From Planctomycetota bacterium (lineage in GTDB: Bacteria > Planctomycetota > UBA1135 > UBA2386), in assembly GCA_965228735.1 (NCBI GenBank), contig OZ245838.1:6784001-6848000 (forward strand): 64,000 nucleotides of DNA. The letters are read 5' to 3'. The notes beneath the pieces are model-generated. The model was not told where the DNA came from, ran no database searches, and worked only from the letters and a program-made list of their open reading frames with translations. The position numbers and the translations under genes were made by a program. Shown here piece by piece: positions 1 to 64,000 of the stretch (positions within the stretch are counted from its first letter, which is position 1; every line of letters begins with the position of its first letter).

Positions 1-599
1 GCGCGGCGCTTGAGCTGGTCGTTCTCCTGCGCGTAGAGCGAGTACTGCATCACCGTCACGGCGCGCTGGAAGTGATCGATCGCGCGGCCGTAGGCCTTGG
101 TCTCGAGCATCGCTTCGCCGAGCTGCAGCTCCTTCTCCACGAGGGCGCGCTCACGCTCGAGGCGCACGCGATCCATGATGATCGCTTCGTCGAGCGCGTT
201 GCCGACGCGGACGCCGGTGCCGGCATCGCCGAGGATGTCGTTGCAGCGGCGCAGGATGTCGCGGGCCTCTTCGTTGTTGTTGTCGAGCTCGAGCGCGTAG
301 GCCGCCTCGTTGCGGGCGTCTTCGAAGAGCCGCAGCTCGAACGAACGGCGCGCACTCTCGACCGCCTTCTGCGCCTGCACCTGCGCGCGGCCCTGGCCCT
401 GACCTTGCGGGTCTTGCGGGGTCGCCGCGGCCGAGGTCATGGCACTGGTGTCGGCCGAATCGTCAGCCGGTTCGGTGAGGGCGGTGGCGTCGTTGTCGTT
501 CGGCGTGAGGCCGCCGAAGTGCGCCGGCGAACCGGAGCACGCTGCCAGGGCGAGCAGCGCGAGGAAGCCATTCGAGCGCAGGGTCTGAACCTTGATCAT
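1..599 (-). CDS. Lipoprotein with TPR-like helices, N-terminal part only (runs off left edge); possibly the N-terminus of a secretin-like envelope protein
   Basis: Not in the ORF track because it is truncated. Manual translation from ATG at 599: MIKVQTLRSNGFLALLALAACSGSPAHFGG...ARNEAAYALELDNNNEEARDILRR...KAYGRAIDHFQRAV, with lipobox LAAC and TPR-like motifs. Secretin identity is a guess. Confidence 0.6.
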   Translation of the reverse strand, partial: MIKVQTLRSNGFLALLALAACSGSPAHFGGLTPNDNDATALTEPADDSADTSAMTSAAATPQDPQGQGQGRAQVQAQKAVESARRSFELRLFEDARNEAAYALELDNNNEEARDILRRCNDILGDAGTGVRVGNALDEAIIMDRVRLERERALVEKELQLGEAMLETKAYGRAIDHFQRAVTVMQYSLYAQENDQLKRR

Positions 600-946
600 G
601 CTGAATGCCTGCAATGAGGACGTACAGGGAGAGGGGGTGCGGCTGGGCGGTGCCGCGCGAGACCGACTCGACGCGGGTGCGACGACGACGGCGCGAGAGG
701 GAAAAGAACGAGTCGTCAGCGACACATCGGGACGTCGTCCTGCATGCCACAGGACCGGCGTGCTCGAGAGGCAGAGCTGGCGACACGGGATCCGGACGAT
801 CCCGTAGATGACTCGCCGGGAGGGGAGAGTGGGCGGGACGGTAGCCAGCCCGGAAGGGGTGGTCAAGGTTGCTTTCGCCCGCTGGCGCCGGATCTTGCGG
901 CGGGCTCGCGGCCCGGGTGGGGCCCGCCTGGCGACCCGCGGTGGCG

Positions 947-1771
947 CTACTTCGGCGGCACTTCCGGTCGGCCGAGTATGCGATTCACGCGCTTGATGTC
1001 CTCCCAGGTCTCGCGCTTCCGCGACGGCTCGCGCAGGAGGTATGCCGGATGCCAGGTCACGACGACCGGCACCCCGCGGTAGTCGAGTTCCTGACCGCGC
1101 AAGCGGGTGGCCGATTCCTTGCGGCCGAGGAGGTTTTGCGCGGCGATCCGGCCGAGGCAGACGATCGCCTGCGGGCGGACGAGCTCGACCTGTTCTTGCA
1201 GATACGGCAGGCAGGCTGCGACTTCGTCAGGCTGGGGCTCGCGATTGTTCGGTGGACGGCATTTGTTGATGTTCGCGATGTAGACCTCGTCGCGGCCGAA
1301 CCCCATCGCATTGGCGATGATCTTGTCGAGCAGCTGACCGGCCGCGCCGACGAACGGCCGCCCCGTGCGGTCCTCGTTCGCGCCCGGCGCCTCGCCGACG
1401 AACATCACGGGCGCGCCGATCGCGCCTTCGCCGAAGACCACGTTGGTGCGGTGCTCGCACAGCTTGCACTGCTCGCACGAAAGCGCCCGGGTCTTGAGCG
1501 CGGCGAGCGGATCGGCGGTTGCGGGAGACGGGTCGGCGGTGGGGGCGGGGGCGCTGGTCGGGTTCGCCGCTGCGACCGGTGGCGACTTGCGCGAGCTCGC
1601 CGGTCGCGGCGCGGTGGCCGGCGATGCCGCGGCAGGTTGCCCGACTTGCGCCGCCGGTTGCCGGGCCGGCGCCGCCGGTGCGGCTCGCTGCACGGGCAGC
1701 GTGAGTTCGCTGCCGTAGGCCTGCTGCAACCGTTCGAGGTGGAGCGTCAGGTGATCGCGGTGGACCGCCAT
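947..1771 (-). CDS. udg: Uracil-DNA glycosylase family 4
   Basis: CEQCKL Fe-S motif, VFGEG, VGEAPGANED, PFVGAAGQLL, NINKCRPPNNR and HPAYLLR motifs; start taken at ATG 1771. Confidence 0.93.
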   Translation of the reverse strand: MAVHRDHLTLHLERLQQAYGSELTLPVQRAAPAAPARQPAAQVGQPAAASPATAPRPASSRKSPPVAAANPTSAPAPTADPSPATADPLAALKTRALSCEQCKLCEHRTNVVFGEGAIGAPVMFVGEAPGANEDRTGRPFVGAAGQLLDKIIANAMGFGRDEVYIANINKCRPPNNREPQPDEVAACLPYLQEQVELVRPQAIVCLGRIAAQNLLGRKESATRLRGQELDYRGVPVVVTWHPAYLLREPSRKRETWEDIKRVNRILGRPEVPPK

Positions 1772-1846
1772 GGTCCCCGTTGTAGCGGTCGGTGGCGCAA
1801 CGACGGTCGAAATACTGCGCTTGCCCCGGGGTATCTTGCACCTGCC

Positions 1847-3091
1847 ATGGCCGCTCCCCTCATGTCCGCTCGCCGTTCTCTCATCGCGCCTGCCGCCGCC
1901 GGTCTCGCGCTCGTGCTCGCCATCCCGAGCTGCTCGGTCGGCTCGAGCTCGATGCGCGCGACGTTCGCCGATCCCGAGCTCGGCCAGGTCTACATGCGCA
2001 CGCTCGATTCGCACCGGATCGCGGTCGCGTTCTATCGCGACGGTCGGCTCGACGGCGCGGCGCGCGCGTACCGGCTCGCGGATCACAGCTGGGCCAGCGA
2101 CTGGCTGCAGTCCCGCGAAGCGGTCGATCCACCGGAGCTGCCCGTCTGGCGCCAGACGCTCGGTCGGATGCAGCGACTCGCGGACGCGCGCGGGGCGGAT
2201 CCGCGCGAGCTGCTGCGGCTGGCCGGCGACCAGCCGTTCTCCGACGCGCGGCGCGATTGCGTGCTGGCCTGGGTCGACCACGATCCGGAACGTGCGGCGA
2301 CGATCGTCGACGACATCGATGCGGCCGGGGTCGGTCGTGCGACGGGCACCGAGCTCGTCGAGCTCGCGCTGCGGGCGCCGCAGGGCGACGCGCGACTGAG
2401 CCGTTGGATGGCGGCGCTCGCCGCGGGCAACGATCGCGACGGGTGCAAGCTCGTCATCGCGGCGCCGGGCGCCGGGCCGGAGACCGCGCGCACGACGTTG
2501 CGCGAGCTCGACGAGTTCTCGAGTTCGGTGCGGGCCGTGCTGTTCGAGGCGGCTGTTCCGCGGCTCGCGGCGCCGCTGTCGCATGCGGATCGCGACCTGC
2601 TCGTGCGGGCCGTCGACCGGCTGCCGAGCAGCGCCGAGGCGCCCGCAATCCTGCGCGTGTTCGAAACTCCGGCCATGGCCGACGCCGCCCTCGGGCGCGC
2701 CGTGCTGGGCGCGATCGAGGACTTTCGGAGTTCGGACCGGCTCGACGTGATGCTCGCGGCGGCCCGGTGCGCGCGCGGCGACCGCGCCGGGGCCGATGCG
2801 ATCGGTGACGCGATCGACGAGCTGCCGAGCCGCGACCGCTGGCCGGGGGCGGCGGTGCTGCTCGAAGAAGGCGCGGACTCCGAGCTCGTCGTCGCGCTGC
2901 TGCGCGCGGCGCACACGCTGCCGACGCGGGACCGCGCGAGCCTCGTCGAGGCCGCGCTGCGGCAGGCGCACTGGGACGATCGCATCGCGGTCGCGGCGCA
3001 GGCGGCGGTGGCCGACGTGTCCGGGCGTGATCGGCGCAACGAATTGCGGCAGGCCGTCGAGGCGCGCGCGAGTCGCAGCGGACGGCAATAG
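1847..3091 (+). CDS. Hypothetical lipoprotein with alpha-helical repeats
   Basis: Signal peptide ending IPSC; repeated (D/E)(F/L)xSS.R units; GC-rich third codon positions. Confidence 0.6.
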   Translation: MAAPLMSARRSLIAPAAAGLALVLAIPSCSVGSSSMRATFADPELGQVYMRTLDSHRIAVAFYRDGRLDGAARAYRLADHSWASDWLQSREAVDPPELPVWRQTLGRMQRLADARGADPRELLRLAGDQPFSDARRDCVLAWVDHDPERAATIVDDIDAAGVGRATGTELVELALRAPQGDARLSRWMAALAAGNDRDGCKLVIAAPGAGPETARTTLRELDEFSSSVRAVLFEAAVPRLAAPLSHADRDLLVRAVDRLPSSAEAPAILRVFETPAMADAALGRAVLGAIEDFRSSDRLDVMLAAARCARGDRAGADAIGDAIDELPSRDRWPGAAVLLEEGADSELVVALLRAAHTLPTRDRASLVEAALRQAHWDDRIAVAAQAAVADVSGRDRRNELRQAVEARASRSGRQ

Positions 3092-3119
3092 CGCGCCGCG
3101 TCGAGGTAAGATCGCGGGC

Positions 3120-4685
3120 ATGGGAAGCTGCCTCCACTCCGCCTCGTTCGCCATCACGGCCCTCATCGCGGCCCCGCTCGCCGCGCAATCGGTGCTCGTC
3201 GGCCCGAGCGTGCTCGATCTGCAGCGGTCGTACCACGTCGGCATCTACGAGCTGAAGATCGAGGTGCCGTCGGGCGCGCTGCGCGTCGTCGCCGAGCACG
3301 GCGACCTCGACTTCACGGCCGCCGGCACCATGACGGGGTCGCTCGACATCTGGGAGTGGAACGCCCAGGGCGGCACGTTCACGCCCAACGAGATGATCGC
3401 GGGCAACTACGGCGTCGGACCGTCCGGGATGATCGAGGTCGATCTCGACCCGAGCAACCCCGGCACCGACGTCCTGCAGATGTTCATCGCCCCCGACGGT
3501 GACGTGATGCACATCAGCCGCTACGACCTCGACCCCGAGGCGTTCGGCATCTTCGCCGTCGCGAAGTCGACGGGGCAGTCCAACGCGTCGATGAACGGCG
3601 ACTACAACTTCTACGGCCAGGGCATCTCGATCGCCGGTGGGGTGGTCGAGACCTACGCGGACTGGGGGGTCGCGACGTTCGACGGCGCGGGCAACGCGAC
3701 GATCAACGGCACGTCGATGGAGGTGGCGAGCAACGGCACCGTCACGACGGGCACGAACACGGGCACGGTGCCCTACGCGGTCGCGCCGGACGGCGAGCTC
3801 GTGCTCGACGGCATTCCGGGCGGGCTGTCGCCGACGGGGGAACTGCTGTTCCTCGCGGATGGCTCGACGACGAATCCCGAGGTGGGGCTCGTTCTCGGGG
3901 TGCGCGTCGGCGGCAACTACGACCTCAACGATCTCGCGGGCAAGTACAGCCTGACCGGGATGAGCGTCGAACTCGGCACGTCGCCGTCGCAGCCGTTGAC
4001 GGTCACCGACGTCGGCGAACTCGTGATCACGGCGTCGAGTCCGACGAGCGGCACGTGGTCGGCGGAGGGGATCACCGTCGACGGCAATGCGTTCGGACTG
4101 TCGTTCGGCACCCTTTCCGCGAGCGGCCCGGTGCAGCTCGCACCGAACGGCGTCGCGACGCTGAGCTTCCCCACGACCGGCTTCATCGAACTCGCGTTCT
4201 CCGACTCGGGGCGCTACGCCGCCGGTCGCATCGACGGCAACGACACCAACCTGTTCTTCGCCGTGCGGTCGTGCCCGTGCGAACCGTTCGGCACCGACAC
4301 GGCGGGCAGCGGCGGCATCGCGCCGGAGCTCGGCATGCGCACGTTCCCGACGCTCGGCAACAGCAACTGGAGCTTCGCGATCGATCGCGGTCTCGGCTCG
4401 GCGCCGGCCATCCTGCCGATCGCGTTCGCGGGTTCGCCGGCCGGCCTGCCGCTGTCGGGCGGTCTGCTCTGGCTCGACCCGACCCGGGTCGCGGCCAACC
4501 CGTTCGTGGTGCTCTCCGGCCCGGCCGGCGTCCCCGGTGCCGGCGCGGTCGACGTCACGATCGCGATCCCCGCGACCCCGAGCTTCGAAGGCGTCGACCT
4601 CTTCGCCCAGGCCCTCGTCCTCGATCCCGGCGCCCCCCAGACCGTCAGCTTCAGCCGCGCCCTGGCCGTCGAGTTCTGCCGCTGA
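3120..4685 (+). CDS. Secreted beta-rich hypothetical protein with a conserved C-terminal domain
   Basis: Signal peptide ending PLAAQ; Gly/Thr/Ser-rich body; C-terminal FG...P.LG...IP.TP...G...FAQ domain similar to 23602-24108. Confidence 0.75.
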   Translation: MGSCLHSASFAITALIAAPLAAQSVLVGPSVLDLQRSYHVGIYELKIEVPSGALRVVAEHGDLDFTAAGTMTGSLDIWEWNAQGGTFTPNEMIAGNYGVGPSGMIEVDLDPSNPGTDVLQMFIAPDGDVMHISRYDLDPEAFGIFAVAKSTGQSNASMNGDYNFYGQGISIAGGVVETYADWGVATFDGAGNATINGTSMEVASNGTVTTGTNTGTVPYAVAPDGELVLDGIPGGLSPTGELLFLADGSTTNPEVGLVLGVRVGGNYDLNDLAGKYSLTGMSVELGTSPSQPLTVTDVGELVITASSPTSGTWSAEGITVDGNAFGLSFGTLSASGPVQLAPNGVATLSFPTTGFIELAFSDSGRYAAGRIDGNDTNLFFAVRSCPCEPFGTDTAGSGGIAPELGMRTFPTLGNSNWSFAIDRGLGSAPAILPIAFAGSPAGLPLSGGLLWLDPTRVAANPFVVLSGPAGVPGAGAVDVTIAIPATPSFEGVDLFAQALVLDPGAPQTVSFSRALAVEFCR

Positions 4686-4802
4686 AGTGTGCCGTACGGT
4701 ACCTGGTTCAAACCGCAAGGTTGCCCGCGGCCCCCCGCCGGAGGCGGGGGGCCGCGGGCAACCTTGCGGTTTGAACCAGGTACCGTACGGCACACTTCAG
4801 CG
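4680..4802. repeat. Perfect inverted repeat, 60-bp arms with a 3-nt loop (repeat family A)
   Basis: 4680-4739 is the exact reverse complement of 4743-4802; loop GGA; contains the stop codon of the upstream gene. Confidence 0.97.
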
Positions 4803-4822
4803 CCGGTTGGGGGCGGCCTCGC

Positions 4823-4855
4823 GTGGCGGATTTGAAACGGGTTCGGTACCGCCAC
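4823..4855. repeat. REP-like 33-nt repeat (family B), copy 1
   Basis: GTGGCGGATTTGAAACGGGTTCGGTACCGCCAC; near-identical to 16353-16385 and 56700-56732; terminal 7-bp inverted repeat GTGGCGG/CCGCCAC. Confidence 0.92.
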
Positions 4856-4880
4856 CGGTTACGCTGCGGGCCCCTCTGAT

Positions 4881-7745
4881 ATGAACGATACGCCGGACAC
4901 TGTCGCGGCCGGCGCCCCGGTATGGCCGTTGTGGCTCTCGCTCGGTGCGCTGCTCGGGCTCGCGTTGATCGTCTTCCTGCCGGCTGCGCTCGACGCGCGG
5001 TTCGTCAACCTGGACGATCCGTTCTTCTTCGGGCCGACGTCCGTGTTTCGCACGGGTGGTCTCGCGATCGCGCTCGAGCAACCCATCGCCAACGCGTACC
5101 TGCCGGTCGCGCACGGTTCGCTGTGGTTCGACTACTGGCTGTTCGCGAACGCGCCGACCGGCCCGCACGTCGTCGCCGTGCTGCTGCACGGGCTCGTCGG
5201 TGTCGTGCTCGCGCGACTGTTCGGCGCGCTCTCGGTTCGGCCCGTGCCGGCCCACCTCGCCGCCGCCCTGTTCGTCGTGCATCCCGCGCTCGCCGAGTCG
5301 GTGACGTGGGTGTCGGGGCGGAAGGATCTGCTCGCTGGTCTGTTCGGCTTCCTCGCGCTGCTCTTCGTCGTGCGCCACGCGCAGCGGGGTGGCGGCTGGC
5401 GGTTGCTCGTCGTCGCGGTGTGCACCGCGCTCGCGATGTACTCGAAGGCGACGGCGGTCGTGTTGCCGCTGCTCGCGGTCTTGTTCACCTGGGTCACGGC
5501 GACCGGCCCGCGTCGCTTCCTCGCGCCCGCGCTGATGCTCGTCGTCGTGCTGCCGATCGCGCTGCATCACCAGAGCATCGCGGCGGCCGAGGGGACGCTC
5601 GCGAGCGGCAGCTTCGGCGAACGCGCGCAGCAGGTGCCCGGCGCCTTCGCGCACTATCTGCTCACCGCGATCTGGCCGCTGCACCTCAACGTGCTCTACC
5701 CCGAGATCCAGACGCTCGAACTCTTCGTCGAACGGCTCTGGCTCGGTCTGCTCACGGTCGTCGCGGTGCTCGTTGGCGCTGTCGTGCTGCTGCTCGCGAA
5801 GGGTCGGGCGTCGAGGCTCGTGGGCATCGGCCTGCTCGCGTTCGCGGTCGCGCTGCTGCCGTTCAACACGGCCTGGCCGGCGTCGTCGATCGCGGCGGCG
5901 GATCGATACCTGCACCTCGCGCTGCCGGGGCTCGCGCTCGGCTTCGCCCTGCTGCTCACCCGCGGCGTCGGCGGCAGCCGAACGCGCCCGATCGGTGCCG
6001 CTGCCATTGCCGTTCTGCTGCTGCCGCTCGGATATCTCGCCCAACAGCGCGCCGACGACTTCACGACGACGGAGAAGCTGTGGCGGAGCAGTCTGGCCGA
6101 GGACCCCGACAACGCGGTCGCGCACTTCAACCTCGCGAGCGAACTCCTCGGCCGTGGCGTCGTCGACGCCGAAGGGCTCATCGCGATCGAGACCGAACTG
6201 CAGGCTGCCGTCGACGCCGCGCGGTATCCGATCCACGAACTGCGGGCTGCGCGTCTGCTCCGGGTCCTCGCACTGCGGCAGGGTGACTACGAAGCCGCGG
6301 CCGAACACGCTCGCACCGCCGTGCGGGCTGCCGGAGAACAGCTCGAACGCGAGGTCACGCCGCAGCGTCGCGAGCAGGCCGAGTCGTTGCTCGTCGAGAC
6401 GCTGCTCGAGTCGTTCGAAGCGCTGCGCCTCGCGGGCTACGACGTCGCGGCGCGGACCAACTGGGTGACCGCGAAGGAACTCGTGCCCGAGCACCCCGAG
6501 GTCGTCGCGTTCGGTTCGTTGCTCGAGCTCGGCACGGCCGTCGAAGAGCTCGTCGGTCGCACGAGCGACGCCGCGGCGGTGACGACGCTGGCGATCGATG
6601 CGGTGCCCGTGCAGGCCGCGATTACCGCGCTCGAGACGGCGCTCACGGCCCACCCGGAACACCCGTCGTTGCTCTTCGCACTCGCCTCGTGGCATCGGGC
6701 GTGCGGCGAGACGCTGCCGGCGTTGCGCTACTACAAGAAGGCCGAGAAGGGTGCCCCCGACCGCGTCGACTCGTTCCGCGAGGCCGCGCGCATGCTGCGC
6801 GAACAGGGCCTCTACACGGAGGCGATCAAGCACGCGCAGAACGGGTTGCAGGGCCGTGAGGACCCGGCTCTGCGGCAGGAGTGGGCGCTGTCGTTGATCG
6901 GTCTCGGCCGACTCGACGAGGCGGTCATGCAGCTCGAGGCCTACCTGCGCGCGCGGCCCACCGACGAGGACACGAAGAAGATCCTCGCGAGCGTGCTCGT
7001 CGGGCGGGCGCTCGTGCGGCTCAACGAGGCCGCGGGCACGGTCGAAGGCCACAAGGAAGCGCTGCGCATCATCGACCAGGTGCTCGAGCTCAACCCCAAC
7101 GAGCAGAAGGCGCACCTCGTACTCGGTCGCATCGCGCGCGAGAACGGTCAGTACCTGCGCGCGGTCCAATACTACGACCGCGCGTACGAGCTGCTGCCGA
7201 CCTACGCCGATGCGCGGCTCGGACTCGCCGAGGCGCTGCGTGATCTCGGCATGGAGCGCATGCTCCGAAAGGACGATCCGGGCGCGGCCGAGGCGTGGCT
7301 GCGCTGCCTCGAGGTCGCGCCGAAGAACTTCGACAAGGCGGCGCTGACCCTGCAGCTCAAGGGGCTGTGGCGGCGCTGTGAGAACCGCGGCATCGAGTTC
7401 CTCAAGGCCGGCGACAAGGACGCCGCGATCGCCGAGTTCCGCCGCTGCCTGCAGGTCGATCCCGAACAGCACTGGATCAGCTGGCTGCTCGCGAACGCGC
7501 TGCGCGACCGCCCCGACGTCGATCTCGCGGAGCTCGAACGGCTCTGCCGCCAAGCCGTCGACTGGCAGCGCAAGCACGAGCTCGACAGCAGTCGCCAGAC
7601 CTACCTGCTCGCCGACACGCTCGCGCGCCGCGGCAACCCGCAGGGCGCGCGCGACCTCGCGCGCGCGTGGCTCGAGGATGATCGCAACGATCGCGAGGCC
7701 GCCGATCCCGCCGCGCTCGGCGCGCTCGAGATCCTCGCGCAGTGA
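4881..7745 (+). CDS. TMTC-like multi-pass glycosyltransferase (GT-C fold) with C-terminal TPR repeats
   Basis: FVNLDD after the first TM helix, HPALAESVTWVSGRKDLL and ADRYLHL motifs, many TM helices, then TPRs. Confidence 0.8.
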   Translation: MNDTPDTVAAGAPVWPLWLSLGALLGLALIVFLPAALDARFVNLDDPFFFGPTSVFRTGGLAIALEQPIANAYLPVAHGSLWFDYWLFANAPTGPHVVAVLLHGLVGVVLARLFGALSVRPVPAHLAAALFVVHPALAESVTWVSGRKDLLAGLFGFLALLFVVRHAQRGGGWRLLVVAVCTALAMYSKATAVVLPLLAVLFTWVTATGPRRFLAPALMLVVVLPIALHHQSIAAAEGTLASGSFGERAQQVPGAFAHYLLTAIWPLHLNVLYPEIQTLELFVERLWLGLLTVVAVLVGAVVLLLAKGRASRLVGIGLLAFAVALLPFNTAWPASSIAAADRYLHLALPGLALGFALLLTRGVGGSRTRPIGAAAIAVLLLPLGYLAQQRADDFTTTEKLWRSSLAEDPDNAVAHFNLASELLGRGVVDAEGLIAIETELQAAVDAARYPIHELRAARLLRVLALRQGDYEAAAEHARTAVRAAGEQLEREVTPQRREQAESLLVETLLESFEALRLAGYDVAARTNWVTAKELVPEHPEVVAFGSLLELGTAVEELVGRTSDAAAVTTLAIDAVPVQAAITALETALTAHPEHPSLLFALASWHRACGETLPALRYYKKAEKGAPDRVDSFREAARMLREQGLYTEAIKHAQNGLQGREDPALRQEWALSLIGLGRLDEAVMQLEAYLRARPTDEDTKKILASVLVGRALVRLNEAAGTVEGHKEALRIIDQVLELNPNEQKAHLVLGRIARENGQYLRAVQYYDRAYELLPTYADARLGLAEALRDLGMERMLRKDDPGAAEAWLRCLEVAPKNFDKAALTLQLKGLWRRCENRGIEFLKAGDKDAAIAEFRRCLQVDPEQHWISWLLANALRDRPDVDLAELERLCRQAVDWQRKHELDSSRQTYLLADTLARRGNPQGARDLARAWLEDDRNDREAADPAALGALEILAQ

Positions 7746-7749
7746 CGGG

Positions 7750-9075
7750 ATGAAGCGGTCGCGTGCATGGCTCGGCGCCTCCGCGGTCGCGGTCGGGTCG
7801 AGCCTCGGTCTCGCGTGGTGGCTCACGCGGCCCGTGCCCGAGCTGCGCTGCATCGTCGAATGGGAGAGCTCAGGCGCTCCCGTCGACGGTGATGCCACGT
7901 TGTTCTGGCGCTGCACTCATCCCGAGCCGGAGGAGCACGAACAACGGATTCACCTGCAGAACGGCACGGCGACGGTCGCGATCCCGTTCGCATCGCCGCC
8001 CGCGTTCCACCGCGCCGAGCTGCGGCTCGGTCGGCTCGAGGTTCGCGGTGGGCCGGCCATCGGAACGGACTGGCTGTCGGCGAGCGAACTGCCGCGCATG
8101 ACGTTCACGATCCGGCGAGGCGACCCGGGCTCGCACGCCGAACTCGCAGCCGAGCTGACGCGACTCCGCGGGCTCGCGGACGACCTGCGCGGCGGTCGGA
8201 CCCGATCGCTGTCGCCCGCCGAACGCGACCTGGTCCTGCAGTTCGGCCGGCGTTTCCACCTCGAGAGCGCCATTGACACGAGCGCGGACGAGCTCGTCGC
8301 CGCTGTGCTGGTCGCCGGTCAGGTCAACCCGCAGACGCGCGTGCGCATCGACAACGGCATCGTCCGCGAAGCGCTGGAGCGCAGCTCCGAGAGTCGTCGC
8401 CTCGACGTCGCTCGCGCGCTCGTCCACCTCGCGAACGCCGACTGGCAGACGAACGTCGGCATGGGTGACTTCGTGCGCAACCGCGACCCTGGCCTCGCCG
8501 GCCCGTTCGCCGATGTCATGACCGAGTGGGGCGTCCGGGCCAACAACTCGACGCTCGACTACGGCGGTTTGCTGCAGGACGCGGACTCCGCATGGCAGCG
8601 GTTTCAGCGCAACGCTGCGCGCCCGTCGCTGCGAGCGCACATCCTGCAGTGGGCGCGCCATCGCGGCATCGAGTGGGGCGCCGACGCGGTGCGCGTACTC
8701 GTGGAGCTCTACGTCGAGGGCCTCGATCGCCGGCAGGTCGCGCCCCCAATCACGGTCGACAACCGCACCGTCGAAGGCCGCGTCCACGGCCTGCAGTTCG
8801 AACTCGCGCGCACGCTCGCCGAACACGCCGCGACGTTGCCCGAGTCTGCGCGCGCGGCGCTCGCGACCGACCTGCAACTCGCGCAGCACATCGGTCCGCT
8901 GACGTCGATCGCGACGGTCCGCCCGTTCCTCCCGCAGGACATCGACCTCTCGGACCTCGCGACCCGCTATTGGCAGTCGGACGACCAGCGCGCGCGACGC
9001 GCGATCGAAGCGCTCGCACTGAGCGGCGTCCCGAAGATCGTCGCCACGCTCGCTCCCGGTCTGCGCGAGCTCTGA
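7750..9075 (+). CDS. Hypothetical membrane-anchored protein
   Basis: ATG 4 nt after the upstream stop; N-terminal hydrophobic anchor; no recognisable family. Confidence 0.6.
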   Translation: MKRSRAWLGASAVAVGSSLGLAWWLTRPVPELRCIVEWESSGAPVDGDATLFWRCTHPEPEEHEQRIHLQNGTATVAIPFASPPAFHRAELRLGRLEVRGGPAIGTDWLSASELPRMTFTIRRGDPGSHAELAAELTRLRGLADDLRGGRTRSLSPAERDLVLQFGRRFHLESAIDTSADELVAAVLVAGQVNPQTRVRIDNGIVREALERSSESRRLDVARALVHLANADWQTNVGMGDFVRNRDPGLAGPFADVMTEWGVRANNSTLDYGGLLQDADSAWQRFQRNAARPSLRAHILQWARHRGIEWGADAVRVLVELYVEGLDRRQVAPPITVDNRTVEGRVHGLQFELARTLAEHAATLPESARAALATDLQLAQHIGPLTSIATVRPFLPQDIDLSDLATRYWQSDDQRARRAIEALALSGVPKIVATLAPGLREL

Positions 9076-9259
9076 CCAGCCGGGCCGACGTTCCCACGGC
9101 GTCGTTGCGCCACGGCGTGCGAGTTGTTACCTTCTCTCCACTGTCGCCGGTCAGCGGCAGCGCGCGCCTCTCGGCGGCCGGTCAGCCTCCCGTCGCGCGC
9201 CTCAATCGGTCAGCACAAGTCTCGTTCCGGCGTCCCGATGGCGACGCGGGGGGTAATTC

Positions 9260-9919
9260 GTGGCACGTAAGGCAAGTGACATGGTGATGCTGTTGCGTTC
9301 GCGCGGCAGCGGGGGGCGGCGCAAGAAGTCCAGCGGGCTGCTCGGCAAGGTCGGCGGCGCGATCGGACAACTGCTCGGCGGCTCCAAGTCGCGCAGCTCG
9401 AGCCGCAGCGTTCGCGGCGGTTCGGGCGGGCTCGCCGCGATGGTGCCCGGCTGGATCGCGATCGGCCTGGCGCTGCTCTGCTTCGGCTCCGGCTACGTCG
9501 TCCGCGGCTACGTGGCGCCGCCCGCGCCGGCGGACGGGGGCGCGGGCCTGCAGGCCAATTCGCGCGGCGAAGGCAACCCGGTGGCGCCGGGCGTGATCGA
9601 GGTCGACACCGCGCCGCTCGCCAACCAGGCGTTCTTCGTCGCGGCCTACGACCAGCTGGGGCCCGAAGAAGCCAAGTCGCGGGCCGTCGCGCTGAGCCGC
9701 TGGCTGCGGGACATGGGACTAGAAAAGGCCAAGCCCTACCGCTTCACGTCGGACAAGGGCACGTTCTGGTTCGTCGTCGTCTACTACTACGGTCAGCGCG
9801 AATACCAGGACACCCGCCAGCAGCTGTTGAACCTGCCGCAGGACCCGCCGGATCCGGTGTTCGTCGCGGTGAGGCAGAACGAACCCAACTGGCCGCCGCC
9901 GTTCGACATCCAGCGCTGA
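9260..9919 (+). CDS. Hypothetical single-pass membrane protein (basic/Gly-rich N-terminus, possible SPOR-like C-terminal domain)
   Basis: TM segment WIAIGLALLCFGSGYVV; the SPOR-like pattern is tentative. Confidence 0.6.
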   Translation: MARKASDMVMLLRSRGSGGRRKKSSGLLGKVGGAIGQLLGGSKSRSSSRSVRGGSGGLAAMVPGWIAIGLALLCFGSGYVVRGYVAPPAPADGGAGLQANSRGEGNPVAPGVIEVDTAPLANQAFFVAAYDQLGPEEAKSRAVALSRWLRDMGLEKAKPYRFTSDKGTFWFVVVYYYGQREYQDTRQQLLNLPQDPPDPVFVAVRQNEPNWPPPFDIQR

Positions 9920-10112
9920 ACCGCAGTGCCGCCGGTGGCCCCCGACCCGGCGGTCTTTTCAGGTTTGGGGCGTTTCGGGGTGGCCGGGGTCGGGCTCGAT
10001 CCGCTAGACTCCTCGCCCCATTTTCCGCCTCGCGGGGGATGGCTCTGGTTCCATCGATCGCGGCCGGCGGGTCGCGGCCAGAGCTGCTCCAGCGGGCCGG
10101 CACGAGGACATC

Positions 10113-10319
10113 ATGACGATTCACAGAAGCTTGCAGCTCTCCGGCGCCTCCGCGGGCCAGCGCAACGTGTGGACCCGCGTCGAGCGGCTCGCCGCGCTCA
10201 AGAAGCTCGGCGAATGGAGCGAAGGCGACGCGGTCGAGGGGTTGCGCAAGGTGCGCACGCGCTTCAAGGCGAAGGGCAAGAAGAAGAAGGCCGCCGCGGC
10301 CGACGACAAGGAGAAGTAG
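10113..10319 (+). CDS. PVC-superphylum small basic (signature) protein
   Basis: MTIHRSL...RNVWTRVERLAALKK.GEW.EGDAVEGLRKVR followed by a Lys-rich tail. Confidence 0.85.
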   Translation: MTIHRSLQLSGASAGQRNVWTRVERLAALKKLGEWSEGDAVEGLRKVRTRFKAKGKKKKAAAADDKEK

Positions 10320-10380
10320 CGGCCCTCGATCGGGGCCTCGTCGCGACGGCGGGCCCGTTCCGTTCCCCCGTCCGACTGTC

Positions 10381-11538
10381 GTGACCGATCCAAGTCCAGG
10401 TCCGCTGAGCGAGCGCGTTCAGGCCATCGAGCCGAGCGGCATCCGCCGCATGTTCGAGCTCATGGCGTCGATGCAGGACCCGATCAACCTGTCGATCGGG
10501 CAACCGCACTACGAGGTGCCGCCGCTGCTCGCCGAAGCCGCGCAGCGCGCGATCCGTGACGGCCACAACCGCTACACGGTCACGCAGGGGCTGCCCGAGC
10601 TCAACGCGATCGTGCTCGATCGCACGGCGGAGATGCATGGCCGGCGCCCCGAGACGAGCCTGATCACGGCCGGCGTGTCCGGTGGACTCGTGCTGACGTT
10701 CCAGTCGATGCTCGACCCGGGGGACGAGATCCTGCTGCCCGACCCCGGGTTCGTGATGTATCGCCACCTCGCGACCACGTGCGGGGCGAAGGTGCGGTAC
10801 TACAGCCTCTACCCGGACCGGTCGGGCGAGCGCTTCCGCGTCGACCTCGACGAGATCGAACGGTTGTGCACGGAGCGCACGAAGATCGTGTTCGTGAACT
10901 CGCCGAGCAACCCGACGGGCGGCGTGCTCAGCAAGGCCGAGGTCGAGGGCATCTGCGCGATCGCCAACCGCCGCGGGCTCTACGTCGTCAGCGACGAGAT
11001 CTACGACTTCTTCACCTACATCGACGAGTACGTCTCGCCCGTGAGCTTCGCCGACCGTTGCATCCAGCTCGGTGGTTGGAGCAAGACGTATGCGGTGCCG
11101 GGCTGGCGCGTGGGGTGGGCGACGGGACCGGCCGAAGTGCTCGACGCGATGAAGACGCTGCAGCAGTTCTCGTTCGTCTGCACCCCAGCACCGTTCCAGA
11201 AGGCGCTCGTCGAGGCGATGCCGCAGCTCGACATGACGCCGTATCGCGCGGACTACATCCAAAAGCGCGGTCGCCTCACCGAGACGCTGCATCCAGCCTA
11301 CAAGCTGCGTGCGCCGGACGGTTCGTTCTACGCGTTCCCCGAGCTGCCGCTCGCGCCGGGCGGCAAGCACACGAGCGGCGACTTCCTCGACGCGGCGATC
11401 GAGAACAATCTGCTCGTCGTGCTCGGCAGGACGTTCTCGGCGCGCGACACCCACTTCCGGCTCTCGTTCGCCGCCGACGACGAGACGCTCGATCGCGGCA
11501 TCGCGGTGCTCAACCAACTCGCCGAGCGGTTCGCCTGA
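10381..11538 (+). CDS. PLP-dependent aminotransferase class I/II
   Basis: INLSIGQP, NSPSNPTG, SDEIY and WSKTYAVPGWRVG motifs. Confidence 0.93.
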   Translation: MTDPSPGPLSERVQAIEPSGIRRMFELMASMQDPINLSIGQPHYEVPPLLAEAAQRAIRDGHNRYTVTQGLPELNAIVLDRTAEMHGRRPETSLITAGVSGGLVLTFQSMLDPGDEILLPDPGFVMYRHLATTCGAKVRYYSLYPDRSGERFRVDLDEIERLCTERTKIVFVNSPSNPTGGVLSKAEVEGICAIANRRGLYVVSDEIYDFFTYIDEYVSPVSFADRCIQLGGWSKTYAVPGWRVGWATGPAEVLDAMKTLQQFSFVCTPAPFQKALVEAMPQLDMTPYRADYIQKRGRLTETLHPAYKLRAPDGSFYAFPELPLAPGGKHTSGDFLDAAIENNLLVVLGRTFSARDTHFRLSFAADDETLDRGIAVLNQLAERFA

Positions 11539-11581
11539 TCCCGGACCCGATCGACCCCGGACCCGATTCGCCGAGCCTCCC

Positions 11582-12370
11582 ATGACCGCCGGTCCGACCA
11601 CCCGCGCCCGGGCGCCCGTCGTCGAGATCTTCGCCTCCCTGCAGGGTGAAGGCCGCTTCGTCGGCCGACCGACCGTGTTCGTTCGCACCGCGACGTGTCC
11701 GCTGCGGTGCCTCTACTGCGACACGCCGGAGAGCTACACGGCGCCCGCGAACGCCGCGGTGACCGTCGCCGGCGAGGTTGGCGACGAGCCCAACCCGATG
11801 ACCGCGGCGCGGGTGGTCGAGCTCGCGGAACTCGCCGGGCACGAGCCGATCGTGAGCCTCACTGGCGGCGAACCGCTCGTGTTTCCCGAGTTCGCCCACG
11901 ACCTCGGCATGGGGTTGCACGACCGCGGTGTCCGCCTGCACCTCGAGACGGCGGCGGTCCACCCCGAAGCGCTCGAGCGGTGCATCGACGTGATCGATCA
12001 CGTGAGCGCCGACTACAAGTTGCCCGAGACGCTCGGCGCGCCGAACGGTGATCCCGAGTTCGGGCCCGATGGGGACTACGCGGACCGCCACGTGCAGTGC
12101 TACGAGATCGCGGCGCGCGCCGGGGTGTCGCTCGACGTCAAGCTCGTGCTGACGCCCGAGTGCACGCCGGCGTCGTTCGAGCGGGCGCTGGCCCGGCTCG
12201 AGCCGTTGCGGCCGGCGCTCACGCTCATCCTGCAGCCGGTGACGCCGTTCGGCGCCGTTCGCTCGCGGGTCTCCTCCGAGTCGCTGCGCGAGTTCGTTGC
12301 GGCGGCGCAGCGCCAGAACTTCCAGTTCCGCGTGTTGCCGCAGGTGCACAAGCTGCTTGGCCTCCCGTAG
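11582..12370 (+). CDS. queE: 7-carboxy-7-deazaguanine synthase (radical SAM)
   Basis: EIFASLQGEG, CPLRCLYCDT, SLTGGEPL, HLET and PQVHKLLG. Confidence 0.9.
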   Translation: MTAGPTTRARAPVVEIFASLQGEGRFVGRPTVFVRTATCPLRCLYCDTPESYTAPANAAVTVAGEVGDEPNPMTAARVVELAELAGHEPIVSLTGGEPLVFPEFAHDLGMGLHDRGVRLHLETAAVHPEALERCIDVIDHVSADYKLPETLGAPNGDPEFGPDGDYADRHVQCYEIAARAGVSLDVKLVLTPECTPASFERALARLEPLRPALTLILQPVTPFGAVRSRVSSESLREFVAAAQRQNFQFRVLPQVHKLLGLP

Positions 12371-12539
12371 CGCGTCCGTCGCACGGGCACGATCGGCGCG
12401 GCGCGATGGCGGCGAGGGGCGGCCGGCGTAGCGTCCCATATCGGGAGTCCGCGGCCCGGCGCGGAGTTCGGGTCCCGTGCCGCTCGTTACTCCGGCTCGA
12501 GGGCCGACTATCCCTTCGGTCCCGACCTCCCGATCCTCG

Positions 12540-14144
12540 ATGATCGCCCTGCCAATGCCTGACCGTCTCCGCCAGCGTGCGTTGCCGCAGTTTCTGCTGC
12601 TCGCGATCGCCGTCGTCGGCTCGCTGCCGCTCTCGGCCCAAGGGCCGGTGTATCGTGAGCGCTGGGGCTATATGCACCTCGAGCGCCGCCGCGCGCAGTT
12701 GTTCGACGAACTCGAGGAGTGCGACGTCAAGGTCCGGCGCCGGGTCACCGAGATCTTCGCGCGGCCCTACGACGGTCGGCCGTTCCTGCCCGTCGCCGAA
12801 GCGCTCGCGCTCGCGCGTGGCGTCGAGGCGGACGCGGCGTTCATCCTGCGCACCGCGCTCGCGGTGTTCCTGCTGCCGGAGATCGTCGATCCCGAATCGA
12901 CCAACGAGCAGTGTCAGTCGCTCAACGCGTCGCTGTATCTGCCGTTCTCCGTCGAGTCGCCGGGCGAGCTCGCGTTCGTGGCCACGGTGCACGACGGCAA
13001 GGGCGAGAAGCTGTTCGAGCAGGTCGTGACGAAGAACGCCGACATCAACGGCCTGCGGCGCGCGCGGCCCGCGGTGATCGTGCCCGGCGCGGACCTGCCG
13101 AACGGGACGTTCACGTTGACCGTGCGCACGCTCGTCGACGGCGTCGAGCCGACCGCGAAGGATCCGGTCCTGCGGCATCGATTCCACGTGCTGCGCGGCT
13201 ACCAGAAGCGCGCCGAGGCCGCGATGACGCGGACGCGCGAAGTGCACTCGGAGCTGCCGGCGCGGGAACGCGGCCTGTTGCTCGGGCTCACGGCCGAGGT
13301 GTCGCGGGCGTATCAGGGCGTCGCGTTCCCCGGTGAGAGTCCGGCCTGGCTCGATCTCGAACGCACGGAGCGGGCCCTCGCGAACCTTTCGGCCGGCAAG
13401 CACGTGCTGCACGGCATGACGGGCGACGTGCCGATCCAGCTGCCGGTCGGCGACGATGGCGACGGTGACGCAGGCAGCAACGGTCCGCCGCTCGCGGCCC
13501 TGTTGCGGATCCACGCCGGCAATCGGTTCGCGGCGGATCCGCAGGCCGAACGCGAGGCCCGGCCGCTCGCCGTGATCGTCGCCGGGTTGCCGACGTTGGA
13601 CGCGGCTTCCGTCCGGCCGTCGTCGCCGCCGACCGGGCTGCCGCGGTCGACCGCGCTCGCGCTCCCCGACCTCGGTGCCGAGGCCGGCGACGGGTTCGAC
13701 GTCGCGTTCCTCGAGTCGCCCGGTGGCGGCCGCGACTACTTCCGGGCGCTGCCGGCCGCCCTCGCGGAGCTGCGCGGGATCCTCGGTTCGAGCGATCGGC
13801 CCGTCGTGCTGATCGCCGAGCGCGAGGCCGCGACCGTCGCGGGCCTCGCCATCGCGCGACTCGACGAAATCGTCGATGGGGTGCTGCTGATCGGATCGGG
13901 CGGCCTGCCCGGCAATGCGATCGACGCGCTCGACGATCTCACGGTCGGCTATGCCGTGCTCGGGGGCTACCCGGCGACCGATGCGATCGATAGCACGCTG
14001 CGCTACGTCGAGCTGCAGCGGAAGGCCGGAAAAGAACGCGCCGTCACCAAGGTCGCGTCCGATCGGCCCGCGTGGCCGTTCGCGCTCGCGGGTCACCGCG
14101 CGACGATCGCGGGCTTCGTCGCGCGCGTCGTCGGCGGGCGGTAG
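12540..14144 (+). CDS. Secreted hypothetical protein with a degenerate alpha/beta-hydrolase-like C-terminus
   Basis: Signal peptide ending LSAQ; strong codon bias; the fold assignment is tentative. Confidence 0.55.
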   Translation: MIALPMPDRLRQRALPQFLLLAIAVVGSLPLSAQGPVYRERWGYMHLERRRAQLFDELEECDVKVRRRVTEIFARPYDGRPFLPVAEALALARGVEADAAFILRTALAVFLLPEIVDPESTNEQCQSLNASLYLPFSVESPGELAFVATVHDGKGEKLFEQVVTKNADINGLRRARPAVIVPGADLPNGTFTLTVRTLVDGVEPTAKDPVLRHRFHVLRGYQKRAEAAMTRTREVHSELPARERGLLLGLTAEVSRAYQGVAFPGESPAWLDLERTERALANLSAGKHVLHGMTGDVPIQLPVGDDGDGDAGSNGPPLAALLRIHAGNRFAADPQAEREARPLAVIVAGLPTLDAASVRPSSPPTGLPRSTALALPDLGAEAGDGFDVAFLESPGGGRDYFRALPAALAELRGILGSSDRPVVLIAEREAATVAGLAIARLDEIVDGVLLIGSGGLPGNAIDALDDLTVGYAVLGGYPATDAIDSTLRYVELQRKAGKERAVTKVASDRPAWPFALAGHRATIAGFVARVVGGR

Positions 14145-14159
14145 GGAACCTCTACGCCA

Positions 14160-14648
14160 CTAGAACTCGGCGGTGTCGTCCGGCAGGTGCCGGCGCACGA
14201 TTGCGACGAGGTCGCGCGGCTTCACCGGTTTCTCGATCCAGTCGCCGGGCAGCAGGTCGCTGTCCGACAGGTTGGCGGCGGCCTGGCTGTTGCCCGACAC
14301 CACGATGATGGGTAGCGCGGTGTGGCCGTTCTTGCGCAACCGGCGGATGACGTCCGGGCCGGACACCGTCGGCAGGTTCATGTCGAGAACGACCGCGGTC
14401 GGCACGCGCTGGTCGAGACGGTTGAGCGCCTGCAGGCCGTCGCTCGCGACTTCGACTTCGTGCCCGTCGCGCGCGAGCGCGCGGGCGAACACCTCGGCCG
14501 TGAGCGGTTCGTCCTCGACGATGAGGATGCGGGTCGTGCGCTCGACGCACTCCGGCACGCGAACGGACTGGGTCTGCGGCCGTTCGTCGGCGCCCGATCG
14601 CGAGCGTCGATTCGGCTGGGTGGCCGGTTTGGGCGGGGTGAGGATCAT
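14160..14648 (-). CDS. Stand-alone response regulator (receiver domain)
   Basis: ILIVEDE, VVLDMNLP, IIVVSG and EKP motifs. Confidence 0.9.
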   Translation of the reverse strand: MILTPPKPATQPNRRSRSGADERPQTQSVRVPECVERTTRILIVEDEPLTAEVFARALARDGHEVEVASDGLQALNRLDQRVPTAVVLDMNLPTVSGPDVIRRLRKNGHTALPIIVVSGNSQAAANLSDSDLLPGDWIEKPVKPRDLVAIVRRHLPDDTAEF

Positions 14649-14722
14649 AGGCTGCTCCGCCGGTCCTATCGGCGGCAGCGGGCCTCGGAGTTAGCGATTC
14701 GGTAGTGCGGGATTCGCCCGGG

Positions 14723-15343
14723 TCAGCGCGTCGACCGCGCGCAGAGCACGAGCGTCTGGTCGCTGACGAAGCGCCGGAGCGGTGCGAACGCCAGGGCGGT
14801 GAGGCCGGCGGCCGCGAGGTCGCTCAGCAGTTCCGCCCGCCGGATCGCGGATCGGCCCGACCGGCGCTTGCCGAGCACCCGTCGCACGCGGCGGCGCAGG
14901 TGTTGCAGACTGCGCGCATCGAAGAAGGACACGACGATCGGGCCGTTCGTGACCCGCGCGAGCTCGCGCAGGATGTCGATTCGTTCGACACCTGTCGGAA
15001 TGTGCTGCAGCAGCCGATGGCACAGAGCGCCCGCGAACGCGTCATCGCGGAACGGCAGCGCGTGCACGCTCGCGCACGCGCGCGGCAGCTCGGCCGCGGC
15101 AGCGCGCACCATCTCCGGGTCACGGTCGACGAGCACGCCGGGGCCCGGCAGCTCGTTCGTCATGCGGCCGGCACCGCTCGGCGCGTCGAGCCACGGCCCC
15201 TCGCGATACTCGGCCTGGGCCAGCAGCCGCCGCAGCGCGTCCCGTTCGCGGCGATCCGTGCCGGCGCCGCTGCCGGTCTGGAACCGCCGGTCGCGGTAGC
15301 GCACGGCGTAGCCGGCCTCGCGTTCGTAGGGGGTCTCGGGCAC
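14723..15343 (-). CDS. Class I SAM-dependent methyltransferase
   Basis: WLDAPSGAGR, LPFRDDAFAGALCHRLLQH and ELARV. Confidence 0.8.
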   Translation of the reverse strand: MPETPYEREAGYAVRYRDRRFQTGSGAGTDRRERDALRRLLAQAEYREGPWLDAPSGAGRMTNELPGPGVLVDRDPEMVRAAAAELPRACASVHALPFRDDAFAGALCHRLLQHIPTGVERIDILRELARVTNGPIVVSFFDARSLQHLRRRVRRVLGKRRSGRSAIRRAELLSDLAAAGLTALAFAPLRRFVSDQTLVLCARSTR

Positions 15344-15416
15344 GGCCGGACCATACCGCGCAGGTCCCGTTCAGTCGCTCTGCGGAAATGCCGATGCCGT
15401 GGGAGAGGTAGTTGGC

Positions 15417-15710
15417 ATGAGCGACCCGAAGCAGAATACGAACGCCACGTCCGCGGACCTGCGGGAGTTCGAGCGCGTCGACTTCGCGCAGCCGGTGAGC
15501 CTGCAGATCGACGGCGCGATCGCGGGCACGGGCGAGAACATCAGCCTGCAGGGCGTCTACTTCACGACGGCCCAACCCGTCGCGGTGCAGGTCAAGATCG
15601 AGGACGGCTCGGTCGTGCAGGGTGAACTCGTGCGCGCCGAATCGCTCGGCGACGGCCGCGTCGGCATCGCGGTCCGCTTCGCCGAGCCGGTCGCCGGTCT
15701 GGTCGACTGA
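15417..15710 (+). CDS. PilZ domain protein
   Basis: RxxxR (REFER) and NISLQG motifs; ends with GIAVRF. Confidence 0.8.
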   Translation: MSDPKQNTNATSADLREFERVDFAQPVSLQIDGAIAGTGENISLQGVYFTTAQPVAVQVKIEDGSVVQGELVRAESLGDGRVGIAVRFAEPVAGLVD

Positions 15711-15738
15711 TCCCCGGCCGCGGGCTACCATCGCGCTC

Positions 15739-16230
15739 ATGAACCTGCGCGATCAGTTCAAGAAGGCCAAGATCATCTCGGACAAGGACCAAAAACGCCT
15801 GGCCCACGAGGCCCGCGTCGAACGTTCGAAGAAGGGTCACAAGCAGATCGAGCAGGAGCAGCAGCAGCGCAAGGGCGAGGTCGAGCAGCTGCAGAAGCAG
15901 GACCGCGAGCGCACGCGTCGCGAGCAGGAGCGCCTCGACAAGGAGCGCAAGGCGCGCGAAGAACGTACCGCGGCCCTCGCGCTGCTCCAGGAAGCGAAGA
16001 AGCCCGGCCCGGGCGCGGTGAAGTTCTACTTCGCGACCGCCGACGGCGCGCTGCCGTGGCTCGAGCTCTCGCCGCGCGAAGCGCAAGAGGTGCGCGCGGG
16101 CGCGCTGTGCGTCATGCGCACGGGCCCGGGCAGCTCACACGTCTACGGCCTGCTCGGCGTCGAGCAGGCGCGCCGCGTCGCGAAGCAGGTGCCCGAGGCG
16201 GTCGCGTTCGCGCCAAAGGGCGTGCTGTAG
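15739..16230 (+). CDS. DUF2058-like protein
   Basis: MNLRDQFKKAKII N-terminus, charged coiled coil, then FYF. Confidence 0.65.
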   Translation: MNLRDQFKKAKIISDKDQKRLAHEARVERSKKGHKQIEQEQQQRKGEVEQLQKQDRERTRREQERLDKERKAREERTAALALLQEAKKPGPGAVKFYFATADGALPWLELSPREAQEVRAGALCVMRTGPGSSHVYGLLGVEQARRVAKQVPEAVAFAPKGVL

Positions 16231-16385
16231 CTGGCGGCACCGAACCCGTTTCGAATCCGCCACCCCGAATCCGCCACCCGGGCTCACCCGCGAGCGCGGC
16301 CGCCAGCGCCGGTAGGGGGCCCGGTAGGGGGCCCAGTAGGGGACAATGGTGTGTGGCGGTTTCGAAACGGGTTCGGTACCGCCAC
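16231..16385. repeat. Inverted doublet of REP-like family B repeats (REPIN-like)
   Basis: 16231-16263 CTGGCGGCACCGAACCCGTTTCGAATCCGCCAC and 16353-16385 GTGGCGGTTTCGAAACGGGTTCGGTACCGCCAC in opposite orientation; spacer holds CCGGTAGGGGGC tandem units; lies between convergent genes. Confidence 0.92.
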
Positions 16386-16398
16386 CTGATCGCTGGGG

Positions 16399-18489
<2,091 letters not shown>

Positions 18490-18576
18490 GGCGGGATCTT
18501 GCCCGTCGGATCCGGGGGTTGCCACCGCTGCTTCCGCTTGCGCCCCGGGCGTGGGGACGGCATACTCCTGGCCTTG

Positions 18577-18593
18577 TTGAGACCCGGTCTCAA
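18577..18593. promoter_or_regulatory. Palindromic operator upstream of feoAB (Fur-box-like)
   Basis: TTGAGACC-C-GGTCTCAA is a perfect 8-1-8 palindrome in the pnp/feoA divergent intergenic region. Confidence 0.55.
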
Positions 18594-18637
18594 GAGTAAG
18601 GCCGCCGGTCGAACTCGGGCCACCAATCCAGAATCCC

Positions 18638-18955
18638 GTGAACGTGCACTCCCGATCCCAGCTCGAGCCCGCCGGCGTGGCGGACGCAGTCAGTGCCAGC
18701 CCGCTGCCCCGTGCGCGCCGGCGCGACACCGTCGTGGTGACCGAAGTGCTCGGCGGTGACGCGCTCGCGGACCGACTCGCGGCGTCCGGGTTCTGGCCCG
18801 GCGCGGAGGTCGTCGTGCTCGGCGCCGCGCCGCTCGGGGATCCGTTGCTCGTGGCGTTGCACGGCTACCGCGTGGCGCTGCGGCGCGGCGAGGCCGAGCG
18901 CGTTCTCGTGCGACCGGCCGCCGCCACCAACGACTCCGGTGGGGCACCCGCGTGA
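18638..18955 (+). CDS. feoA: Ferrous iron transport protein A
   Basis: RLAASGFWPGAEV...APLGDPLLV...VALRRGEA; overlaps the feoB start. Confidence 0.88.
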   Translation: MNVHSRSQLEPAGVADAVSASPLPRARRRDTVVVTEVLGGDALADRLAASGFWPGAEVVVLGAAPLGDPLLVALHGYRVALRRGEAERVLVRPAAATNDSGGAPA

Positions 18956-20955
18956 CCGACGCTCCCGCCGCTGCCAGCAAGCCCCGGGTCGTTGCGATCG
19001 TCGGACGCGCCAACGTCGGCAAGACCTCGGTCACGATGTTGCTGTCCGGCGCCGTGATGCGGCCGGTGAACTTCCCCGGCACGTCGGTCGAACGCGTCGA
19101 GGTGCCGCTGCGCCACGCGGACGTCGACCTGCAGCTCGTCGACTTGCCAGGGATCGCCGCGCTCGATGCGGCGAGCCCCGACGAGCAGGTCGCCGTCGAC
19201 TATCTGCGCGGCCGGAATCAGCGCGGCCAGAGTCGGCCCGATCAGGGTCCGCCTGATCAGGGGCCGGGCGACGCGACGACCACCGCGCCGGACGTGCTCT
19301 GCGCCGTGCTCGACGCGACCAAGCTGCCCGTCGAACTGCGCCTGCTGCAGCAGCTCCGCGAGCTCGGCAGGCCGCTCGTCGTCGCGCTCACCAAGACCGA
19401 CCTCGCGGCGGCCGAGAACAATCCGGTCGACGCCGACCGGCTGCAGCGCGCCCTCGGTCTGCCGCTCGTCGTCGTCGACGGTCGCACGGGCCAGGGTGTG
19501 GCCGGGTTGCGCGATCTGCTCGCGAGCGACGCGGCGCTCGAGCTCCCGACCCGGCCGGCCACGGCCGAGGCGGAGCCCAGCACCGCGGCCCGCACGTTCG
19601 GGCAGTCGCCGCGGCAGCGCACGCGCTCCGACAAGATCGACGCGTTCCTGCTGCACCCGGTCCTCGGTCCGCTCGTGCTCGTCGCGGTGCTGCTCGCCGC
19701 GTTCCAGACCGTGTTCTTCGTCGCCGAGCCGTTCATGGCCTTTGTCGAGACCGGCCAGGGCTACGTCGTCGATTGGCTCGAGGGCGCGCTGTCGCCCGGC
19801 TGGCTGCAGAGCTTCCTCGTGGACGGGATCGTCAGCGGGCTCGGCACCGTGCTCTTGTTCGTGCCGCAGATCGCGCTGCTCATCGCGCTCGTCGGCATCC
19901 TCGAAGCCTCGGGCTACATGGCGCGCGCCGTGTTCCTGCTCGACCGCCTGCTGCGCAAGGTCGGCCTCACGGGCAAGAGCTTCGTGCCGCTGTCGAGCAG
20001 CTTCGCGTGCGCGATCCCCGCGATCATGGCGACGCGCATCATCACGGACGAACGCGACCGGCTCGCGACGATCGCGGTCGCGCCGCTGATGTCGTGCTCG
20101 GCGCGGCTGCCCGTCTACGTCGTGCTGCTCGCCGCGTTCTTCCCGGCGCACCAGGCCGGCCTGCTGCTCTTCCTGCTGTATCTGCTCGGCATCATCGCCG
20201 CGTTCGTCGTCGCGTTCCTGCTGCGGAGGACGATGCTCAAAGGCGGCGCGTCGATCCTCGCGATGGAGATGCCGGCGTATCACATGCCGCGAATGCGGCT
20301 GCTCGGGCGGCACGTCTGGGGTTCGGTCCGCGAGTTCCTGCGCACCGCCGGCACGGTGATCCTCGCCGCGACCGTGATCGTCTGGCTGCTCGGCTACTTC
20401 CCGCGGCCCGCCGAGATCGGACAGCGCTTCGACGAGCAGCGCGCGGCCGCGCCGGCCGGCGAGGCGGGTGACGAATTGCGGGCCCAGCTCGACGCGCAGG
20501 AGTCGGCCGCGTATCTCGAACAGAGCTACCTGGCCTCGATCGGCCGCACCGTGCAGCCGGTCTTCGCGCCCGCGGGCTTCGACTGGCGCATGACGGTCGG
20601 CATCCTCGCCGCGTTCCCCGCGCGCGAGCTCGTCGTCCCGACGCTCGGCACGCTCTACAGCCTCGGCGACGTCGAGGCCGAGACCGACGCGAGCTCGGAG
20701 TCCGTGGCGCGCCTGCGCACCGCGATGCGGGCCAGCAAGAACGAGGACGGCACGCCCGCGATGTCGGGCCTCGTCGCGCTCGCGGCGATGGCGTTCTTCG
20801 CGCTGTGCAGCCAGTGCGCGTCGACGTTGGCCGCGATCCGCCGCGAGACGCACGGCTGGTTCTGGCCGGTGTTCACGTTCTGCTACATGACCGGCCTGGC
20901 GTGGGTGGTCGCCGTGGGGATCTTCCAGATCGGTCGATTGCTCGGGTTCGGGTAA
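18952..20955 (+). CDS. feoB: Ferrous iron transport protein B
   Basis: GRANVGKT, NFPGTSVE, DLPG, EASGYMAR, FACAIPAIM, MSCSARLPVY and GFDWR. Confidence 0.95.
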   Translation: MTDAPAAASKPRVVAIVGRANVGKTSVTMLLSGAVMRPVNFPGTSVERVEVPLRHADVDLQLVDLPGIAALDAASPDEQVAVDYLRGRNQRGQSRPDQGPPDQGPGDATTTAPDVLCAVLDATKLPVELRLLQQLRELGRPLVVALTKTDLAAAENNPVDADRLQRALGLPLVVVDGRTGQGVAGLRDLLASDAALELPTRPATAEAEPSTAARTFGQSPRQRTRSDKIDAFLLHPVLGPLVLVAVLLAAFQTVFFVAEPFMAFVETGQGYVVDWLEGALSPGWLQSFLVDGIVSGLGTVLLFVPQIALLIALVGILEASGYMARAVFLLDRLLRKVGLTGKSFVPLSSSFACAIPAIMATRIITDERDRLATIAVAPLMSCSARLPVYVVLLAAFFPAHQAGLLLFLLYLLGIIAAFVVAFLLRRTMLKGGASILAMEMPAYHMPRMRLLGRHVWGSVREFLRTAGTVILAATVIVWLLGYFPRPAEIGQRFDEQRAAAPAGEAGDELRAQLDAQESAAYLEQSYLASIGRTVQPVFAPAGFDWRMTVGILAAFPARELVVPTLGTLYSLGDVEAETDASSESVARLRTAMRASKNEDGTPAMSGLVALAAMAFFALCSQCASTLAAIRRETHGWFWPVFTFCYMTGLAWVVAVGIFQIGRLLGFG

Positions 20956-20959
20956 GCCG

Positions 20960-23494
20960 CTACCTGCCCGACTTGCCGGTGACGTTGGCCGGCAACGTGA
21001 GCTTCACCTCGTGCTCGTTCTGGTTGGCCGGGATCGCGGCCACGAGCCGGGTCTTGCTGCCTTGCGGCAGGATCTCGATCTCGGCATCTGGCGCCGGGTC
21101 GAACACGAGCCGGCCGTTCGCGTCCGTCTGTTTGCGCGAGCCGCCGCTCTCGCTGCGGCAGTAGCACGGCAGCAGCGCGGCCGGGGTCACGCCGTCGGCC
21201 TGCAGCAACGTCACGACGAGTCGACGGCGCGTGAAGTGGAACTCGCGTGCGTAGTCCTGGCCGCTCGTGAGCTCGAACTCCTCGGCGCCCTGGATCCGCA
21301 AGCCCGGGCCGGCCACGAAGTCGCCAACGATGACGGCCGCGCGATACGTGCCCGGGATCAGACCCGGTGCTTCGAACGTCCCGTCCGCGGCGACGGCGAA
21401 CTGCCCGAACGTGGCGCCGGCGCCGCGGCGGAAGTCGATGCGCGCGGCGGTCGGAGGCGCGCCGTTCACGAACACGCGGCCGCGGACGGTTGCCGGCGCG
21501 ATCGCGCGCACGTCGATCTCGGCGCTGCTCTGCTGATCCGCTCGGACCTCGATCCTCGGGATCTGAACGTCGAGGTCGACGCCGGCGCCCGAGCTGCCGT
21601 GGCTGCGGCGATACCGATGGTGGTGCGAGATCTCGAGCCGATAGTTGCCGGGCGCGATGTGGGGGATCGCGAACGCGCCTTCGGAATCGACCTGGACCTG
21701 GACCGAGGGCTCGCCGTCCGGCACGGAGTCGATGCGGTGGCAGCTCACCCGCAGGTGGGTCGGATCGAGCTCGGCGAACAGCACCTGCCCCGCGATGCCG
21801 CCCGCGGGCGGCAGGACGATGACCAGCGGCTGCCCGGTCGGGAACTGTGCGGGGTCGACGATGACCGGCCGATGCGGGCCGCTCGCGCGCACGAGCAGGC
21901 TGGTTTGGTCGGGCGGCACGAAGACCACAGCGCTGCCGGTCGCATCGGTCGTCGCTCGGCTCACGAGTTCGTGGGCGCGGAAGCTCGCGTTCGTCGACCA
22001 GCTGTTGGTGCTGCCGCGTTCGGCGAGCCAGGTGTCGGCGGTGAATGACCGTGTCCCCTTGCGCACGAGTTCGATCTTGGATCCTGCAATCGGCGTTCCG
22101 TCCGGGTTGGTGACCTGGACGGTGCCCGGTGTCAGCCGCTCGACCTCGACGCGCATCGGCGGCGCGCCGCCGTCCGGCACCTCGAACTCGATGGGCTCGG
22201 AGCACGCGAGGCTCGCGTCGAGCGGCACGATGCGCAGGTAGTTCTTGCCGCGCCACACCCGATCCACCGTGACGCGGCCGTGCTCGTGCGTGCCGCTGAG
22301 CCGCAGGTTGCGCTCCCGGCTCGAACGCGCGGATGCGCTGTAGCACTGCACGGCGTAGCGCGTGACCGGTGCGCGGCTCTCGCGCTCGACGACCTCGAGT
22401 TCGAGTGCGAGCGCCCGACGCATGTCGATCCGCACGTCGCGCGTACCCCAGTCGTAGAAACGTTCGTCGGGCGGCGGCGGTTCGCACGGGCCGGGGTTGG
22501 AGATCCTGAGCCGGACCGGTTGCGGCTCGGCGTCCACGGCGTGAATGACGAAGGTGCCGTCCTTCTTGGATCGACCCGCCGCCATCCGCCCCGAGCGATT
22601 GAGGTCGGCCTCGACGGTGACGCCTTGGACCGGCGCTCCGCGTTCGTCGACGACGATGCCGGAGATCGACGGCATGCGCCGCACGATCACGACCAGCGGT
22701 TCCGAGCCCGACTCGGTGACGGTCACCTGATTCGGCCTCACGAGTCGGATCCCGCGGGAGCTGACGTCGATGGGCCAGGTCCCGGGCGGGATCGGCACGC
22801 GAACGACGAAGTCGCCGTTCTCGTTGCTCGAGCCGTAGCGGACGTCGTTCGCGGCCATGCCCTCCGTGAGGGGCAGGGGCAAGTCTTCGAGCGCGACCGC
22901 CACCCGCGATACCGGCGCGCCACGCTCGTCGACGACGCGGCCGCGCACCTCGTAGCCGGTGGGCAGTTCGATATCGCCGAGGTCGAGGATCTGTCCCCGT
23001 TCGATGCGGCTCCAGCGACCGGTGCGCGGCACCCGTCCCTCGCCCTGGACGTCGAGCGCGAACTGCATGCCGGACGGCGGTTCGAACGCGAAGTCGAACA
23101 CGCCGTCGTCACCCGTGACGATCGGTTCGGGGTCCTGCCACGGCACGTCACCTTGCAGCGCCATCCGCGTCGCGTTGCCGCCCCAGGCATCGAACGTCGC
23201 CGTGCACCCGGCGAGCGGCTGGCCGCGTTCGTCGACGCACCGCCCGCGCACGTGCGCGCGGTCGTCGACCCAGCCGGGCCTCCGCTGCGAGGGTTCGACC
23301 GCTTCCCGATCGGCGACCGGCGCTGCCGCGACGAGTGCGCCGGTCGCAGGGGCCGCATTCGTCGTCACATCCGCCGGTGCGCGCGGCGCGGGCTCGACCG
23401 CGTGCGCGTCGCCGCGCAGCAGCCAGATCGCGACGATCGCGATGGCGACCAGCGCGAGGACCGCGACGGCCGGCCCCTGCCGTGACTCGAGCAT
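20960..23494 (-). CDS. Membrane-anchored protein with carboxypeptidase-regulatory-like (Ig-like) repeats
   Basis: Repeated xGxVVDERGxPV units; N-terminal TM helix. Confidence 0.8.
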   Translation of the reverse strand: MLESRQGPAVAVLALVAIAIVAIWLLRGDAHAVEPAPRAPADVTTNAAPATGALVAAAPVADREAVEPSQRRPGWVDDRAHVRGRCVDERGQPLAGCTATFDAWGGNATRMALQGDVPWQDPEPIVTGDDGVFDFAFEPPSGMQFALDVQGEGRVPRTGRWSRIERGQILDLGDIELPTGYEVRGRVVDERGAPVSRVAVALEDLPLPLTEGMAANDVRYGSSNENGDFVVRVPIPPGTWPIDVSSRGIRLVRPNQVTVTESGSEPLVVIVRRMPSISGIVVDERGAPVQGVTVEADLNRSGRMAAGRSKKDGTFVIHAVDAEPQPVRLRISNPGPCEPPPPDERFYDWGTRDVRIDMRRALALELEVVERESRAPVTRYAVQCYSASARSSRERNLRLSGTHEHGRVTVDRVWRGKNYLRIVPLDASLACSEPIEFEVPDGGAPPMRVEVERLTPGTVQVTNPDGTPIAGSKIELVRKGTRSFTADTWLAERGSTNSWSTNASFRAHELVSRATTDATGSAVVFVPPDQTSLLVRASGPHRPVIVDPAQFPTGQPLVIVLPPAGGIAGQVLFAELDPTHLRVSCHRIDSVPDGEPSVQVQVDSEGAFAIPHIAPGNYRLEISHHHRYRRSHGSSGAGVDLDVQIPRIEVRADQQSSAEIDVRAIAPATVRGRVFVNGAPPTAARIDFRRGAGATFGQFAVAADGTFEAPGLIPGTYRAAVIVGDFVAGPGLRIQGAEEFELTSGQDYAREFHFTRRRLVVTLLQADGVTPAALLPCYCRSESGGSRKQTDANGRLVFDPAPDAEIEILPQGSKTRLVAAIPANQNEHEVKLTLPANVTGKSGR

Positions 23495-23601
23495 GAAGCC
23501 CGATGCTACCGGGTTCGCGGGCGCGCGGTCAGGCCCGCGCCCGCGGCGTCGATCAGGCCGGCCCTATCGAGCGGGCCCGATCGAGCGGGTCGGATCGACC
23601 G

Positions 23602-24108
23602 CTACGTGCCGACGGTCGCGAGGCCACCGTCCGTGGCGATCGCGGTCGAGCTGCCGATCTGCTGCATGATGATCTGGTTGTACCACTGGAACCCGATCAG
23701 TCCCGGATCGTTCGGGATCGTGATCGTGTAGACCGGCGCGTTGCCGCCGTGCGGCGGGCAGCCGTTGCTCGTCGTCGAGACGAACGTGCCGAGGTCGGCG
23801 CCGACCAGCAGGTCGAAGCCCTGCGGGAACGAGTAGGGCAGCGGCAGGCCGGCCCAGCTCGTGTTCGAGAAGCCGTAGACGAGCACGGCCTGCCAGAACG
23901 TGAGCTGCAGCGTGCAGATGAAGGGCGGGTTGTTGTAGTCGACGCTGATCGTGAACGACGAGCCGATCTGCGGCGTGCCGGTCACGTCCAGGATCGGGTC
24001 GTGCGGGGTGCCGCTGCCGGAGCCGAACCTGGTGAAGCTGGCGGTCTGGGCGGTTGCCGAAACGGCGAGGAGGATGGTGGAGAGCAGCGCGAGAAGAGCG
24101 TGGCGCAT
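23602..24108 (-). CDS. Small secreted protein: signal peptide plus the conserved domain also found at the C-terminus of 3120-4685
   Basis: MRHALLALLSTILLAVSATAQ; FG.G...P.IG...AGLPLP...IPNDPGLIG...Q; AAGGA RBS upstream. Confidence 0.75.
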   Translation of the reverse strand: MRHALLALLSTILLAVSATAQTASFTRFGSGSGTPHDPILDVTGTPQIGSSFTISVDYNNPPFICTLQLTFWQAVLVYGFSNTSWAGLPLPYSFPQGFDLLVGADLGTFVSTTSNGCPPHGGNAPVYTITIPNDPGLIGFQWYNQIIMQQIGSSTAIATDGGLATVGT

Positions 24109-24300
24109 CGTGGTGTCCTTGGTTGGTGCCTCGGTCGCCCGAGGGGTGGAAACAGGGGGTGGGTAGAATAGGCGAGTCCCGGGGCGAGGGTCATCGAGCT
24201 TGGCAAACATCCTCGCTCCGATTCGCCTGGGCGCAGCGCCGAACGTGCTGCCCCGGGGGCCGAACGCGGCCGTGGCGTTCGACGGCGGGGCAGCGGCGGG

Positions 24301-24597
24301 TCAGTCGAGGTCGAAGATGTTCGGCGGCCGCTCGTCCTTGTCCTTCTTGGCCTCGTCCTTCGCGCGCTTCAGTTCGCGTTCGAGGTGATCGGCCGCCTTG
24401 TCCTCGCGGTTCTGCGCGGACGAGAACAGGTCGGTCAGCCGATCGCTCTCGTGCTTGTGCGCGTCGAGCAGCGTGTCGAGATCCTGCCCGCCCTTCTGCT
24501 CGTCGGGCCGGACGGCGCGGGCCTTGCCCGAGCGCGTGTCGACCTCGACCGACTTGCCGCAGCACGGGCAGGCAAAGGTGAACACCGACTTCTTCAT
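24301..24597 (-). CDS. Small hypothetical protein with a CPCC motif and coiled coil
   Basis: FACPCCGKSVEVD; ends PPNIFDLD. Confidence 0.7.
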   Translation of the reverse strand: MKKSVFTFACPCCGKSVEVDTRSGKARAVRPDEQKGGQDLDTLLDAHKHESDRLTDLFSSAQNREDKAADHLERELKRAKDEAKKDKDERPPNIFDLD

Positions 24598-24791
24598 GGC
24601 GCGCCAATCTAGCGCCACTACCCGGCCGGCCCAACGCGACCCGGCGCGGGCCGGATCGGGAAGTTCCCGGGCGCCCGTTCGTCGGAGGGTCGCCGGGGCA
24701 GCGTGACTGCGGTATCCTGCGGCGCGAAAGGCCGTCGCGACCGGCGGTTCTGACTCCGCTGCCAGCCCGAAGCCAACCGCCGCGCCGCGCC

Positions 24792-25514
24792 GTGACCGCC
24801 GAGAAAAAGCCCGTTGTCGAGGGAACCCAGGCCGCGGCTCCGCGTCTGCTGGAGGGGTCCACGCGTGGGCTGAAACGGCAGAGCCTCGGATCTCCGGGGT
24901 CCCTGCCGGGCGGCCCCGCGGACGATCCGGTCGCCGATCCCGCGCGCGAGCTCATGCTCGCAGCGCAGGCCGGGGACCGCGAAGCGTTCCGCGGCCTCGT
25001 GGAGATGTTTCAAGATCGAGTGATGCGACTGATGGTGTCAGTGTTGCGCTGTGAACGGACGATGGCCGAGGACCTCACGCAAGAGGTCTTCCTGCGCGTC
25101 TACAAGGGCCTGCCGTCGTTCGACGGCCAGGTCCGCTTCCACACCTGGCTGCACACGATCGGCATGAACGTCGCGATCAGCGAGTATCGCAAGGGCCGCG
25201 CGCAGAAGCGCAACCGGCCGACGGTGTCGCTCGATGCGCCGGTGGCGGCGACCGAGGACTTCTATCTCGCGCCCGAGGGCCGCGAGGTCGATCCGGCCGA
25301 ACGGGCGCATCAGACCGAATTCCTCGCGCGCGTGCGTGAGTGCGTCGCGGAGTTGCCCGAGGAGTTCCGCACGGCCGTGGTGATGCGCGACATGGAGTCG
25401 CTGTCCTACGACGAGATCGCCGAGGTGCTCGACGTGCCCGCCGGCACTGTGCGATCGCGGATCCACCGCGGTCGCCTCATGCTGCAGCAGATGCTCAAGG
25501 AGTTCGTCCAGTGA
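24792..25514 (+). CDS. ECF sigma-70 factor
   Basis: AEDLTQEVFLRVY, FHTWLHTI and LSYDEIAEVLDVPAGTVRSRIHRGR. Confidence 0.93.
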   Translation: MTAEKKPVVEGTQAAAPRLLEGSTRGLKRQSLGSPGSLPGGPADDPVADPARELMLAAQAGDREAFRGLVEMFQDRVMRLMVSVLRCERTMAEDLTQEVFLRVYKGLPSFDGQVRFHTWLHTIGMNVAISEYRKGRAQKRNRPTVSLDAPVAATEDFYLAPEGREVDPAERAHQTEFLARVRECVAELPEEFRTAVVMRDMESLSYDEIAEVLDVPAGTVRSRIHRGRLMLQQMLKEFVQ

Positions 25515-27841
25515 CCAGTCGCCATGACAGCGGTGGTGCTGGCAGCCGTGACCGCGCCCCCGACGAACGGCTCGCCGCCTACGTCGACGACGCGATGACG
25601 GAGCGCGAGCGGGCGCGATTCGAGGGCGAACTGCGCGTCAATCCGCAACTCAAGGCCGACCTCGAGGACTACGAGCGGACGGTGCGGAGCGTGCGTTCGG
25701 CGCTCCAGGCGGAGACGGCCAAGGTCGACCTCGCGGATCGCATCTTCGACGCGATCGACCGCGAGCCGGCCGCGCCCGTGGCGTTGGCGAACGAGAACCA
25801 GCGCGGGTATCGCCTGTTCGTCAGCATGGCGGCGGCCGCGGCGCTGCTCGTGCTCGCGGTATGGGTCAACTCGCTGCCGATGGACCTCGCGCCGGAGTCC
25901 GCGATGGTCGCGCAGGGTGACGCGGCGGAGCCGGCGACCGAGTCGGCGGCCGGACGGAACAAGGACGTGGGCCTGCTGCTCGACGAGGATGCGCCCGGCG
26001 ACCTGTCGCTGGCGCCGGGCGAGTCTTCGCGTGCGCCGACGAAGACCGAGTTCGACCTGCAAGAGTCCGAGGCCGAAGAGGGCGGCGAAGAGCCGCGCAA
26101 CGCCGAACGGCGCTTCGACGAAGAGCAGTGGTCGACGGCGGTCGGGCTCGGTGGTGGGGCCGGCGGCGTCGACAAGAAGGGCAGCGAGTCGCCGCGGGGG
26201 CAGCCGCGCCTGTTCCGGCTCGGGACGGGTGACGAGACGCGCGCGGCCGAGGGGCGCAAGGAGCTGCAGCAGGCGCGCGAGCTCGAGGCGAACGAACCCG
26301 CGGCGGCCGCCGATCCGAGCGCGCCCGTTCCGGATGCCGGGGTCAGCAACCTCGGAGCGGATCCGCAGGCGAAGCCGAAGCGGGCTGGCGAGAAGTCGGC
26401 CGATCCGGGCATGGTGGCGCAGTACGCATCGCCCAACGCCAAGAACGTGCCGGCCGAAGGCGCCGACGGCGCTCCGGTGGATCGGGCGCGGGCGCCGGGC
26501 GCGGAGTCGGAGTCTGGTGAACCGAAGTCCGGTGAAGTGGCGTTGGCCGAGCGCAAACGAGCGTCGGCGCAAGCGCTTCGTGACGCGGGCGAGCGCACCG
26601 ACCTGCCGCAGCCGAACCAGCAGCAGGTGAACCCGGAGCAGGTGAACCCGGAACAGGTGGATCCGGAGCAGCTGCGGCGGGCGCAGTCCACCAAGCCGGC
26701 GCCAGCTCGCCGGGCGGAGGTCGTTCGGGAAACGTTGGACGAAACGACGACGCAACTCGAGGGCCGCAACCGCAGCCTCGACGGCAAGGCCGGTGATGGC
26801 GCGACCGGCAACCCGGCGTCGCCGACGGGTAGCGCCGCCGGTAGCGAGCTCGCGGACGATGGCGGGCGCGATCCGGCGACCGGCTCGGACGACTTCTTCC
26901 TCGGGAGCCGGCGGGATCGCGCGTTGCCGCGGCCTGAGCTCGCGACGTTGCCGTTCCTGCAGGTGACTCGCACGGTGCGCGCTGCTGCCGAACAGGCGCG
27001 CCCGGAGGCGGCCGGCGAAGCCGTCGTCGACCCAACCGAGAAGCGTGGCGGCAAGAAGCGTGGCGCCGAGAAGCGTGGCGGCAAGTCGTCGAGCGGCGAC
27101 GTCGCGAAGCGGGCCGACGACGAGAACAACCCAAGGCGGGCTCGGCGCGTCGTCGGACCGGGCGGCACGCCGCCGCCGGGAGCTGGTACGGGCGGTCCCG
27201 GAGCCGGTGGTCCGGGCGCTGGGCGAGCGGCTGGGCCGGCTACCCCTGGGCCGGCCGGCCCCGCGACGGGTGGCCCGTCCACGCCCGGTCCGGCAGCGCC
27301 GGCTCCGGCCGCGCCGAGCGGTCCGCCGACGACTCGATTCGGAGCGCGGGGCGGCGCGGTTGGCGCGCGCCTCGAAGCGCTGTCGCTGTTCTTCGACCGC
27401 GAGTTCCCGCGCGCGAGCGCGACGATGGGCGAGCCGGCGGTCGAGCTGCCCGTGGCGCGGTTCCGAGACCTGCAGTTCGAGGACATCACGACCGCGGTGA
27501 TGGCGACCGAGCGGCTGGCGCGGCAGCGTGCGGGCAACGAGGGTCGGGCTCAGCCGGCCGGAACGAGCGAGCGCTACTGGCTCGTCGCGGGGCCGACCCG
27601 CAGCGTGCGACGACTCATGCAGGACGTCGCCAAGGCGGCGCAGCAGACCGACGCGTTGCTCGGCACCGGTGAAGTGGCCGTGCCGCTGCCGGCCAGGAAG
27701 GTCGCGGACGGTGAGAACGACAGCGGCAAGGATCGCGATGCGACCGGCGTCGTCGGCGGTTTCATCGGCGAGGCCGCGAAGGGCGACGCGGACCGGATGC
27801 AGCTCGTGCTGCGTTTCCGGGTCGTGACCGTGCCGAAGTAG
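25511..27841 (+). CDS. Anti-sigma factor with a long low-complexity extracytoplasmic tail
   Basis: GTG start overlaps the sigma stop (GTGA); LAAYVDDAMTERERARFE anti-sigma domain, TM helix, then a Gly/Pro/Glu-rich disordered region. Confidence 0.75.
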   Translation: MTSRHDSGGAGSRDRAPDERLAAYVDDAMTERERARFEGELRVNPQLKADLEDYERTVRSVRSALQAETAKVDLADRIFDAIDREPAAPVALANENQRGYRLFVSMAAAAALLVLAVWVNSLPMDLAPESAMVAQGDAAEPATESAAGRNKDVGLLLDEDAPGDLSLAPGESSRAPTKTEFDLQESEAEEGGEEPRNAERRFDEEQWSTAVGLGGGAGGVDKKGSESPRGQPRLFRLGTGDETRAAEGRKELQQARELEANEPAAAADPSAPVPDAGVSNLGADPQAKPKRAGEKSADPGMVAQYASPNAKNVPAEGADGAPVDRARAPGAESESGEPKSGEVALAERKRASAQALRDAGERTDLPQPNQQQVNPEQVNPEQVDPEQLRRAQSTKPAPARRAEVVRETLDETTTQLEGRNRSLDGKAGDGATGNPASPTGSAAGSELADDGGRDPATGSDDFFLGSRRDRALPRPELATLPFLQVTRTVRAAAEQARPEAAGEAVVDPTEKRGGKKRGAEKRGGKSSSGDVAKRADDENNPRRARRVVGPGGTPPPGAGTGGPGAGGPGAGRAAGPATPGPAGPATGGPSTPGPAAPAPAAPSGPPTTRFGARGGAVGARLEALSLFFDREFPRASATMGEPAVELPVARFRDLQFEDITTAVMATERLARQRAGNEGRAQPAGTSERYWLVAGPTRSVRRLMQDVAKAAQQTDALLGTGEVAVPLPARKVADGENDSGKDRDATGVVGGFIGEAAKGDADRMQLVLRFRVVTVPK

Positions 27842-27882
27842 CGGCGCGGGTATCGCGCGCGCGATTCGGGTAGAAATCGTTC

Positions 27883-29187
27883 TTGCCCACGAGCAACGAG
27901 TCCGCCGCGCGCCCGCCCGAACAGGATTGGCGGCAGAACTTCCACGCCGTCTGGCCCGCGCTCTTCGCGACCTCGATGGGGCTCATGGCGGTGCTGCCGA
28001 TGCTGCCGCTCTACATCGAGGAGCGGTTCGGCATCACGGATCCCGAGGAGCTGACGTTCTGGGCCGGCGCGATCTACGGCGTCGCACCGCTCACGGCCGC
28101 GATCCTCGGGCCGCTCTGGGGCGCGCTCGGCGATCGCGTCGGCAAGAAGCCGATGGCGATCCGCGCCAACCTCGCGATTGCCGCGACGACGGCGCTCATG
28201 CCGCTCGCGGAGACGCCGATCTGGCTGCTGCTCGCGCGTGTCCTGCAGGGCGCCTTCGCCGGCTACGTCGCGCCGTCGATGGCGCTCGTCTCGCAGCGCG
28301 CGCCGCGGCACCTGCACGGCACGGTGATCGCGCGGCTGCAGGTCGCGATGGCGGCGGGCACGTTCCTCGGGCCGTTCCTCGGCGCGGAGCTCGCGTTCTA
28401 CTTCGGGCGCGCCTCGATCTTCTGGATGACGAGCCTGTTCACCGCGATCGCCGGGGTGCAGCTGTGGTTGCGCGCGCACGACAGCGGACCGAGCAGGCCG
28501 CCCGAGGACTCGTTCGTGCGCGGGCTCACGACGTCGGTCGGCGCGTTGCTGCGCAACAAGGTGTTCACCTACCTGCTGCTGCTCGTGCTGCTGCTGCGGC
28601 TCGGGCAGAACATGCTCGAACCCTACGTCTCGCTGCTGATCCGCAAGCTCGGCGCGCCCGACTGGATCCTGCCGCTGAGCGAGACGCCGGCGCACGCGGT
28701 CGATCGCACGATCGGCGTCGCGTTCGGCCTGCTCGCCGTTTCGCAGCTGTTGTTCACGCCGCTCTGGGGGCGGGGTGCGGATCGCTACGGGCCGCTGCGC
28801 TGCCTCTATTTCCTCGCGCTGTTCCTCGGCAGCGTGCTCCTGGCTACGGCCTTCGTGTCCACGACGAACGAGTTCCTGCTGCTGCGCTTCGGCGCCGCCG
28901 CGACGATGGCGGGCTCGATGACGCTCGCGTATGCCGCCGTGAGCAAGCGCGTGCTCGAGAAGCGCCGCGCGCTCGCGTTCTCGCTCGTGCAGAGCTGCAT
29001 GCAGCTCGGGTTCGCGCTCGGGCCGCAGCTCGGCGGCATGGTCGCGATCGCGGGCGCGGGAACGGAGCCGAACTACCGGCGCGCGTTCCTCGTCGCGGCC
29101 GGACTGTGCTTCGTCGCCGCGGTCGGCATGTTCTTCCTGCGGCGGCTCCCGCCGACCCCGGTCGACGACGACGTCGATGCCGACTAA
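27883..29187 (+). CDS. MFS transporter (MdtG/DHA1-like)
   Basis: WGALGDRVGKKPM, RVLQGAFAG and about 12 TM helices. Confidence 0.9.
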   Translation: MPTSNESAARPPEQDWRQNFHAVWPALFATSMGLMAVLPMLPLYIEERFGITDPEELTFWAGAIYGVAPLTAAILGPLWGALGDRVGKKPMAIRANLAIAATTALMPLAETPIWLLLARVLQGAFAGYVAPSMALVSQRAPRHLHGTVIARLQVAMAAGTFLGPFLGAELAFYFGRASIFWMTSLFTAIAGVQLWLRAHDSGPSRPPEDSFVRGLTTSVGALLRNKVFTYLLLLVLLLRLGQNMLEPYVSLLIRKLGAPDWILPLSETPAHAVDRTIGVAFGLLAVSQLLFTPLWGRGADRYGPLRCLYFLALFLGSVLLATAFVSTTNEFLLLRFGAAATMAGSMTLAYAAVSKRVLEKRRALAFSLVQSCMQLGFALGPQLGGMVAIAGAGTEPNYRRAFLVAAGLCFVAAVGMFFLRRLPPTPVDDDVDAD

Positions 29188-29198
29188 CGTCTCCGGCG

Positions 29199-29927
29199 AT
29201 GTGTCTGCTGCTCGTGCTGCGTGACTACTTCCCCGAGCATCCGCTCGTGATCGGCGGCAACCGCGACGAGAGCACGACGCGCAAGGCCGCGCCGCCGGGG
29301 CTGTTCGACGGCGAGCAGCGTCGCATCCTGTCGCCGCGCGATCGCGTCGCGGGCGGCACGTGGCTCGCGATCAACGACCGCGGTGAGTTCGCGGGCATCA
29401 CCAATCGCAAGGGCACGGCGACCCTGCCGGAAGCGCCGTCGCGCGGCCACCTGCCGCACCTCGCGCTCGATCGCGAATCGCTCGCGGCCGGCATCGAGGC
29501 CGTGGAGGAGCGTGTTGCTGCAACGCCACACTCCGGCTTCCAGCTCGTCGTCGCCGATCGCGAGCGCCTCGTCGTTCTGCAGAACGGCGAGGCCGGCCTC
29601 GTGCGAACGGAGTGGACCGAGCCCGTCCTGCTGATCACGAACGAGCACGGCCCGGGCGAACTGACCCCACGACGGCTCGCGGATGCGATCCGCCCCGAGC
29701 CGGTCGTCGACCGCCAGCTCGATGCCCTCGTCCCGCTGCTGAGTGACCGCGGCGGCGCGGGCGAGCACGAGATCAGCAAGCACGGCGAACGTTACGCCAC
29801 CGTATCAAGTTCGCTGATCGCGGTGCCGGCCACGGATCCCACCGACCTCCGCTGGCGCTACGCGGCGGGACCGCCCGATGTCACGCGGTATCGCAACTAC
29901 GGCAACCTCGGCACCCGCCTGAAGTGA
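29199..29927 (+). CDS. NRDE/TANGO2 family protein
   Basis: MCLL...GGNRDE, GGTWLAIN, ITN, SRG and YATVSSS. Confidence 0.9.
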   Translation: MCLLLVLRDYFPEHPLVIGGNRDESTTRKAAPPGLFDGEQRRILSPRDRVAGGTWLAINDRGEFAGITNRKGTATLPEAPSRGHLPHLALDRESLAAGIEAVEERVAATPHSGFQLVVADRERLVVLQNGEAGLVRTEWTEPVLLITNEHGPGELTPRRLADAIRPEPVVDRQLDALVPLLSDRGGAGEHEISKHGERYATVSSSLIAVPATDPTDLRWRYAAGPPDVTRYRNYGNLGTRLK

Positions 29928-29957
29928 ACAGCTGGCGGTACCGCCAGCTGTTCACTT
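29922..29957. repeat. Perfect 36-bp palindrome (collapsed family B doublet) spanning two convergent stop codons
   Basis: AAGTGAACAGCTGGCGGT|ACCGCCAGCTGTTCACTT; the core TGGCGGTACCG is shared with the family B outer end. Confidence 0.9.
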
Positions 29958-31547
29958 GGCCAGCTCGGTGAGGTTGGCCTGGGCGTCGGACTTGGCCTTC
30001 GTCGCGAGTTCGCGCGCGGTGGCCGTGGCGCTGCTGTCGGCGAGGACCTTGTCGGCGAGTTCGATCGCGCGATGGTAGAGCTGCCTGGCTTCCGCGAGGT
30101 TGACCTCGTTCGGCAGGTGGTAGTGCAGGATCACGCCGAGGTCGTTCGTGAGCTGGGGTGACGTCGGTTCGATGTCGAGCGCGCGGCGGTAGGCGTCGAG
30201 CGCGCCGGCGAAGTCCTTGGTCTCGCGGCAGAGGAACGCGCGGTTGTTCCACGCGTCCGCCGTGTTGTAGAGCAGCGCGATCACGTGGTTGAGGTCGCGG
30301 CTGTGCTCGATCTTGCCGCGCTGGTAGGCGCGGTCCGCGAGGAAGCGCACGATCGCGGCGATGCGGCCGCGCATCTCGGCAGAGAGGCCTTTCACGACGC
30401 CGGCGAAGGCGACGGCCGAACTCGACGCGTAGCTCGCGGCGTGCGCCTCGGCCGCGTCGTGGTCCTCGAGCTCGTAGGCCGCGAGCGCGGCGTAGTAGTG
30501 CGCGTTCACGTACTCGGGGTTGAGGCTCAACACGCCTTCGAACGCGGTGCGCGCGGCCTGCCAGTCCTGCCCCTCGAAGATCGCGATGCCCTCGTAGAAC
30601 TGCAGCGTCGCGGCCTTCTGCGGGGAACTGCCCGCACGGGCCGAATACCGCTCCCGAACGCGCCGATAGGTGTCGCGCCGCTGCTGCCACGACAGGCCCT
30701 GCTGGATCGCCTGGTGGTCGACGAAGCCGTCATTCGGGTCGATCGCGAGGGCGGCGAGCCAGTGACGACGCGCGTCGGCCGTGCGCTTCTCCAGCTCGGC
30801 GATGCGCGCGAGCATCACGTGCGGATGGGCCCGGGTCGGATCGAGCTCGGCCGCCTTCTCGTAGGCGGATGTCGCGCCGACGCGTTCGCGCGCGATCTCG
30901 CCGAGCAGGTCGGCCTCGGCCTGACCCTGCAGCGTGCCCTTGCCGTGCAGCTCGAGCAGTCGCCGCAGGCGATCCATCGCGATGCGACCGAGCAGGATGT
31001 GCGCGCCGGCTCGGTCCGGGTGCCGCCGCACCGCGATCTCGGCCTGCCGCACCGCGGCCTCCCAGTCACCGAGCAGGTAGCGCGCCTGCGCCAGGATGAG
31101 CCGGCTGTCCTCGTGATCGGGCGCGATCGCGAGCACCTGCTCCGCGATCTTCGCGGCCTCGGCGTAGTCGGACAGCGGATCGATCGCGCCGCGGTCGCGC
31201 TCGCCCTTGAGCAGGTAGGTGCGCGCGAGCATCGCCGGCACCTCGACCGCGTCGGGGAACGTCGACTGCCCCTGGTCGAGCAGGTTGATCGCGTCGGCGT
31301 AGTTGCCGCTGCGCCCGAGGCACCGCCCGGCGTTCACGATCCACTCGGCGTTGTGCGGCTGGCGCTCGACGAGCTGCAGGAACGCCTCGGCTGCTGCGGC
31401 GAAGTCACCGCGGTTCTCGGCGCCGAACGCCTGTTCCCGCAGGGTCGCCGGCGTGGGGTCCTGGGCGACCGCCGGCGCCGCCAGCGCCAGCGCCGCGAAT
31501 GCGAGCAGCGCCGCGGCGGTTCTGGCGGCGGTAGGGGTGGTTCTCAT
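29952..31547 (-). CDS. Secreted TPR protein
   Basis: Signal peptide ending AVAQD; multiple TPRs. Confidence 0.8.
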   Translation of the reverse strand: MRTTPTAARTAAALLAFAALALAAPAVAQDPTPATLREQAFGAENRGDFAAAAEAFLQLVERQPHNAEWIVNAGRCLGRSGNYADAINLLDQGQSTFPDAVEVPAMLARTYLLKGERDRGAIDPLSDYAEAAKIAEQVLAIAPDHEDSRLILAQARYLLGDWEAAVRQAEIAVRRHPDRAGAHILLGRIAMDRLRRLLELHGKGTLQGQAEADLLGEIARERVGATSAYEKAAELDPTRAHPHVMLARIAELEKRTADARRHWLAALAIDPNDGFVDHQAIQQGLSWQQRRDTYRRVRERYSARAGSSPQKAATLQFYEGIAIFEGQDWQAARTAFEGVLSLNPEYVNAHYYAALAAYELEDHDAAEAHAASYASSSAVAFAGVVKGLSAEMRGRIAAIVRFLADRAYQRGKIEHSRDLNHVIALLYNTADAWNNRAFLCRETKDFAGALDAYRRALDIEPTSPQLTNDLGVILHYHLPNEVNLAEARQLYHRAIELADKVLADSSATATARELATKAKSDAQANLTELAK

Positions 31548-31549
31548 GC

Positions 31550-34500
31550 CTACTGGCCTTGCAACAACTGTTCCGCAGCCCGCAGGTGTCGCCGGGCGCC
31601 GGGTCGACGGGCGCCCGGGTAATGGCTCATGCTCTGCTCGGCCGCGGCCTTGGCCGCCTTGGCGTCCTTGCTGCGCTTCAGGTGCCACAGCGCGAGGTTC
31701 TCGTAGCAGTCGCCGATCGCCTCGTCGAGGTTCTGACGTTCGTTGCGATCCTCGGGCGGGTCGTCCGCCATCTGCGCCTTGCCGTCGGCGATGGCCGACT
31801 CGAGCAGGGCCTTCATCTCGTCCCAGTCGCGCTCGAGGTGGTAGATCGCGATCAGCGCGCAGTCGTTGCGCAGCCGCACGTTCGTCGGGTCGAGCTGCTG
31901 CGCGCGGCGGTACGCCTTGTAGCTCTGCTCGTACATCTCCTGCGCTTCCTTCAGCTTGCCCTGGCGCTCGAGCTGGTTGCCGTAGTCGCGCGCGAACAGG
32001 CCCGAGTTGTTGAGCATCAGCAGATCGCTGTCGGCCGCATCGGACGCGCGGCGGTAGATCGCCTCGGTCTTCTCGAGGTTGCCGGCCTGGTAGTAGTGGT
32101 CGGCCAGCAGCGCGATGCCGAGCTTGATGCTCTCGTTCAGTCCGAGGTCGTCGCCGATGGCCTCCGGGCACAGCTCGACGGCCTGCATGAGCTTGTCCTC
32201 GGCGAGATCGAAGTCCTTGGCCTGGAACGCGATGTTGCCCTGCTTGCCGAGCGTCATCGCGATCCAACGCTCGCAGCTCGCCCGGTAGTCGGCGTTCTGC
32301 GCCATCGACTTCTCGAACGCCTGCCGTGCTGCATCGAGCGTCTTCACGGCCTGCTCCGGGTCGCCGAGCTCGCGCTGGTTGCTCGCCTCGAAGTAGCGCG
32401 CCTTGCCGAGATACCAGATGCCGGTCGGGTCACGCCGCTTCTGCAGCACGCCGAGCGCGAGGTCGACCTGGTTCTGGTTGATCGCCGTGTCGGCGAACTT
32501 GCCGAGCATCGCCGCGTCGTCCGGGTTCTTCGCGAGCGCGTCCTGGTAGACCCGCACGGCCGCGGCCGGCGCGCCGGCCCAGAGCTCCGTTGTCGCCCAC
32601 AGATCGAGCGTCGCGCCGTCGGTCTGACCTTCGGCGGCGAGCAGGCGGAACGACTTCCGCGCGTCGGACAGCAGCTCCGGCGCGTCCTCGCCGGCCTGCT
32701 TCTTCGCCGTGTAGGCCCGCGCCGCCGCGTTGGCGCGCACCGTGTGCGCCGCGTTGCGGTGTTCGGCCTGCCCGCCGCCGAGCGACTGCATGTGCAGCAG
32801 CAGCGAGGACGCCGTCTTCGCCGCGTTCTCGAAGTCGCTGAGCTGGTAGTAGGCGTCCGCGAGCAGCAGGCGCGGCTCCACCGGATCGCTGTCGAGCTCG
32901 ACCGCACGCTTCAGCGCGTTGATCGCGTCCTGGAAGAAGAACTCGACGCCGCTGCCGCCGGTCTGCGCCTTCTCCTTCGCGAGGCGCAGGTTGTAGTCCC
33001 CGCGCAGCGCCTGGAACGGGGCGTAGTCCTTGCACTCCTTCTGGATCTTGTCGAGCACCGCGAGCGCGCCGTGGATGTCGCCGGCCGCGGCCTTCTCGCG
33101 CGCCTGCGGCGCCGCCTTCTCGAACGCTTCCTTGCCGCCGCCCTGCTGCGCCATCGCGACGCTCGCGCCGGTGCTGGCCGCCGCGGTCGCGTTCGCCGCG
33201 ATGCCGCCGTTGCGCAGGATCGCCGCGGCTTCGCGCCGCTGGTAGGGGTAGTACTTCACGGCCTGCTCGCAGAACTCGCGGTACTCCGAGAACGGCCGGT
33301 TCAGGTTGTTGCCGAGCAGCACCGCGATGTTCTGGTAGGCGTCGCCGACCGCTTCCTCGAGGTTCTCGCGCGCGCCGGGGTCGGTCGACTCGTCCATCGC
33401 GGCGAGCTGCTCCGTGCCGAGCTCGATCGCCTGGTCGAAGCACTCGCGCGCGCGGTCGTAGCCGCGGCCGAGGTGGTAGACGAGCATCAGACCGCAGTCG
33501 TTGATCGTGCGCGCGTCGTCGGGCCACAGGCCGACCGCCTTCTCGTAGTAGCGGTAGCTCGTCTCCCAGAGTTCCTTCGCGCGAGCGCTGTCGCCGTCGC
33601 GCTCGACCTTGACGCCGAGGTCGCGGGCCGCGAGCGCCGCGTTGTTGTAGACGAAGCCCCATTGGTCGGGGTGGCGCGCGAGCACGCGTTCGTGGAACGC
33701 GAGCGTGCGTTCGAGCGCGTCGTCACCGCTCTCGGCGTGACCCGCCCCGATCGCGTCGATCAGACCCTGGTAGTGGTTGCCGAAGCTGTCGCGCACCACG
33801 GGCTGGCCGATCTCGTCGTAGGCATGGGCGAGCGGGCTCGCATTGGCGGCGGCGAACAGTCGCGTCTCGGCGCCGCCGAGGTCACCGACCTCGGCGAGGC
33901 AGCGCCCGGCCGACAGCTCGCACAGCGCGATCCACTGCGCTGCGCTGGCCGCGTGCTGCGGCATGACCGCGCTGTATTCGCCGAACTGCGTCTTGGCCTT
34001 GTCGTAGTTCGCGACGGCGCCCTGGAAGTTGCCCTGCTGGCGCTGGCCGTCGGCCTGGCCGAACAGCGCGCGGCCGTACTGCCAGTGCAGGATGACCGCG
34101 TCGGGGTTGGCCGCCGAGAAGCGGCGGTAGGCGCCCGCGAGTGCGGCGCGCTGCCCGATCGACGTCATCCACCCGATGTAGGCGTCGTGGATCGCGTTCT
34201 CGTCCGGGTGGTTCTGGATGCCGTGCTCGTACGCCGCCTGCGTCTTCTGGTCGTCCTGCAGGTAGCGGTAGACGATCGCCGTCTGGGTGGCCGCCTCGGC
34301 GGGGTAGTGCTCCCGCGCGAGGTGGTAGTTCTTGATGATCCGAACGGCCTGCTCGGCGTTCTTCTCGCTCGGCGGCACGATGCCGCGCGCGTTGGCCTCG
34401 CCGTTGTCGATCTCCTCCTGGCGCTTCGGGATCCACAGGCGCAGCTCGGAGTCCGCGTGCAGTCGCAGCGCGGTCGCGAGCTTGGGCTCGTCGACGTCGT

Positions 34501-34915
34501 CCTCGCCGGCCGCGGCGAAGCCTTCGGCCGCGACCTTGGCCGCGCCCGCGGCCGCGTCGAACTCGGCGAGGTCGAAGCGGCACTCGGCGAGCAGCAGCCA
34601 CGTCTCGGGCGCCGCGTTGCCGGCGTCGGTGACCTTCTCGAGCTGCGTCACCGCGTCGCGCAGGAAGAGGTCGGCCCGGCCCCGGTTGGGTTCGAGCGCG
34701 AGCATGCGCGAGCCCTGCGCCGCGAGCAGGCGGGCTTCCGCGAGGCCGGGGTTGCCCTTGAGCAGTTCGTCCGTGATCCGCAGCGCGCGGTCGGGGTCAT
34801 CGGCGAGCAGGCGCCGCGCCTCGAGCAGGCGTTCGGCTTCGACCGAGGTGGGGGTAGAAACGTTGGCGCAGGCCGCCAGAGCGGTCGCGCACCAAAACAG
34901 GGTCGATGACTTCAT
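31550..34915 (-). CDS. Large TPR lipoprotein with an internal duplication
   Basis: Lipobox LAAC; TPRs; two copies of an NN..L.ARD.G...ND..L...YHL module. Confidence 0.82.
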   Translation of the reverse strand: MKSSTLFWCATALAACANVSTPTSVEAERLLEARRLLADDPDRALRITDELLKGNPGLAEARLLAAQGSRMLALEPNRGRADLFLRDAVTQLEKVTDAGNAAPETWLLLAECRFDLAEFDAAAGAAKVAAEGFAAAGEDDVDEPKLATALRLHADSELRLWIPKRQEEIDNGEANARGIVPPSEKNAEQAVRIIKNYHLAREHYPAEAATQTAIVYRYLQDDQKTQAAYEHGIQNHPDENAIHDAYIGWMTSIGQRAALAGAYRRFSAANPDAVILHWQYGRALFGQADGQRQQGNFQGAVANYDKAKTQFGEYSAVMPQHAASAAQWIALCELSAGRCLAEVGDLGGAETRLFAAANASPLAHAYDEIGQPVVRDSFGNHYQGLIDAIGAGHAESGDDALERTLAFHERVLARHPDQWGFVYNNAALAARDLGVKVERDGDSARAKELWETSYRYYEKAVGLWPDDARTINDCGLMLVYHLGRGYDRARECFDQAIELGTEQLAAMDESTDPGARENLEEAVGDAYQNIAVLLGNNLNRPFSEYREFCEQAVKYYPYQRREAAAILRNGGIAANATAAASTGASVAMAQQGGGKEAFEKAAPQAREKAAAGDIHGALAVLDKIQKECKDYAPFQALRGDYNLRLAKEKAQTGGSGVEFFFQDAINALKRAVELDSDPVEPRLLLADAYYQLSDFENAAKTASSLLLHMQSLGGGQAEHRNAAHTVRANAAARAYTAKKQAGEDAPELLSDARKSFRLLAAEGQTDGATLDLWATTELWAGAPAAAVRVYQDALAKNPDDAAMLGKFADTAINQNQVDLALGVLQKRRDPTGIWYLGKARYFEASNQRELGDPEQAVKTLDAARQAFEKSMAQNADYRASCERWIAMTLGKQGNIAFQAKDFDLAEDKLMQAVELCPEAIGDDLGLNESIKLGIALLADHYYQAGNLEKTEAIYRRASDAADSDLLMLNNSGLFARDYGNQLERQGKLKEAQEMYEQSYKAYRRAQQLDPTNVRLRNDCALIAIYHLERDWDEMKALLESAIADGKAQMADDPPEDRNERQNLDEAIGDCYENLALWHLKRSKDAKAAKAAAEQSMSHYPGARRPGARRHLRAAEQLLQGQ

Positions 34916-35195
34916 GAAGACAGCGGGCGCTCAGGCCAGCCCATAGCGGACACGCCCAGGTTCGAAGAACCGGGAAGCGAGAACCGGGATGGGAGCAGCG
35001 CGGGAGAGGGGGTTGGCGACCACTGTGATTGTCGCACCTGGACCCCGGCGGCACCAGGGTTGCCCGGCCCGGGTTTCGGTCGGACCGTGCTCGCGGCCGA
35101 ATATTTCGCTGATCCGGCCGGCAAGATCCTTGCGGCGCGGGCGTCCACAGCGGACGCGCGCCCGTTCGCGATTGCGCTACCATGACGCCGCTGCC

Positions 35196-36719
35196 ATGGC
35201 CCGAATCCCCTCCGCGTTGCTCTTCGCCCGCTCGTTCGCCGGCTTGATCGGTTCTTTGGCCGCGGCCCTGCTGCTGCTCGTGCCGCTGGCCGGGCTCGTG
35301 CCCGCGCAGGACATCGTCGTGCTCGAGGATCGGACGACCGTCCAGCTGCAGGGGCATGCCGGCCAACGCCTCGGCGCGACGCTGCCCAAACCCGGTTTCG
35401 GCGCCTGGCGCGTCGGTGAGCCGCTCGCCCACGCGGCCGACGGGGTGCAGGTCTACGCGTTCTACACGACGAAGGGCTGCCCCGAGCTCAGCGGTGACGT
35501 CGAGTACCTCGCCGAACTCGCCCGGCAGTTCGCGGATCGCGGCGTCCAGTTCGCGGTCGTCGTCGAGCCGGGTGCGGAGTTGCCGGACGCCCTCGGCACG
35601 CTGCGCGTCGTCGAGGACGTGGACAACGCGGTCGGCACGGCGTGGTGCGGCGGCGAGCCCGGCCAGGCCAACGTGCTCGTCGTCGGGCCGAGCGCGACGT
35701 TGACGTTCCGCGCGGGGCTCGGTCGCGGCGTCGTCGACGCGATCGATCGCACCCTGAGCGGCAAGACCGCGCTCGCCGACGTCGCGCGGATGGCGCTCGA
35801 ACTCAACCGCGTCGCGAGCAACTTCGACAGCGTCGTCGGCAAGTCGGCGCGGCGGCAGATCGACCCGGTGCTGCGCCTGTCCCCGCGCGACGGCTACGCG
35901 CTCGGACTGTCGTACCTCATCGCGTCGACCAAGGAACGCGACGCCGACAAGGCCGAGACCTGGCGGCTCGCGGCGACCGACCGGCTCGCCAACCTGCCGC
36001 GCCCGCTCGCGCTCTTCGTCGACCTCGTGCTGCGCGGCGAAGAGCGCCCCGAGAAGCTCGCCAAGCAGCTCCTGCTCGCGATCGTGCCGGCGTCCGCGCT
36101 GGCGGCCAACGATCCCGTCGTGCAGCTGGCGCATCTGCGGGTGCTCATCTGCGCGGGTCTGCACAAGCAGGCTGGCCGGCAGGCGGCCAAGGTCCAGAAG
36201 CTCGCGATGACCAACCCGGAGCACGCGGCCGTGCTCTGCGAGCTGCTCACCAGGACCGAAACGCCGGCCGCCTACGAGCCGATGTGCGAGCAGGCGCTGG
36301 CCGTTGCCGCCCGCGGCGGCATCGCGGCCAACCGGCTCGCGGCGCTGCGCTACCTCGTCGCGGCGCGCTGCTCGGAGGACCCGGACGCGGCGAAGAAGGT
36401 GCTCGATACGTTCGTGCAGAAGAACGGCGGGGCGAGCGGCATCAACAACACCTGCTGGTACCTGATGACGGACGTCCCGACGATGGGGCGATACTCCGCG
36501 TTCGGGGTCGCCCTGGCCGAGCGCATGCTGACCAATCGCGGCGGCATGAGCTACTTCGAGTTCGACACGGTCGCCTACGCCATGTTCCTGGACGGCCGGT
36601 TCAAGGAGGCCGTGGAGCTGCAGGAGACGGCGATCCAGAAGGGCGGCGGCAACGATCCCGAGTACAAGGAGCGCCTCGCGCGCTACGAGGCCGCGGCCGC
36701 GGCCGCCGCCGGGCGCTGA
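35196..36719 (+). CDS. Secreted protein with a degenerate redoxin-like N-domain and TPR-like C-terminus
   Basis: Signal peptide; YAFYTTKGCP...YLAELARQF (a single Cys at the CxxC position); INNTCWYL...DTVAYAMF...EAVELQETAI. Confidence 0.65.
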   Translation: MARIPSALLFARSFAGLIGSLAAALLLLVPLAGLVPAQDIVVLEDRTTVQLQGHAGQRLGATLPKPGFGAWRVGEPLAHAADGVQVYAFYTTKGCPELSGDVEYLAELARQFADRGVQFAVVVEPGAELPDALGTLRVVEDVDNAVGTAWCGGEPGQANVLVVGPSATLTFRAGLGRGVVDAIDRTLSGKTALADVARMALELNRVASNFDSVVGKSARRQIDPVLRLSPRDGYALGLSYLIASTKERDADKAETWRLAATDRLANLPRPLALFVDLVLRGEERPEKLAKQLLLAIVPASALAANDPVVQLAHLRVLICAGLHKQAGRQAAKVQKLAMTNPEHAAVLCELLTRTETPAAYEPMCEQALAVAARGGIAANRLAALRYLVAARCSEDPDAAKKVLDTFVQKNGGASGINNTCWYLMTDVPTMGRYSAFGVALAERMLTNRGGMSYFEFDTVAYAMFLDGRFKEAVELQETAIQKGGGNDPEYKERLARYEAAAAAAAGR

Positions 36720-36928
36720 GCCCGCCTCAGGCGGTGGTGGGACGGGTGGCGGGACCAGTGGCCCGGCGCGTGGCGCGGCTGCTGGCAGGACTGGGCCGCC
36801 GGTAGGGACTGGGGGCGGGTCCCGGGGACCGAGTGGCAAAAGGCCGTTCCGGCCTTGCCCCGGCCCGACCCGTTGCTATCCTGCTCCGCCCGTTTCCCCC
36901 CGAACCGCACCCCAACCAGCCCGCACCC

Positions 36929-37240
36929 ATGTCCAGAGTCTGTGACGTCACCGGTCGCCGCACCCGCGTCGGAAACAAGGTCAAGCGCCGTGGTCTCGCC
37001 AAGAAGGACGGGGGCGTCGGCCGCCGTGTGACCGGCCGCAGCAAGCGCAAGTTCAAGCCGAACATCCAGCCGATCCGGGTCCTCACCCCGGAAGGCAAGA
37101 TCCTGCGCCTCAAGGTCGCCACGTCGGTGATCAAGAAGGGCATCGTCACGATCAAGCAGGGCGACAAGCTGGTTTCGTTCCCGCTCGTGAAGGCCGTCCG
37201 CGGCCGCAACCGCGCGTTCTCGAAGGCGCAGAAGCAGTAG
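36929..37240 (+). CDS. rpmB: 50S ribosomal protein L28
   Basis: MSRVCDVTG...RRGLAKKDGGVG...KRKFKPNIQ. Confidence 0.95.
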   Translation: MSRVCDVTGRRTRVGNKVKRRGLAKKDGGVGRRVTGRSKRKFKPNIQPIRVLTPEGKILRLKVATSVIKKGIVTIKQGDKLVSFPLVKAVRGRNRAFSKAQKQ

Positions 37241-37332
37241 CTGACGCCCGCGGATCGACCGCGACGCTCGGCGGCGAGCCGATCGGAAACGGGCCAGTCG
37301 GTCGGGAATGAGCCGCGGGCTCGAACGTAGGG

Positions 37333-37821
37333 GTGACGATGACGGATCCGAGTGCGGGCGATGACAGCGTGGGGGCGTCGGGGGCGCTCGATCTCGAGGA
37401 CCCGGCCCAGCTCGAGGTCGCCGTGCGCGAGGTCGCGTTGCGGCTGCTCGCCGGCGGGGTGTCGCGAGCGACGATCTCGCAGCTGCAGCGCATGATGCGC
37501 GAGAACGTCGGCGACTATCCGTGGCAGGAGGTCACGCGCCGCATCCTCGCCGAAGACGTCGACGCGCAGTCCCTCGTGCAACGCGGGCTGACCGCGCAGC
37601 GCGACTGGATCTGGCGTGGCGGGCGGGAGACGCCCGGGCCGTCGCTGTCGCATCGCACGAAGGGCTTCTTCGCGAAGCTCGTCGCGCAGACCATCTTCCT
37701 TTTGATCTGGGCCGTCGTGCTCGTGGCCGGGCTGCTGCTGCTCAAGCACCTGACGGGCATCGAGATCTACGTCGCGCTCGACTGGCTCTATTCGCTGTTC
37801 CCGAGCCTGCAGCCACGCTGA
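37333..37821 (+). CDS. Hypothetical membrane protein
   Basis: C-terminal TM helix; GC-rich third codon positions. Confidence 0.6.
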   Translation: MTMTDPSAGDDSVGASGALDLEDPAQLEVAVREVALRLLAGGVSRATISQLQRMMRENVGDYPWQEVTRRILAEDVDAQSLVQRGLTAQRDWIWRGGRETPGPSLSHRTKGFFAKLVAQTIFLLIWAVVLVAGLLLLKHLTGIEIYVALDWLYSLFPSLQPR

Positions 37822-38032
37822 TCGGCGGGTCGCGAACAGAAAATTTCGCCCCCGGGGAACCGGCCTGGCGGCCGTTCTCTCCACGATCGGCTTGACGCCG
37901 GACCACTACGGTTCGGTTGCCGCGGTGGCATGGGGACTACGCGTTGTGGAGGACTGTCAAGGATTCGGTCGTAGCTGATTCACAAGTGTGGATTACGTCG
38001 TGGATTCGGCGGAAAAACCCGGGGGGCCCTTG

Positions 38033-38060
38033 TTGAAATCCGGTGGAACGGTGGCATGAT
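38033..38060 (+). promoter_or_regulatory. Sigma70-type promoter of the candidate ncRNA
   Basis: TTGAAA (38033-38038), 16-nt spacer, TGn extended -10 CATGAT (38055-38060); predicted +1 near 38067. Confidence 0.55.
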
Positions 38061-38066
38061 CCATTT

Positions 38067-38356
38067 CCTGGCTTCCGCCAAGTTCTCGAAACGCCTAGTC
38101 GAGGACGGACGTGGGACCGGCAGTGGGAGTCCGCTCCCGCTGGCAGCGAAACGCTCTCTGAAAGACCAGCCGCCTGGACTGACCATCTTGGCGGCGTCGA
38201 AGCCGGGTTCGCCCGACTTCGAGCTAGCAGACACCAGTCGGGTCGTGGCTGTGTGGTGGAGACCAGTATCCCCCCTCCCTAACCGCCCTCTCCATTGCGT
38301 AGCCTGATCCGCATTCGCGGGCCTCAGTTCTGACCGGCTGAGGCCCGCTTTTTTTT
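38067..38356 (+). ncRNA. Unidentified structured RNA of about 290 nt
   Basis: Closing stem 38067-38082 pairs with 38187-38207; internal hairpins; a 16-bp stem 38247-38262/38289-38304 with five G-U pairs and a C-rich loop; ends in an intrinsic terminator. Confidence 0.7.
38317..38356 (+). terminator. Rho-independent terminator
   Basis: GCGGGCCTCAG/CTGAGGCCCGC 11-bp stem followed by T8. Confidence 0.9.
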
Positions 38357-38470
38357 GGGCCCGCTATTTTTTGGCCGTTGCGCCCCAGGTGTGGCCGCGG
38401 GGACCCTCGGGTGCCTGTAGATTCGGGATCCGGTGGCGCTAGAACCGGGCAAGACAGGCGGATACAGCGA

Positions 38471-39081
38471 ATGACGAAACCGGGTTTTCGCAAGGGACGT
38501 CCCGCCGGGACGCTCGGGGCAGCAGGCCGTGGCCAGGGCGGCGAGTCGGGCGCGTTCGTCAGCGGCGCGCTGTTCTCGCAGGCGCAGATCCTGCAGCTGA
38601 TGAAGAACGAGTTCGCGCGCTCGCGGCGGCACGAGATCCCGCTCGCGTGCCTGCTGCTGCAGGTCGATCGGCTCGCGCAACTCGTCGACCTCTACGGGGC
38701 CGGGCTGCGGCAGACCGTCCAGGAAAACGTCGCGACGATGGTGCGCGACCGGACCCGGGGCGCCGATTTGCTCGGCGTGACGTCGGCCGACCGCTACCTG
38801 CTCGTGCTGCCGCACACCGGGCTCGAAGAGACGCGCGTCGTCGCGGACCGGCTGCAGCGGCGCTTCGCCGAGCTCGAGATCGCGGTCGACGGGCGGCCGC
38901 TCGCGCTCACGATGAGCATCGGCATCGCGGCGAGCGTCGACGGTGACACGCTGTTCTTCGACACCCTCGTGGCGCAGGCCGAGGCCGCGATCGACTACGC
39001 GACCGAGCGTGGCGGCAACACGATCGTATCGTTCGGCGAGACCCAGCTGCACGGCCGCGACGGTGGCGGCGAGGGCAACGC

Positions 39082-39085
<4 letters not shown>
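38471..39085 (+). CDS. Degenerate GGDEF-domain protein
   Basis: EFARSRRH..PLACLLLQVD, LTMSIGIA and AEAAIDYA...GGN; the GG(D/E)EF site reads TSADRY. Confidence 0.8.
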
Positions 39086-40458
<1,373 letters not shown>

Positions 40459-40525
40459 CTGCCACGGATCCGGACCGGCGGTCGGGGCCTTGCGCCGCCC
40501 CGCGGCATCAACTGCAATCAGGTGC

Positions 40526-42688
40526 ATGATCGGCCCCTCGATCGGCGCGGCCCTCGGGCTCGCCGTCACGCTCGCTGCGCAGGCAGCGGCGACCCCGGTG
40601 GCGCAGTCGCCGGGCAAGTCGCGAGTCGACCCGCCGGCGCGGTTCGAACGCATCCTCTGGACCCGCGATGCCGCCGCGACCGGTGCGCGCGCGGTCGAAC
40701 TCGGCTTCACCGGCGTGCAGATCGGGCGCGGCGTCGACCCCGCGCCGGCCGCAGCCGCCGGGCTCGGGTTCTACCTCGATCAGCCGGTCGGCAAGGGGGT
40801 GCTCGAGCTGCGCGACCGCGAGTTCGTCCCGTTGCGTCAGGCCTACGAGAAGAGTCGCGACCCGGCCGTGCTCGTGCGGCCGGGCTGCTATGCGAAGGCG
40901 GAGTTCGTGGCCGATCTCGCCGCGCGGGCAGCCGCCGAGGCGCGGCGCGTCGCGGGAGCCGGCCTGCGCTTCGTCGCACTCGCCGACGAAGCCTCGGCGA
41001 CGCGGCACGACGCGCCGCTCGACACGTGCTGGTGCGGTGACTGTCTGCGGGCGTTCCGCAAGTTCGCGAAGCAGCGCTACCGCAGCATCGACGCGTTGAA
41101 CGCGGCGTTCGGCACCCAGTTCGAGCGCTTCGAAGACGTCGTGCCGCTCACGACCGATCAGGTGCGGCGACGCGAGCTCGGCGACGTCGATCTGCCGCTC
41201 GACCTGCGGCCGTTCACAGCGCGCCTCGACTTCGTCGACGGGCAGTTCGAACATCTCGTGCGCAGCGTGCAGAACGCGGTCGCGGCGGCCGTGCCCGGCG
41301 TGCCGGTCGGGCTCACGGGGCTCTCGGCGCCGAGCGCGTTCGGCGGCGGTGATCCCGCTCGCATCCTGCCGCTGCTCACGCTCGCCGAACCCTACGACGT
41401 CGGTTCGGCGCCGGCGCTCGCGGCGAGCTTCCTGCCGCCGGGGGCGCATCGCTATCGCACCGTGTTCCCGCCCGCCGAGGACACGCCGGCCGCGCGGGTG
41501 CCGGTGGAGTCGCTCGTGCGCGCGCAGCTCGCGGACATGGCCGCGCACGGCCTCGCGGGGCTGGTCGTCTGGAACGACGAAACGGTGCTCGCTGCCAGTG
41601 GCGGCGACGAGCCGGCCGCGACGACGCCGTTCGGCCGCGCGATCGTGGCCGGGCTCGGTCGGCTCGGGCCGGTGCTCGACGCGTGCGCGGGGGCGGAGAT
41701 CGCGACCGATCCGATCTGGATCGTCGAGTCGCAGCCGTCCGTGCGGTTGTGGTGGATGCTCGATTCGCAGCAGGACGGCATGAGCTGGCCGCGGCGCCTC
41801 GCGAGCTACGAACGCACCCACAGCACGAGTCAGGCTGCGCGCTCGGGCTGGCTCCTGCTGCTGCGCGATCTCGGGTTCCAGCCGCGCTTCGTGTCGGCCA
41901 CGCGCCTCGCCGCCGAACTGCCGGCGGGCCAGCCGCGGTGCGTCATCCTGCCGGCGACGATCGCGCTGTCGGATCGATCGATCCAGGCGCTCACGAGCTT
42001 CGTGCGGCTCGGCGGCACCGTGCTCGCGGATCATTCGCCGGCGCTCTACGACGAGGCGCTGCAGCGGCGTAAGGGCGGTGGACTCGACGCGCTGTTCGGA
42101 GTGCAGGAGCGGTCGTGGCGGTGGGACGATCTGCGCGTGCGGGAGGGCCGGGCGACCGTCGCCGCCGGCGGCGCCGCCGATCCGCTGCCGCGCGTGGCCC
42201 GCGGGCTGCGCGCCGGGCTCGCCGTTCGCAATCAGGACGGAGACGCGTTCGCCGAGGCGCGGCCAGGCCGGGGCCACGCGGTGTTGCTCAACGCGCCGGT
42301 GTGTGACTACGGCCGCATGCGGCTGTTGCCGGGCAAGGTCGCGTTCGCGCGCGAACTGCGCCGGCGGGTGCGTGCCGTGCTGCAGTCGGCGCGCTGCCGC
42401 GAGGCGTGCGACGTGCGTGGGCCGGGCCTGCCGACGTGTCTCGAACGGGTGCGGCTGCGCCTTCGCGACGGGCGCAACGTGCTCGCGATCCGGATGAATG
42501 CGCTCGCCGACCCGCCGCTCCTGCGCCGTCTCGCGCAGGACGGCCCGCGGTCGATTCGGCTGGCGCTGCCCGCGCCGCGTCGGCTGCGGCATCTCGCCGG
42601 GCCCGAGGTCGCCGCCGAGGCCGCAACCGAGTTCGACCTCCAACTCGACCCGTTCGGTGCACTGTTCCTCGAAGTGCTGCCGCGGTGA
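40526..42688 (+). CDS. GH42-like protein with a beta-galactosidase trimerisation-type domain
   Basis: CWCGDC..AFRKF.KQRY.SIDALNAAFGT.F..FEDV; FVRLGGTVLAD; signal peptide. Confidence 0.65.
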   Translation: MIGPSIGAALGLAVTLAAQAAATPVAQSPGKSRVDPPARFERILWTRDAAATGARAVELGFTGVQIGRGVDPAPAAAAGLGFYLDQPVGKGVLELRDREFVPLRQAYEKSRDPAVLVRPGCYAKAEFVADLAARAAAEARRVAGAGLRFVALADEASATRHDAPLDTCWCGDCLRAFRKFAKQRYRSIDALNAAFGTQFERFEDVVPLTTDQVRRRELGDVDLPLDLRPFTARLDFVDGQFEHLVRSVQNAVAAAVPGVPVGLTGLSAPSAFGGGDPARILPLLTLAEPYDVGSAPALAASFLPPGAHRYRTVFPPAEDTPAARVPVESLVRAQLADMAAHGLAGLVVWNDETVLAASGGDEPAATTPFGRAIVAGLGRLGPVLDACAGAEIATDPIWIVESQPSVRLWWMLDSQQDGMSWPRRLASYERTHSTSQAARSGWLLLLRDLGFQPRFVSATRLAAELPAGQPRCVILPATIALSDRSIQALTSFVRLGGTVLADHSPALYDEALQRRKGGGLDALFGVQERSWRWDDLRVREGRATVAAGGAADPLPRVARGLRAGLAVRNQDGDAFAEARPGRGHAVLLNAPVCDYGRMRLLPGKVAFARELRRRVRAVLQSARCREACDVRGPGLPTCLERVRLRLRDGRNVLAIRMNALADPPLLRRLAQDGPRSIRLALPAPRRLRHLAGPEVAAEAATEFDLQLDPFGALFLEVLPR

Positions 42689-42708
42689 GTGCATAGTCCG
42701 GTCCGGAC

Positions 42709-43428
42709 ATGCAGATCCAGTGTCGGAGCTGCGGCCGCGACATCGCGGCCGCGGACATCAGCCTCGAACGGCTCGTTGCCAAGTGTGCGCACTGTGACGC
42801 GGTGTTCGCGTTCTCGGTCCCCGCGGCGGACGGTGGGGGCGGGGCCGCGCGTGAGCGCAAGCGCGCCGCTCTGCCTCCGATCGCACAACCGCGCGACTTC
42901 GTCGTCGAAGAGCAGGGGCGCGACCTCGTCATCGTGAAGTCGTGGCGCAGCGGGTGCGCGATCGCCTTCATGATCTTCTTCGCGGCGACGTGGAGCGGGA
43001 TCACCTGGACCGGTTTCGTGATGATGTCGATGACGGATGCCGGGTTCTTCCGGTGGTTCCTCATCCCATTCCTGTTGATCGGTGTACTGATCGTCTACGG
43101 CGTGGTCACCTTGTTGGTGAACTCGACGACGATTCGCGCCGCGCAGGGCATGTTGTCCATTCGGCACGGTCCGCTGCCGATGCCCGGCAACGTCGACCTG
43201 CCGGTGCGGGACGTCCGACAGCTGTTCGTGCAGCGGCAGTTCTCGTCGTCGCGCAGTTCGAGCGGCCGGACGTCCGTGCACGAGCGATTCGTGCTGCAGG
43301 CGCGACTCGAGGACGGCGAGAAGCGCAAGCTGCTCGATTGCCGTGACATCGACGCCGCGCTCTGGCTCGAGCACGCGATCGAGCGGCATCTCGGCATCGT
43401 GGACCGCCCCGAGCGCGGCGAGGTCTGA
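42709..43428 (+). CDS. Zn-ribbon plus two-TM hypothetical protein
   Basis: CRSC...CAHC, two TM helices and a PH-like C-terminus. Confidence 0.7.
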   Translation: MQIQCRSCGRDIAAADISLERLVAKCAHCDAVFAFSVPAADGGGGAARERKRAALPPIAQPRDFVVEEQGRDLVIVKSWRSGCAIAFMIFFAATWSGITWTGFVMMSMTDAGFFRWFLIPFLLIGVLIVYGVVTLLVNSTTIRAAQGMLSIRHGPLPMPGNVDLPVRDVRQLFVQRQFSSSRSSSGRTSVHERFVLQARLEDGEKRKLLDCRDIDAALWLEHAIERHLGIVDRPERGEV

Positions 43429-43433
43429 GCGCG

Positions 43434-44246
43434 GTGGCCATGCAGACCGTTCTCGGAACTCCGATCACGCATCTCGCGCCGAGCGATGGACCAGCGTTCC
43501 TGATCTCGGATCTGCACGTGCCGCTCGGCGGCGGCAAAGTCCTCGCGTTCCTCGACGCGGCGCTCGCGGCGGCGCGGCGTGAGCGAGCGCGTCTGCTCGT
43601 GCTCGGCGATCTGTTCGACACCTACATCACGGCGCGGCAGACCGACGTCCTGATCTGGCGGGACGTCGCCGCGCGCTTTCGCGAGGCGCACGACGACGGC
43701 GTTCGCATCGACGTGCTCCCCGGCAATCGCGACTTCCTGCTCGGCCCCGAGTTCGTGGCGGCGAGCCGCGCGCAGCTGCATCCGGGCGGGCTGCGACTCC
43801 GACTCGGCGGTGTCGACACGCTGCTGCTGCACGGCGACGAGCTGTGCCAGAACGACCTGCCCTACCAGCGCGCGAAGAAGTGGCTCCGCAGCCGCTGGTT
43901 GCGCCTCGTCGCGCGCCGCCTGCCCGTCGGCCTCGCGCTGCGTGCCGCCGAACGCGCGCGGCAGAAGAGCGCCCAGGTGATCGCGAGCGGCGACCAGTCG
44001 CGTTTCCTGCCCACCAGAGCCGCGGTCGACGCGACGTTCCAGACCGGCGCCCGCCGGCTCGTCTTCGGCCACATCCACCGCCTCGCCACGGCGACCCTGC
44101 CAACCGGCCAGGAGACGTTCGTCCTGCCAGCCTTCGATGCAACCGCGACCGGCTACCGCGTGGACCGCAGCGGCATCACGCCCGTGCGATTCGAACCCGA
44201 GTCCGTTGTGACATCGGACGAGCCAGCGCCCCTGCCACTGCGGTAA
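43434..44246 (+). CDS. lpxH: UDP-2,3-diacylglucosamine diphosphatase (LpxH-like metallophosphoesterase)
   Basis: ISDLH, LGDLFD, GNRDFLLG, HGDELC..D..YQ and GHIHR. Confidence 0.8.
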   Translation: MAMQTVLGTPITHLAPSDGPAFLISDLHVPLGGGKVLAFLDAALAAARRERARLLVLGDLFDTYITARQTDVLIWRDVAARFREAHDDGVRIDVLPGNRDFLLGPEFVAASRAQLHPGGLRLRLGGVDTLLLHGDELCQNDLPYQRAKKWLRSRWLRLVARRLPVGLALRAAERARQKSAQVIASGDQSRFLPTRAAVDATFQTGARRLVFGHIHRLATATLPTGQETFVLPAFDATATGYRVDRSGITPVRFEPESVVTSDEPAPLPLR

Positions 44247-44273
44247 GGAAGGACGGGTCCGCACCGACCCAGG

Positions 44274-44400
44274 CCCGGCGTACGGGTACCCGGCGTACGG
44301 GTACCTGGTTCATGTCGCCAGCATGCGCGATGGCCAGTGGATGATCCTGGCAGCTTGAACCAGGTACCGTACGGCCGGGTTCGGTACCGCCATCTGTTCA
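44274..44400. repeat. Composite repeat: family A inverted arms plus a partial family B copy
   Basis: CGTACGGGTACCTGGTTCA (44294-44312) and TTGAACCAGGTACCGTACGGC (44355-44375, identical to 4771-4791), then CGGGTTCGGTACCGCCA (44376-44392); lies between convergent genes. Confidence 0.9.
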
Positions 44401-45942
44401 CAGGTCGACGCCTGTCATCGTCAGGACGAGGCGTTGGACGTCGGCGAGGGTGAAGGTGTCGGCGCGGACCTCGGCGCGGATCGTGTTGTCGTCGATCTCG
44501 AGTTCGGTCGCGTGCACCCGGGTCGCGAATGCGAGGGCCTGGGCGTCCTCGCGCAGTTGCCACGGCAGCAGTCGCTCGGCCGCGATCGTCGGGCGCAGTT
44601 CGTCGACGCGGGTGACGAAGTCCTCGGCGTCGATCTCGTCGCGGGCCGTGAGTTCGATCGCGAGGCGCATGCCACGGTCGTCGAAGTCGATTCGGATCTC
44701 GCCGCCGCGGATCGCGGGCAGGTCGAGTGCCCGCAGTAGGGGCCAGACCTTGGAGCGTTCGGGCAGCACGATACGAAGTGCCGTGGGCGGGCCCTGCAGC
44801 AGCTGCCTGGCGCGGTCCGGCCGCGGCTTGCCGGCGCTGCCGCCCTTCGTCGCCAGCAGACCGTCCTCGAAGAACTCGATCTCGGCGTTGAGCAGGCGCG
44901 GGCGTTTGAGCTGCTGCTTCCGCGTCGGTTCGCCGAGCGGTCGCCGCCGCGGTTCGAGCTCGCCCGCGGCCTGCCAGCTCACGATCGCGGGGAAGTCGGC
45001 GTCGTTCTGCGCGCGCACGATCACGCAGGAATGATCGAGGCGGATGTTGCCGAAGCGGTGTGCGAACGCGAACGGCAGCTCACCGATCTGGTCTGCCATC
45101 CACTGCGCGCCGTTGCGTTGCGCCGGCGTCACGGGGCCGCCCGCGCGGACCAGCAGGTAGGCGGTCTTGTGGGCTGCGAACTGGCGCCCCGTCCGCGTCA
45201 GCCACGACACGTCCGGCAGGCGGGCATGATCGACGAGGATCGCGGCATCGAAACCGAGCGGCAGCTTCAACGTCGCGGGGTCGAGCCGGCGCCGTGGCGG
45301 CGACCAGGCCTCGCCCCGCAGTCGCTTCGTCGCCCGTTCGGCGCGACGGCGCAGCGGCTCCGGAGCGTCGGCGCGCGCGAGCCCCATGCACTCCGCGACC
45401 GCGCCCTTCACCCCGCGCCGTTCGAGCAGGTCGATCGCGAGCATCAGGTCGAACGTGCGCGCGCGATCGAGGTCGTCGTCGAGGTCGAGGTCCGCGACCT
45501 CGCTGATGGCCTGGCCGAGCAGCTGCCGCAGCGCGATGTCACTCGTGTCGATGCCGAGCGCCTCGAAGTGGAACACGGCGTCCGTCATCCCGAGCAGGTC
45601 GCCATGGCCGTGGCACAGCATCGCGGCCGTCGCGACCGCGCCGGAGTGCCGGTCGTACTCGTGCTCGAAACCATCGCGCAGCAGCGGCACGTAGTTGTCG
45701 CGCCCCGGAATCAACATGCCGGCATCGGCGAAGAAGAACATCTCGAGCGCGCCGTTCTGGCCGCGCCGCCAGCGCGAGGCTTCGAACCGGCCGCCGGCCC
45801 GGATTCGCGCCGCGATCGCCTGGGGCGCCTCGACCGGCCCGGGTTCGTCCGGCGTGCCGGGGGGCGGGGAGTGCTGGGGCGGCGCGAACGGCGCGAGCGC
45901 GAGGGCGAACAGCGCGGTGCGGGCACGGGACATCGCCGCCAT
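44398..45942 (-). CDS. Hypothetical secreted protein
   Basis: N-terminal signal-like segment; codon bias; no recognisable family. Confidence 0.55.
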   Translation of the reverse strand: MAAMSRARTALFALALAPFAPPQHSPPPGTPDEPGPVEAPQAIAARIRAGGRFEASRWRRGQNGALEMFFFADAGMLIPGRDNYVPLLRDGFEHEYDRHSGAVATAAMLCHGHGDLLGMTDAVFHFEALGIDTSDIALRQLLGQAISEVADLDLDDDLDRARTFDLMLAIDLLERRGVKGAVAECMGLARADAPEPLRRRAERATKRLRGEAWSPPRRRLDPATLKLPLGFDAAILVDHARLPDVSWLTRTGRQFAAHKTAYLLVRAGGPVTPAQRNGAQWMADQIGELPFAFAHRFGNIRLDHSCVIVRAQNDADFPAIVSWQAAGELEPRRRPLGEPTRKQQLKRPRLLNAEIEFFEDGLLATKGGSAGKPRPDRARQLLQGPPTALRIVLPERSKVWPLLRALDLPAIRGGEIRIDFDDRGMRLAIELTARDEIDAEDFVTRVDELRPTIAAERLLPWQLREDAQALAFATRVHATELEIDDNTIRAEVRADTFTLADVQRLVLTMTGVDL

Positions 45943-45979
45943 CGTAGCGCCGGTCGCGGAGACCGGAACGACGCGCGGC

Positions 45980-47536
<1,557 letters not shown>

Positions 47537-47599
47537 GGGGGAGCTTCTTAGCGTGTCGCCTGCTCAAGGTCCTACGAAACACCGGACGATGACGTTCCC

Positions 47600-48721
47600 G
47601 TGGAGCGTTTCCCGGAGTCGCGATCGAAGGCCGCGCTGAGCCGGCGCAAGCGCTTCTGGTTCCGCTTCGCGCTGCTGCTGTTCGGGATCGGCGTCCCGCT
47701 CGCGGTCTTCGAGGTCGGCCTGCGGTTCATGGCGTTCCGCGCCGACGCCGCCGCGGCCGCCGCGTGGCAGGAGGTCGGGGTAGCCGTGCCCGAGGACGGC
47801 CGCGCCAGCCTCGTGCACATCATCCGCCCGTGCCCGAACGATCGGCTCGTCTACGAGCTGCGCCCGGACCTCGACGTGACCTACGAGGGCGCGCGCCTCA
47901 CGACCAACGCCGTCGGGCTGCGCAGTCCGGACGTCGCCACTGGCAAGCGGGCCGGCACCTTCCGCATCGTCGGCATCGGCGACTCGGGGATGTTCGGTTC
48001 GGGCGTGCGTGACGAGGACAACTTCCTCGCCGTCACGCAGCGTCGCCTCAACGCCGAACTGCGCGACGAACCGTTCGAGTTCGTGAACACCGGCGTCCCG
48101 GGCTACAACACGACGATGGAGGTCGAGACCCTCGTCGTGAAGGGCCTCGCGTACGAGCCGGATCTCGTGGTCGTCGACTTCTGCGGCAACGACCTCGACC
48201 TGCCCAACTTCATCTCCGCGGCCGAGGACTACTGGACCCTGTCGCGTTCGTTCGTCTTCGAGTGGGGCGCCCGCGTGATCAACGGCGTCGATCGCATCAC
48301 GCCGAACCCGTTGGTCGGCGCGCCGCATCATCGCGACCTGTTCCGCCGCGAGAACGACCCGGACCGCGTGCCGCCGCGCTACCGCGACATGGTCGGCATT
48401 CCGGCGTATCGGCGCGCGATGCGGCGCCTCGCCGCGCTCGCCAGGGAGCATGACTTCCCCGTCGTCGTCACGTGTCACACGCGCGCGCCCGACTACGTGC
48501 GGGAGATCTGCGACGAGCTCGGCTTCCCCGTGCTCGACGCCGCGCCGCGCGTCGAGGCCTACATGCGGGAGCACGGTATCGCGCGCTACCTCGGCTCCGA
48601 GCTCTCCGTGAGCGCGACGGATCCGCACGGTTCGGCGATCACGCACGGCCTCATGGCCGACATGCTGCTCGAGCACCTCAGGGCCGAACCGCGGGTGCGG
48701 GCGTTCTGCGAGCGTTTCTGA
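47600..48721 (+). CDS. SGNH/GDSL hydrolase family protein
   Basis: RIVGIGDS, NTGVPGY, GND and DPH motifs; N-terminal TM helix. Confidence 0.85.
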   Translation: MERFPESRSKAALSRRKRFWFRFALLLFGIGVPLAVFEVGLRFMAFRADAAAAAAWQEVGVAVPEDGRASLVHIIRPCPNDRLVYELRPDLDVTYEGARLTTNAVGLRSPDVATGKRAGTFRIVGIGDSGMFGSGVRDEDNFLAVTQRRLNAELRDEPFEFVNTGVPGYNTTMEVETLVVKGLAYEPDLVVVDFCGNDLDLPNFISAAEDYWTLSRSFVFEWGARVINGVDRITPNPLVGAPHHRDLFRRENDPDRVPPRYRDMVGIPAYRRAMRRLAALAREHDFPVVVTCHTRAPDYVREICDELGFPVLDAAPRVEAYMREHGIARYLGSELSVSATDPHGSAITHGLMADMLLEHLRAEPRVRAFCERF

Positions 48722-48782
48722 GCCCCGCGCCGGAACGAGCGGGAGCCCGGGGCGGCGTTCGGATAGATTGTCGGGCAGGAAG

Positions 48783-49745
48783 ATGGACCTGCCTCGACCC
48801 GAACTCGCCGAACTCGATGAGGAACTGCAGCGCGTCGCGGCCATGCGCCGGCGGCGCGAGCGCCTGCAGCGCGACGAGCACGCGATCCTCGCGAATCTCA
48901 GTGACGCCCGCGATCAGGAACGGGCCTGGGACGAGCGGGTGAAGAATGCGCGCGAGGACCTGCGAGCTCTCGAAGGGCTGAGTCTCACGAGCCTGCTGTC
49001 CCGGCTGACCGGCGACCGCGACGAGAAGATCGCGGAGGAGCAGCAGGAGCTCGTGCGGCACAAGCTGCGGCGCGACGAGGCCCGGGCTGCGCTCGCGCCG
49101 CTCGCGGCCGATCTCGAGCGGACGCGGGATCAGATCGCGCAGCTCGGCGATCTCGACCAACTGCGCCAGCGCCTGCTCGACCGCAAGGAGGAGCTGCTGC
49201 TCGACCGCGGCGGGGAGGCGGCGGAACGGCTCGTCACGACGGCCGAGGAGCTCGGCCGCATGATCGACGAGGAGGTCGAGGTGACCGAGGCGGAGTGCGC
49301 CGGGCTCGAGGTCGTTCGCGAGCTCGACGCGGCGCTCGAGCACCTCGGTTCGGCCCGCAGCTGGGGCACGTTCGACATGCTCGGCGGCGGCCTCATCGCG
49401 ACGATGTGCAAGCACGGCGGCATCGATCGGGCCCAGCCGCACATCGAGCGGGCCCAGCAGCATCTGCGGCGGTTCGAGCGCGAGCTGCGCGACGTCGACG
49501 GGGAGCAGAACGCGATCGCGCTCGACATCACCCAGTTCTTGCGGATGGCGGACTACTTCTTCGACGGCCTCATCGTCGACTGGATGGTCCAGTCGCGGAT
49601 CGTGAAGGCGATCGAACGGGCCGCGGAGACCCGGCGGACGGTCCGCCAGGTCGTGCTCGTCCTCGCCGAGCGCAGCAAGCACCTGACGACCGCGATCGAG
49701 ACGGCGCGGCGGGATCGGCGGCGCTGGCTCGAGGCGGTCGGGTGA
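48783..49745 (+). CDS. Coiled-coil hypothetical protein
   Basis: Long coiled coils, WGTFDMLGGGLIATMCKH and ADYFFDGLIVDWMVQSRI. Confidence 0.7.
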   Translation: MDLPRPELAELDEELQRVAAMRRRRERLQRDEHAILANLSDARDQERAWDERVKNAREDLRALEGLSLTSLLSRLTGDRDEKIAEEQQELVRHKLRRDEARAALAPLAADLERTRDQIAQLGDLDQLRQRLLDRKEELLLDRGGEAAERLVTTAEELGRMIDEEVEVTEAECAGLEVVRELDAALEHLGSARSWGTFDMLGGGLIATMCKHGGIDRAQPHIERAQQHLRRFERELRDVDGEQNAIALDITQFLRMADYFFDGLIVDWMVQSRIVKAIERAAETRRTVRQVVLVLAERSKHLTTAIETARRDRRRWLEAVG

Positions 49746-49961
49746 ATCGGCCGGGCGGTGGGGGTGGGGGCGCTCCGGGGCCCGGATTTTTGACATTCCC
49801 GGAGCCCGCGAGTGCGGCCGGCCGGTAAGCTCTTTGCCCCCTCACCGGCCCTCGGGGCCGGTTCCGGATTCCGGCAAGGTTCGACGTCCGGCAGCGATCT
49901 TTGCCAATGTGGATCGATTTTCCCCCGATAGCAACTCCGTGTCCATTCTGACGCATCCCTC

Positions 49962-51497
<1,536 letters not shown>

Positions 51498-51559
51498 TTA
51501 CTGACTCTCAGTCGTTTCTTCGCGTTTCCCGTTTCTCTCGAACAACCCCTTTTCATTGC

Positions 51560-53467
51560 ATGCACGGTAAGAACCTCATCAAGAAGTTCGCCATGGCGGA
51601 CGACGAGCTCTCGCGGCTCACGTCCGAGGCCTTCGGTGGCACCTCCCTGGCAGAACTCGACAACGCGATCGGCGAGACCGTCGCCGAACTCGCGCCCAAC
51701 AAGATCGTCCGCGGCAAGATCATCAAGGTGCAGGAAGACGGCACCGTGATCGTGGACGTCAACTACAAGGCCGAAGGCCACATCTCGATCGAAGAGTTCC
51801 CGGACCCGCTGGCCGTGCAGGCGGGCGAAGAGGTCGAGTGCCTCGTCGAGCAGATCGACGACGCGGAGGGCTTCATTGCGCTGAGCAAGCGCAAGGCCGA
51901 CCGCATCCGCGGCTGGGAGAACATCATCCAGACGCACAAGGAGGGCGACAACGTCAGCGGTCTCGTCCTGCGCAAGATCAAGGGCGGTCTGCTCGTCGAC
52001 ATCGGCGTGCCGGTCTTCCTCCCCGCGTCCCAGGTCAACATCCGCCGCGCCGGCGACATCGGCGACTGGATCGGCAAGGACATCGAGGCGCGCATCATCA
52101 AGATCGACGAGGAGCGGATGAACATCGTCATCTCGCGTCGCAAGCTCATCGAAGAGGAGCGCGAGGCGAAGAAGGCGGAACTCATGGCCGTTCTCGAAGA
52201 GGGTCAGGTCCGCACCGGCGTCGTCAAGAACATCGCCGACTTCGGCGTGTTCGTCGACCTCGGCGGCATCGACGGTCTGCTGCACATCACCGACATGTCG
52301 TGGGGCCGCGTGAACCATCCGTCCGAGATGGTCGGGCTCGACGACCAGGTCGAGGTCAAGGTGCTGAAGATCGACCGCGAGCGCGAGCGCATCGCCCTCG
52401 GCATGAAGCAGAAGTCCGCTTCGCCGTGGGAGAACATCGGCGAGAAGTACCCGGTCGGCCAGCGCGTCGCCGGCGAGGTCGTCAACCTCATGAGCTACGG
52501 CGCGTTCGTCAAGCTCGAGGACGGCGTCGAAGGCCTCGTGCACATCTCGGAGATGTCGTGGACCAAGCGCGTCAACCACCCGAGCGAGGTCGTCAAGATC
52601 GGCGATCGCGTCGAGGTCGTCGTGCTCGAGATCGACACCGAGAAGCAGACCATCTCGCTCGGTATGAAGCAGACGGAGGTCAACCCGTGGGACCTCGTGG
52701 CCGGCCACTACCCGCCGGGCACCGTCATCCGTGGCAAGGTGCGCAACCTGACCAACTACGGCGCGTTCATCGAGCTGCAGGAAGGCATCGACGGTCTGCT
52801 GCACATCACCGACATGTCCTGGACCCGCAAGATCACGAACCCGTCCGAGGTCGTGAAGAAGGGCGAGGAGATCGAGTGTGTGGTGCTGTCGGTCGACCAG
52901 GAGAAGAAGCGCATCGCGCTCGGTCTCAAGCAGCTGCAGGCCGACCCGTGGAGCGGCGACATCCCGGCGCGCTACCACATCGGCGACTCGGTGCCCGGCA
53001 CGGTCACCAAGATCACCAACTTCGGTGTGTTCGTGGAGCTGGAGCAGGGCCTCGAGGGTCTGCTGCACATCAGCGAGCTCGCCGACCACAAGGTCGACAA
53101 CCCCGAAGAGGTGGTCAAGGTCGGTCAGCGCGTCGAGGTTCGCATCATCAAGATCGACACCGACGAGCGGAAGATCGGCCTGACGCTGATCCAGGCGCAC
53201 TTCGACGAGAGCGAAGAGGCGGCGCAGGCCGCGGCGCAGACGCAGCCCGAGCCGGAGCGCGCTCCGGCCCTCGGTTCCCTCGCGAGCCAGCTCAAGGGCA
53301 TCGGCCTGCGAGGCAACGAGAACGAGGCTGGTGCGGCGCCAGCCCAGCCCGAAGAAGCCCAGCCCGAAGCTGCGGCAGAGCCGACGCCGGAGGCCGCTCC
53401 CGAGGCGCCGGCCGAGGCGGGCAACGAAGGCGGCGACGCGTCGTCCGAGGAGCCGAAGGCCGAGTGA
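51560..53467 (+). CDS. rpsA: 30S ribosomal protein S1
   Basis: Six S1 repeats (FGVFVDLGGIDGLLHITDMSW and similar). Confidence 0.97.
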   Translation: MHGKNLIKKFAMADDELSRLTSEAFGGTSLAELDNAIGETVAELAPNKIVRGKIIKVQEDGTVIVDVNYKAEGHISIEEFPDPLAVQAGEEVECLVEQIDDAEGFIALSKRKADRIRGWENIIQTHKEGDNVSGLVLRKIKGGLLVDIGVPVFLPASQVNIRRAGDIGDWIGKDIEARIIKIDEERMNIVISRRKLIEEEREAKKAELMAVLEEGQVRTGVVKNIADFGVFVDLGGIDGLLHITDMSWGRVNHPSEMVGLDDQVEVKVLKIDRERERIALGMKQKSASPWENIGEKYPVGQRVAGEVVNLMSYGAFVKLEDGVEGLVHISEMSWTKRVNHPSEVVKIGDRVEVVVLEIDTEKQTISLGMKQTEVNPWDLVAGHYPPGTVIRGKVRNLTNYGAFIELQEGIDGLLHITDMSWTRKITNPSEVVKKGEEIECVVLSVDQEKKRIALGLKQLQADPWSGDIPARYHIGDSVPGTVTKITNFGVFVELEQGLEGLLHISELADHKVDNPEEVVKVGQRVEVRIIKIDTDERKIGLTLIQAHFDESEEAAQAAAQTQPEPERAPALGSLASQLKGIGLRGNENEAGAAPAQPEEAQPEAAAEPTPEAAPEAPAEAGNEGGDASSEEPKAE

Positions 53468-54624
53468 TCGGTCGCCGGCGTTTCCGAAGCGGCGCGGGGC
53501 TCGCGCTGGCCGCTCTGCTGGCCAGCGCGTGCATCACCGTCGTCGAGGAAGCGCCGCTCATCGGGGATCAGATGGAGCTGCCGCCGTTCGCGGTGGCGCA
53601 GACGATCCCGCTCGGCAAGCCCTCGCAGTCCGAGGGCGAGCGGCAGCTGATCCAGCTCTACGACGGCATCCTGCGCCGCATGCAGGAAGCCGCGGATGAT
53701 CGTCAGGTCGACGTGCTGTTCGACCTGCTGAACAGCTACCAGAAGCCGGGGCTGCCCGACTGGCTGGCGAACCGGCTCGCGGGCTACCGCGCGCTGGCGC
53801 ACGGCCTGCGCTTCCTCGAACACGCGGTTTCGCGCGCCGAGCTGCGGCTCGTGCCGGCGACGGTCGAGGGGCCGGCCGACGGGGCGGGCGCCGCGGTCGA
53901 GACCGCTGCGACGGCGACGCCCGAAGGCATGTCGACCCGGATGCCGCACCTGCCGCCGATCGGCGATCCGCTGCAGCTCGAGTTCATGCTGCCGCCGATG
54001 GTGACGCCGATCCGGCTCGGCGGCCACGACGACAGCGACCCCGTGACGTTCGCGATCGCGATCACCTACGAGGACCTCTACGTCCACGGCGGTTCGAAGA
54101 AGCCGCAGGCCCAAGGCTTCGAGTCGCTGCCACGCGAGTTCGTGCTGCAGGCCGGCGAGCCGCTGCGACTGCCGATCCGGTTCGCGATCCCGACGGACGG
54201 CGCGGTGCGACGCACCGTGCACGTGCGCGTCGACATCCTGCCGGGCTACGTCCGCGTCGAGAACGCTCGGACCGGCGACGGCAGCAGCGGCGAGGTGCGT
54301 GCCCCGATCGAGCGCCGCACGCTGGCGGCGAGTTCGTGGCAGCAGTTCCCGGCCGGTCACCGACCGATCGCCGAGCGCCCACTCGCGACCCTGCGCGAGG
54401 CCATTCGCCTCGGCGACAGCAAGCACTTCCCGCACGTCCTGCTCGGCGCGCTGTTCACGACCGGCCCGGACCGGCAGGAGGCCATCGCGCTGCTCATCGA
54501 CCAGGTCCGCTTCGCCAACGAAGCCCTCGCCATGGTCGCCACCGCCGCCCTGCGCGAGATCACCGAGGCCGACATCCCGATCGGCGACCGCGAGGCCTGG
54601 CTCCGCTGGGCCACCCGCCGCTGA
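53464..54624 (+). CDS. Hypothetical lipoprotein
   Basis: GTG start overlaps the rpsA stop; lipobox ASAC; HEAT-like C-terminus (ALREIT...DREAWLRW). Confidence 0.65.
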   Translation: MIGRRRFRSGAGLALAALLASACITVVEEAPLIGDQMELPPFAVAQTIPLGKPSQSEGERQLIQLYDGILRRMQEAADDRQVDVLFDLLNSYQKPGLPDWLANRLAGYRALAHGLRFLEHAVSRAELRLVPATVEGPADGAGAAVETAATATPEGMSTRMPHLPPIGDPLQLEFMLPPMVTPIRLGGHDDSDPVTFAIAITYEDLYVHGGSKKPQAQGFESLPREFVLQAGEPLRLPIRFAIPTDGAVRRTVHVRVDILPGYVRVENARTGDGSSGEVRAPIERRTLAASSWQQFPAGHRPIAERPLATLREAIRLGDSKHFPHVLLGALFTTGPDRQEAIALLIDQVRFANEALAMVATAALREITEADIPIGDREAWLRWATRR

Positions 54625-54640
54625 TGGCGGTACCGAACCC

Positions 54641-56632
54641 TTGCGCCAGGCGAAGCCTGGACGGGAGAAATCATGACCTGACAGGAATGAGAACCCCGTA
54701 TTGGAGTCCCGCGGGTGACGAAACCCGCCCGGCGAAGGCTAGCCACCAGCCGGAAGCGAGTCTTGCGTGGCGACCGGGTAACCGCCGCTGCGAAGCGTAG
54801 ACAGCGAGGATGTGGGCGGCGCGACTGAGCCCCGAAAGTACCGACAGCGAGAGAGCCGACGTGGTGGGTTCATCGGAAGGCAACATGGAAGGGCCGCAAC
54901 CGGCTTGGCCCGGAAGTCTCTCCGGGGTCCTGAGAACGACCGCACGCATCCATCGGACTCCCCAGGAACCTGGGATCCCCTCGATTGGTCCGATCGTCAA
55001 CTCCGGCTGGGGCCCGGAAACCAACTCTCCAGGGCCGCGACGTCGTGTCCGCGTCGGTGCCGTCAAGGAATCCGGACACACGGCCGGTACCGCCGAGCGA
55101 AGGAAACGAAGCGACGCGGGACGCCAACGAGGGAGTCGGAGTGCGTCATAGTACCAAAGAGTCCGGGGAACCCGCCCCACGGGGACCCGGCGGAGGGAAG
55201 GGCGTCACCGGCGACAAGGAACCGCTGGACGGACCGACCACGGAGACGACGGGCTCCGAGCAGGTCTCCACGAAACTCCGGCGGGTAGCGGAGCTGGCGA
55301 GGCAGCGACCAGACCTGGTCCTGACCACACTGGCACACCACATGGACATCGCGCTTCTGCGGGAGGCGTATCGCCGCACGCAGAAGTCCAAAGCTCCTGG
55401 TGTCGACGGCGTCACGGCTCGCGACTACGAGCAGGATCTCGAGGGCAACCTCGCGGACCTGCACGAACGCGCGAAGTCAGGGCGCTATCGCGCACCACCG
55501 GTCCGGCGCGTGCACATCCCGAAAGGGAAGGGTGGCACGCGTCCAATCGGAGTGCCGACGCTGGAGGACAAGGTCTTGCAGCGGGCGGTGACGCAAGTGA
55601 TGGAGGCGGTATATGAGCAGGACTTCTTGGACTGCTCGCACGGCTTCCGTCCCGGTCGCTCGCCGCACACGGCACTGGAATCGCTTTGGAAGCATGCGAT
55701 GTCGATGGGTGGCGGCTGGCTGTTGGAAGTCGACATCCAAGGTTTCTTCGACAACCTGGAGCCGACCCATCTGCGAGCGATCCTCGACCAGCGGGTGCGC
55801 GACGGAGTGTTCCGTCGACTGATCGACAAGTGGCTGAAGGCGGGGGTGCAGGAGGACGGTGCGCTGCATCGCTCTCGCAAAGGCACCCCACAAGGAGGCG
55901 TGATTTCGCCGCTGCTGGCGAACATCTATTTGCACGCAGTGCTGGACCGTTGGTTTGTCGAGGAAGTCAAGCCGAGGCTTGCCGGTCGCGCGGAGTTGGT
56001 CCGCTATGCGGACGACTTCGTGATCCTGTTTGCCGTCGAAGCCGATGCACGTGCGATGTCGTCGATCCTGGCCCAAAGGCTCGGGCGCTTCGGCCTCACA
56101 CTGCATCCGGACAAGACCCGGTTAGTCCGCTTCCAACCGCCCGAAGACGGCGCGGCGGGGAGCGGCACTTTCGACTTCCTGGGCTTCACCCATCACTGGT
56201 CACGCTCCCGGCGCGGCCGATGGACCGTGCAGCGGCGCACCACACGACACGTCGTGACCCGTACCCTGACTGGGCTACGGGATTGGTGCCGTCGCAATCG
56301 GCACGACAAGGTCCGCGTCCAGTACTCCACCCTGTGCTCGAAGCTACGGGGGCACTACCTCTACTTCGGCGTGACCGGCAACTCTGCTGCGTTACGTCGC
56401 GTATGGTACGAGGCCCGTCGCATCTGGCATCGGTGGCTGAGCCGGCGCTCGCGGGCGGCCTACATGTCGTGGGCCCGCTTCGAGCAACTGCTGCGTGCAT
56501 ACCCGCTTCCTCCGCCCCGGCTGACCCGGTCGGTCTACGCAGCGAGCCCTTGTCGCTGACGAGCCGGATGCGTTAGCCGCGCACGTCCGGATCTGTGGGA
56601 GCCCTGGGGGGAGACCCCCAGGGCCACCCGGC
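54641..56632 (+). mobile_element. Group II intron (bacterial, endonuclease-less, probably IIB-type)
   Basis: 5' end TTGCG; domain V GAGCCGGATGCG...CGCACGTCCGGATC (56561-56593); domain VI with bulged A 56626; removing it restores an intact 33-nt family B repeat; encodes an RT. Confidence 0.93.
55225..56559 (+). CDS. ltrA: Group II intron reverse transcriptase/maturase (start uncertain)
   Basis: APGVDG, RPIGVPTLEDK, GFRPGRS, GTPQGGVISPLLANIYLH, RYADD, FDFLGF and domain X; no HNH domain. Confidence 0.93.
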   Translation: MDGPTTETTGSEQVSTKLRRVAELARQRPDLVLTTLAHHMDIALLREAYRRTQKSKAPGVDGVTARDYEQDLEGNLADLHERAKSGRYRAPPVRRVHIPKGKGGTRPIGVPTLEDKVLQRAVTQVMEAVYEQDFLDCSHGFRPGRSPHTALESLWKHAMSMGGGWLLEVDIQGFFDNLEPTHLRAILDQRVRDGVFRRLIDKWLKAGVQEDGALHRSRKGTPQGGVISPLLANIYLHAVLDRWFVEEVKPRLAGRAELVRYADDFVILFAVEADARAMSSILAQRLGRFGLTLHPDKTRLVRFQPPEDGAAGSGTFDFLGFTHHWSRSRRGRWTVQRRTTRHVVTRTLTGLRDWCRRNRHDKVRVQYSTLCSKLRGHYLYFGVTGNSAALRRVWYEARRIWHRWLSRRSRAAYMSWARFEQLLRAYPLPPPRLTRSVYAASPCR

Positions 56633-56732
56633 GTTTCGAATCCGCCATCGACCAGGTTCGCCAACGCGGTTCGGCAGCGCCACCTGCGCTCGTCGCTCCG
56701 TGGCGGATTCGAAACGGGTTCGGTACCGCCAT
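56633..56732. repeat. Remainder of the family B doublet interrupted by the intron
   Basis: 54624-54640 plus 56633-56648 gives ATGGCGGTACCGAACCC|GTTTCGAATCCGCCAT; inverted partner at 56700-56732; degenerate copy near 56655-56683. Confidence 0.92.
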
Positions 56733-56773
56733 CCGGGATGGCGTGTGGGCATTCTGACGGTAGCGTCACCCGC

Positions 56774-57979
56774 GTGACCGTTCCCGTTGAAGAGCAGCTC
56801 CGGATCCTCGAGCGCGGTGTCGTCGATCTCGTCGATCGCGAGGATCTGAAGAAGCGGCTCGAGCAGAGTCAGGCCGAGGGGCGCCCGTTGCGCGTCAAGT
56901 TCGGCATCGATCCGAGTTCGCCCGACATCCACCTCGGCCACACGGTGCCGTTGCGCAAGCTGCGCGACTTCCAGCGGCTCGGCCACCGCGTCATCGTGCT
57001 CTGGGGCACGGCGACCGCGATGGTGGGTGACCCGACGGGGAAGAACAAGACGCGGCCGCCGCTGTCGCGCGACGACGTCGAGGCCAACAAGCAGACCTAT
57101 CGCGATCAGATCGGCGCCGTGCTCGACGTCGACGACATCGAAGAACGCGAGAACGGCGCCTGGTTCCACGAGCAGTCGTTCATGGACTGCATCACGCTCG
57201 CGAGTCGCTACACCGTCGCGCGCATGCTCGAGCGCGACGACTTCAGCAAGCGCTACAAGGACGGGCGGCCGATCGCGATCCACGAGTTCCTCTACCCGCT
57301 GCTGCAGGGTTGGGACTCGGTCGAACTGGAATGCGACGTCGAGATCGGCGGCAGTGATCAGCTGTTCAATCTGCTCGTCGGTCGCGACCTCCAGGGCCAG
57401 AGCGGTCAGACGCCGCAGATCTGCCTCACGATGCCGATCATCGAAGGACTCGACGGCACGCAGAAGATGTCGAAGTCGCTCGGCAACTACATCGGCATCA
57501 ACGAGAGCAGCTCGGAGCAGTTCGGCAAGGTGATGAAGGTGCCGAACGACCTGCTCGAGAAGTACTTCACCCTGCTCACCGACGTCGAGCCGGACCGCAT
57601 CGCGCAGTTGCTCGACAACCCGCTCGAGGCCAAGTTCGCGCTCGCCGACGCGATCGTCGCGGACTACCACGGCCCGGATGCGGCCAGGGCGGCGCGCGCC
57701 GAGTACGACCGCGTGCACCAGCAGGGCGGCCTGCCCGATGACCTGCCCGAGTTCGCGATCCCGAGCGACCAGCTCAAGGATGGCGCGGTCTGGCTGCCGG
57801 CCGCGATGGCGTTCGCCAGGCTCTGCGCGAGCAACAGCGAAGGCCGCCGGCTCGTGCAGGGCGGCGGCGTGCGCGTCGATGGCGAGGTCGTGAAGGACGC
57901 CAAGCACGGCCTGCCGCCCGGCGACTACGTGCTGCAGGTCGGCAAGCGCAAGTTCGCGAAGGTCGTGATCGCCGGCTGA
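56774..57979 (+). CDS. tyrS: Tyrosine--tRNA ligase
   Basis: GIDPSSPDIHLGH, YPLLQGWD, GGSDQLFN, KMSKS and an S4 domain. Confidence 0.96.
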   Translation: MTVPVEEQLRILERGVVDLVDREDLKKRLEQSQAEGRPLRVKFGIDPSSPDIHLGHTVPLRKLRDFQRLGHRVIVLWGTATAMVGDPTGKNKTRPPLSRDDVEANKQTYRDQIGAVLDVDDIEERENGAWFHEQSFMDCITLASRYTVARMLERDDFSKRYKDGRPIAIHEFLYPLLQGWDSVELECDVEIGGSDQLFNLLVGRDLQGQSGQTPQICLTMPIIEGLDGTQKMSKSLGNYIGINESSSEQFGKVMKVPNDLLEKYFTLLTDVEPDRIAQLLDNPLEAKFALADAIVADYHGPDAARAARAEYDRVHQQGGLPDDLPEFAIPSDQLKDGAVWLPAAMAFARLCASNSEGRRLVQGGGVRVDGEVVKDAKHGLPPGDYVLQVGKRKFAKVVIAG

Positions 57980-57987
57980 CCGGACCC

Positions 57988-58566
57988 ATGACGCCGCCGA
58001 CCGACTCCGCTCGCAGCCAGAATGCCGAATCGGCGGCGATCGCGCCGCGGGCCGTCGTGCTCGTCGGGCTGCGGTGCACGGGGAAGTCGACCGTCGGTCG
58101 TGAGCTCGCCCAGCGGCTCGCGTGGGCGTTCGTCGACGCGGACGACGAGCTGGCGCGCGCCGTCGGCCAGCCCGCGGGCGACTACCTTCGCACTGCCGGC
58201 GAGCCCGCGTTCCGGGCCGCGGAAGAGCGCGTCCTCGTTCCGCTGCTCGCGAGCGTTCGAGCGACGGTCGTGGCGACCGGCGGGGGCGCGCCGACGATCC
58301 CCGCGGTGCGGGCGGCGCTCGCGGCCGAGGACCTCTGCTGCGTCTGGCTCCAGGCGGACCCGGCGGTGCTCGTGCGGCGCCTCGCGAGCGGCGAAGCGAG
58401 CCGTCCGGCGCTGACGGATCGCGACCCGGCTGCCGAGATCGCGCAGCTGTGGCGCGAACGCGAGCCGCACTACGCCGCGGTGGCGCGGTTTTCCCTGGAT
58501 ACGTCGGCTGCCGAGCCGAAGGCGACGGTCGCGGCGATCGTCGACGCGGTGTTGGCGTCGGAATAG
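57988..58566 (+). CDS. aroK: Shikimate kinase
   Basis: GLRCTGKSTVG, FVDAD, GEPAFR, VATGGG and REPHY. Confidence 0.9.
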   Translation: MTPPTDSARSQNAESAAIAPRAVVLVGLRCTGKSTVGRELAQRLAWAFVDADDELARAVGQPAGDYLRTAGEPAFRAAEERVLVPLLASVRATVVATGGGAPTIPAVRAALAAEDLCCVWLQADPAVLVRRLASGEASRPALTDRDPAAEIAQLWREREPHYAAVARFSLDTSAAEPKATVAAIVDAVLASE

Positions 58567-58767
58567 TCGGCTCCGGACGGCCCGATTCGGGAAGCACACC
58601 GGTGCAACGTTCGTAGTCCGACTGCGCTTGGATCCGGCCCTAACGCGGTGCGGGCGCGATTGCCGATGGTGGCCTGCACCGATGCGGTTAGGATGGACCG
58701 CACGCAGCGGGTTCGTGTCGGCGCACGAACATGGGACCCACGGCAGCGAGAGGTAGCGGCTGACTTC

Positions 58768-61638
58768 ATGAACAGGCTTCTTCGGATGATGGCGGCGACG
58801 CTGGCGATGGCCGCGGGCACGCTGTTCGTCACCGATCTGCCGGCCTGCGCGCCTGGCTGCCCATTCGCTGGGGACCCATTCGCCGGGGACCCGTTCGGTG
58901 GGGACGCCTGCGAGCGGGACGGGGCCGACGACGGCGCGCGTTCGCAGCAGGACCAGAACGGCCGCCAGCAGAACGGCGGCAAGCCGCGCGACGAGATCGC
59001 CAAGCTGCGCGCCGACCTGCGCACGCCGGGCGCGGACGGTCGCGTGACGCGCGAGGGCGCCGTCGAGCGTCTGCTCGGCATGCCCGAGTCGCGCGCTCAT
59101 GTCGTGCTGAGCCAGGAGCTGCAGAACGACGACGACCCCGACGGCGTGCGCGCGACGATCTTGCGCGGCCTCGAGCGCCATCTGCTGGCGGCCGACGCCC
59201 AGCAGTTCGGCGGCGCGCCGACCGAGGTCCGGGAACAGATCTTCGGCGCGTACCTGCGCGCCGTCGTGCGGTGGTGGAGCGACGATCGCCCGGAGCGATA
59301 CCGCGCGCTGCGGCGACGCGCGCGGGAGGCGCTGATGCTAGTGCCCGTGCTCGAGCTCGAGCGCGTGGCGGGTCAGTATCTCGCGGTCGAGGAGAACGAC
59401 GCCCCCGCGTTGTTCGCCTGCATCGCCGACCTGCAGAACCTCTACCTCGGCCGGGTGATCGCGAACCAGCTCGAGAACGACGACGCGCGCATCCAACGGG
59501 CTGCGCGCGCGGCGCTGCGGCTCCTCACGTTCCGCGAGACGGACTTCGAAGCGCGTCAGGAGTTCATGACGTGGCTCGAGCAGAACTCGGATACGGACTA
59601 CACCGACCTCGCCGAGCAGGCCGCGCGCAGCAGCTCGCGGCGGGTCGCGGACGTCCTGCGGCAGCGTGACGACGCGATCATAATGCGCTCGCGCGATGTC
59701 GTGCTCGCCTACGCCGACTCCAATCCCGTCAACTGGAGCGCGATCCGGAAGGAAGTGCTCGTCGCCGATCAGGCCATCGCCGAGGCCTGCCTCGACGCGT
59801 TGCGGGGCGTTCTTGCCGATCGCCTGCCGCCGGTCGGTACCCCGGCGCGCCACGAGTTCTGCAAGGGGCTCCTCACGCGTTGGCGCAACCTGCCGGCCAA
59901 CCGTCAGCACCTGCGCGCGCTGCTGCTCGAGGTCGCGGCGTACGTCACGCGGCCCGACGAGACCGAGCTCGCCACGGAGATCCAGAACGGGCTCATCCTG
60001 CAGCTCGATCGCAAGGATTCGCAGGTGCGCCTCGCGGCGCTTCGCGGGTTGCGCCGCTTCCCGAGCGCCGAGACGCGGCGCGTGATCGTCGCGCATGCGC
60101 GGCGGGCCGTCGACGAGGGTGCGCCGGCGGTGCCGCTCATCGAGGCCGCGCTCGCCGCGCTGTCGGCGCGCACGCCGCCGCGCTGGTTTGCGCCCGGGCC
60201 CGACGATCCCGACAAGCAGGAGTGGATCGATCTGGTGCGCGCGATCTGGCTGCAGCCGACCCTGGCCAACTTGCGCGACCAGGCACTCACGCTCGCGCTC
60301 GCGCCCGCCGCGATCGGTGAGAACGGCGCGGAGCAGCGCGTTCCGGAGATCTTCGATCTGTTGCTGAAGTTCGCGCAGGACGCGCGGCTCGACAGTCGGT
60401 TCCGGGTGAGCTGCATCTTCGGGCTGCGGACGTGGAACTATGCGGCCGGCATCGAGCGCCGGCACGCCGCGTTGGCGGCGCTGCTCGCCGATGCCGAGGT
60501 CGACGTGCGCCTGCAGGCGGCGAGTTCGCTCGGCAAGCTGCACAAGGTCCGGCCGGCGGCGACGGTCGAGGCGCTGCGCACCCGGTTGGCCGTAGAGACG
60601 CAGGTGCCGGTCTACGAGGCGCTCGTGGAGGCGCTCATCGCGTGCGGCCGCGAGCCGCAGATGCCCGAGGTGGCGATCGGCGCGATCCGCACCGTGCTCG
60701 CGGACCTGCGGCAGGAAGGCGCGCTGCCGGAGGCGCACCTGTTCCGGCAGCAGAAACTGTTGCCTGCGCTGTTCCAGATCGCTGGCGAGCGTGGTGCGGC
60801 CGACGGCCCGTGGCTCGCCGCGTGCGACGAGTTGTTGGCGTTCGAAGAGCGGACGATGGCGCGCGACCTGTTGGGGCGCATCCATTCGGCGATCGACCTC
60901 GCCGGCAACGTCGAGTCGGCGGACGGTCGCGTCGCGAGCCGCGCGCGCTGGGCGATGCAGCTCATCATCCGAACCGCGTTGCTCAAGCCCGCCGACGTCT
61001 GGTGGGGCAGCTCGGAAGAGCTCAAGAGCGAGGCCAATGAGGTGCACATCGCGTTCGGCACCCTGAACAAGCCGAAAGTGCCGGCGGGCGATCGTCTCGA
61101 CGGTCCCGAGCACCGGGTGCTGTTCCTCGAGGTCGAACTCGTCGGGTCCAACTACGGTGAGGTGGTGGAGCGCGCCGGGGCGTGGCTCGCCGAACGTCCG
61201 GCCAACGCGCCGAACGGCGCCGCCGCAGCACCGACGTTCCGCCCGGAGCAGAAGGACCGCATTCGCCTCCTCGCGGCCGATGCCCGACTCGGCCTGTCCA
61301 AGCCCGCGCAAGCCGCAGCGATGCTGAAGGTCATCGATCCGAAGCGCCGCCTCGGCCCGCGCGAGCTGACCGTCTTCGACCGCGCCGGCCGCGCCCTGCT
61401 CGAGACCGACGCCGCGACCGCCGTCGCGCTGCTCGATCGCGCCCGCCAGGCCACCGCGACCGATGACCCCGCGTTCCGCCAACGCCTGCTCGAGTGGGCC
61501 CAGGCCGCTCTTACTCTCGACCCCAACGGCAAGAACCGCATCCTGACCGAGGTCGAGAAGCACGCCGCCCTGTTCACGGGCGAAGACTGCCCCGAGGACC
61601 TGCGCAAGCGCTTCCAGTCCCTGCGCGGCACCGGCTGA
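58768..61638 (+). CDS. Large HEAT-repeat protein, probably secreted
   Basis: VRLAALRGL and VRLQAASSLG HEAT motifs; N-terminal hydrophobic segment. Confidence 0.7.
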   Translation: MNRLLRMMAATLAMAAGTLFVTDLPACAPGCPFAGDPFAGDPFGGDACERDGADDGARSQQDQNGRQQNGGKPRDEIAKLRADLRTPGADGRVTREGAVERLLGMPESRAHVVLSQELQNDDDPDGVRATILRGLERHLLAADAQQFGGAPTEVREQIFGAYLRAVVRWWSDDRPERYRALRRRAREALMLVPVLELERVAGQYLAVEENDAPALFACIADLQNLYLGRVIANQLENDDARIQRAARAALRLLTFRETDFEARQEFMTWLEQNSDTDYTDLAEQAARSSSRRVADVLRQRDDAIIMRSRDVVLAYADSNPVNWSAIRKEVLVADQAIAEACLDALRGVLADRLPPVGTPARHEFCKGLLTRWRNLPANRQHLRALLLEVAAYVTRPDETELATEIQNGLILQLDRKDSQVRLAALRGLRRFPSAETRRVIVAHARRAVDEGAPAVPLIEAALAALSARTPPRWFAPGPDDPDKQEWIDLVRAIWLQPTLANLRDQALTLALAPAAIGENGAEQRVPEIFDLLLKFAQDARLDSRFRVSCIFGLRTWNYAAGIERRHAALAALLADAEVDVRLQAASSLGKLHKVRPAATVEALRTRLAVETQVPVYEALVEALIACGREPQMPEVAIGAIRTVLADLRQEGALPEAHLFRQQKLLPALFQIAGERGAADGPWLAACDELLAFEERTMARDLLGRIHSAIDLAGNVESADGRVASRARWAMQLIIRTALLKPADVWWGSSEELKSEANEVHIAFGTLNKPKVPAGDRLDGPEHRVLFLEVELVGSNYGEVVERAGAWLAERPANAPNGAAAAPTFRPEQKDRIRLLAADARLGLSKPAQAAAMLKVIDPKRRLGPRELTVFDRAGRALLETDAATAVALLDRARQATATDDPAFRQRLLEWAQAALTLDPNGKNRILTEVEKHAALFTGEDCPEDLRKRFQSLRGTG

Positions 61639-61685
61639 CCAAGACCCGAACGGCCAGGAAGCGCTCGTTCCTCGAACAAAAGCGC

Positions 61686-61713
61686 TTGAGTCATGGTGAC
61701 ACCGCGCTATCGT
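61686..61713 (+). promoter_or_regulatory. Putative sigma70 promoter of the tRNA
   Basis: TTGAGT-N16-TATCGT, 13 nt upstream of the tRNA. Confidence 0.45.
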
Positions 61714-61726
61714 TCTCCGTCCGCGA

Positions 61727-61803
<77 letters not shown>

Positions 61804-61813
61804 CTCAGAAGCG

Positions 61814-61858
61814 CAGGGTGGACAGGCACATAGATCTGTCCACCCTGTCTTCGTTTTT
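61814..61858 (+). terminator. Rho-independent terminator after the tRNA
   Basis: CAGGGTGGACAG/CTGTCCACCCTG 12-bp stem with a T-rich tail. Confidence 0.75.
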
Positions 61859-62112
61859 GGGGGGCCTCGACTCACTGTGACCAGAGTGTGTCCTACCCGG
61901 ACACCGAGTCTCGGCCTAGATGCGGCGAGAGCAGGGGGGACCCAGCCCGAGTTGGGCGTGGTATCCGGAAACTGCGCCGAAGTGATTCGCGGTCGAATCG
62001 TGGCATTCCGATTGCGGGAACGGCGATGAGCGCTTGCCAAGTTCAGCCGGCATCGCAGACCGGTGGCCGCAACCGGAGCGACGAACCGGGGCTTGTTGCG
62101 AGAGCCTGGCTG

Positions 62113-63182
62113 TCAGGCTGCGCGGCGGTAGCTGCGAAGCAGCCCGCCGAGTCGCTCGTCGGCCACGATCTTCTCTCCGCTGCTGCTCTCGGTAGCAGTC
62201 GGTGCGATGCGCTCGTTCACGATGCCCTGATGGGGCCGATCACGGTGGTAGTGCTCGACGAACTCGGCGAGCGCGCGTCGGAGGTGGGCTTCGCCGAAGA
62301 TGATCAGCTTGCTGAGGCACTCGCGCTTCACCGATCCGACGAATCGCTCGGCGATCGCGTTCATGTCGGGCGCCTGGATCGCGGTCGGCAGAAGCGCGAC
62401 ACCCGCGTCTTCGACGATGCGTTGGAACTGGGCAGTGAACTTCCCGTCCCGATCGAGGATCAGGAACCGCTTGTCGCGGAGGGCGCCGTCGACAGGATCC
62501 GTGAGGTTGCGGCCGACCTGCGCCATGAAGGCGCTGTCCGGGCTCGTCGTGATGCCGGCGATTTCGACGGCACGCGTCGCGTGGTGGATGACGAACAGCA
62601 CGTAGTGGGTGACCAGCCCGCGCGCGGTCCACACGTCGACCGTGAAGAAGTCGGTTGCTGCGATCACGTCGGCGTGCGACTTCAAGAACGTCGCCCACGA
62701 GGTCGGCCGTTCGGGGCTCGGCGGCACGCCGGCATCCTTCAGCACCTTGGCGATCGTGGTTCGAGCAACTCGATGGCCGACCTTCTTCAGCTCACCTTGG
62801 ATCCGCAGGTAGCCCCAGCTCGAGTTGTCGGTCGCCATGCGAACGATGAGCTCGCGGATCGTCTTCATGATCCCGGGCCGGCCAACGCGAGTCCGGTGCG
62901 GGTACGTGTGCTTCGCCGCGATCAGCCGGTGGTGCCAGCGCAGGATCGTGTCGGGCGTGACGATCGTGGCAACCTGGCTGAGGAGCTTGCGGCCGAGTGC
63001 CTGGCCCTTCGCCGCCAGCCGACGTCGCTGGTCGTCGCTGAGCCGCAGGCGGCGTGCTCCGAACTGCTCGCGCAGCACGCGGTCTCTTCGACGAGGTAGT
63101 CGATCGCCTGCGTCTGTTGTCGGTTCACCCAGCCGGCGAACGCGAACAAGAGGAAGCGCAGGGGCAGCAGGGTGTCCGGCAT
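62113..63182 (-). pseudogene. Integrase-core (DDE/rve) transposase, frameshifted
   Basis: MPDTLLP...QAIDYLVEE in one frame continues as RVLREQ...ATDFF...LDRDGKF...NAIAERF...HYHRDRPHQG in another; a 1-nt loss near 63083. Confidence 0.8.
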
Positions 63183-63259
63183 GGGGGCGGCGCACGGTAG
63201 TCGCAGGCTCGCTCGCGGCAACGCTTGCGCCATGGTGCGCCGGAGTCCCCGCATCTCGC

Positions 63260-64000
63260 TCATGCTCGAGCCCAGCCGGTGGCGTGGCTCCACGATCCCG
63301 GTGGCTCGGCACCGCGCAGGGCCTCGGCGAGGGGCCGCAGGAACCGGACCAGCTCATGTCCCAGGTCCGTGAAGACCTGCGGAACGTCCCCGCCGGCTGC
63401 CACCGAACGGGAGTACGCGCGCCATCGCTGGTCCAGGACCGGGTCGGAGTAGAAGTCCGCGTCGAGGATCTCGTCGAGGTCGCCGAGGTCCGCGTCGCGT
63501 TGCGAGAAGGTCGCCCTTGCCGCGCGGCTGAGCAGCGCCCCATCGAACTCGCTGCGCCGGGCGAACGTGATCAGGTCACGGAAGTCTTTCATGCGGCTGT
63601 TGGCGCGTCCGAGCCGGACGATCGCCTCGAACTTCTCCGCGACGACGGTTTCGATCGGATACATGCGCAGACGCGGGGCAGGCAGTGGCAGCAGGGTCGG
63701 GAAGTCCCGGGCGCGAGGAGCCGGCGTGATCGCATCGCCGAAGCCGACATCGACCTGGAGGTGGATCCTGGCCTTGCCGAGGTATGCCGACAGCGTGATG
63801 CGCACGCCGCCATACTCCTGCACCGCGCGGATCTCGGCGGCCTCGACGGAGTCCTCGTCGAACTGCAGGGCGTCTTCGCTGCATGGTTGACGGCAGACCT
63901 CGCGGAAGACGTCGCGGAGGTGCTCAGGAGCGGTTTCGCCGAAGCCCTCGAGGTCGATGTCTCGGGTGGGGCGGTAGAGTTGGTCGGGCCAAAGCAGGAG
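63260..64000 (-). CDS. AbiEii/AbiGii nucleotidyltransferase toxin (type IV TA), start lies beyond the right edge
   Basis: LLLWPDQLYRPTRDIDL, LQVDVGFGD, ETVVAEKFEA and NSRMKDFRD. Confidence 0.85.
   Translation of the reverse strand, partial: LLLWPDQLYRPTRDIDLEGFGETAPEHLRDVFREVCRQPCSEDALQFDEDSVEAAEIRAVQEYGGVRITLSAYLGKARIHLQVDVGFGDAITPAPRARDFPTLLPLPAPRLRMYPIETVVAEKFEAIVRLGRANSRMKDFRDLITFARRSEFDGALLSRAARATFSQRDADLGDLDEILDADFYSDPVLDQRWRAYSRSVAAGGDVPQVFTDLGHELVRFLRPLAEALRGAEPPGSWSHATGWARA

Follow-up and report, generated by a model that had tools for sequence, protein, structure and literature searches.

The RNA gene and its neighbours

The window (the whole 64,000-nucleotide stretch of DNA that was analysed, from a Planctomycetota bacterium) carries, at about 38067-38356 on the forward strand, a non-coding RNA gene that is present in single copy and has a sigma70-type promoter as well as an intrinsic terminator (Table 1). 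The product is apparently a previously undescribed RNA of uncultured Planctomycetota. A sequence-only reading had proposed that a structured non-coding RNA is made here as a discrete unit, from its own promoter to its own terminator, and conservation, covariation and contigs confined to the RNA support that proposal.

Table 1. Features of the RNA gene and of its surroundings, in window coordinates
Feature	Position	Strand	Basis or remark
rpmB	36932-37240		upstream of the gene at 37333..37821
Upstream neighbour, no known family	37333..37821	+	found upstream in 60/89 loci
DnaA-box-like word TGTGGATTA	37987..37995	+	promoter comparison; binding predicted only
Sigma70-type promoter, TTGAAA / N16 / extended -10 TGG-CATGAT	38033..38060	+	pattern search
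P1/P2, long interrupted stem capped by hairpin 38083-38105 with conserved GCCU(A/G)G loop (main subgroup only)	38068..38120	+	
Variable hairpin 38121-38142, small hairpin GCGAAACGC 38145-38155, conserved single-stranded CUCUCU	38121..38160	+	
Hairpin with conserved CUGACCA loop	38169..38195	+	9/9 pairs with two-sided changes, 93% paired
Hairpin 38197-38222 and conserved single-stranded AGCAGACAC	38197..38234	+	fold; homologues by inspection
Core hairpin: 16-bp stem 38247-38262/38289-38304, lower extension 38239-38245/38305-38311, 26-nt loop 38263-38288	38239..38311	+	covariation
Near-invariant 15-nt loop core CCCUCCC(U/C)AACCGCC, including anti-SD-like CCUCC	38273..38287	+	comparison of homologues
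Intrinsic terminator, 13 pairs and T8 tail (hairpin 38317-38348)	38317..38356	+	12/13 pairs with two-sided changes
GGDEF-domain gene, stand-alone, degenerate active-site motif SADRY, RxxD five residues earlier	38471..39085	+	Pfam PF00990, E 3.5e-15; TIGR00254
Sigma54 response regulator, NtrC/AtoC-type	39082..40458	+	

The promoter pointed out by that reading, TTGAAA-N16-CATGAT, is present; it is the one promoter-like match in 1.7 kb, where 0.1 is expected in shuffles, and would place +1 near 38066-38067. The arrangement is shared by 82 distinct homologous loci; 9 loci have no match to the pattern, and 8 are too short. The terminator hairpin with its T8 tail is likewise present where it had been described, beginning 13 nt past the core hairpin, and in the family of the source genome (f1) it has a conserved hexaloop, CUGACC, which repeats the loop word of the hairpin at 38169-38195. 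The source sequence has significant fold z scores on both strands (-3.24 on +, -2.89 on -), and folding energy alone therefore hardly distinguishes the strand.

Words resembling DnaA boxes recur in the homologues at about -46, -25/-22, -13, -2, +8 and +18 from the -35 hexamer, with a phasing of about 11 bp. A word within one mismatch of TGTGGAWAA, which we take to be the DnaA-box consensus, occurs in 39 of 82 distinct homologous promoters (five exact, all at -13); the controls, taken from the source genome (G000), have one in 39 of 5305 upstream windows and in 3 of 30 windows that look like promoters. Between the RNA locus and the GC-skew minimum, which adjoins dnaA, there are about 2.2 Mb. 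A second, divergent DnaA-like gene (G000:C1:868204-869412, + strand; L225) is 25% identical to the copy at 4567845; its matches at E<=1e-30 fall only in families that carry the RNA (12/12 genomes of f1, 2/3 of f3 and 5/11 of f7), a co-distribution that may be mere kinship.

Contigs from four sequencing runs of four studies (X1, X2, X3 and X5, examined among 16 listed; X5 is RNA on record and the other three are guessed to be RNA) lie wholly within 38077-38351 with zero differences. Such confinement fits a discrete RNA, the contigs themselves carrying neither strand, ends nor level. Those of X1 and X2, from two studies, end at 38350 and 38351, in the U tract of the terminator and with no loose end, which weakly hints that they mark the 3' end of the RNA. 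X5 also contains a relative's copy of the RNA. In these four runs rpmB and the flanks had no RNA contigs, which is no evidence on level or read-through.

The GGDEF gene downstream encodes motifs, read from its translation, that include an RxxD ahead of SADRY, presumably the I-site. A GGDEF gene follows the RNA in 81 of 89 loci; of the other eight, five are short-flanked and three have a full flank without the gene. Among 16 distant loci it follows in 7 and is missing in 9, two of these short-flanked, and in four distant families it follows in 26 of 27 loci (L269-L295). A convergent gene lies downstream of the RNA in L296-L298 and L306-L308, and GGDEF orthologues without such an RNA upstream occur in G040, G037, G045 and G052, all of RNA-less families. 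Judged from gene order, the link between RNA and GGDEF gene is old and obligatory in neither direction. Upstream genes differ between families. In two distant loci (L143 of G041, and L219), rpoN stands divergent upstream, giving the order rpoN - RNA - GGDEF - sigma54 activator.

A -10-like TAnnnT word occurs in 51 of 72 gaps between terminator and start codon, as against 3 of 72 controls (coding rather than intergenic DNA; loci without a recognisable start left out), and the GGDEF gene thus seems to have a promoter of its own past the terminator. The GGDEF N-terminus (38471-38500 in the window, and homologues) begins with a conserved M(T/S)xPGFR, followed by a variable linker; in one clade the codons after this motif are GGA GGG, partly complementary to the loop of the RNA.

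Structure and conservation of the RNA

The sequence-only reading had described a 16-bp stem in which all non-Watson-Crick positions are G-U on the + strand, and a C-rich 26-nt loop. The stem has exactly five G-U pairs on that strand, the loop is present and holds CCCCCTCCCT, and its near-invariant core marks it as functionally constrained. The covariation check that had been proposed was positive: in 46 sequences (a selection from 83 distinct ones), the core stem is 95.5% paired with two-sided changes at 10 of 16 pairs, and core stem and terminator together are 92.9% paired with two-sided changes at 22 of 29 pairs, a result that none of 500 shuffles reached. In 33 distant sequences, including one from a phage, the core stem is still 79.3% paired (0/500 shuffles). 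While the stems covary, the loop core stays constant throughout the homologue alignments; 14 of its 15 bases are fixed across lineages, and the sole change is U to C, still able to pair with G. The constraint goes past the anti-SD part to include AACCGCC. Homologues were partly collected by the loop motif, and BLAST and a covariance model returned the identical core. A single-stranded loop that stays the same while its stem is free to change points to a partner that is likewise fixed.

The part 5' of the core hairpin varies from 53 to 290 nt in homologues (about 50 nt or less at the lower end) and is shorter still in G041; we infer that this variable domain is a lineage-specific add-on. A conserved 5' fold, comprising the 5' end paired with 38106-38120 and the hairpin 38169-38195, is 89.2% paired with two-sided changes at 20 of 25 pairs (0/500 shuffles), as scored on the same alignment from which it was derived (main subgroup, 35 sequences). 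The hairpin 38121-38142 was judged in homologues by inspection of folds, and the pairs of 38197-38222 were left uncounted where the alignment runs out of register. In seven loci of family f7 (L151, L152, L155, L156, L158, L159 and L160), the 5' domain contains a conserved element of another kind, GGGAAA(G)C ... GGAAAGGUGACAAUC, for which Rfam gives no match; it could be a separate structured motif.

The global fold proposed in the sequence-only reading differs from the conserved one. Its long closing stem is complementary at 16 of 16 positions and is preferred by the source sequence, but across the 35 homologues compared pairing reaches just 49.3% of its cells, equal to shuffles (239 of 500 as high), and in 27 of the 35 the 5' end pairs locally instead. 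Of the internal hairpins, those at 38083-38105, 38121-38142 and 38145-38155 stand, whereas the two at 38166-38177 and 38212-38242 are incompatible with the hairpins that homologues form.

The locus matches no Rfam family above threshold. In Rfam 15, searched with the source locus and with 20 plus 16 further homologous and neighbouring loci, riboswitches, T-box, 6C, cuckoo-type and Yfr1 models gave only chance-level matches far under their gathering scores. The lack of tmRNA, RNase P, SRP or 6S identity, asserted earlier from the absence of hallmarks, holds as well: tmRNA, RNase P and SRP copies above their cut-offs sit elsewhere in the genome (G000:1861404, 6406941 and 6590642), and at the locus the 6S model has no match and a closing stem of both ends is unconserved. 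A LysM/L,D-transpeptidase gene lies downstream of a probable 6S RNA candidate at G000:C1:1961557-1961747 (- strand; L031:1501-1691), whose 28.1 bits fall below the cut-off.

Distribution among genomes

By BLAST the region is found, in single copy, in 35 of 36 genomes of the same family, two genomes having a second short piece. The exact loop 16-mer occurs in 81 of 88 genomes of f1 (and in one more with one mismatch) and in four further families of the same order: f3 (3/3), f6 (1/1), f7 (10/11) and f8 (2/3). Families f2, f4, f5, f9 and f10 have one-mismatch loop matches only; ten such loci, inspected in f2, f9 and f10, lacked the hairpin-terminator context and were set aside. A 22-nt loop pattern recovers 89 loci from a collection of species representatives, most of them titled Planctomycetota; a few titles name other taxa or merely 'bacterium', with gene order unchanged.

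Outside the order, the covariance model matches 24 genomes in a 150-genome draw of the phylum. Twenty of these show the core, as CCCUCCCCAACCGCC, on a long hairpin that mostly stands ahead of a terminator; in G297, G298, G326 and G355 no core was found within one mismatch of the pattern. A 15-nt core pattern occurs in 61 of 401 genomes, some of these matches being chance, and it is unevenly spread by family (f30 9/9, f19 5/7 and f26 2/2; f13 0/24, f20 0/23 and f33 0/19). Exact matches at L299-L301, L303-L305 and L310, without the hairpin-terminator context, were set aside. L302 (G400) and L311 (G312) are ambiguous, with the core inside a strong hairpin that lacks the usual terminator; these are possibly divergent or second copies. 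Throughout, the conservation counts include kin that are not independent and a set that was partly gathered via the motif.

A copy of the hairpin in a phage contig

A copy of the hairpin occupies about 9966-10075 of the IMG/VR contig IMGVR_UViG_3300038548_000477 (L185), on the strand opposite to the genes on either side, which are for head morphogenesis and scaffold. It shares 42 of 44 bases with the host copies L048 and L049, whereas its lower stems differ yet remain complementary; the covariance model scores it at 36.2 bits (E 4.7e-9). Folded without constraint, it reaches a z of -2.12 only, with the loop partly paired. CTGACC words precede it. The position in a head operon, the complementary stems of its own and the absence of a match to PF00589 (no tyrosine integrase in this contig, which is about 70% complete) do not fit a phage attachment site. 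No further phage copy of the U form was found beyond this contig, none of the C form, and none in an annotated phage set; two related head operons (L223 and L224) have no copy of the hairpin, and the scan of a single metagenome returned four host-type loci.

The hairpin is directly followed by a small lipoprotein-like gene (L185:10123-10479, +) that runs against the head operon and has no PHROG match. In another gene of this phage (L247:4558-4977, - strand), GGUUAGG spans the ribosome-binding site, and the coding region contains a Watson-Crick site of 11 nt, both complementary to the loop; the 11-mer, with 0.05 expected, was noticed post hoc, and the protein has no assigned function. In a further IMG/VR contig (L180), an exact 17-mer sits in a different hairpin just ahead of a start codon, probably by chance. 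The phage copy would keep or redirect host regulation: the same loop on newly evolved phage stems suggests that control through it matters in infection, and it provides a candidate target gene.

Search for targets

No conserved target was found; every target test, run on our own gene calls and with one genome freely scanned, failed or stayed at chance level. Duplexes predicted between the loop and 5305 start regions of its own genome are hardly stronger than those with coding sequence as control: at -24 kcal/mol the counts were 85 against 51 of 4726. One match to the loop, at 14 of 15 positions, sits at a start codon (G000:76215); 2 of 12 shuffled loops do equally well, and the site was rejected. 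The gene at 76239 that follows this match belongs to a tRNA-flanked mobile element (G000:C1:71008-78599) with genes that look by eye like an integrase and an excisionase. An excess of TAGGGAG, considered as target sites in a transposase leader, dissolved into copies of one transposase gene (11/14). The word GGAGGCGGTTATG occurs in none of 90 relatives, and GGCGGTTGGGGA is absent from 47 of 91 genomes, with 30 examined sites striking no protein twice. The LysM/L,D-transpeptidase start region and neighbour genes within 1.5 kb were also tried and rejected; a site ahead of a dnaA-like gene is unkept in 19 orthologues, and GGTTAG-type words upstream of genes resemble -10 elements.

Only 291 of 5305 called genes (again our own calls) have GGAGG before the start, and occlusion of ribosome-binding sites would therefore reach few genes. 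Low use of the Shine-Dalgarno sequence, together with -10-like words near many starts, suggests many leaderless or short-leader mRNAs in this genome. Neither Hfq nor CsrA was found in G000, which is 93% complete. Three likenesses seen by eye were dropped: to a tRNA-Ser end; to the T-box bulge, the T-box-like bases being paired in a covarying stem; and to telomeric CCCTAA, in a genome without a telomeric repeat.

Possible functions

The reading that we favour, with roughly even confidence and largely by analogy, is that of a regulatory RNA that base-pairs in trans, in the manner of 6C, cuckoo or Yfr1. This reading is favoured because the one tolerated change in the core keeps the ability to pair with G, and because C-rich loops bind mRNAs in 6C and CcnA, and are anti-SD-like in cuckoo and Yfr1. 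As expected of the trans-acting class, it is non-coding and has a promoter and terminator of its own. We infer an abundant transcript with defined ends: separately transcribed, it would present its C-rich loop on a long stable stem, the loop would bind G-rich stretches of several mRNAs (ideally 5'-GGCGGUUGGGGAGGG-3' or parts of it), pairing would need neither Hfq nor another chaperone, and the promoter would be controlled by DnaA or by a regulator with 11-bp repeats. The sequence-only reading had offered a trans-acting sRNA that binds ribosome-binding sites through the loop; trans action is the part that remains favoured, and the loop search gave no conserved target of that kind. The GGDEF link, moreover, is stronger than an unrelated sRNA needs and counts against trans action.

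That link is also among the grounds for considering, tentatively, a protein-binding decoy or scaffold, with the loop (and, in f1, the CUGACC loops) as ligand of a conserved protein that is titrated or modulated as by CsrB or 6S; this is possible, if rather unlikely. The degenerate GGDEF neighbour could then control turnover of the RNA, as CsrD reportedly does for CsrB, and the phage copy could be a decoy for the same protein. A core fixed at 14 of 15 bases with no conserved complementary site found would fit, as would CUGACC in two hairpin loops, the CTGACC words ahead of the phage hairpin and the long-kept link to a degenerate GGDEF gene. Against it, no candidate protein was identified and CsrA was not found; most distant families lack the CUGACC loops, RNA and GGDEF gene occur without each other as described above, and one large loop is unlike CsrB, which carries many short repeats.

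The other proposal of the sequence-only reading, an attenuator or c-di-GMP-type riboswitch controlling read-through into the GGDEF and sigma54 genes, the terminated RNA being a stable by-product, retains the weak support of synteny. Upstream genes vary, while the GGDEF gene is retained in 81 of the 89 loci and, among distant families, in 26 of 27; the terminator follows 13 nt after the hairpin, and one clade's first GGDEF codons hold the partial complement GGA GGG. That complement, however, is missing from the source genome and from distant families. A leader would always have the same downstream gene function on the same strand, and here convergent or unrelated genes lie downstream in f19, f41, f50, f53, f76 and f85, and no such gene follows the phage copy. 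The would-be aptamer region is almost absent in the shortest homologues, inspection revealed no conserved antiterminator, and no riboswitch match was obtained in 36 homologous and neighbouring loci. Because the GGDEF gene is not always downstream and apparently has its own promoter (the TAnnnT words in the gaps past the terminator), an attenuator is quite improbable. A small peptide or leader peptide, with the loop read as L-P-N-R in an 83-codon ORF (38056-38307), is largely refuted, and we give it next to no credence: the frame is open in the source, and the U/C position is a synonymous third codon position, but the remaining third positions never change, the C run has insertions that alter the frame, and Pfam gives no match. 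The small ORF that might have explained the region was looked for, and none is conserved among 99 distinct homologues, of which 14 have a stop within six codons upstream, 20 no start after the last stop and 87 no ATG. Equally hard to credit is a guide or chaperone pairing with ribosomal RNA. The genome's own 23S rRNA has two 11-bp complementary sites (two sites in 5 of 2000 shuffles, at least one in 186 of 2000), yet in G003 only 6 bp of either site remain, and f7 and f8 genomes, in which the loop is identical, have 4 bp left of the first; this refutes the reading for these two sites.

A bolder synthesis, which we consider speculative and doubtful, would make this a core RNA of several uncultured Planctomycetota lineages under replication-initiator-type control, its loop the ligand of an essential partner (a protein, or part of the translation or transcription machinery) and the phage copy a captured decoy or mimic. 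If true, it would be a housekeeping-like regulatory RNA of a new kind with a phage-borne counterpart. A loop kept across many families, and present in environmental RNA assemblies, points to central post-transcriptional control.

Comparison with known RNAs

No paper describing this RNA was found in the literature; catalogues of candidate RNAs outside Rfam might list it. No characterised small RNA was found for these Planctomycetota lineages, and six supplements of PMC10690425 held no match. Like CsrB/CsrC with CsrD, the RNA adjoins a degenerate GGDEF gene and repeats a short word in its loops; unlike them, it has no GGA loops, CsrA was not found, and the GGDEF protein is a stand-alone domain of 204 aa.

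The closest parallels are RNAs with C-rich loops. The C-rich loops of 6C RNA of Actinobacteria bind targets without chaperones (PMC6486639); shared with our RNA are the high-GC host, a C-rich hairpin loop as the presumed binding site and probably no need of Hfq, which was not found here. The source RNA has one C-rich loop on a hairpin but no homology to the 6C family model: it presents a single 22-26-nt loop with the core CCCUCCCYAACCGCC and a variable 5' domain of 50-290 nt, in another phylum. The alphaproteobacterial cuckoo, RSs0680 and alpha-r14 RNAs likewise keep an anti-SD-like loop while their stems vary, although cuckoo RNAs, as described in PMC4615179, have two to four adjacent hairpins each with CCUCCUCCC, often in several copies, whereas here a single hairpin in single copy carries a motif that includes AACCGCC. 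Yfr1 and Yfr10 of cyanobacteria (PMC2190773, PMC6778093) are abundant sRNAs that occur throughout their lineage except for losses in some branches; an anti-SD-like, single-stranded motif defines them and is ultraconserved, and Yfr10 displays it in a loop on a stem. Their motif ACUCCUCACAC, in Yfr1 placed between two stem-loops, is absent from the source sequence; at 54-69 nt and in another phylum, they resemble our RNA no further than CUCC. CcnA of Caulobacter pairs with GGGG of its target leaders through a looped CCCC run (PMC8959179); the likeness lies in the C-run loop and, should the DnaA-box-like words prove meaningful, perhaps in a link to the cell cycle, the differences in the lack of a sequence match and in the distance of our locus from the GC-skew minimum next to dnaA. 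The RNA belongs to no family tested, and by analogy its mode of action is probably like that of the C-loop sRNAs.

Follow-up and report, generated by a model that had tools for sequence, protein, structure and literature searches.

A complete group II intron of 1,992 nt lies at positions 54641 to 56632 (plus strand) of the window, the 64,000-nucleotide stretch of a Planctomycetota genome that was analyzed. Our analysis suggests that this endonuclease-less intron very probably spreads by reverse splicing into a 33-nt hairpin repeat on the lagging-strand template, using two six-base RNA-DNA pairings. The preliminary description had proposed that the EBS1 and EBS2 guides fit a palindromic repeat present in many intergenic copies. 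The location of the guides in the EBS loops, their covariation with the exons and the positions of all 10 genomic copies agree with this proposal.

Anatomy and class of the intron

The intron starts with 5' TTGCGCC and ends with CACCCGGC 3', and genomic blastn matches span it from base 1 to base 1992. Its distal domain I (54720 to 54938, plus strand) was matched by the Rfam family RF02005 (group-II-D1D4-6) with 123.5 bits (gathering score 49), revealing the domain I with EBS loops that is characteristic of mobile group II introns. As is also characteristic, domain IV harbors a reverse transcriptase/maturase ORF with an RVT_1 match and a YADD motif (55141 to 56559, plus strand). Its frame is open from TTG at 54985, and in a public gene call the start lies further downstream (405 aa); our guess for the start codon is GTG at 55141, which is preceded by GGGAG. 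RVT_1 (E 3e-32) was the sole Pfam family matched at E 0.001 or better, and homologues of the ORF carry the name group II intron reverse transcriptase/maturase. No endonuclease domain was detected in the same Pfam search, in line with the earlier view of the intron as endonuclease-less, and the ORF stops approximately 180 residues past YADD. In domains V and VI (56559 to 56632, plus strand), the AGC triad is present, the domain V loop is 5 nt long, and an A located seven bases before the 3' end is bulged. With RF00029, domain V reached 31.9 bits and so stayed under the family's gathering score (40). Both domains are identified by features that are visible in the sequence and kept in five relatives, namely, the two helices, the AGC triad and the bulged A.

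The domain V loop is UAGCC, i.e., 5 nt and not a tetraloop, and 5 nt are also present in the related introns L121, L122 and L026. According to the sections of PMC3753933 cited here, a 5-nt domain V loop is a hallmark of the IIB-like classes E and F. The 5' end of the intron RNA is UUGCG and not GUGYG, and UUGCG and UCGCG are frequent among 30 related introns. The intron-encoded protein (IEP) is 50.7% identical to the IEP on plasmid pRetMIM1e of Rhizobium etli Mim1; the sole Mim1 entry in the supplement of PMC4244168 is of class E and may or may not be this protein. Judged by its sequence, the intron probably belongs to bacterial class E or F (IIB-like). The Rfam family did not discriminate between classes, because RF02005 also matches L121 and L122. 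Class C (IIC) identity was ruled out by the 6-nt EBS1, the 6-nt EBS2 and the insertion within a hairpin loop.

Guides, repeat and insertion sites

Deletion of 54641 to 56632 joins ...ATGGCGGTACCGAACCC to GTTTCGAATCCGCCAT and thereby restores the 33-nt hairpin repeat, confirming the previous statement that excision rejoins an intact repeat copy. The 5' half of the occupied arm (5' exon; 54624 to 54640, plus strand) consists of IBS2 (CGGTAC, 54628 to 54633), an unpaired C and IBS1 (GAACCC, 54635 to 54640) preceded by four bases, the first of which (54624) is the final base of the TGA stop codon of the upstream gene. The 3' half (3' exon; 56633 to 56648, plus strand) begins with G, the predicted IBS3. 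Within the intron (plus strand), EBS1 (GGGTTC, 54866 to 54871) exactly complements IBS1, and EBS2 (GTACCG, 54838 to 54843) exactly complements IBS2, as had been described. When the structure was checked against the Rfam consensus of RF02005, both hexamers fell in EBS loops: GUACCG occupies a 5'-strand internal loop, and the hairpin that follows EBS2 carries GGGUUC in its terminal loop.

Covariation was analyzed by comparing the alignment columns of 30 nonredundant related introns with their flanking exons (1,000 permutations). In 24 of the 30 introns, all six bases of the EBS1 column paired with the final six bases of the exon, and in 29 at least five did; the observed mean of 5.77 pairs exceeded the best permuted value (4.13). 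For EBS2, a mean of 4.87 pairs was observed (permuted mean, 3.77; permuted maximum, 4.2). Both columns thus covary with the exons. Since IIE and IIF introns spliced in vitro without need for EBS2-IBS2, as the cited sections of PMC3753933 report, the evidence for a role of EBS2 here comes from the occupancy pattern.

The folding energy of a single repeat arm is -9.1 kcal/mol (z -4.6), and the intron inserts within its 5-nt apical loop. A Hamming scan of the genome counted 122 empty arms (at most six mismatches) besides the 10 occupied ones. Apart from six mirror matches at eight mismatches, a gap separated the repeat arms from the background; these matches are taken to be the near-palindromic arm read on the opposite strand, and one of them, at 16353 in the window, was seen to be so. 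The empty arms mostly form convergent (inverted) doublets: 47 have gaps of 45 to 60 nt, and in 45 of these the gap is exactly 51 nt. Repeat arms abut stop codons. A short, intergenic, palindromic hairpin that is multicopy and arranged in inverted doublets at fixed spacing corresponds to REP/REPIN elements. Association with a Y1 (RAYT) transposase, also typical of REP/REPIN elements, was not found: PF01797 had no match in the genome, while the same search was positive in 6 of 14 control genomes. The REP-like label of the preliminary description therefore stands insofar as the repeat is palindromic, intergenic and multicopy, but the element is a doublet rather than a lone REP.

The spacers of different doublets are approximately 39% identical, which we expect (without computing it) to be chance level at this G+C content, and no pair of the 47 empty doublets exceeds 63%. 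We therefore rejected a MITE, which would have a conserved internal sequence. A hairpin formed by the spacer was also rejected, as mirrored Watson-Crick pairs averaged 8.6 of 25, compared to 9.6 for mixed halves. Searched as a 25-nt pattern with up to two mismatches, the repeat arm was not found in any of 30 relatives, two of which belong to the same genus.

On the plus strand of the window, the 13-nt IBS2-N-IBS1 core is present at 54628, where it is occupied; the minus strand has it at 4839, 16369, 44377 and 56716. A 51-nt spacer (56649 to 56699) separates the occupied arm from its partner arm (56700 to 56732, minus strand), which is intact and empty and lies in the orientation that the introns rarely use; the ATG of the next gene follows at 56738. 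An empty doublet with an 89-nt spacer (16231 to 16385) has an intact minus-strand arm and a plus-strand arm (16231 to 16263) in the used orientation, the latter with the single IBS2 mismatch already described (T to C, giving CGGCAC). A single empty arm (4823 to 4855, minus strand) likewise has an intact target and faces the rarely used way. The element at 44376 to 44393 (minus strand) is a left half-arm, intact as a target up to the G past the insertion point and fused to a different repeat. Four intact empty targets had been listed previously; all four cores are indeed present, all of them on the minus strand, but the copy at 44376 is only this half-arm.

The genome contains 10 intron copies, eight of them full-length (six at 100% and two at 99.95% identity) and two interrupted by IS elements. 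In all 10, the insertion point falls between positions 17 and 18 of the repeat, within the apical loop of the hairpin; their flanks read ...GGTAC[C/G]GAACC[C/T] upstream and G[T/C]TTC[G/A]A... downstream, and none lies in unrelated sequence. The use of the same repeat position by all copies shows that the placement is not due to chance.

The shared position could also mean that the intron reads the shape of the hairpin, in the manner of class C introns at terminators and attC sites, with the base pairings being secondary. The target is indeed a stable hairpin with the insertion in its loop, and introns of other classes have been observed beside attC-like hairpins in the cited part of PMC7923331. 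We nevertheless consider shape reading very improbable. The two 6-nt guides with exact matches are unlike those of IIC introns, and insertion takes place inside the hairpin and not past it. Furthermore, a related intron is present four times in genome G031, and these copies have only about eight bases upstream of the insertion point, and no repeat, in common. Finally, arms with one IBS change retain the shape of the hairpin family, yet they are never occupied.

Alternatively, the intron could have entered one repeat a single time and then been carried along passively when the doublet transposed or when repeats recombined or underwent gene conversion. In favor of this, 99 bases downstream of the intron (the 3' half-arm, the spacer and the whole second arm) are identical between the window copy and the one at 1604013, whereas the spacers of empty doublets share at most 63%; thus, in at least this case, two sites do not count as fully independent. 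However, the 5' half-arms of these two sites differ, as do their introns at base 1082, so that a conversion tract running from the intron to the second arm fits better than a joint move. The remaining occupied doublets have unrelated spacers and outer flanks, and their arms, which carry an identical intron, differ at the polymorphic positions 1, 11, 17, 19, 23, 25 and 33. Moreover, the site in the window was found empty in one public assembly: in run X8, a single contig of 6,998 letters connects 54640 to 56636 with the intron absent. Passive spread is therefore a highly unlikely origin of the copies. In runs X1, X2, X3, X5 and X6, the flank contig extends 10 bases into the intron. Across public runs, the ratio of intron to flank contig depth was approximately 4 to 12; these ratios are not copy numbers.

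Strand orientation and changes in the targets

The replication origin was placed by the cumulative GC-skew minimum at 4,570,541, with dnaA at 4,568,607. Nine of the 10 introns, compared to 58 of the 122 empty arms, have the target orientation that corresponds to the lagging-strand template (Fisher p 0.017; the sample is small, with ten intron copies). The sole intron in the opposite orientation is the copy at 2171142. Such a bias is as expected for an endonuclease-less intron. Mobility would proceed in the way established for endonuclease-less introns such as RmInt1 and RmInt2. The excised lariat with its bound reverse transcriptase would pair with a single-stranded arm at the replication fork, reverse splicing would occur after GAACCC, and the inserted intron would then be copied from a nascent lagging-strand primer. 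Since each doublet carries a target on both strands, one arm is always in the susceptible direction.

Among the empty arms, a change within the 12 intron-paired bases was found in 43 of 58 in the susceptible orientation but in only 7 of 64 in the other orientation; thus, the latter largely keep the consensus. The IBS was intact or wobble-compatible in all nine occupied susceptible arms, compared to 15 intact and 43 changed among the empty susceptible ones (p 3e-5). Substitutions of single paired bases, nearly confined to the susceptible arms, would likely render these arms refractory to the intron. They could accordingly mark an arms race that has scarred the repeat family, in which paired-base substitutions were fixed repeatedly and three quarters of the targets exposed on the lagging-strand template are now immune. 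We put forward this target escape tentatively, as something a little short of an even bet.

The excess of changes in susceptible arms may instead be unrelated to the intron, a reading whose probability is considerable though below one-half. The doublet could have a built-in polarity and insert in a strand-specific manner, or mutation at the fork could be strand specific. Elements mobilized as single strands, such as those of the IS200/IS605 family, insert with replication bias. In addition, all six discordant doublets follow replication, as either process would predict; this result, obtained with a crude GC3-based call of the gene strand, led us to reject transcription as the cause of the asymmetry. 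Against an intron-independent excess, the genome has no detected Y1 transposase, and the doublets show no other polarity: arm positions 1 to 4, 11 and 19 to 33, which are unpaired, do not differ between the orientations. Positions 6 and 7 were never both changed (0 doubles, compared to 17 and 20 singles; p 1.5e-4). The changes at these positions are of six kinds, with G to C being the commonest, and have no link to repeat subfamily or spacer similarity (0.385 versus 0.393), so that lineages of variants were rejected as an explanation. Paired bases other than positions 6 and 7 are also changed more often in susceptible arms (10 of 58 versus 2 of 64), whereas the unpaired position 11 is not (3 susceptible arms versus 7 in the other orientation).

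The earlier suggestion of a renewable homing site is doubtful, because the four intact empty targets listed with it face the direction avoided by 9 of the 10 introns, and because IBS changes are present in most arms of the used orientation.

Relation to known systems

Bacterial group II introns are said to persist by landing where they do little harm: at specific homing sites, which are often in mobile DNA, at terminators and at attC sites. The locus described here adds a countable fourth niche, that of an intron with full-length guides tuned to a species-specific hairpin repeat, and occupied, intact empty and mutated targets are found together in one closed genome. The 14-nt core and its natural variants offer a ready panel for a homing assay; among these variants, positions 6 and 7 read CG, GA, GC, GT, TG or AG, and position 8 reads C. 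If target escape is true, a single genome would show legibly that target sites have naturally become resistant to a group II intron. It would also provide a natural gauge of the weight of each target base in retrohoming, of the restriction of in vivo mobility to the lagging-strand template, and of whether insertions cost the host.

In the literature searched (subscription journals were outside its scope), we found no paper on group II intron guides that match a REP/REPIN family. The nearest is PMC1525189, which describes REPs as landing pads for mobile DNA, namely, for IS elements and, in a table, for a group II intron of Pseudomonas putida KT2440. The KT2440 association is weak (two of nine copies), and the passage cited mentions no guide-target pairing, whereas here all 10 copies are at one nucleotide.

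Like the present intron, class C introns lack an endonuclease and use abundant intergenic landing sites that form hairpins (cited parts of PMC4424553 and PMC7923331). However, they have an EBS1 of 3 to 4 nt and no EBS2, read a stem-loop and insert after it, in contrast to the two 6-nt pairings and the insertion in the loop observed here. Similar in build are the class E/F introns Cl.be.I2 and Pe.th.I2 (PMC3753933). These small ribozymes are IIB-like, their domain V loop measures 5 nt, their EBS2-IBS2 pairing is defined, and their reverse transcriptase lacks an endonuclease. They were studied for splicing only, and the sections cited describe no REP-type homing site.

Homing into a hairpin repeat is a variation on known homing behavior, and the closest case is RmInt2, an endonuclease-less intron of bacterial class D that homes into both inverted repeats of ISRm17 in Sinorhizobium meliloti GR4 (cited passages of PMC4615759 and PMC5894124). 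As described there, RmInt2 resembles the present intron in being of IIB type, in being guided by EBS1, EBS2 and EBS3, and in preferring the lagging-strand template. Its target, too, lies in both arms of a mobile element with inverted repeats, one of which is always rightly oriented, and its copies are identical, pointing to recent spread. The two introns differ in lineage, the present one being of E/F type with a 5-nt domain V loop. They also differ in target: RmInt2 uses the terminal repeat of an IS that encodes a transposase and has about seven copies, whereas the present target is a 33-nt noncoding hairpin found in about 60 doublets. A pattern of target escape is not reported for RmInt2 in the passages cited, and relative to known homing behavior, the orientation-specific changes in the targets are the new element.

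The intron, its guide sequences and its insertion locus

The preliminary description had proposed that a group II intron in the window (1,992 nt, 54641-56632, plus strand) is guided by base pairing into an intergenic repeat. Indeed, removal of 54641-56632 restored a repeat: the flanks ...ATGGCGGTACCGAACCC and GTTTCGAATCCGCCAT joined to a 33-nt near-palindrome (an arm), whose reverse complement lies intact 51 nt downstream (56700-56732). The resulting doublet of two convergent arms takes up the entire gap between two codirectional genes. The TGA of the upstream gene (54622-54624) overlaps the first arm base, the next ATG (56738) lies five bases past the second arm, and the gap measures 113 nt without and 2,105 nt with the intron.

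The two proposed guides were borne out. GGGTTC (54866-54871, EBS1) is the exact complement of the last six exon bases (IBS1), and GTACCG (54838-54843, EBS2) is that of CGGTAC (IBS2), seven bases further up the exon. Domain I matched the Rfam model group-II-D1D4-6 (RF02005) at 54720-54938 with 123.5 bits versus a gathering score of 49, and both hexamers fell in loops of this alignment. GUACCG occupies an internal loop of a long stem, on its 5' strand, and GGGUUC occupies the terminal loop of the small hairpin that follows; in the family consensus, the two columns vary.

For covariation, related introns were collected at 80 loci in public genomes and in relatives of the source genome, intron ends were set by profile searches, and domain I was then aligned. 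The sample comprised 30 nonredundant introns with both ends readable, i.e., the window intron and 29 relatives. The EBS1 column formed six of six pairs with the last six exon bases in 24/30 introns and at least five in 29/30; these counts take in five introns at 5/6 and one mismatch-rich case at 4/6 (L030). The EBS1 mean was 5.77 pairs, compared to a mean of 3.52 and a maximum of 4.13 when exons were swapped among introns (1,000 permutations). For EBS2, the mean was 4.87 pairs versus 3.77 permuted (permuted maximum, 4.2). Thus, both guide columns track the exons, as the pairing proposal implied.

The generic domain V/VI model gave a match ending exactly at 56632, with 31.9 bits, short of the gathering score of 40. 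An alignment with five relatives showed conservation of domains V and VI, of the AGC triad in domain V and of a bulged A located seven bases before the end. RVT_1 (E = 3e-32) was the sole Pfam family in the domain IV ORF, the translation of which includes YADD. A protein search with this ORF returned at least 8,000 candidates at an E value of 0.001 or better; among the matches listed, the best nonidentical ones showed 57 to 64% identity, and those with names were group II intron reverse transcriptases/maturases. The five-base domain V loop recurs in three relatives, one of which is an intron carried by the Rhizobium etli Mim1 plasmid pRetMIM1e. Since PMC3753933 names a 5-nt domain V loop as a hallmark of lineages E and F, the intron is called IIB-like and of E/F type. 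The Mim1 plasmid protein is 50.7% identical to the intron-encoded protein; PMC4244168 lists a single Mim1 protein in its supplement, of class E, which may differ from this match. TTGCG or TCGCG starts are common among the relatives, so that the atypical first base of the window intron is a trait of its lineage.

The target repeat family and its occupied copies

A Hamming scan detected 122 empty (intron-free) arms with at most six mismatches, followed by six mirror matches at eight mismatches and then background. The mirror matches are taken to be the near-palindromic arm read on the other strand, as was seen for one of them (window 16353). The full 14-nt core CGGTACCGAACCCG is kept in 66 of the 122 empty arms. 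The arm folds into a 6- to 7-bp stem, a 3x3 internal loop, a 3- to 4-bp upper stem and a 5-nt loop (-9.1 kcal/mol; z-score, -4.6), with the insertion point in the apical loop.

Empty doublets with gaps of 45 to 60 nt numbered 47, with convergent arms spaced by exactly 51 nt in 45 of them (84 nt center to center in these 45 and at window 56633-56732). Spacer length is constant; the sequence is not (approximately 39% identity; maximum, 63%), apart from a CAA (14-16) and a TTG (36-38) placed symmetrically, and no self-complementarity was detected in the spacer. Near-identical arms coexist with spacers of unrelated sequence.

The repeat had been described as REP-like. In form the element does resemble a REP doublet, but the Y1 transposase gene expected with REPs was not found in the genome. 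REPs are known targets of IS elements. A search of 30 relatives for the arm gave no match.

The further empty targets reported for the window do exist, all on the minus strand. The one at 44376 is present, but only as a left half-arm fused to a different repeat. Such fusions define a second small repeat family, in which the arm breaks off after its first 18 nt, with the intron target still complete, and different sequence follows (CCGTACGG...CCTGGTTCA). It has five copies genome-wide, all five empty, among them window 44376-44415 (minus) and genome positions 6118568, 6118678 and 6191208.

Using blastn, we detected eight full-length intron copies in the closed 7.19-Mb genome (six at 100% and two at 99.95% identity) and two further copies interrupted by IS elements (339710-344444 and 6550593-6553893). 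One of the interrupting elements is IS256-like (1,425 bp; 16 whole and partial blastn matches in the genome), and the other (1,298 to 1,305 bp) has five full copies, two of them inside introns. In agreement with the proposed targeting, all 10 introns sit at one position of the repeat, with the left flank ...GGTAC[C/G]GAACC[C/T] and the right flank G[T/C]TTC[G/A]A[A/C]TCCGCCA, and a partner arm is present for all 10 occupied arms. Outside the repeat, the sites are unrelated in sequence. The occupied arms vary at the usual polymorphic positions while the intron is invariant, which points to separate entries into already diverged arms. The sole exception to this independence is the pair formed by the window copy and that at 1604013. 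They share 99 identical downstream bases (window 56633-56731; genome 1603914-1604012), comprising half an arm, the spacer and the second arm and stopping exactly at the end of the latter; their left half-arms differ, and the introns differ at base 1082. The pattern looks like gene conversion over a tract with the intron at one boundary and the second arm at the other, which would explain the likeness.

Contigs from six public sequencing runs cover the left flank of the window site; the data are assemblies rather than reads, and a common source is possible for some of the runs. In five runs (X1, X2, X3, X5 and X6), the flank contig reaches ten bases into the intron. Run X8 has one contig of 6,998 letters that joins 54640 to 56636 with eight letters between them and no intron, and intron sequence is present elsewhere in the run. 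A precise deletion would leave three letters; given the five extra ones, the X8 arm differs slightly and appears five bases longer.

Strand bias and orientation-dependent loss of pairing

Cumulative GC skew is lowest at 4,570,541, near the position of dnaA (4,568,607), and highest at 1,251,571. The intron sense strand lies on the leading-strand sequence in 9/10 copies, and therefore the strand entered is the lagging-strand template. The same orientation is found in 58/122 empty arms (Fisher P = 0.017). Retrohoming would proceed by reverse splicing into single-stranded DNA and subsequent priming by the nascent lagging strand. PMC4615759 describes the same bias for the endonuclease-less RmInt1 and RmInt2 and points out that an element with the target in both of its inverted repeats is certain to offer one lagging-strand site. 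The doublet does so here as well.

The empty arms were split into 58 in the susceptible orientation (target strand on the lagging-strand template) and 64 in the other, rarely used one. Of the twelve paired bases, one or more were changed in 43/58 susceptible arms versus 7/64 others. Most affected were positions 6-7, inside IBS2 (37/58 versus 5/64; Fisher P = 4e-11), followed by the other ten paired positions (10/58 versus 2/64; P = 0.013). The arms of the two orientations were similar at the unpaired position 11 between IBS2 and IBS1 (3/58 versus 7/64; P = 0.33), at positions 1-4 (38/58 versus 43/64; P = 0.85) and at positions 19-33 (43/58 versus 44/64; P = 0.55). The changes were of six kinds (CG 13, GA 8, GC 6, GT 6, TG 3 and AG 1), and no arm was changed at both positions 6 and 7, compared to 17 and 20 single changes (P = 1.5e-4). 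No link of the changes to repeat subfamily or spacer similarity was found.

In the six doublets with both flanking genes oriented against replication (gene strands called crudely from open frames and GC3), the changed arm was still the one defined by replication, and in no doublet was solely the other arm changed.

Occupied susceptible arms (9/9) had an intact core, a wobble-pairing C-to-T change or a change at the unpaired base, versus 15 intact and 43 changed empty susceptible arms (P = 3e-5). The window shows this pattern too: all four of its intact empty targets are in the rarely used orientation, and, besides the occupied arm, the one arm in the used orientation (16231) carries an IBS2 mismatch. 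The simplest reading, from one genome, is that one mismatch suffices to protect an arm and that protected arms would have accumulated, either because insertions are selected against or because occupied arms are turned over. A built-in polarity of the doublet or a strand-specific mutation process may be responsible instead.

Related introns and known systems

Five other Planctomycetota genomes with this intron lineage were searched (G031 to G035). In G032 (L093-L114), six of the copies with a readable 5' flank have a common upstream motif of approximately 25 nt, which ends in GCCTGACC and holds tandem TAAAGTG units. G034 contains two intron types with unlike EBS1 on opposite strands of one repeated palindromic sequence, their insertion sites (L095 and L104; L098 and L112) being nine bases apart. 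Four copies in G031 have only approximately eight bases in common and no repeat. The two sites in G033 are similar upstream, and G035 has a complete copy at one site and a second 5' end on another contig. In this lineage, therefore, tuning to a host repeat is recurrent, though not universal.

Three target specificities of bacterial introns are listed in PMC4424553: homing sites, terminators and attC sites. Other mobile DNA is an established target (RmInt1 in ISRm2011-2 and RmInt2 in ISRm17 repeats; PMC5894124), and a table in PMC1525189 places two of nine copies of a Pseudomonas putida group II intron near REPs. Full-text literature searches retrieved no description of an intron with EBS1 and EBS2 matching a REP-type family, and no case of escape from a group II intron at its target site. 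Set beside the known systems, the machinery is ordinary and the choice of landing pad a new variant; most deserving of follow-up is the escape pattern, if it is real.
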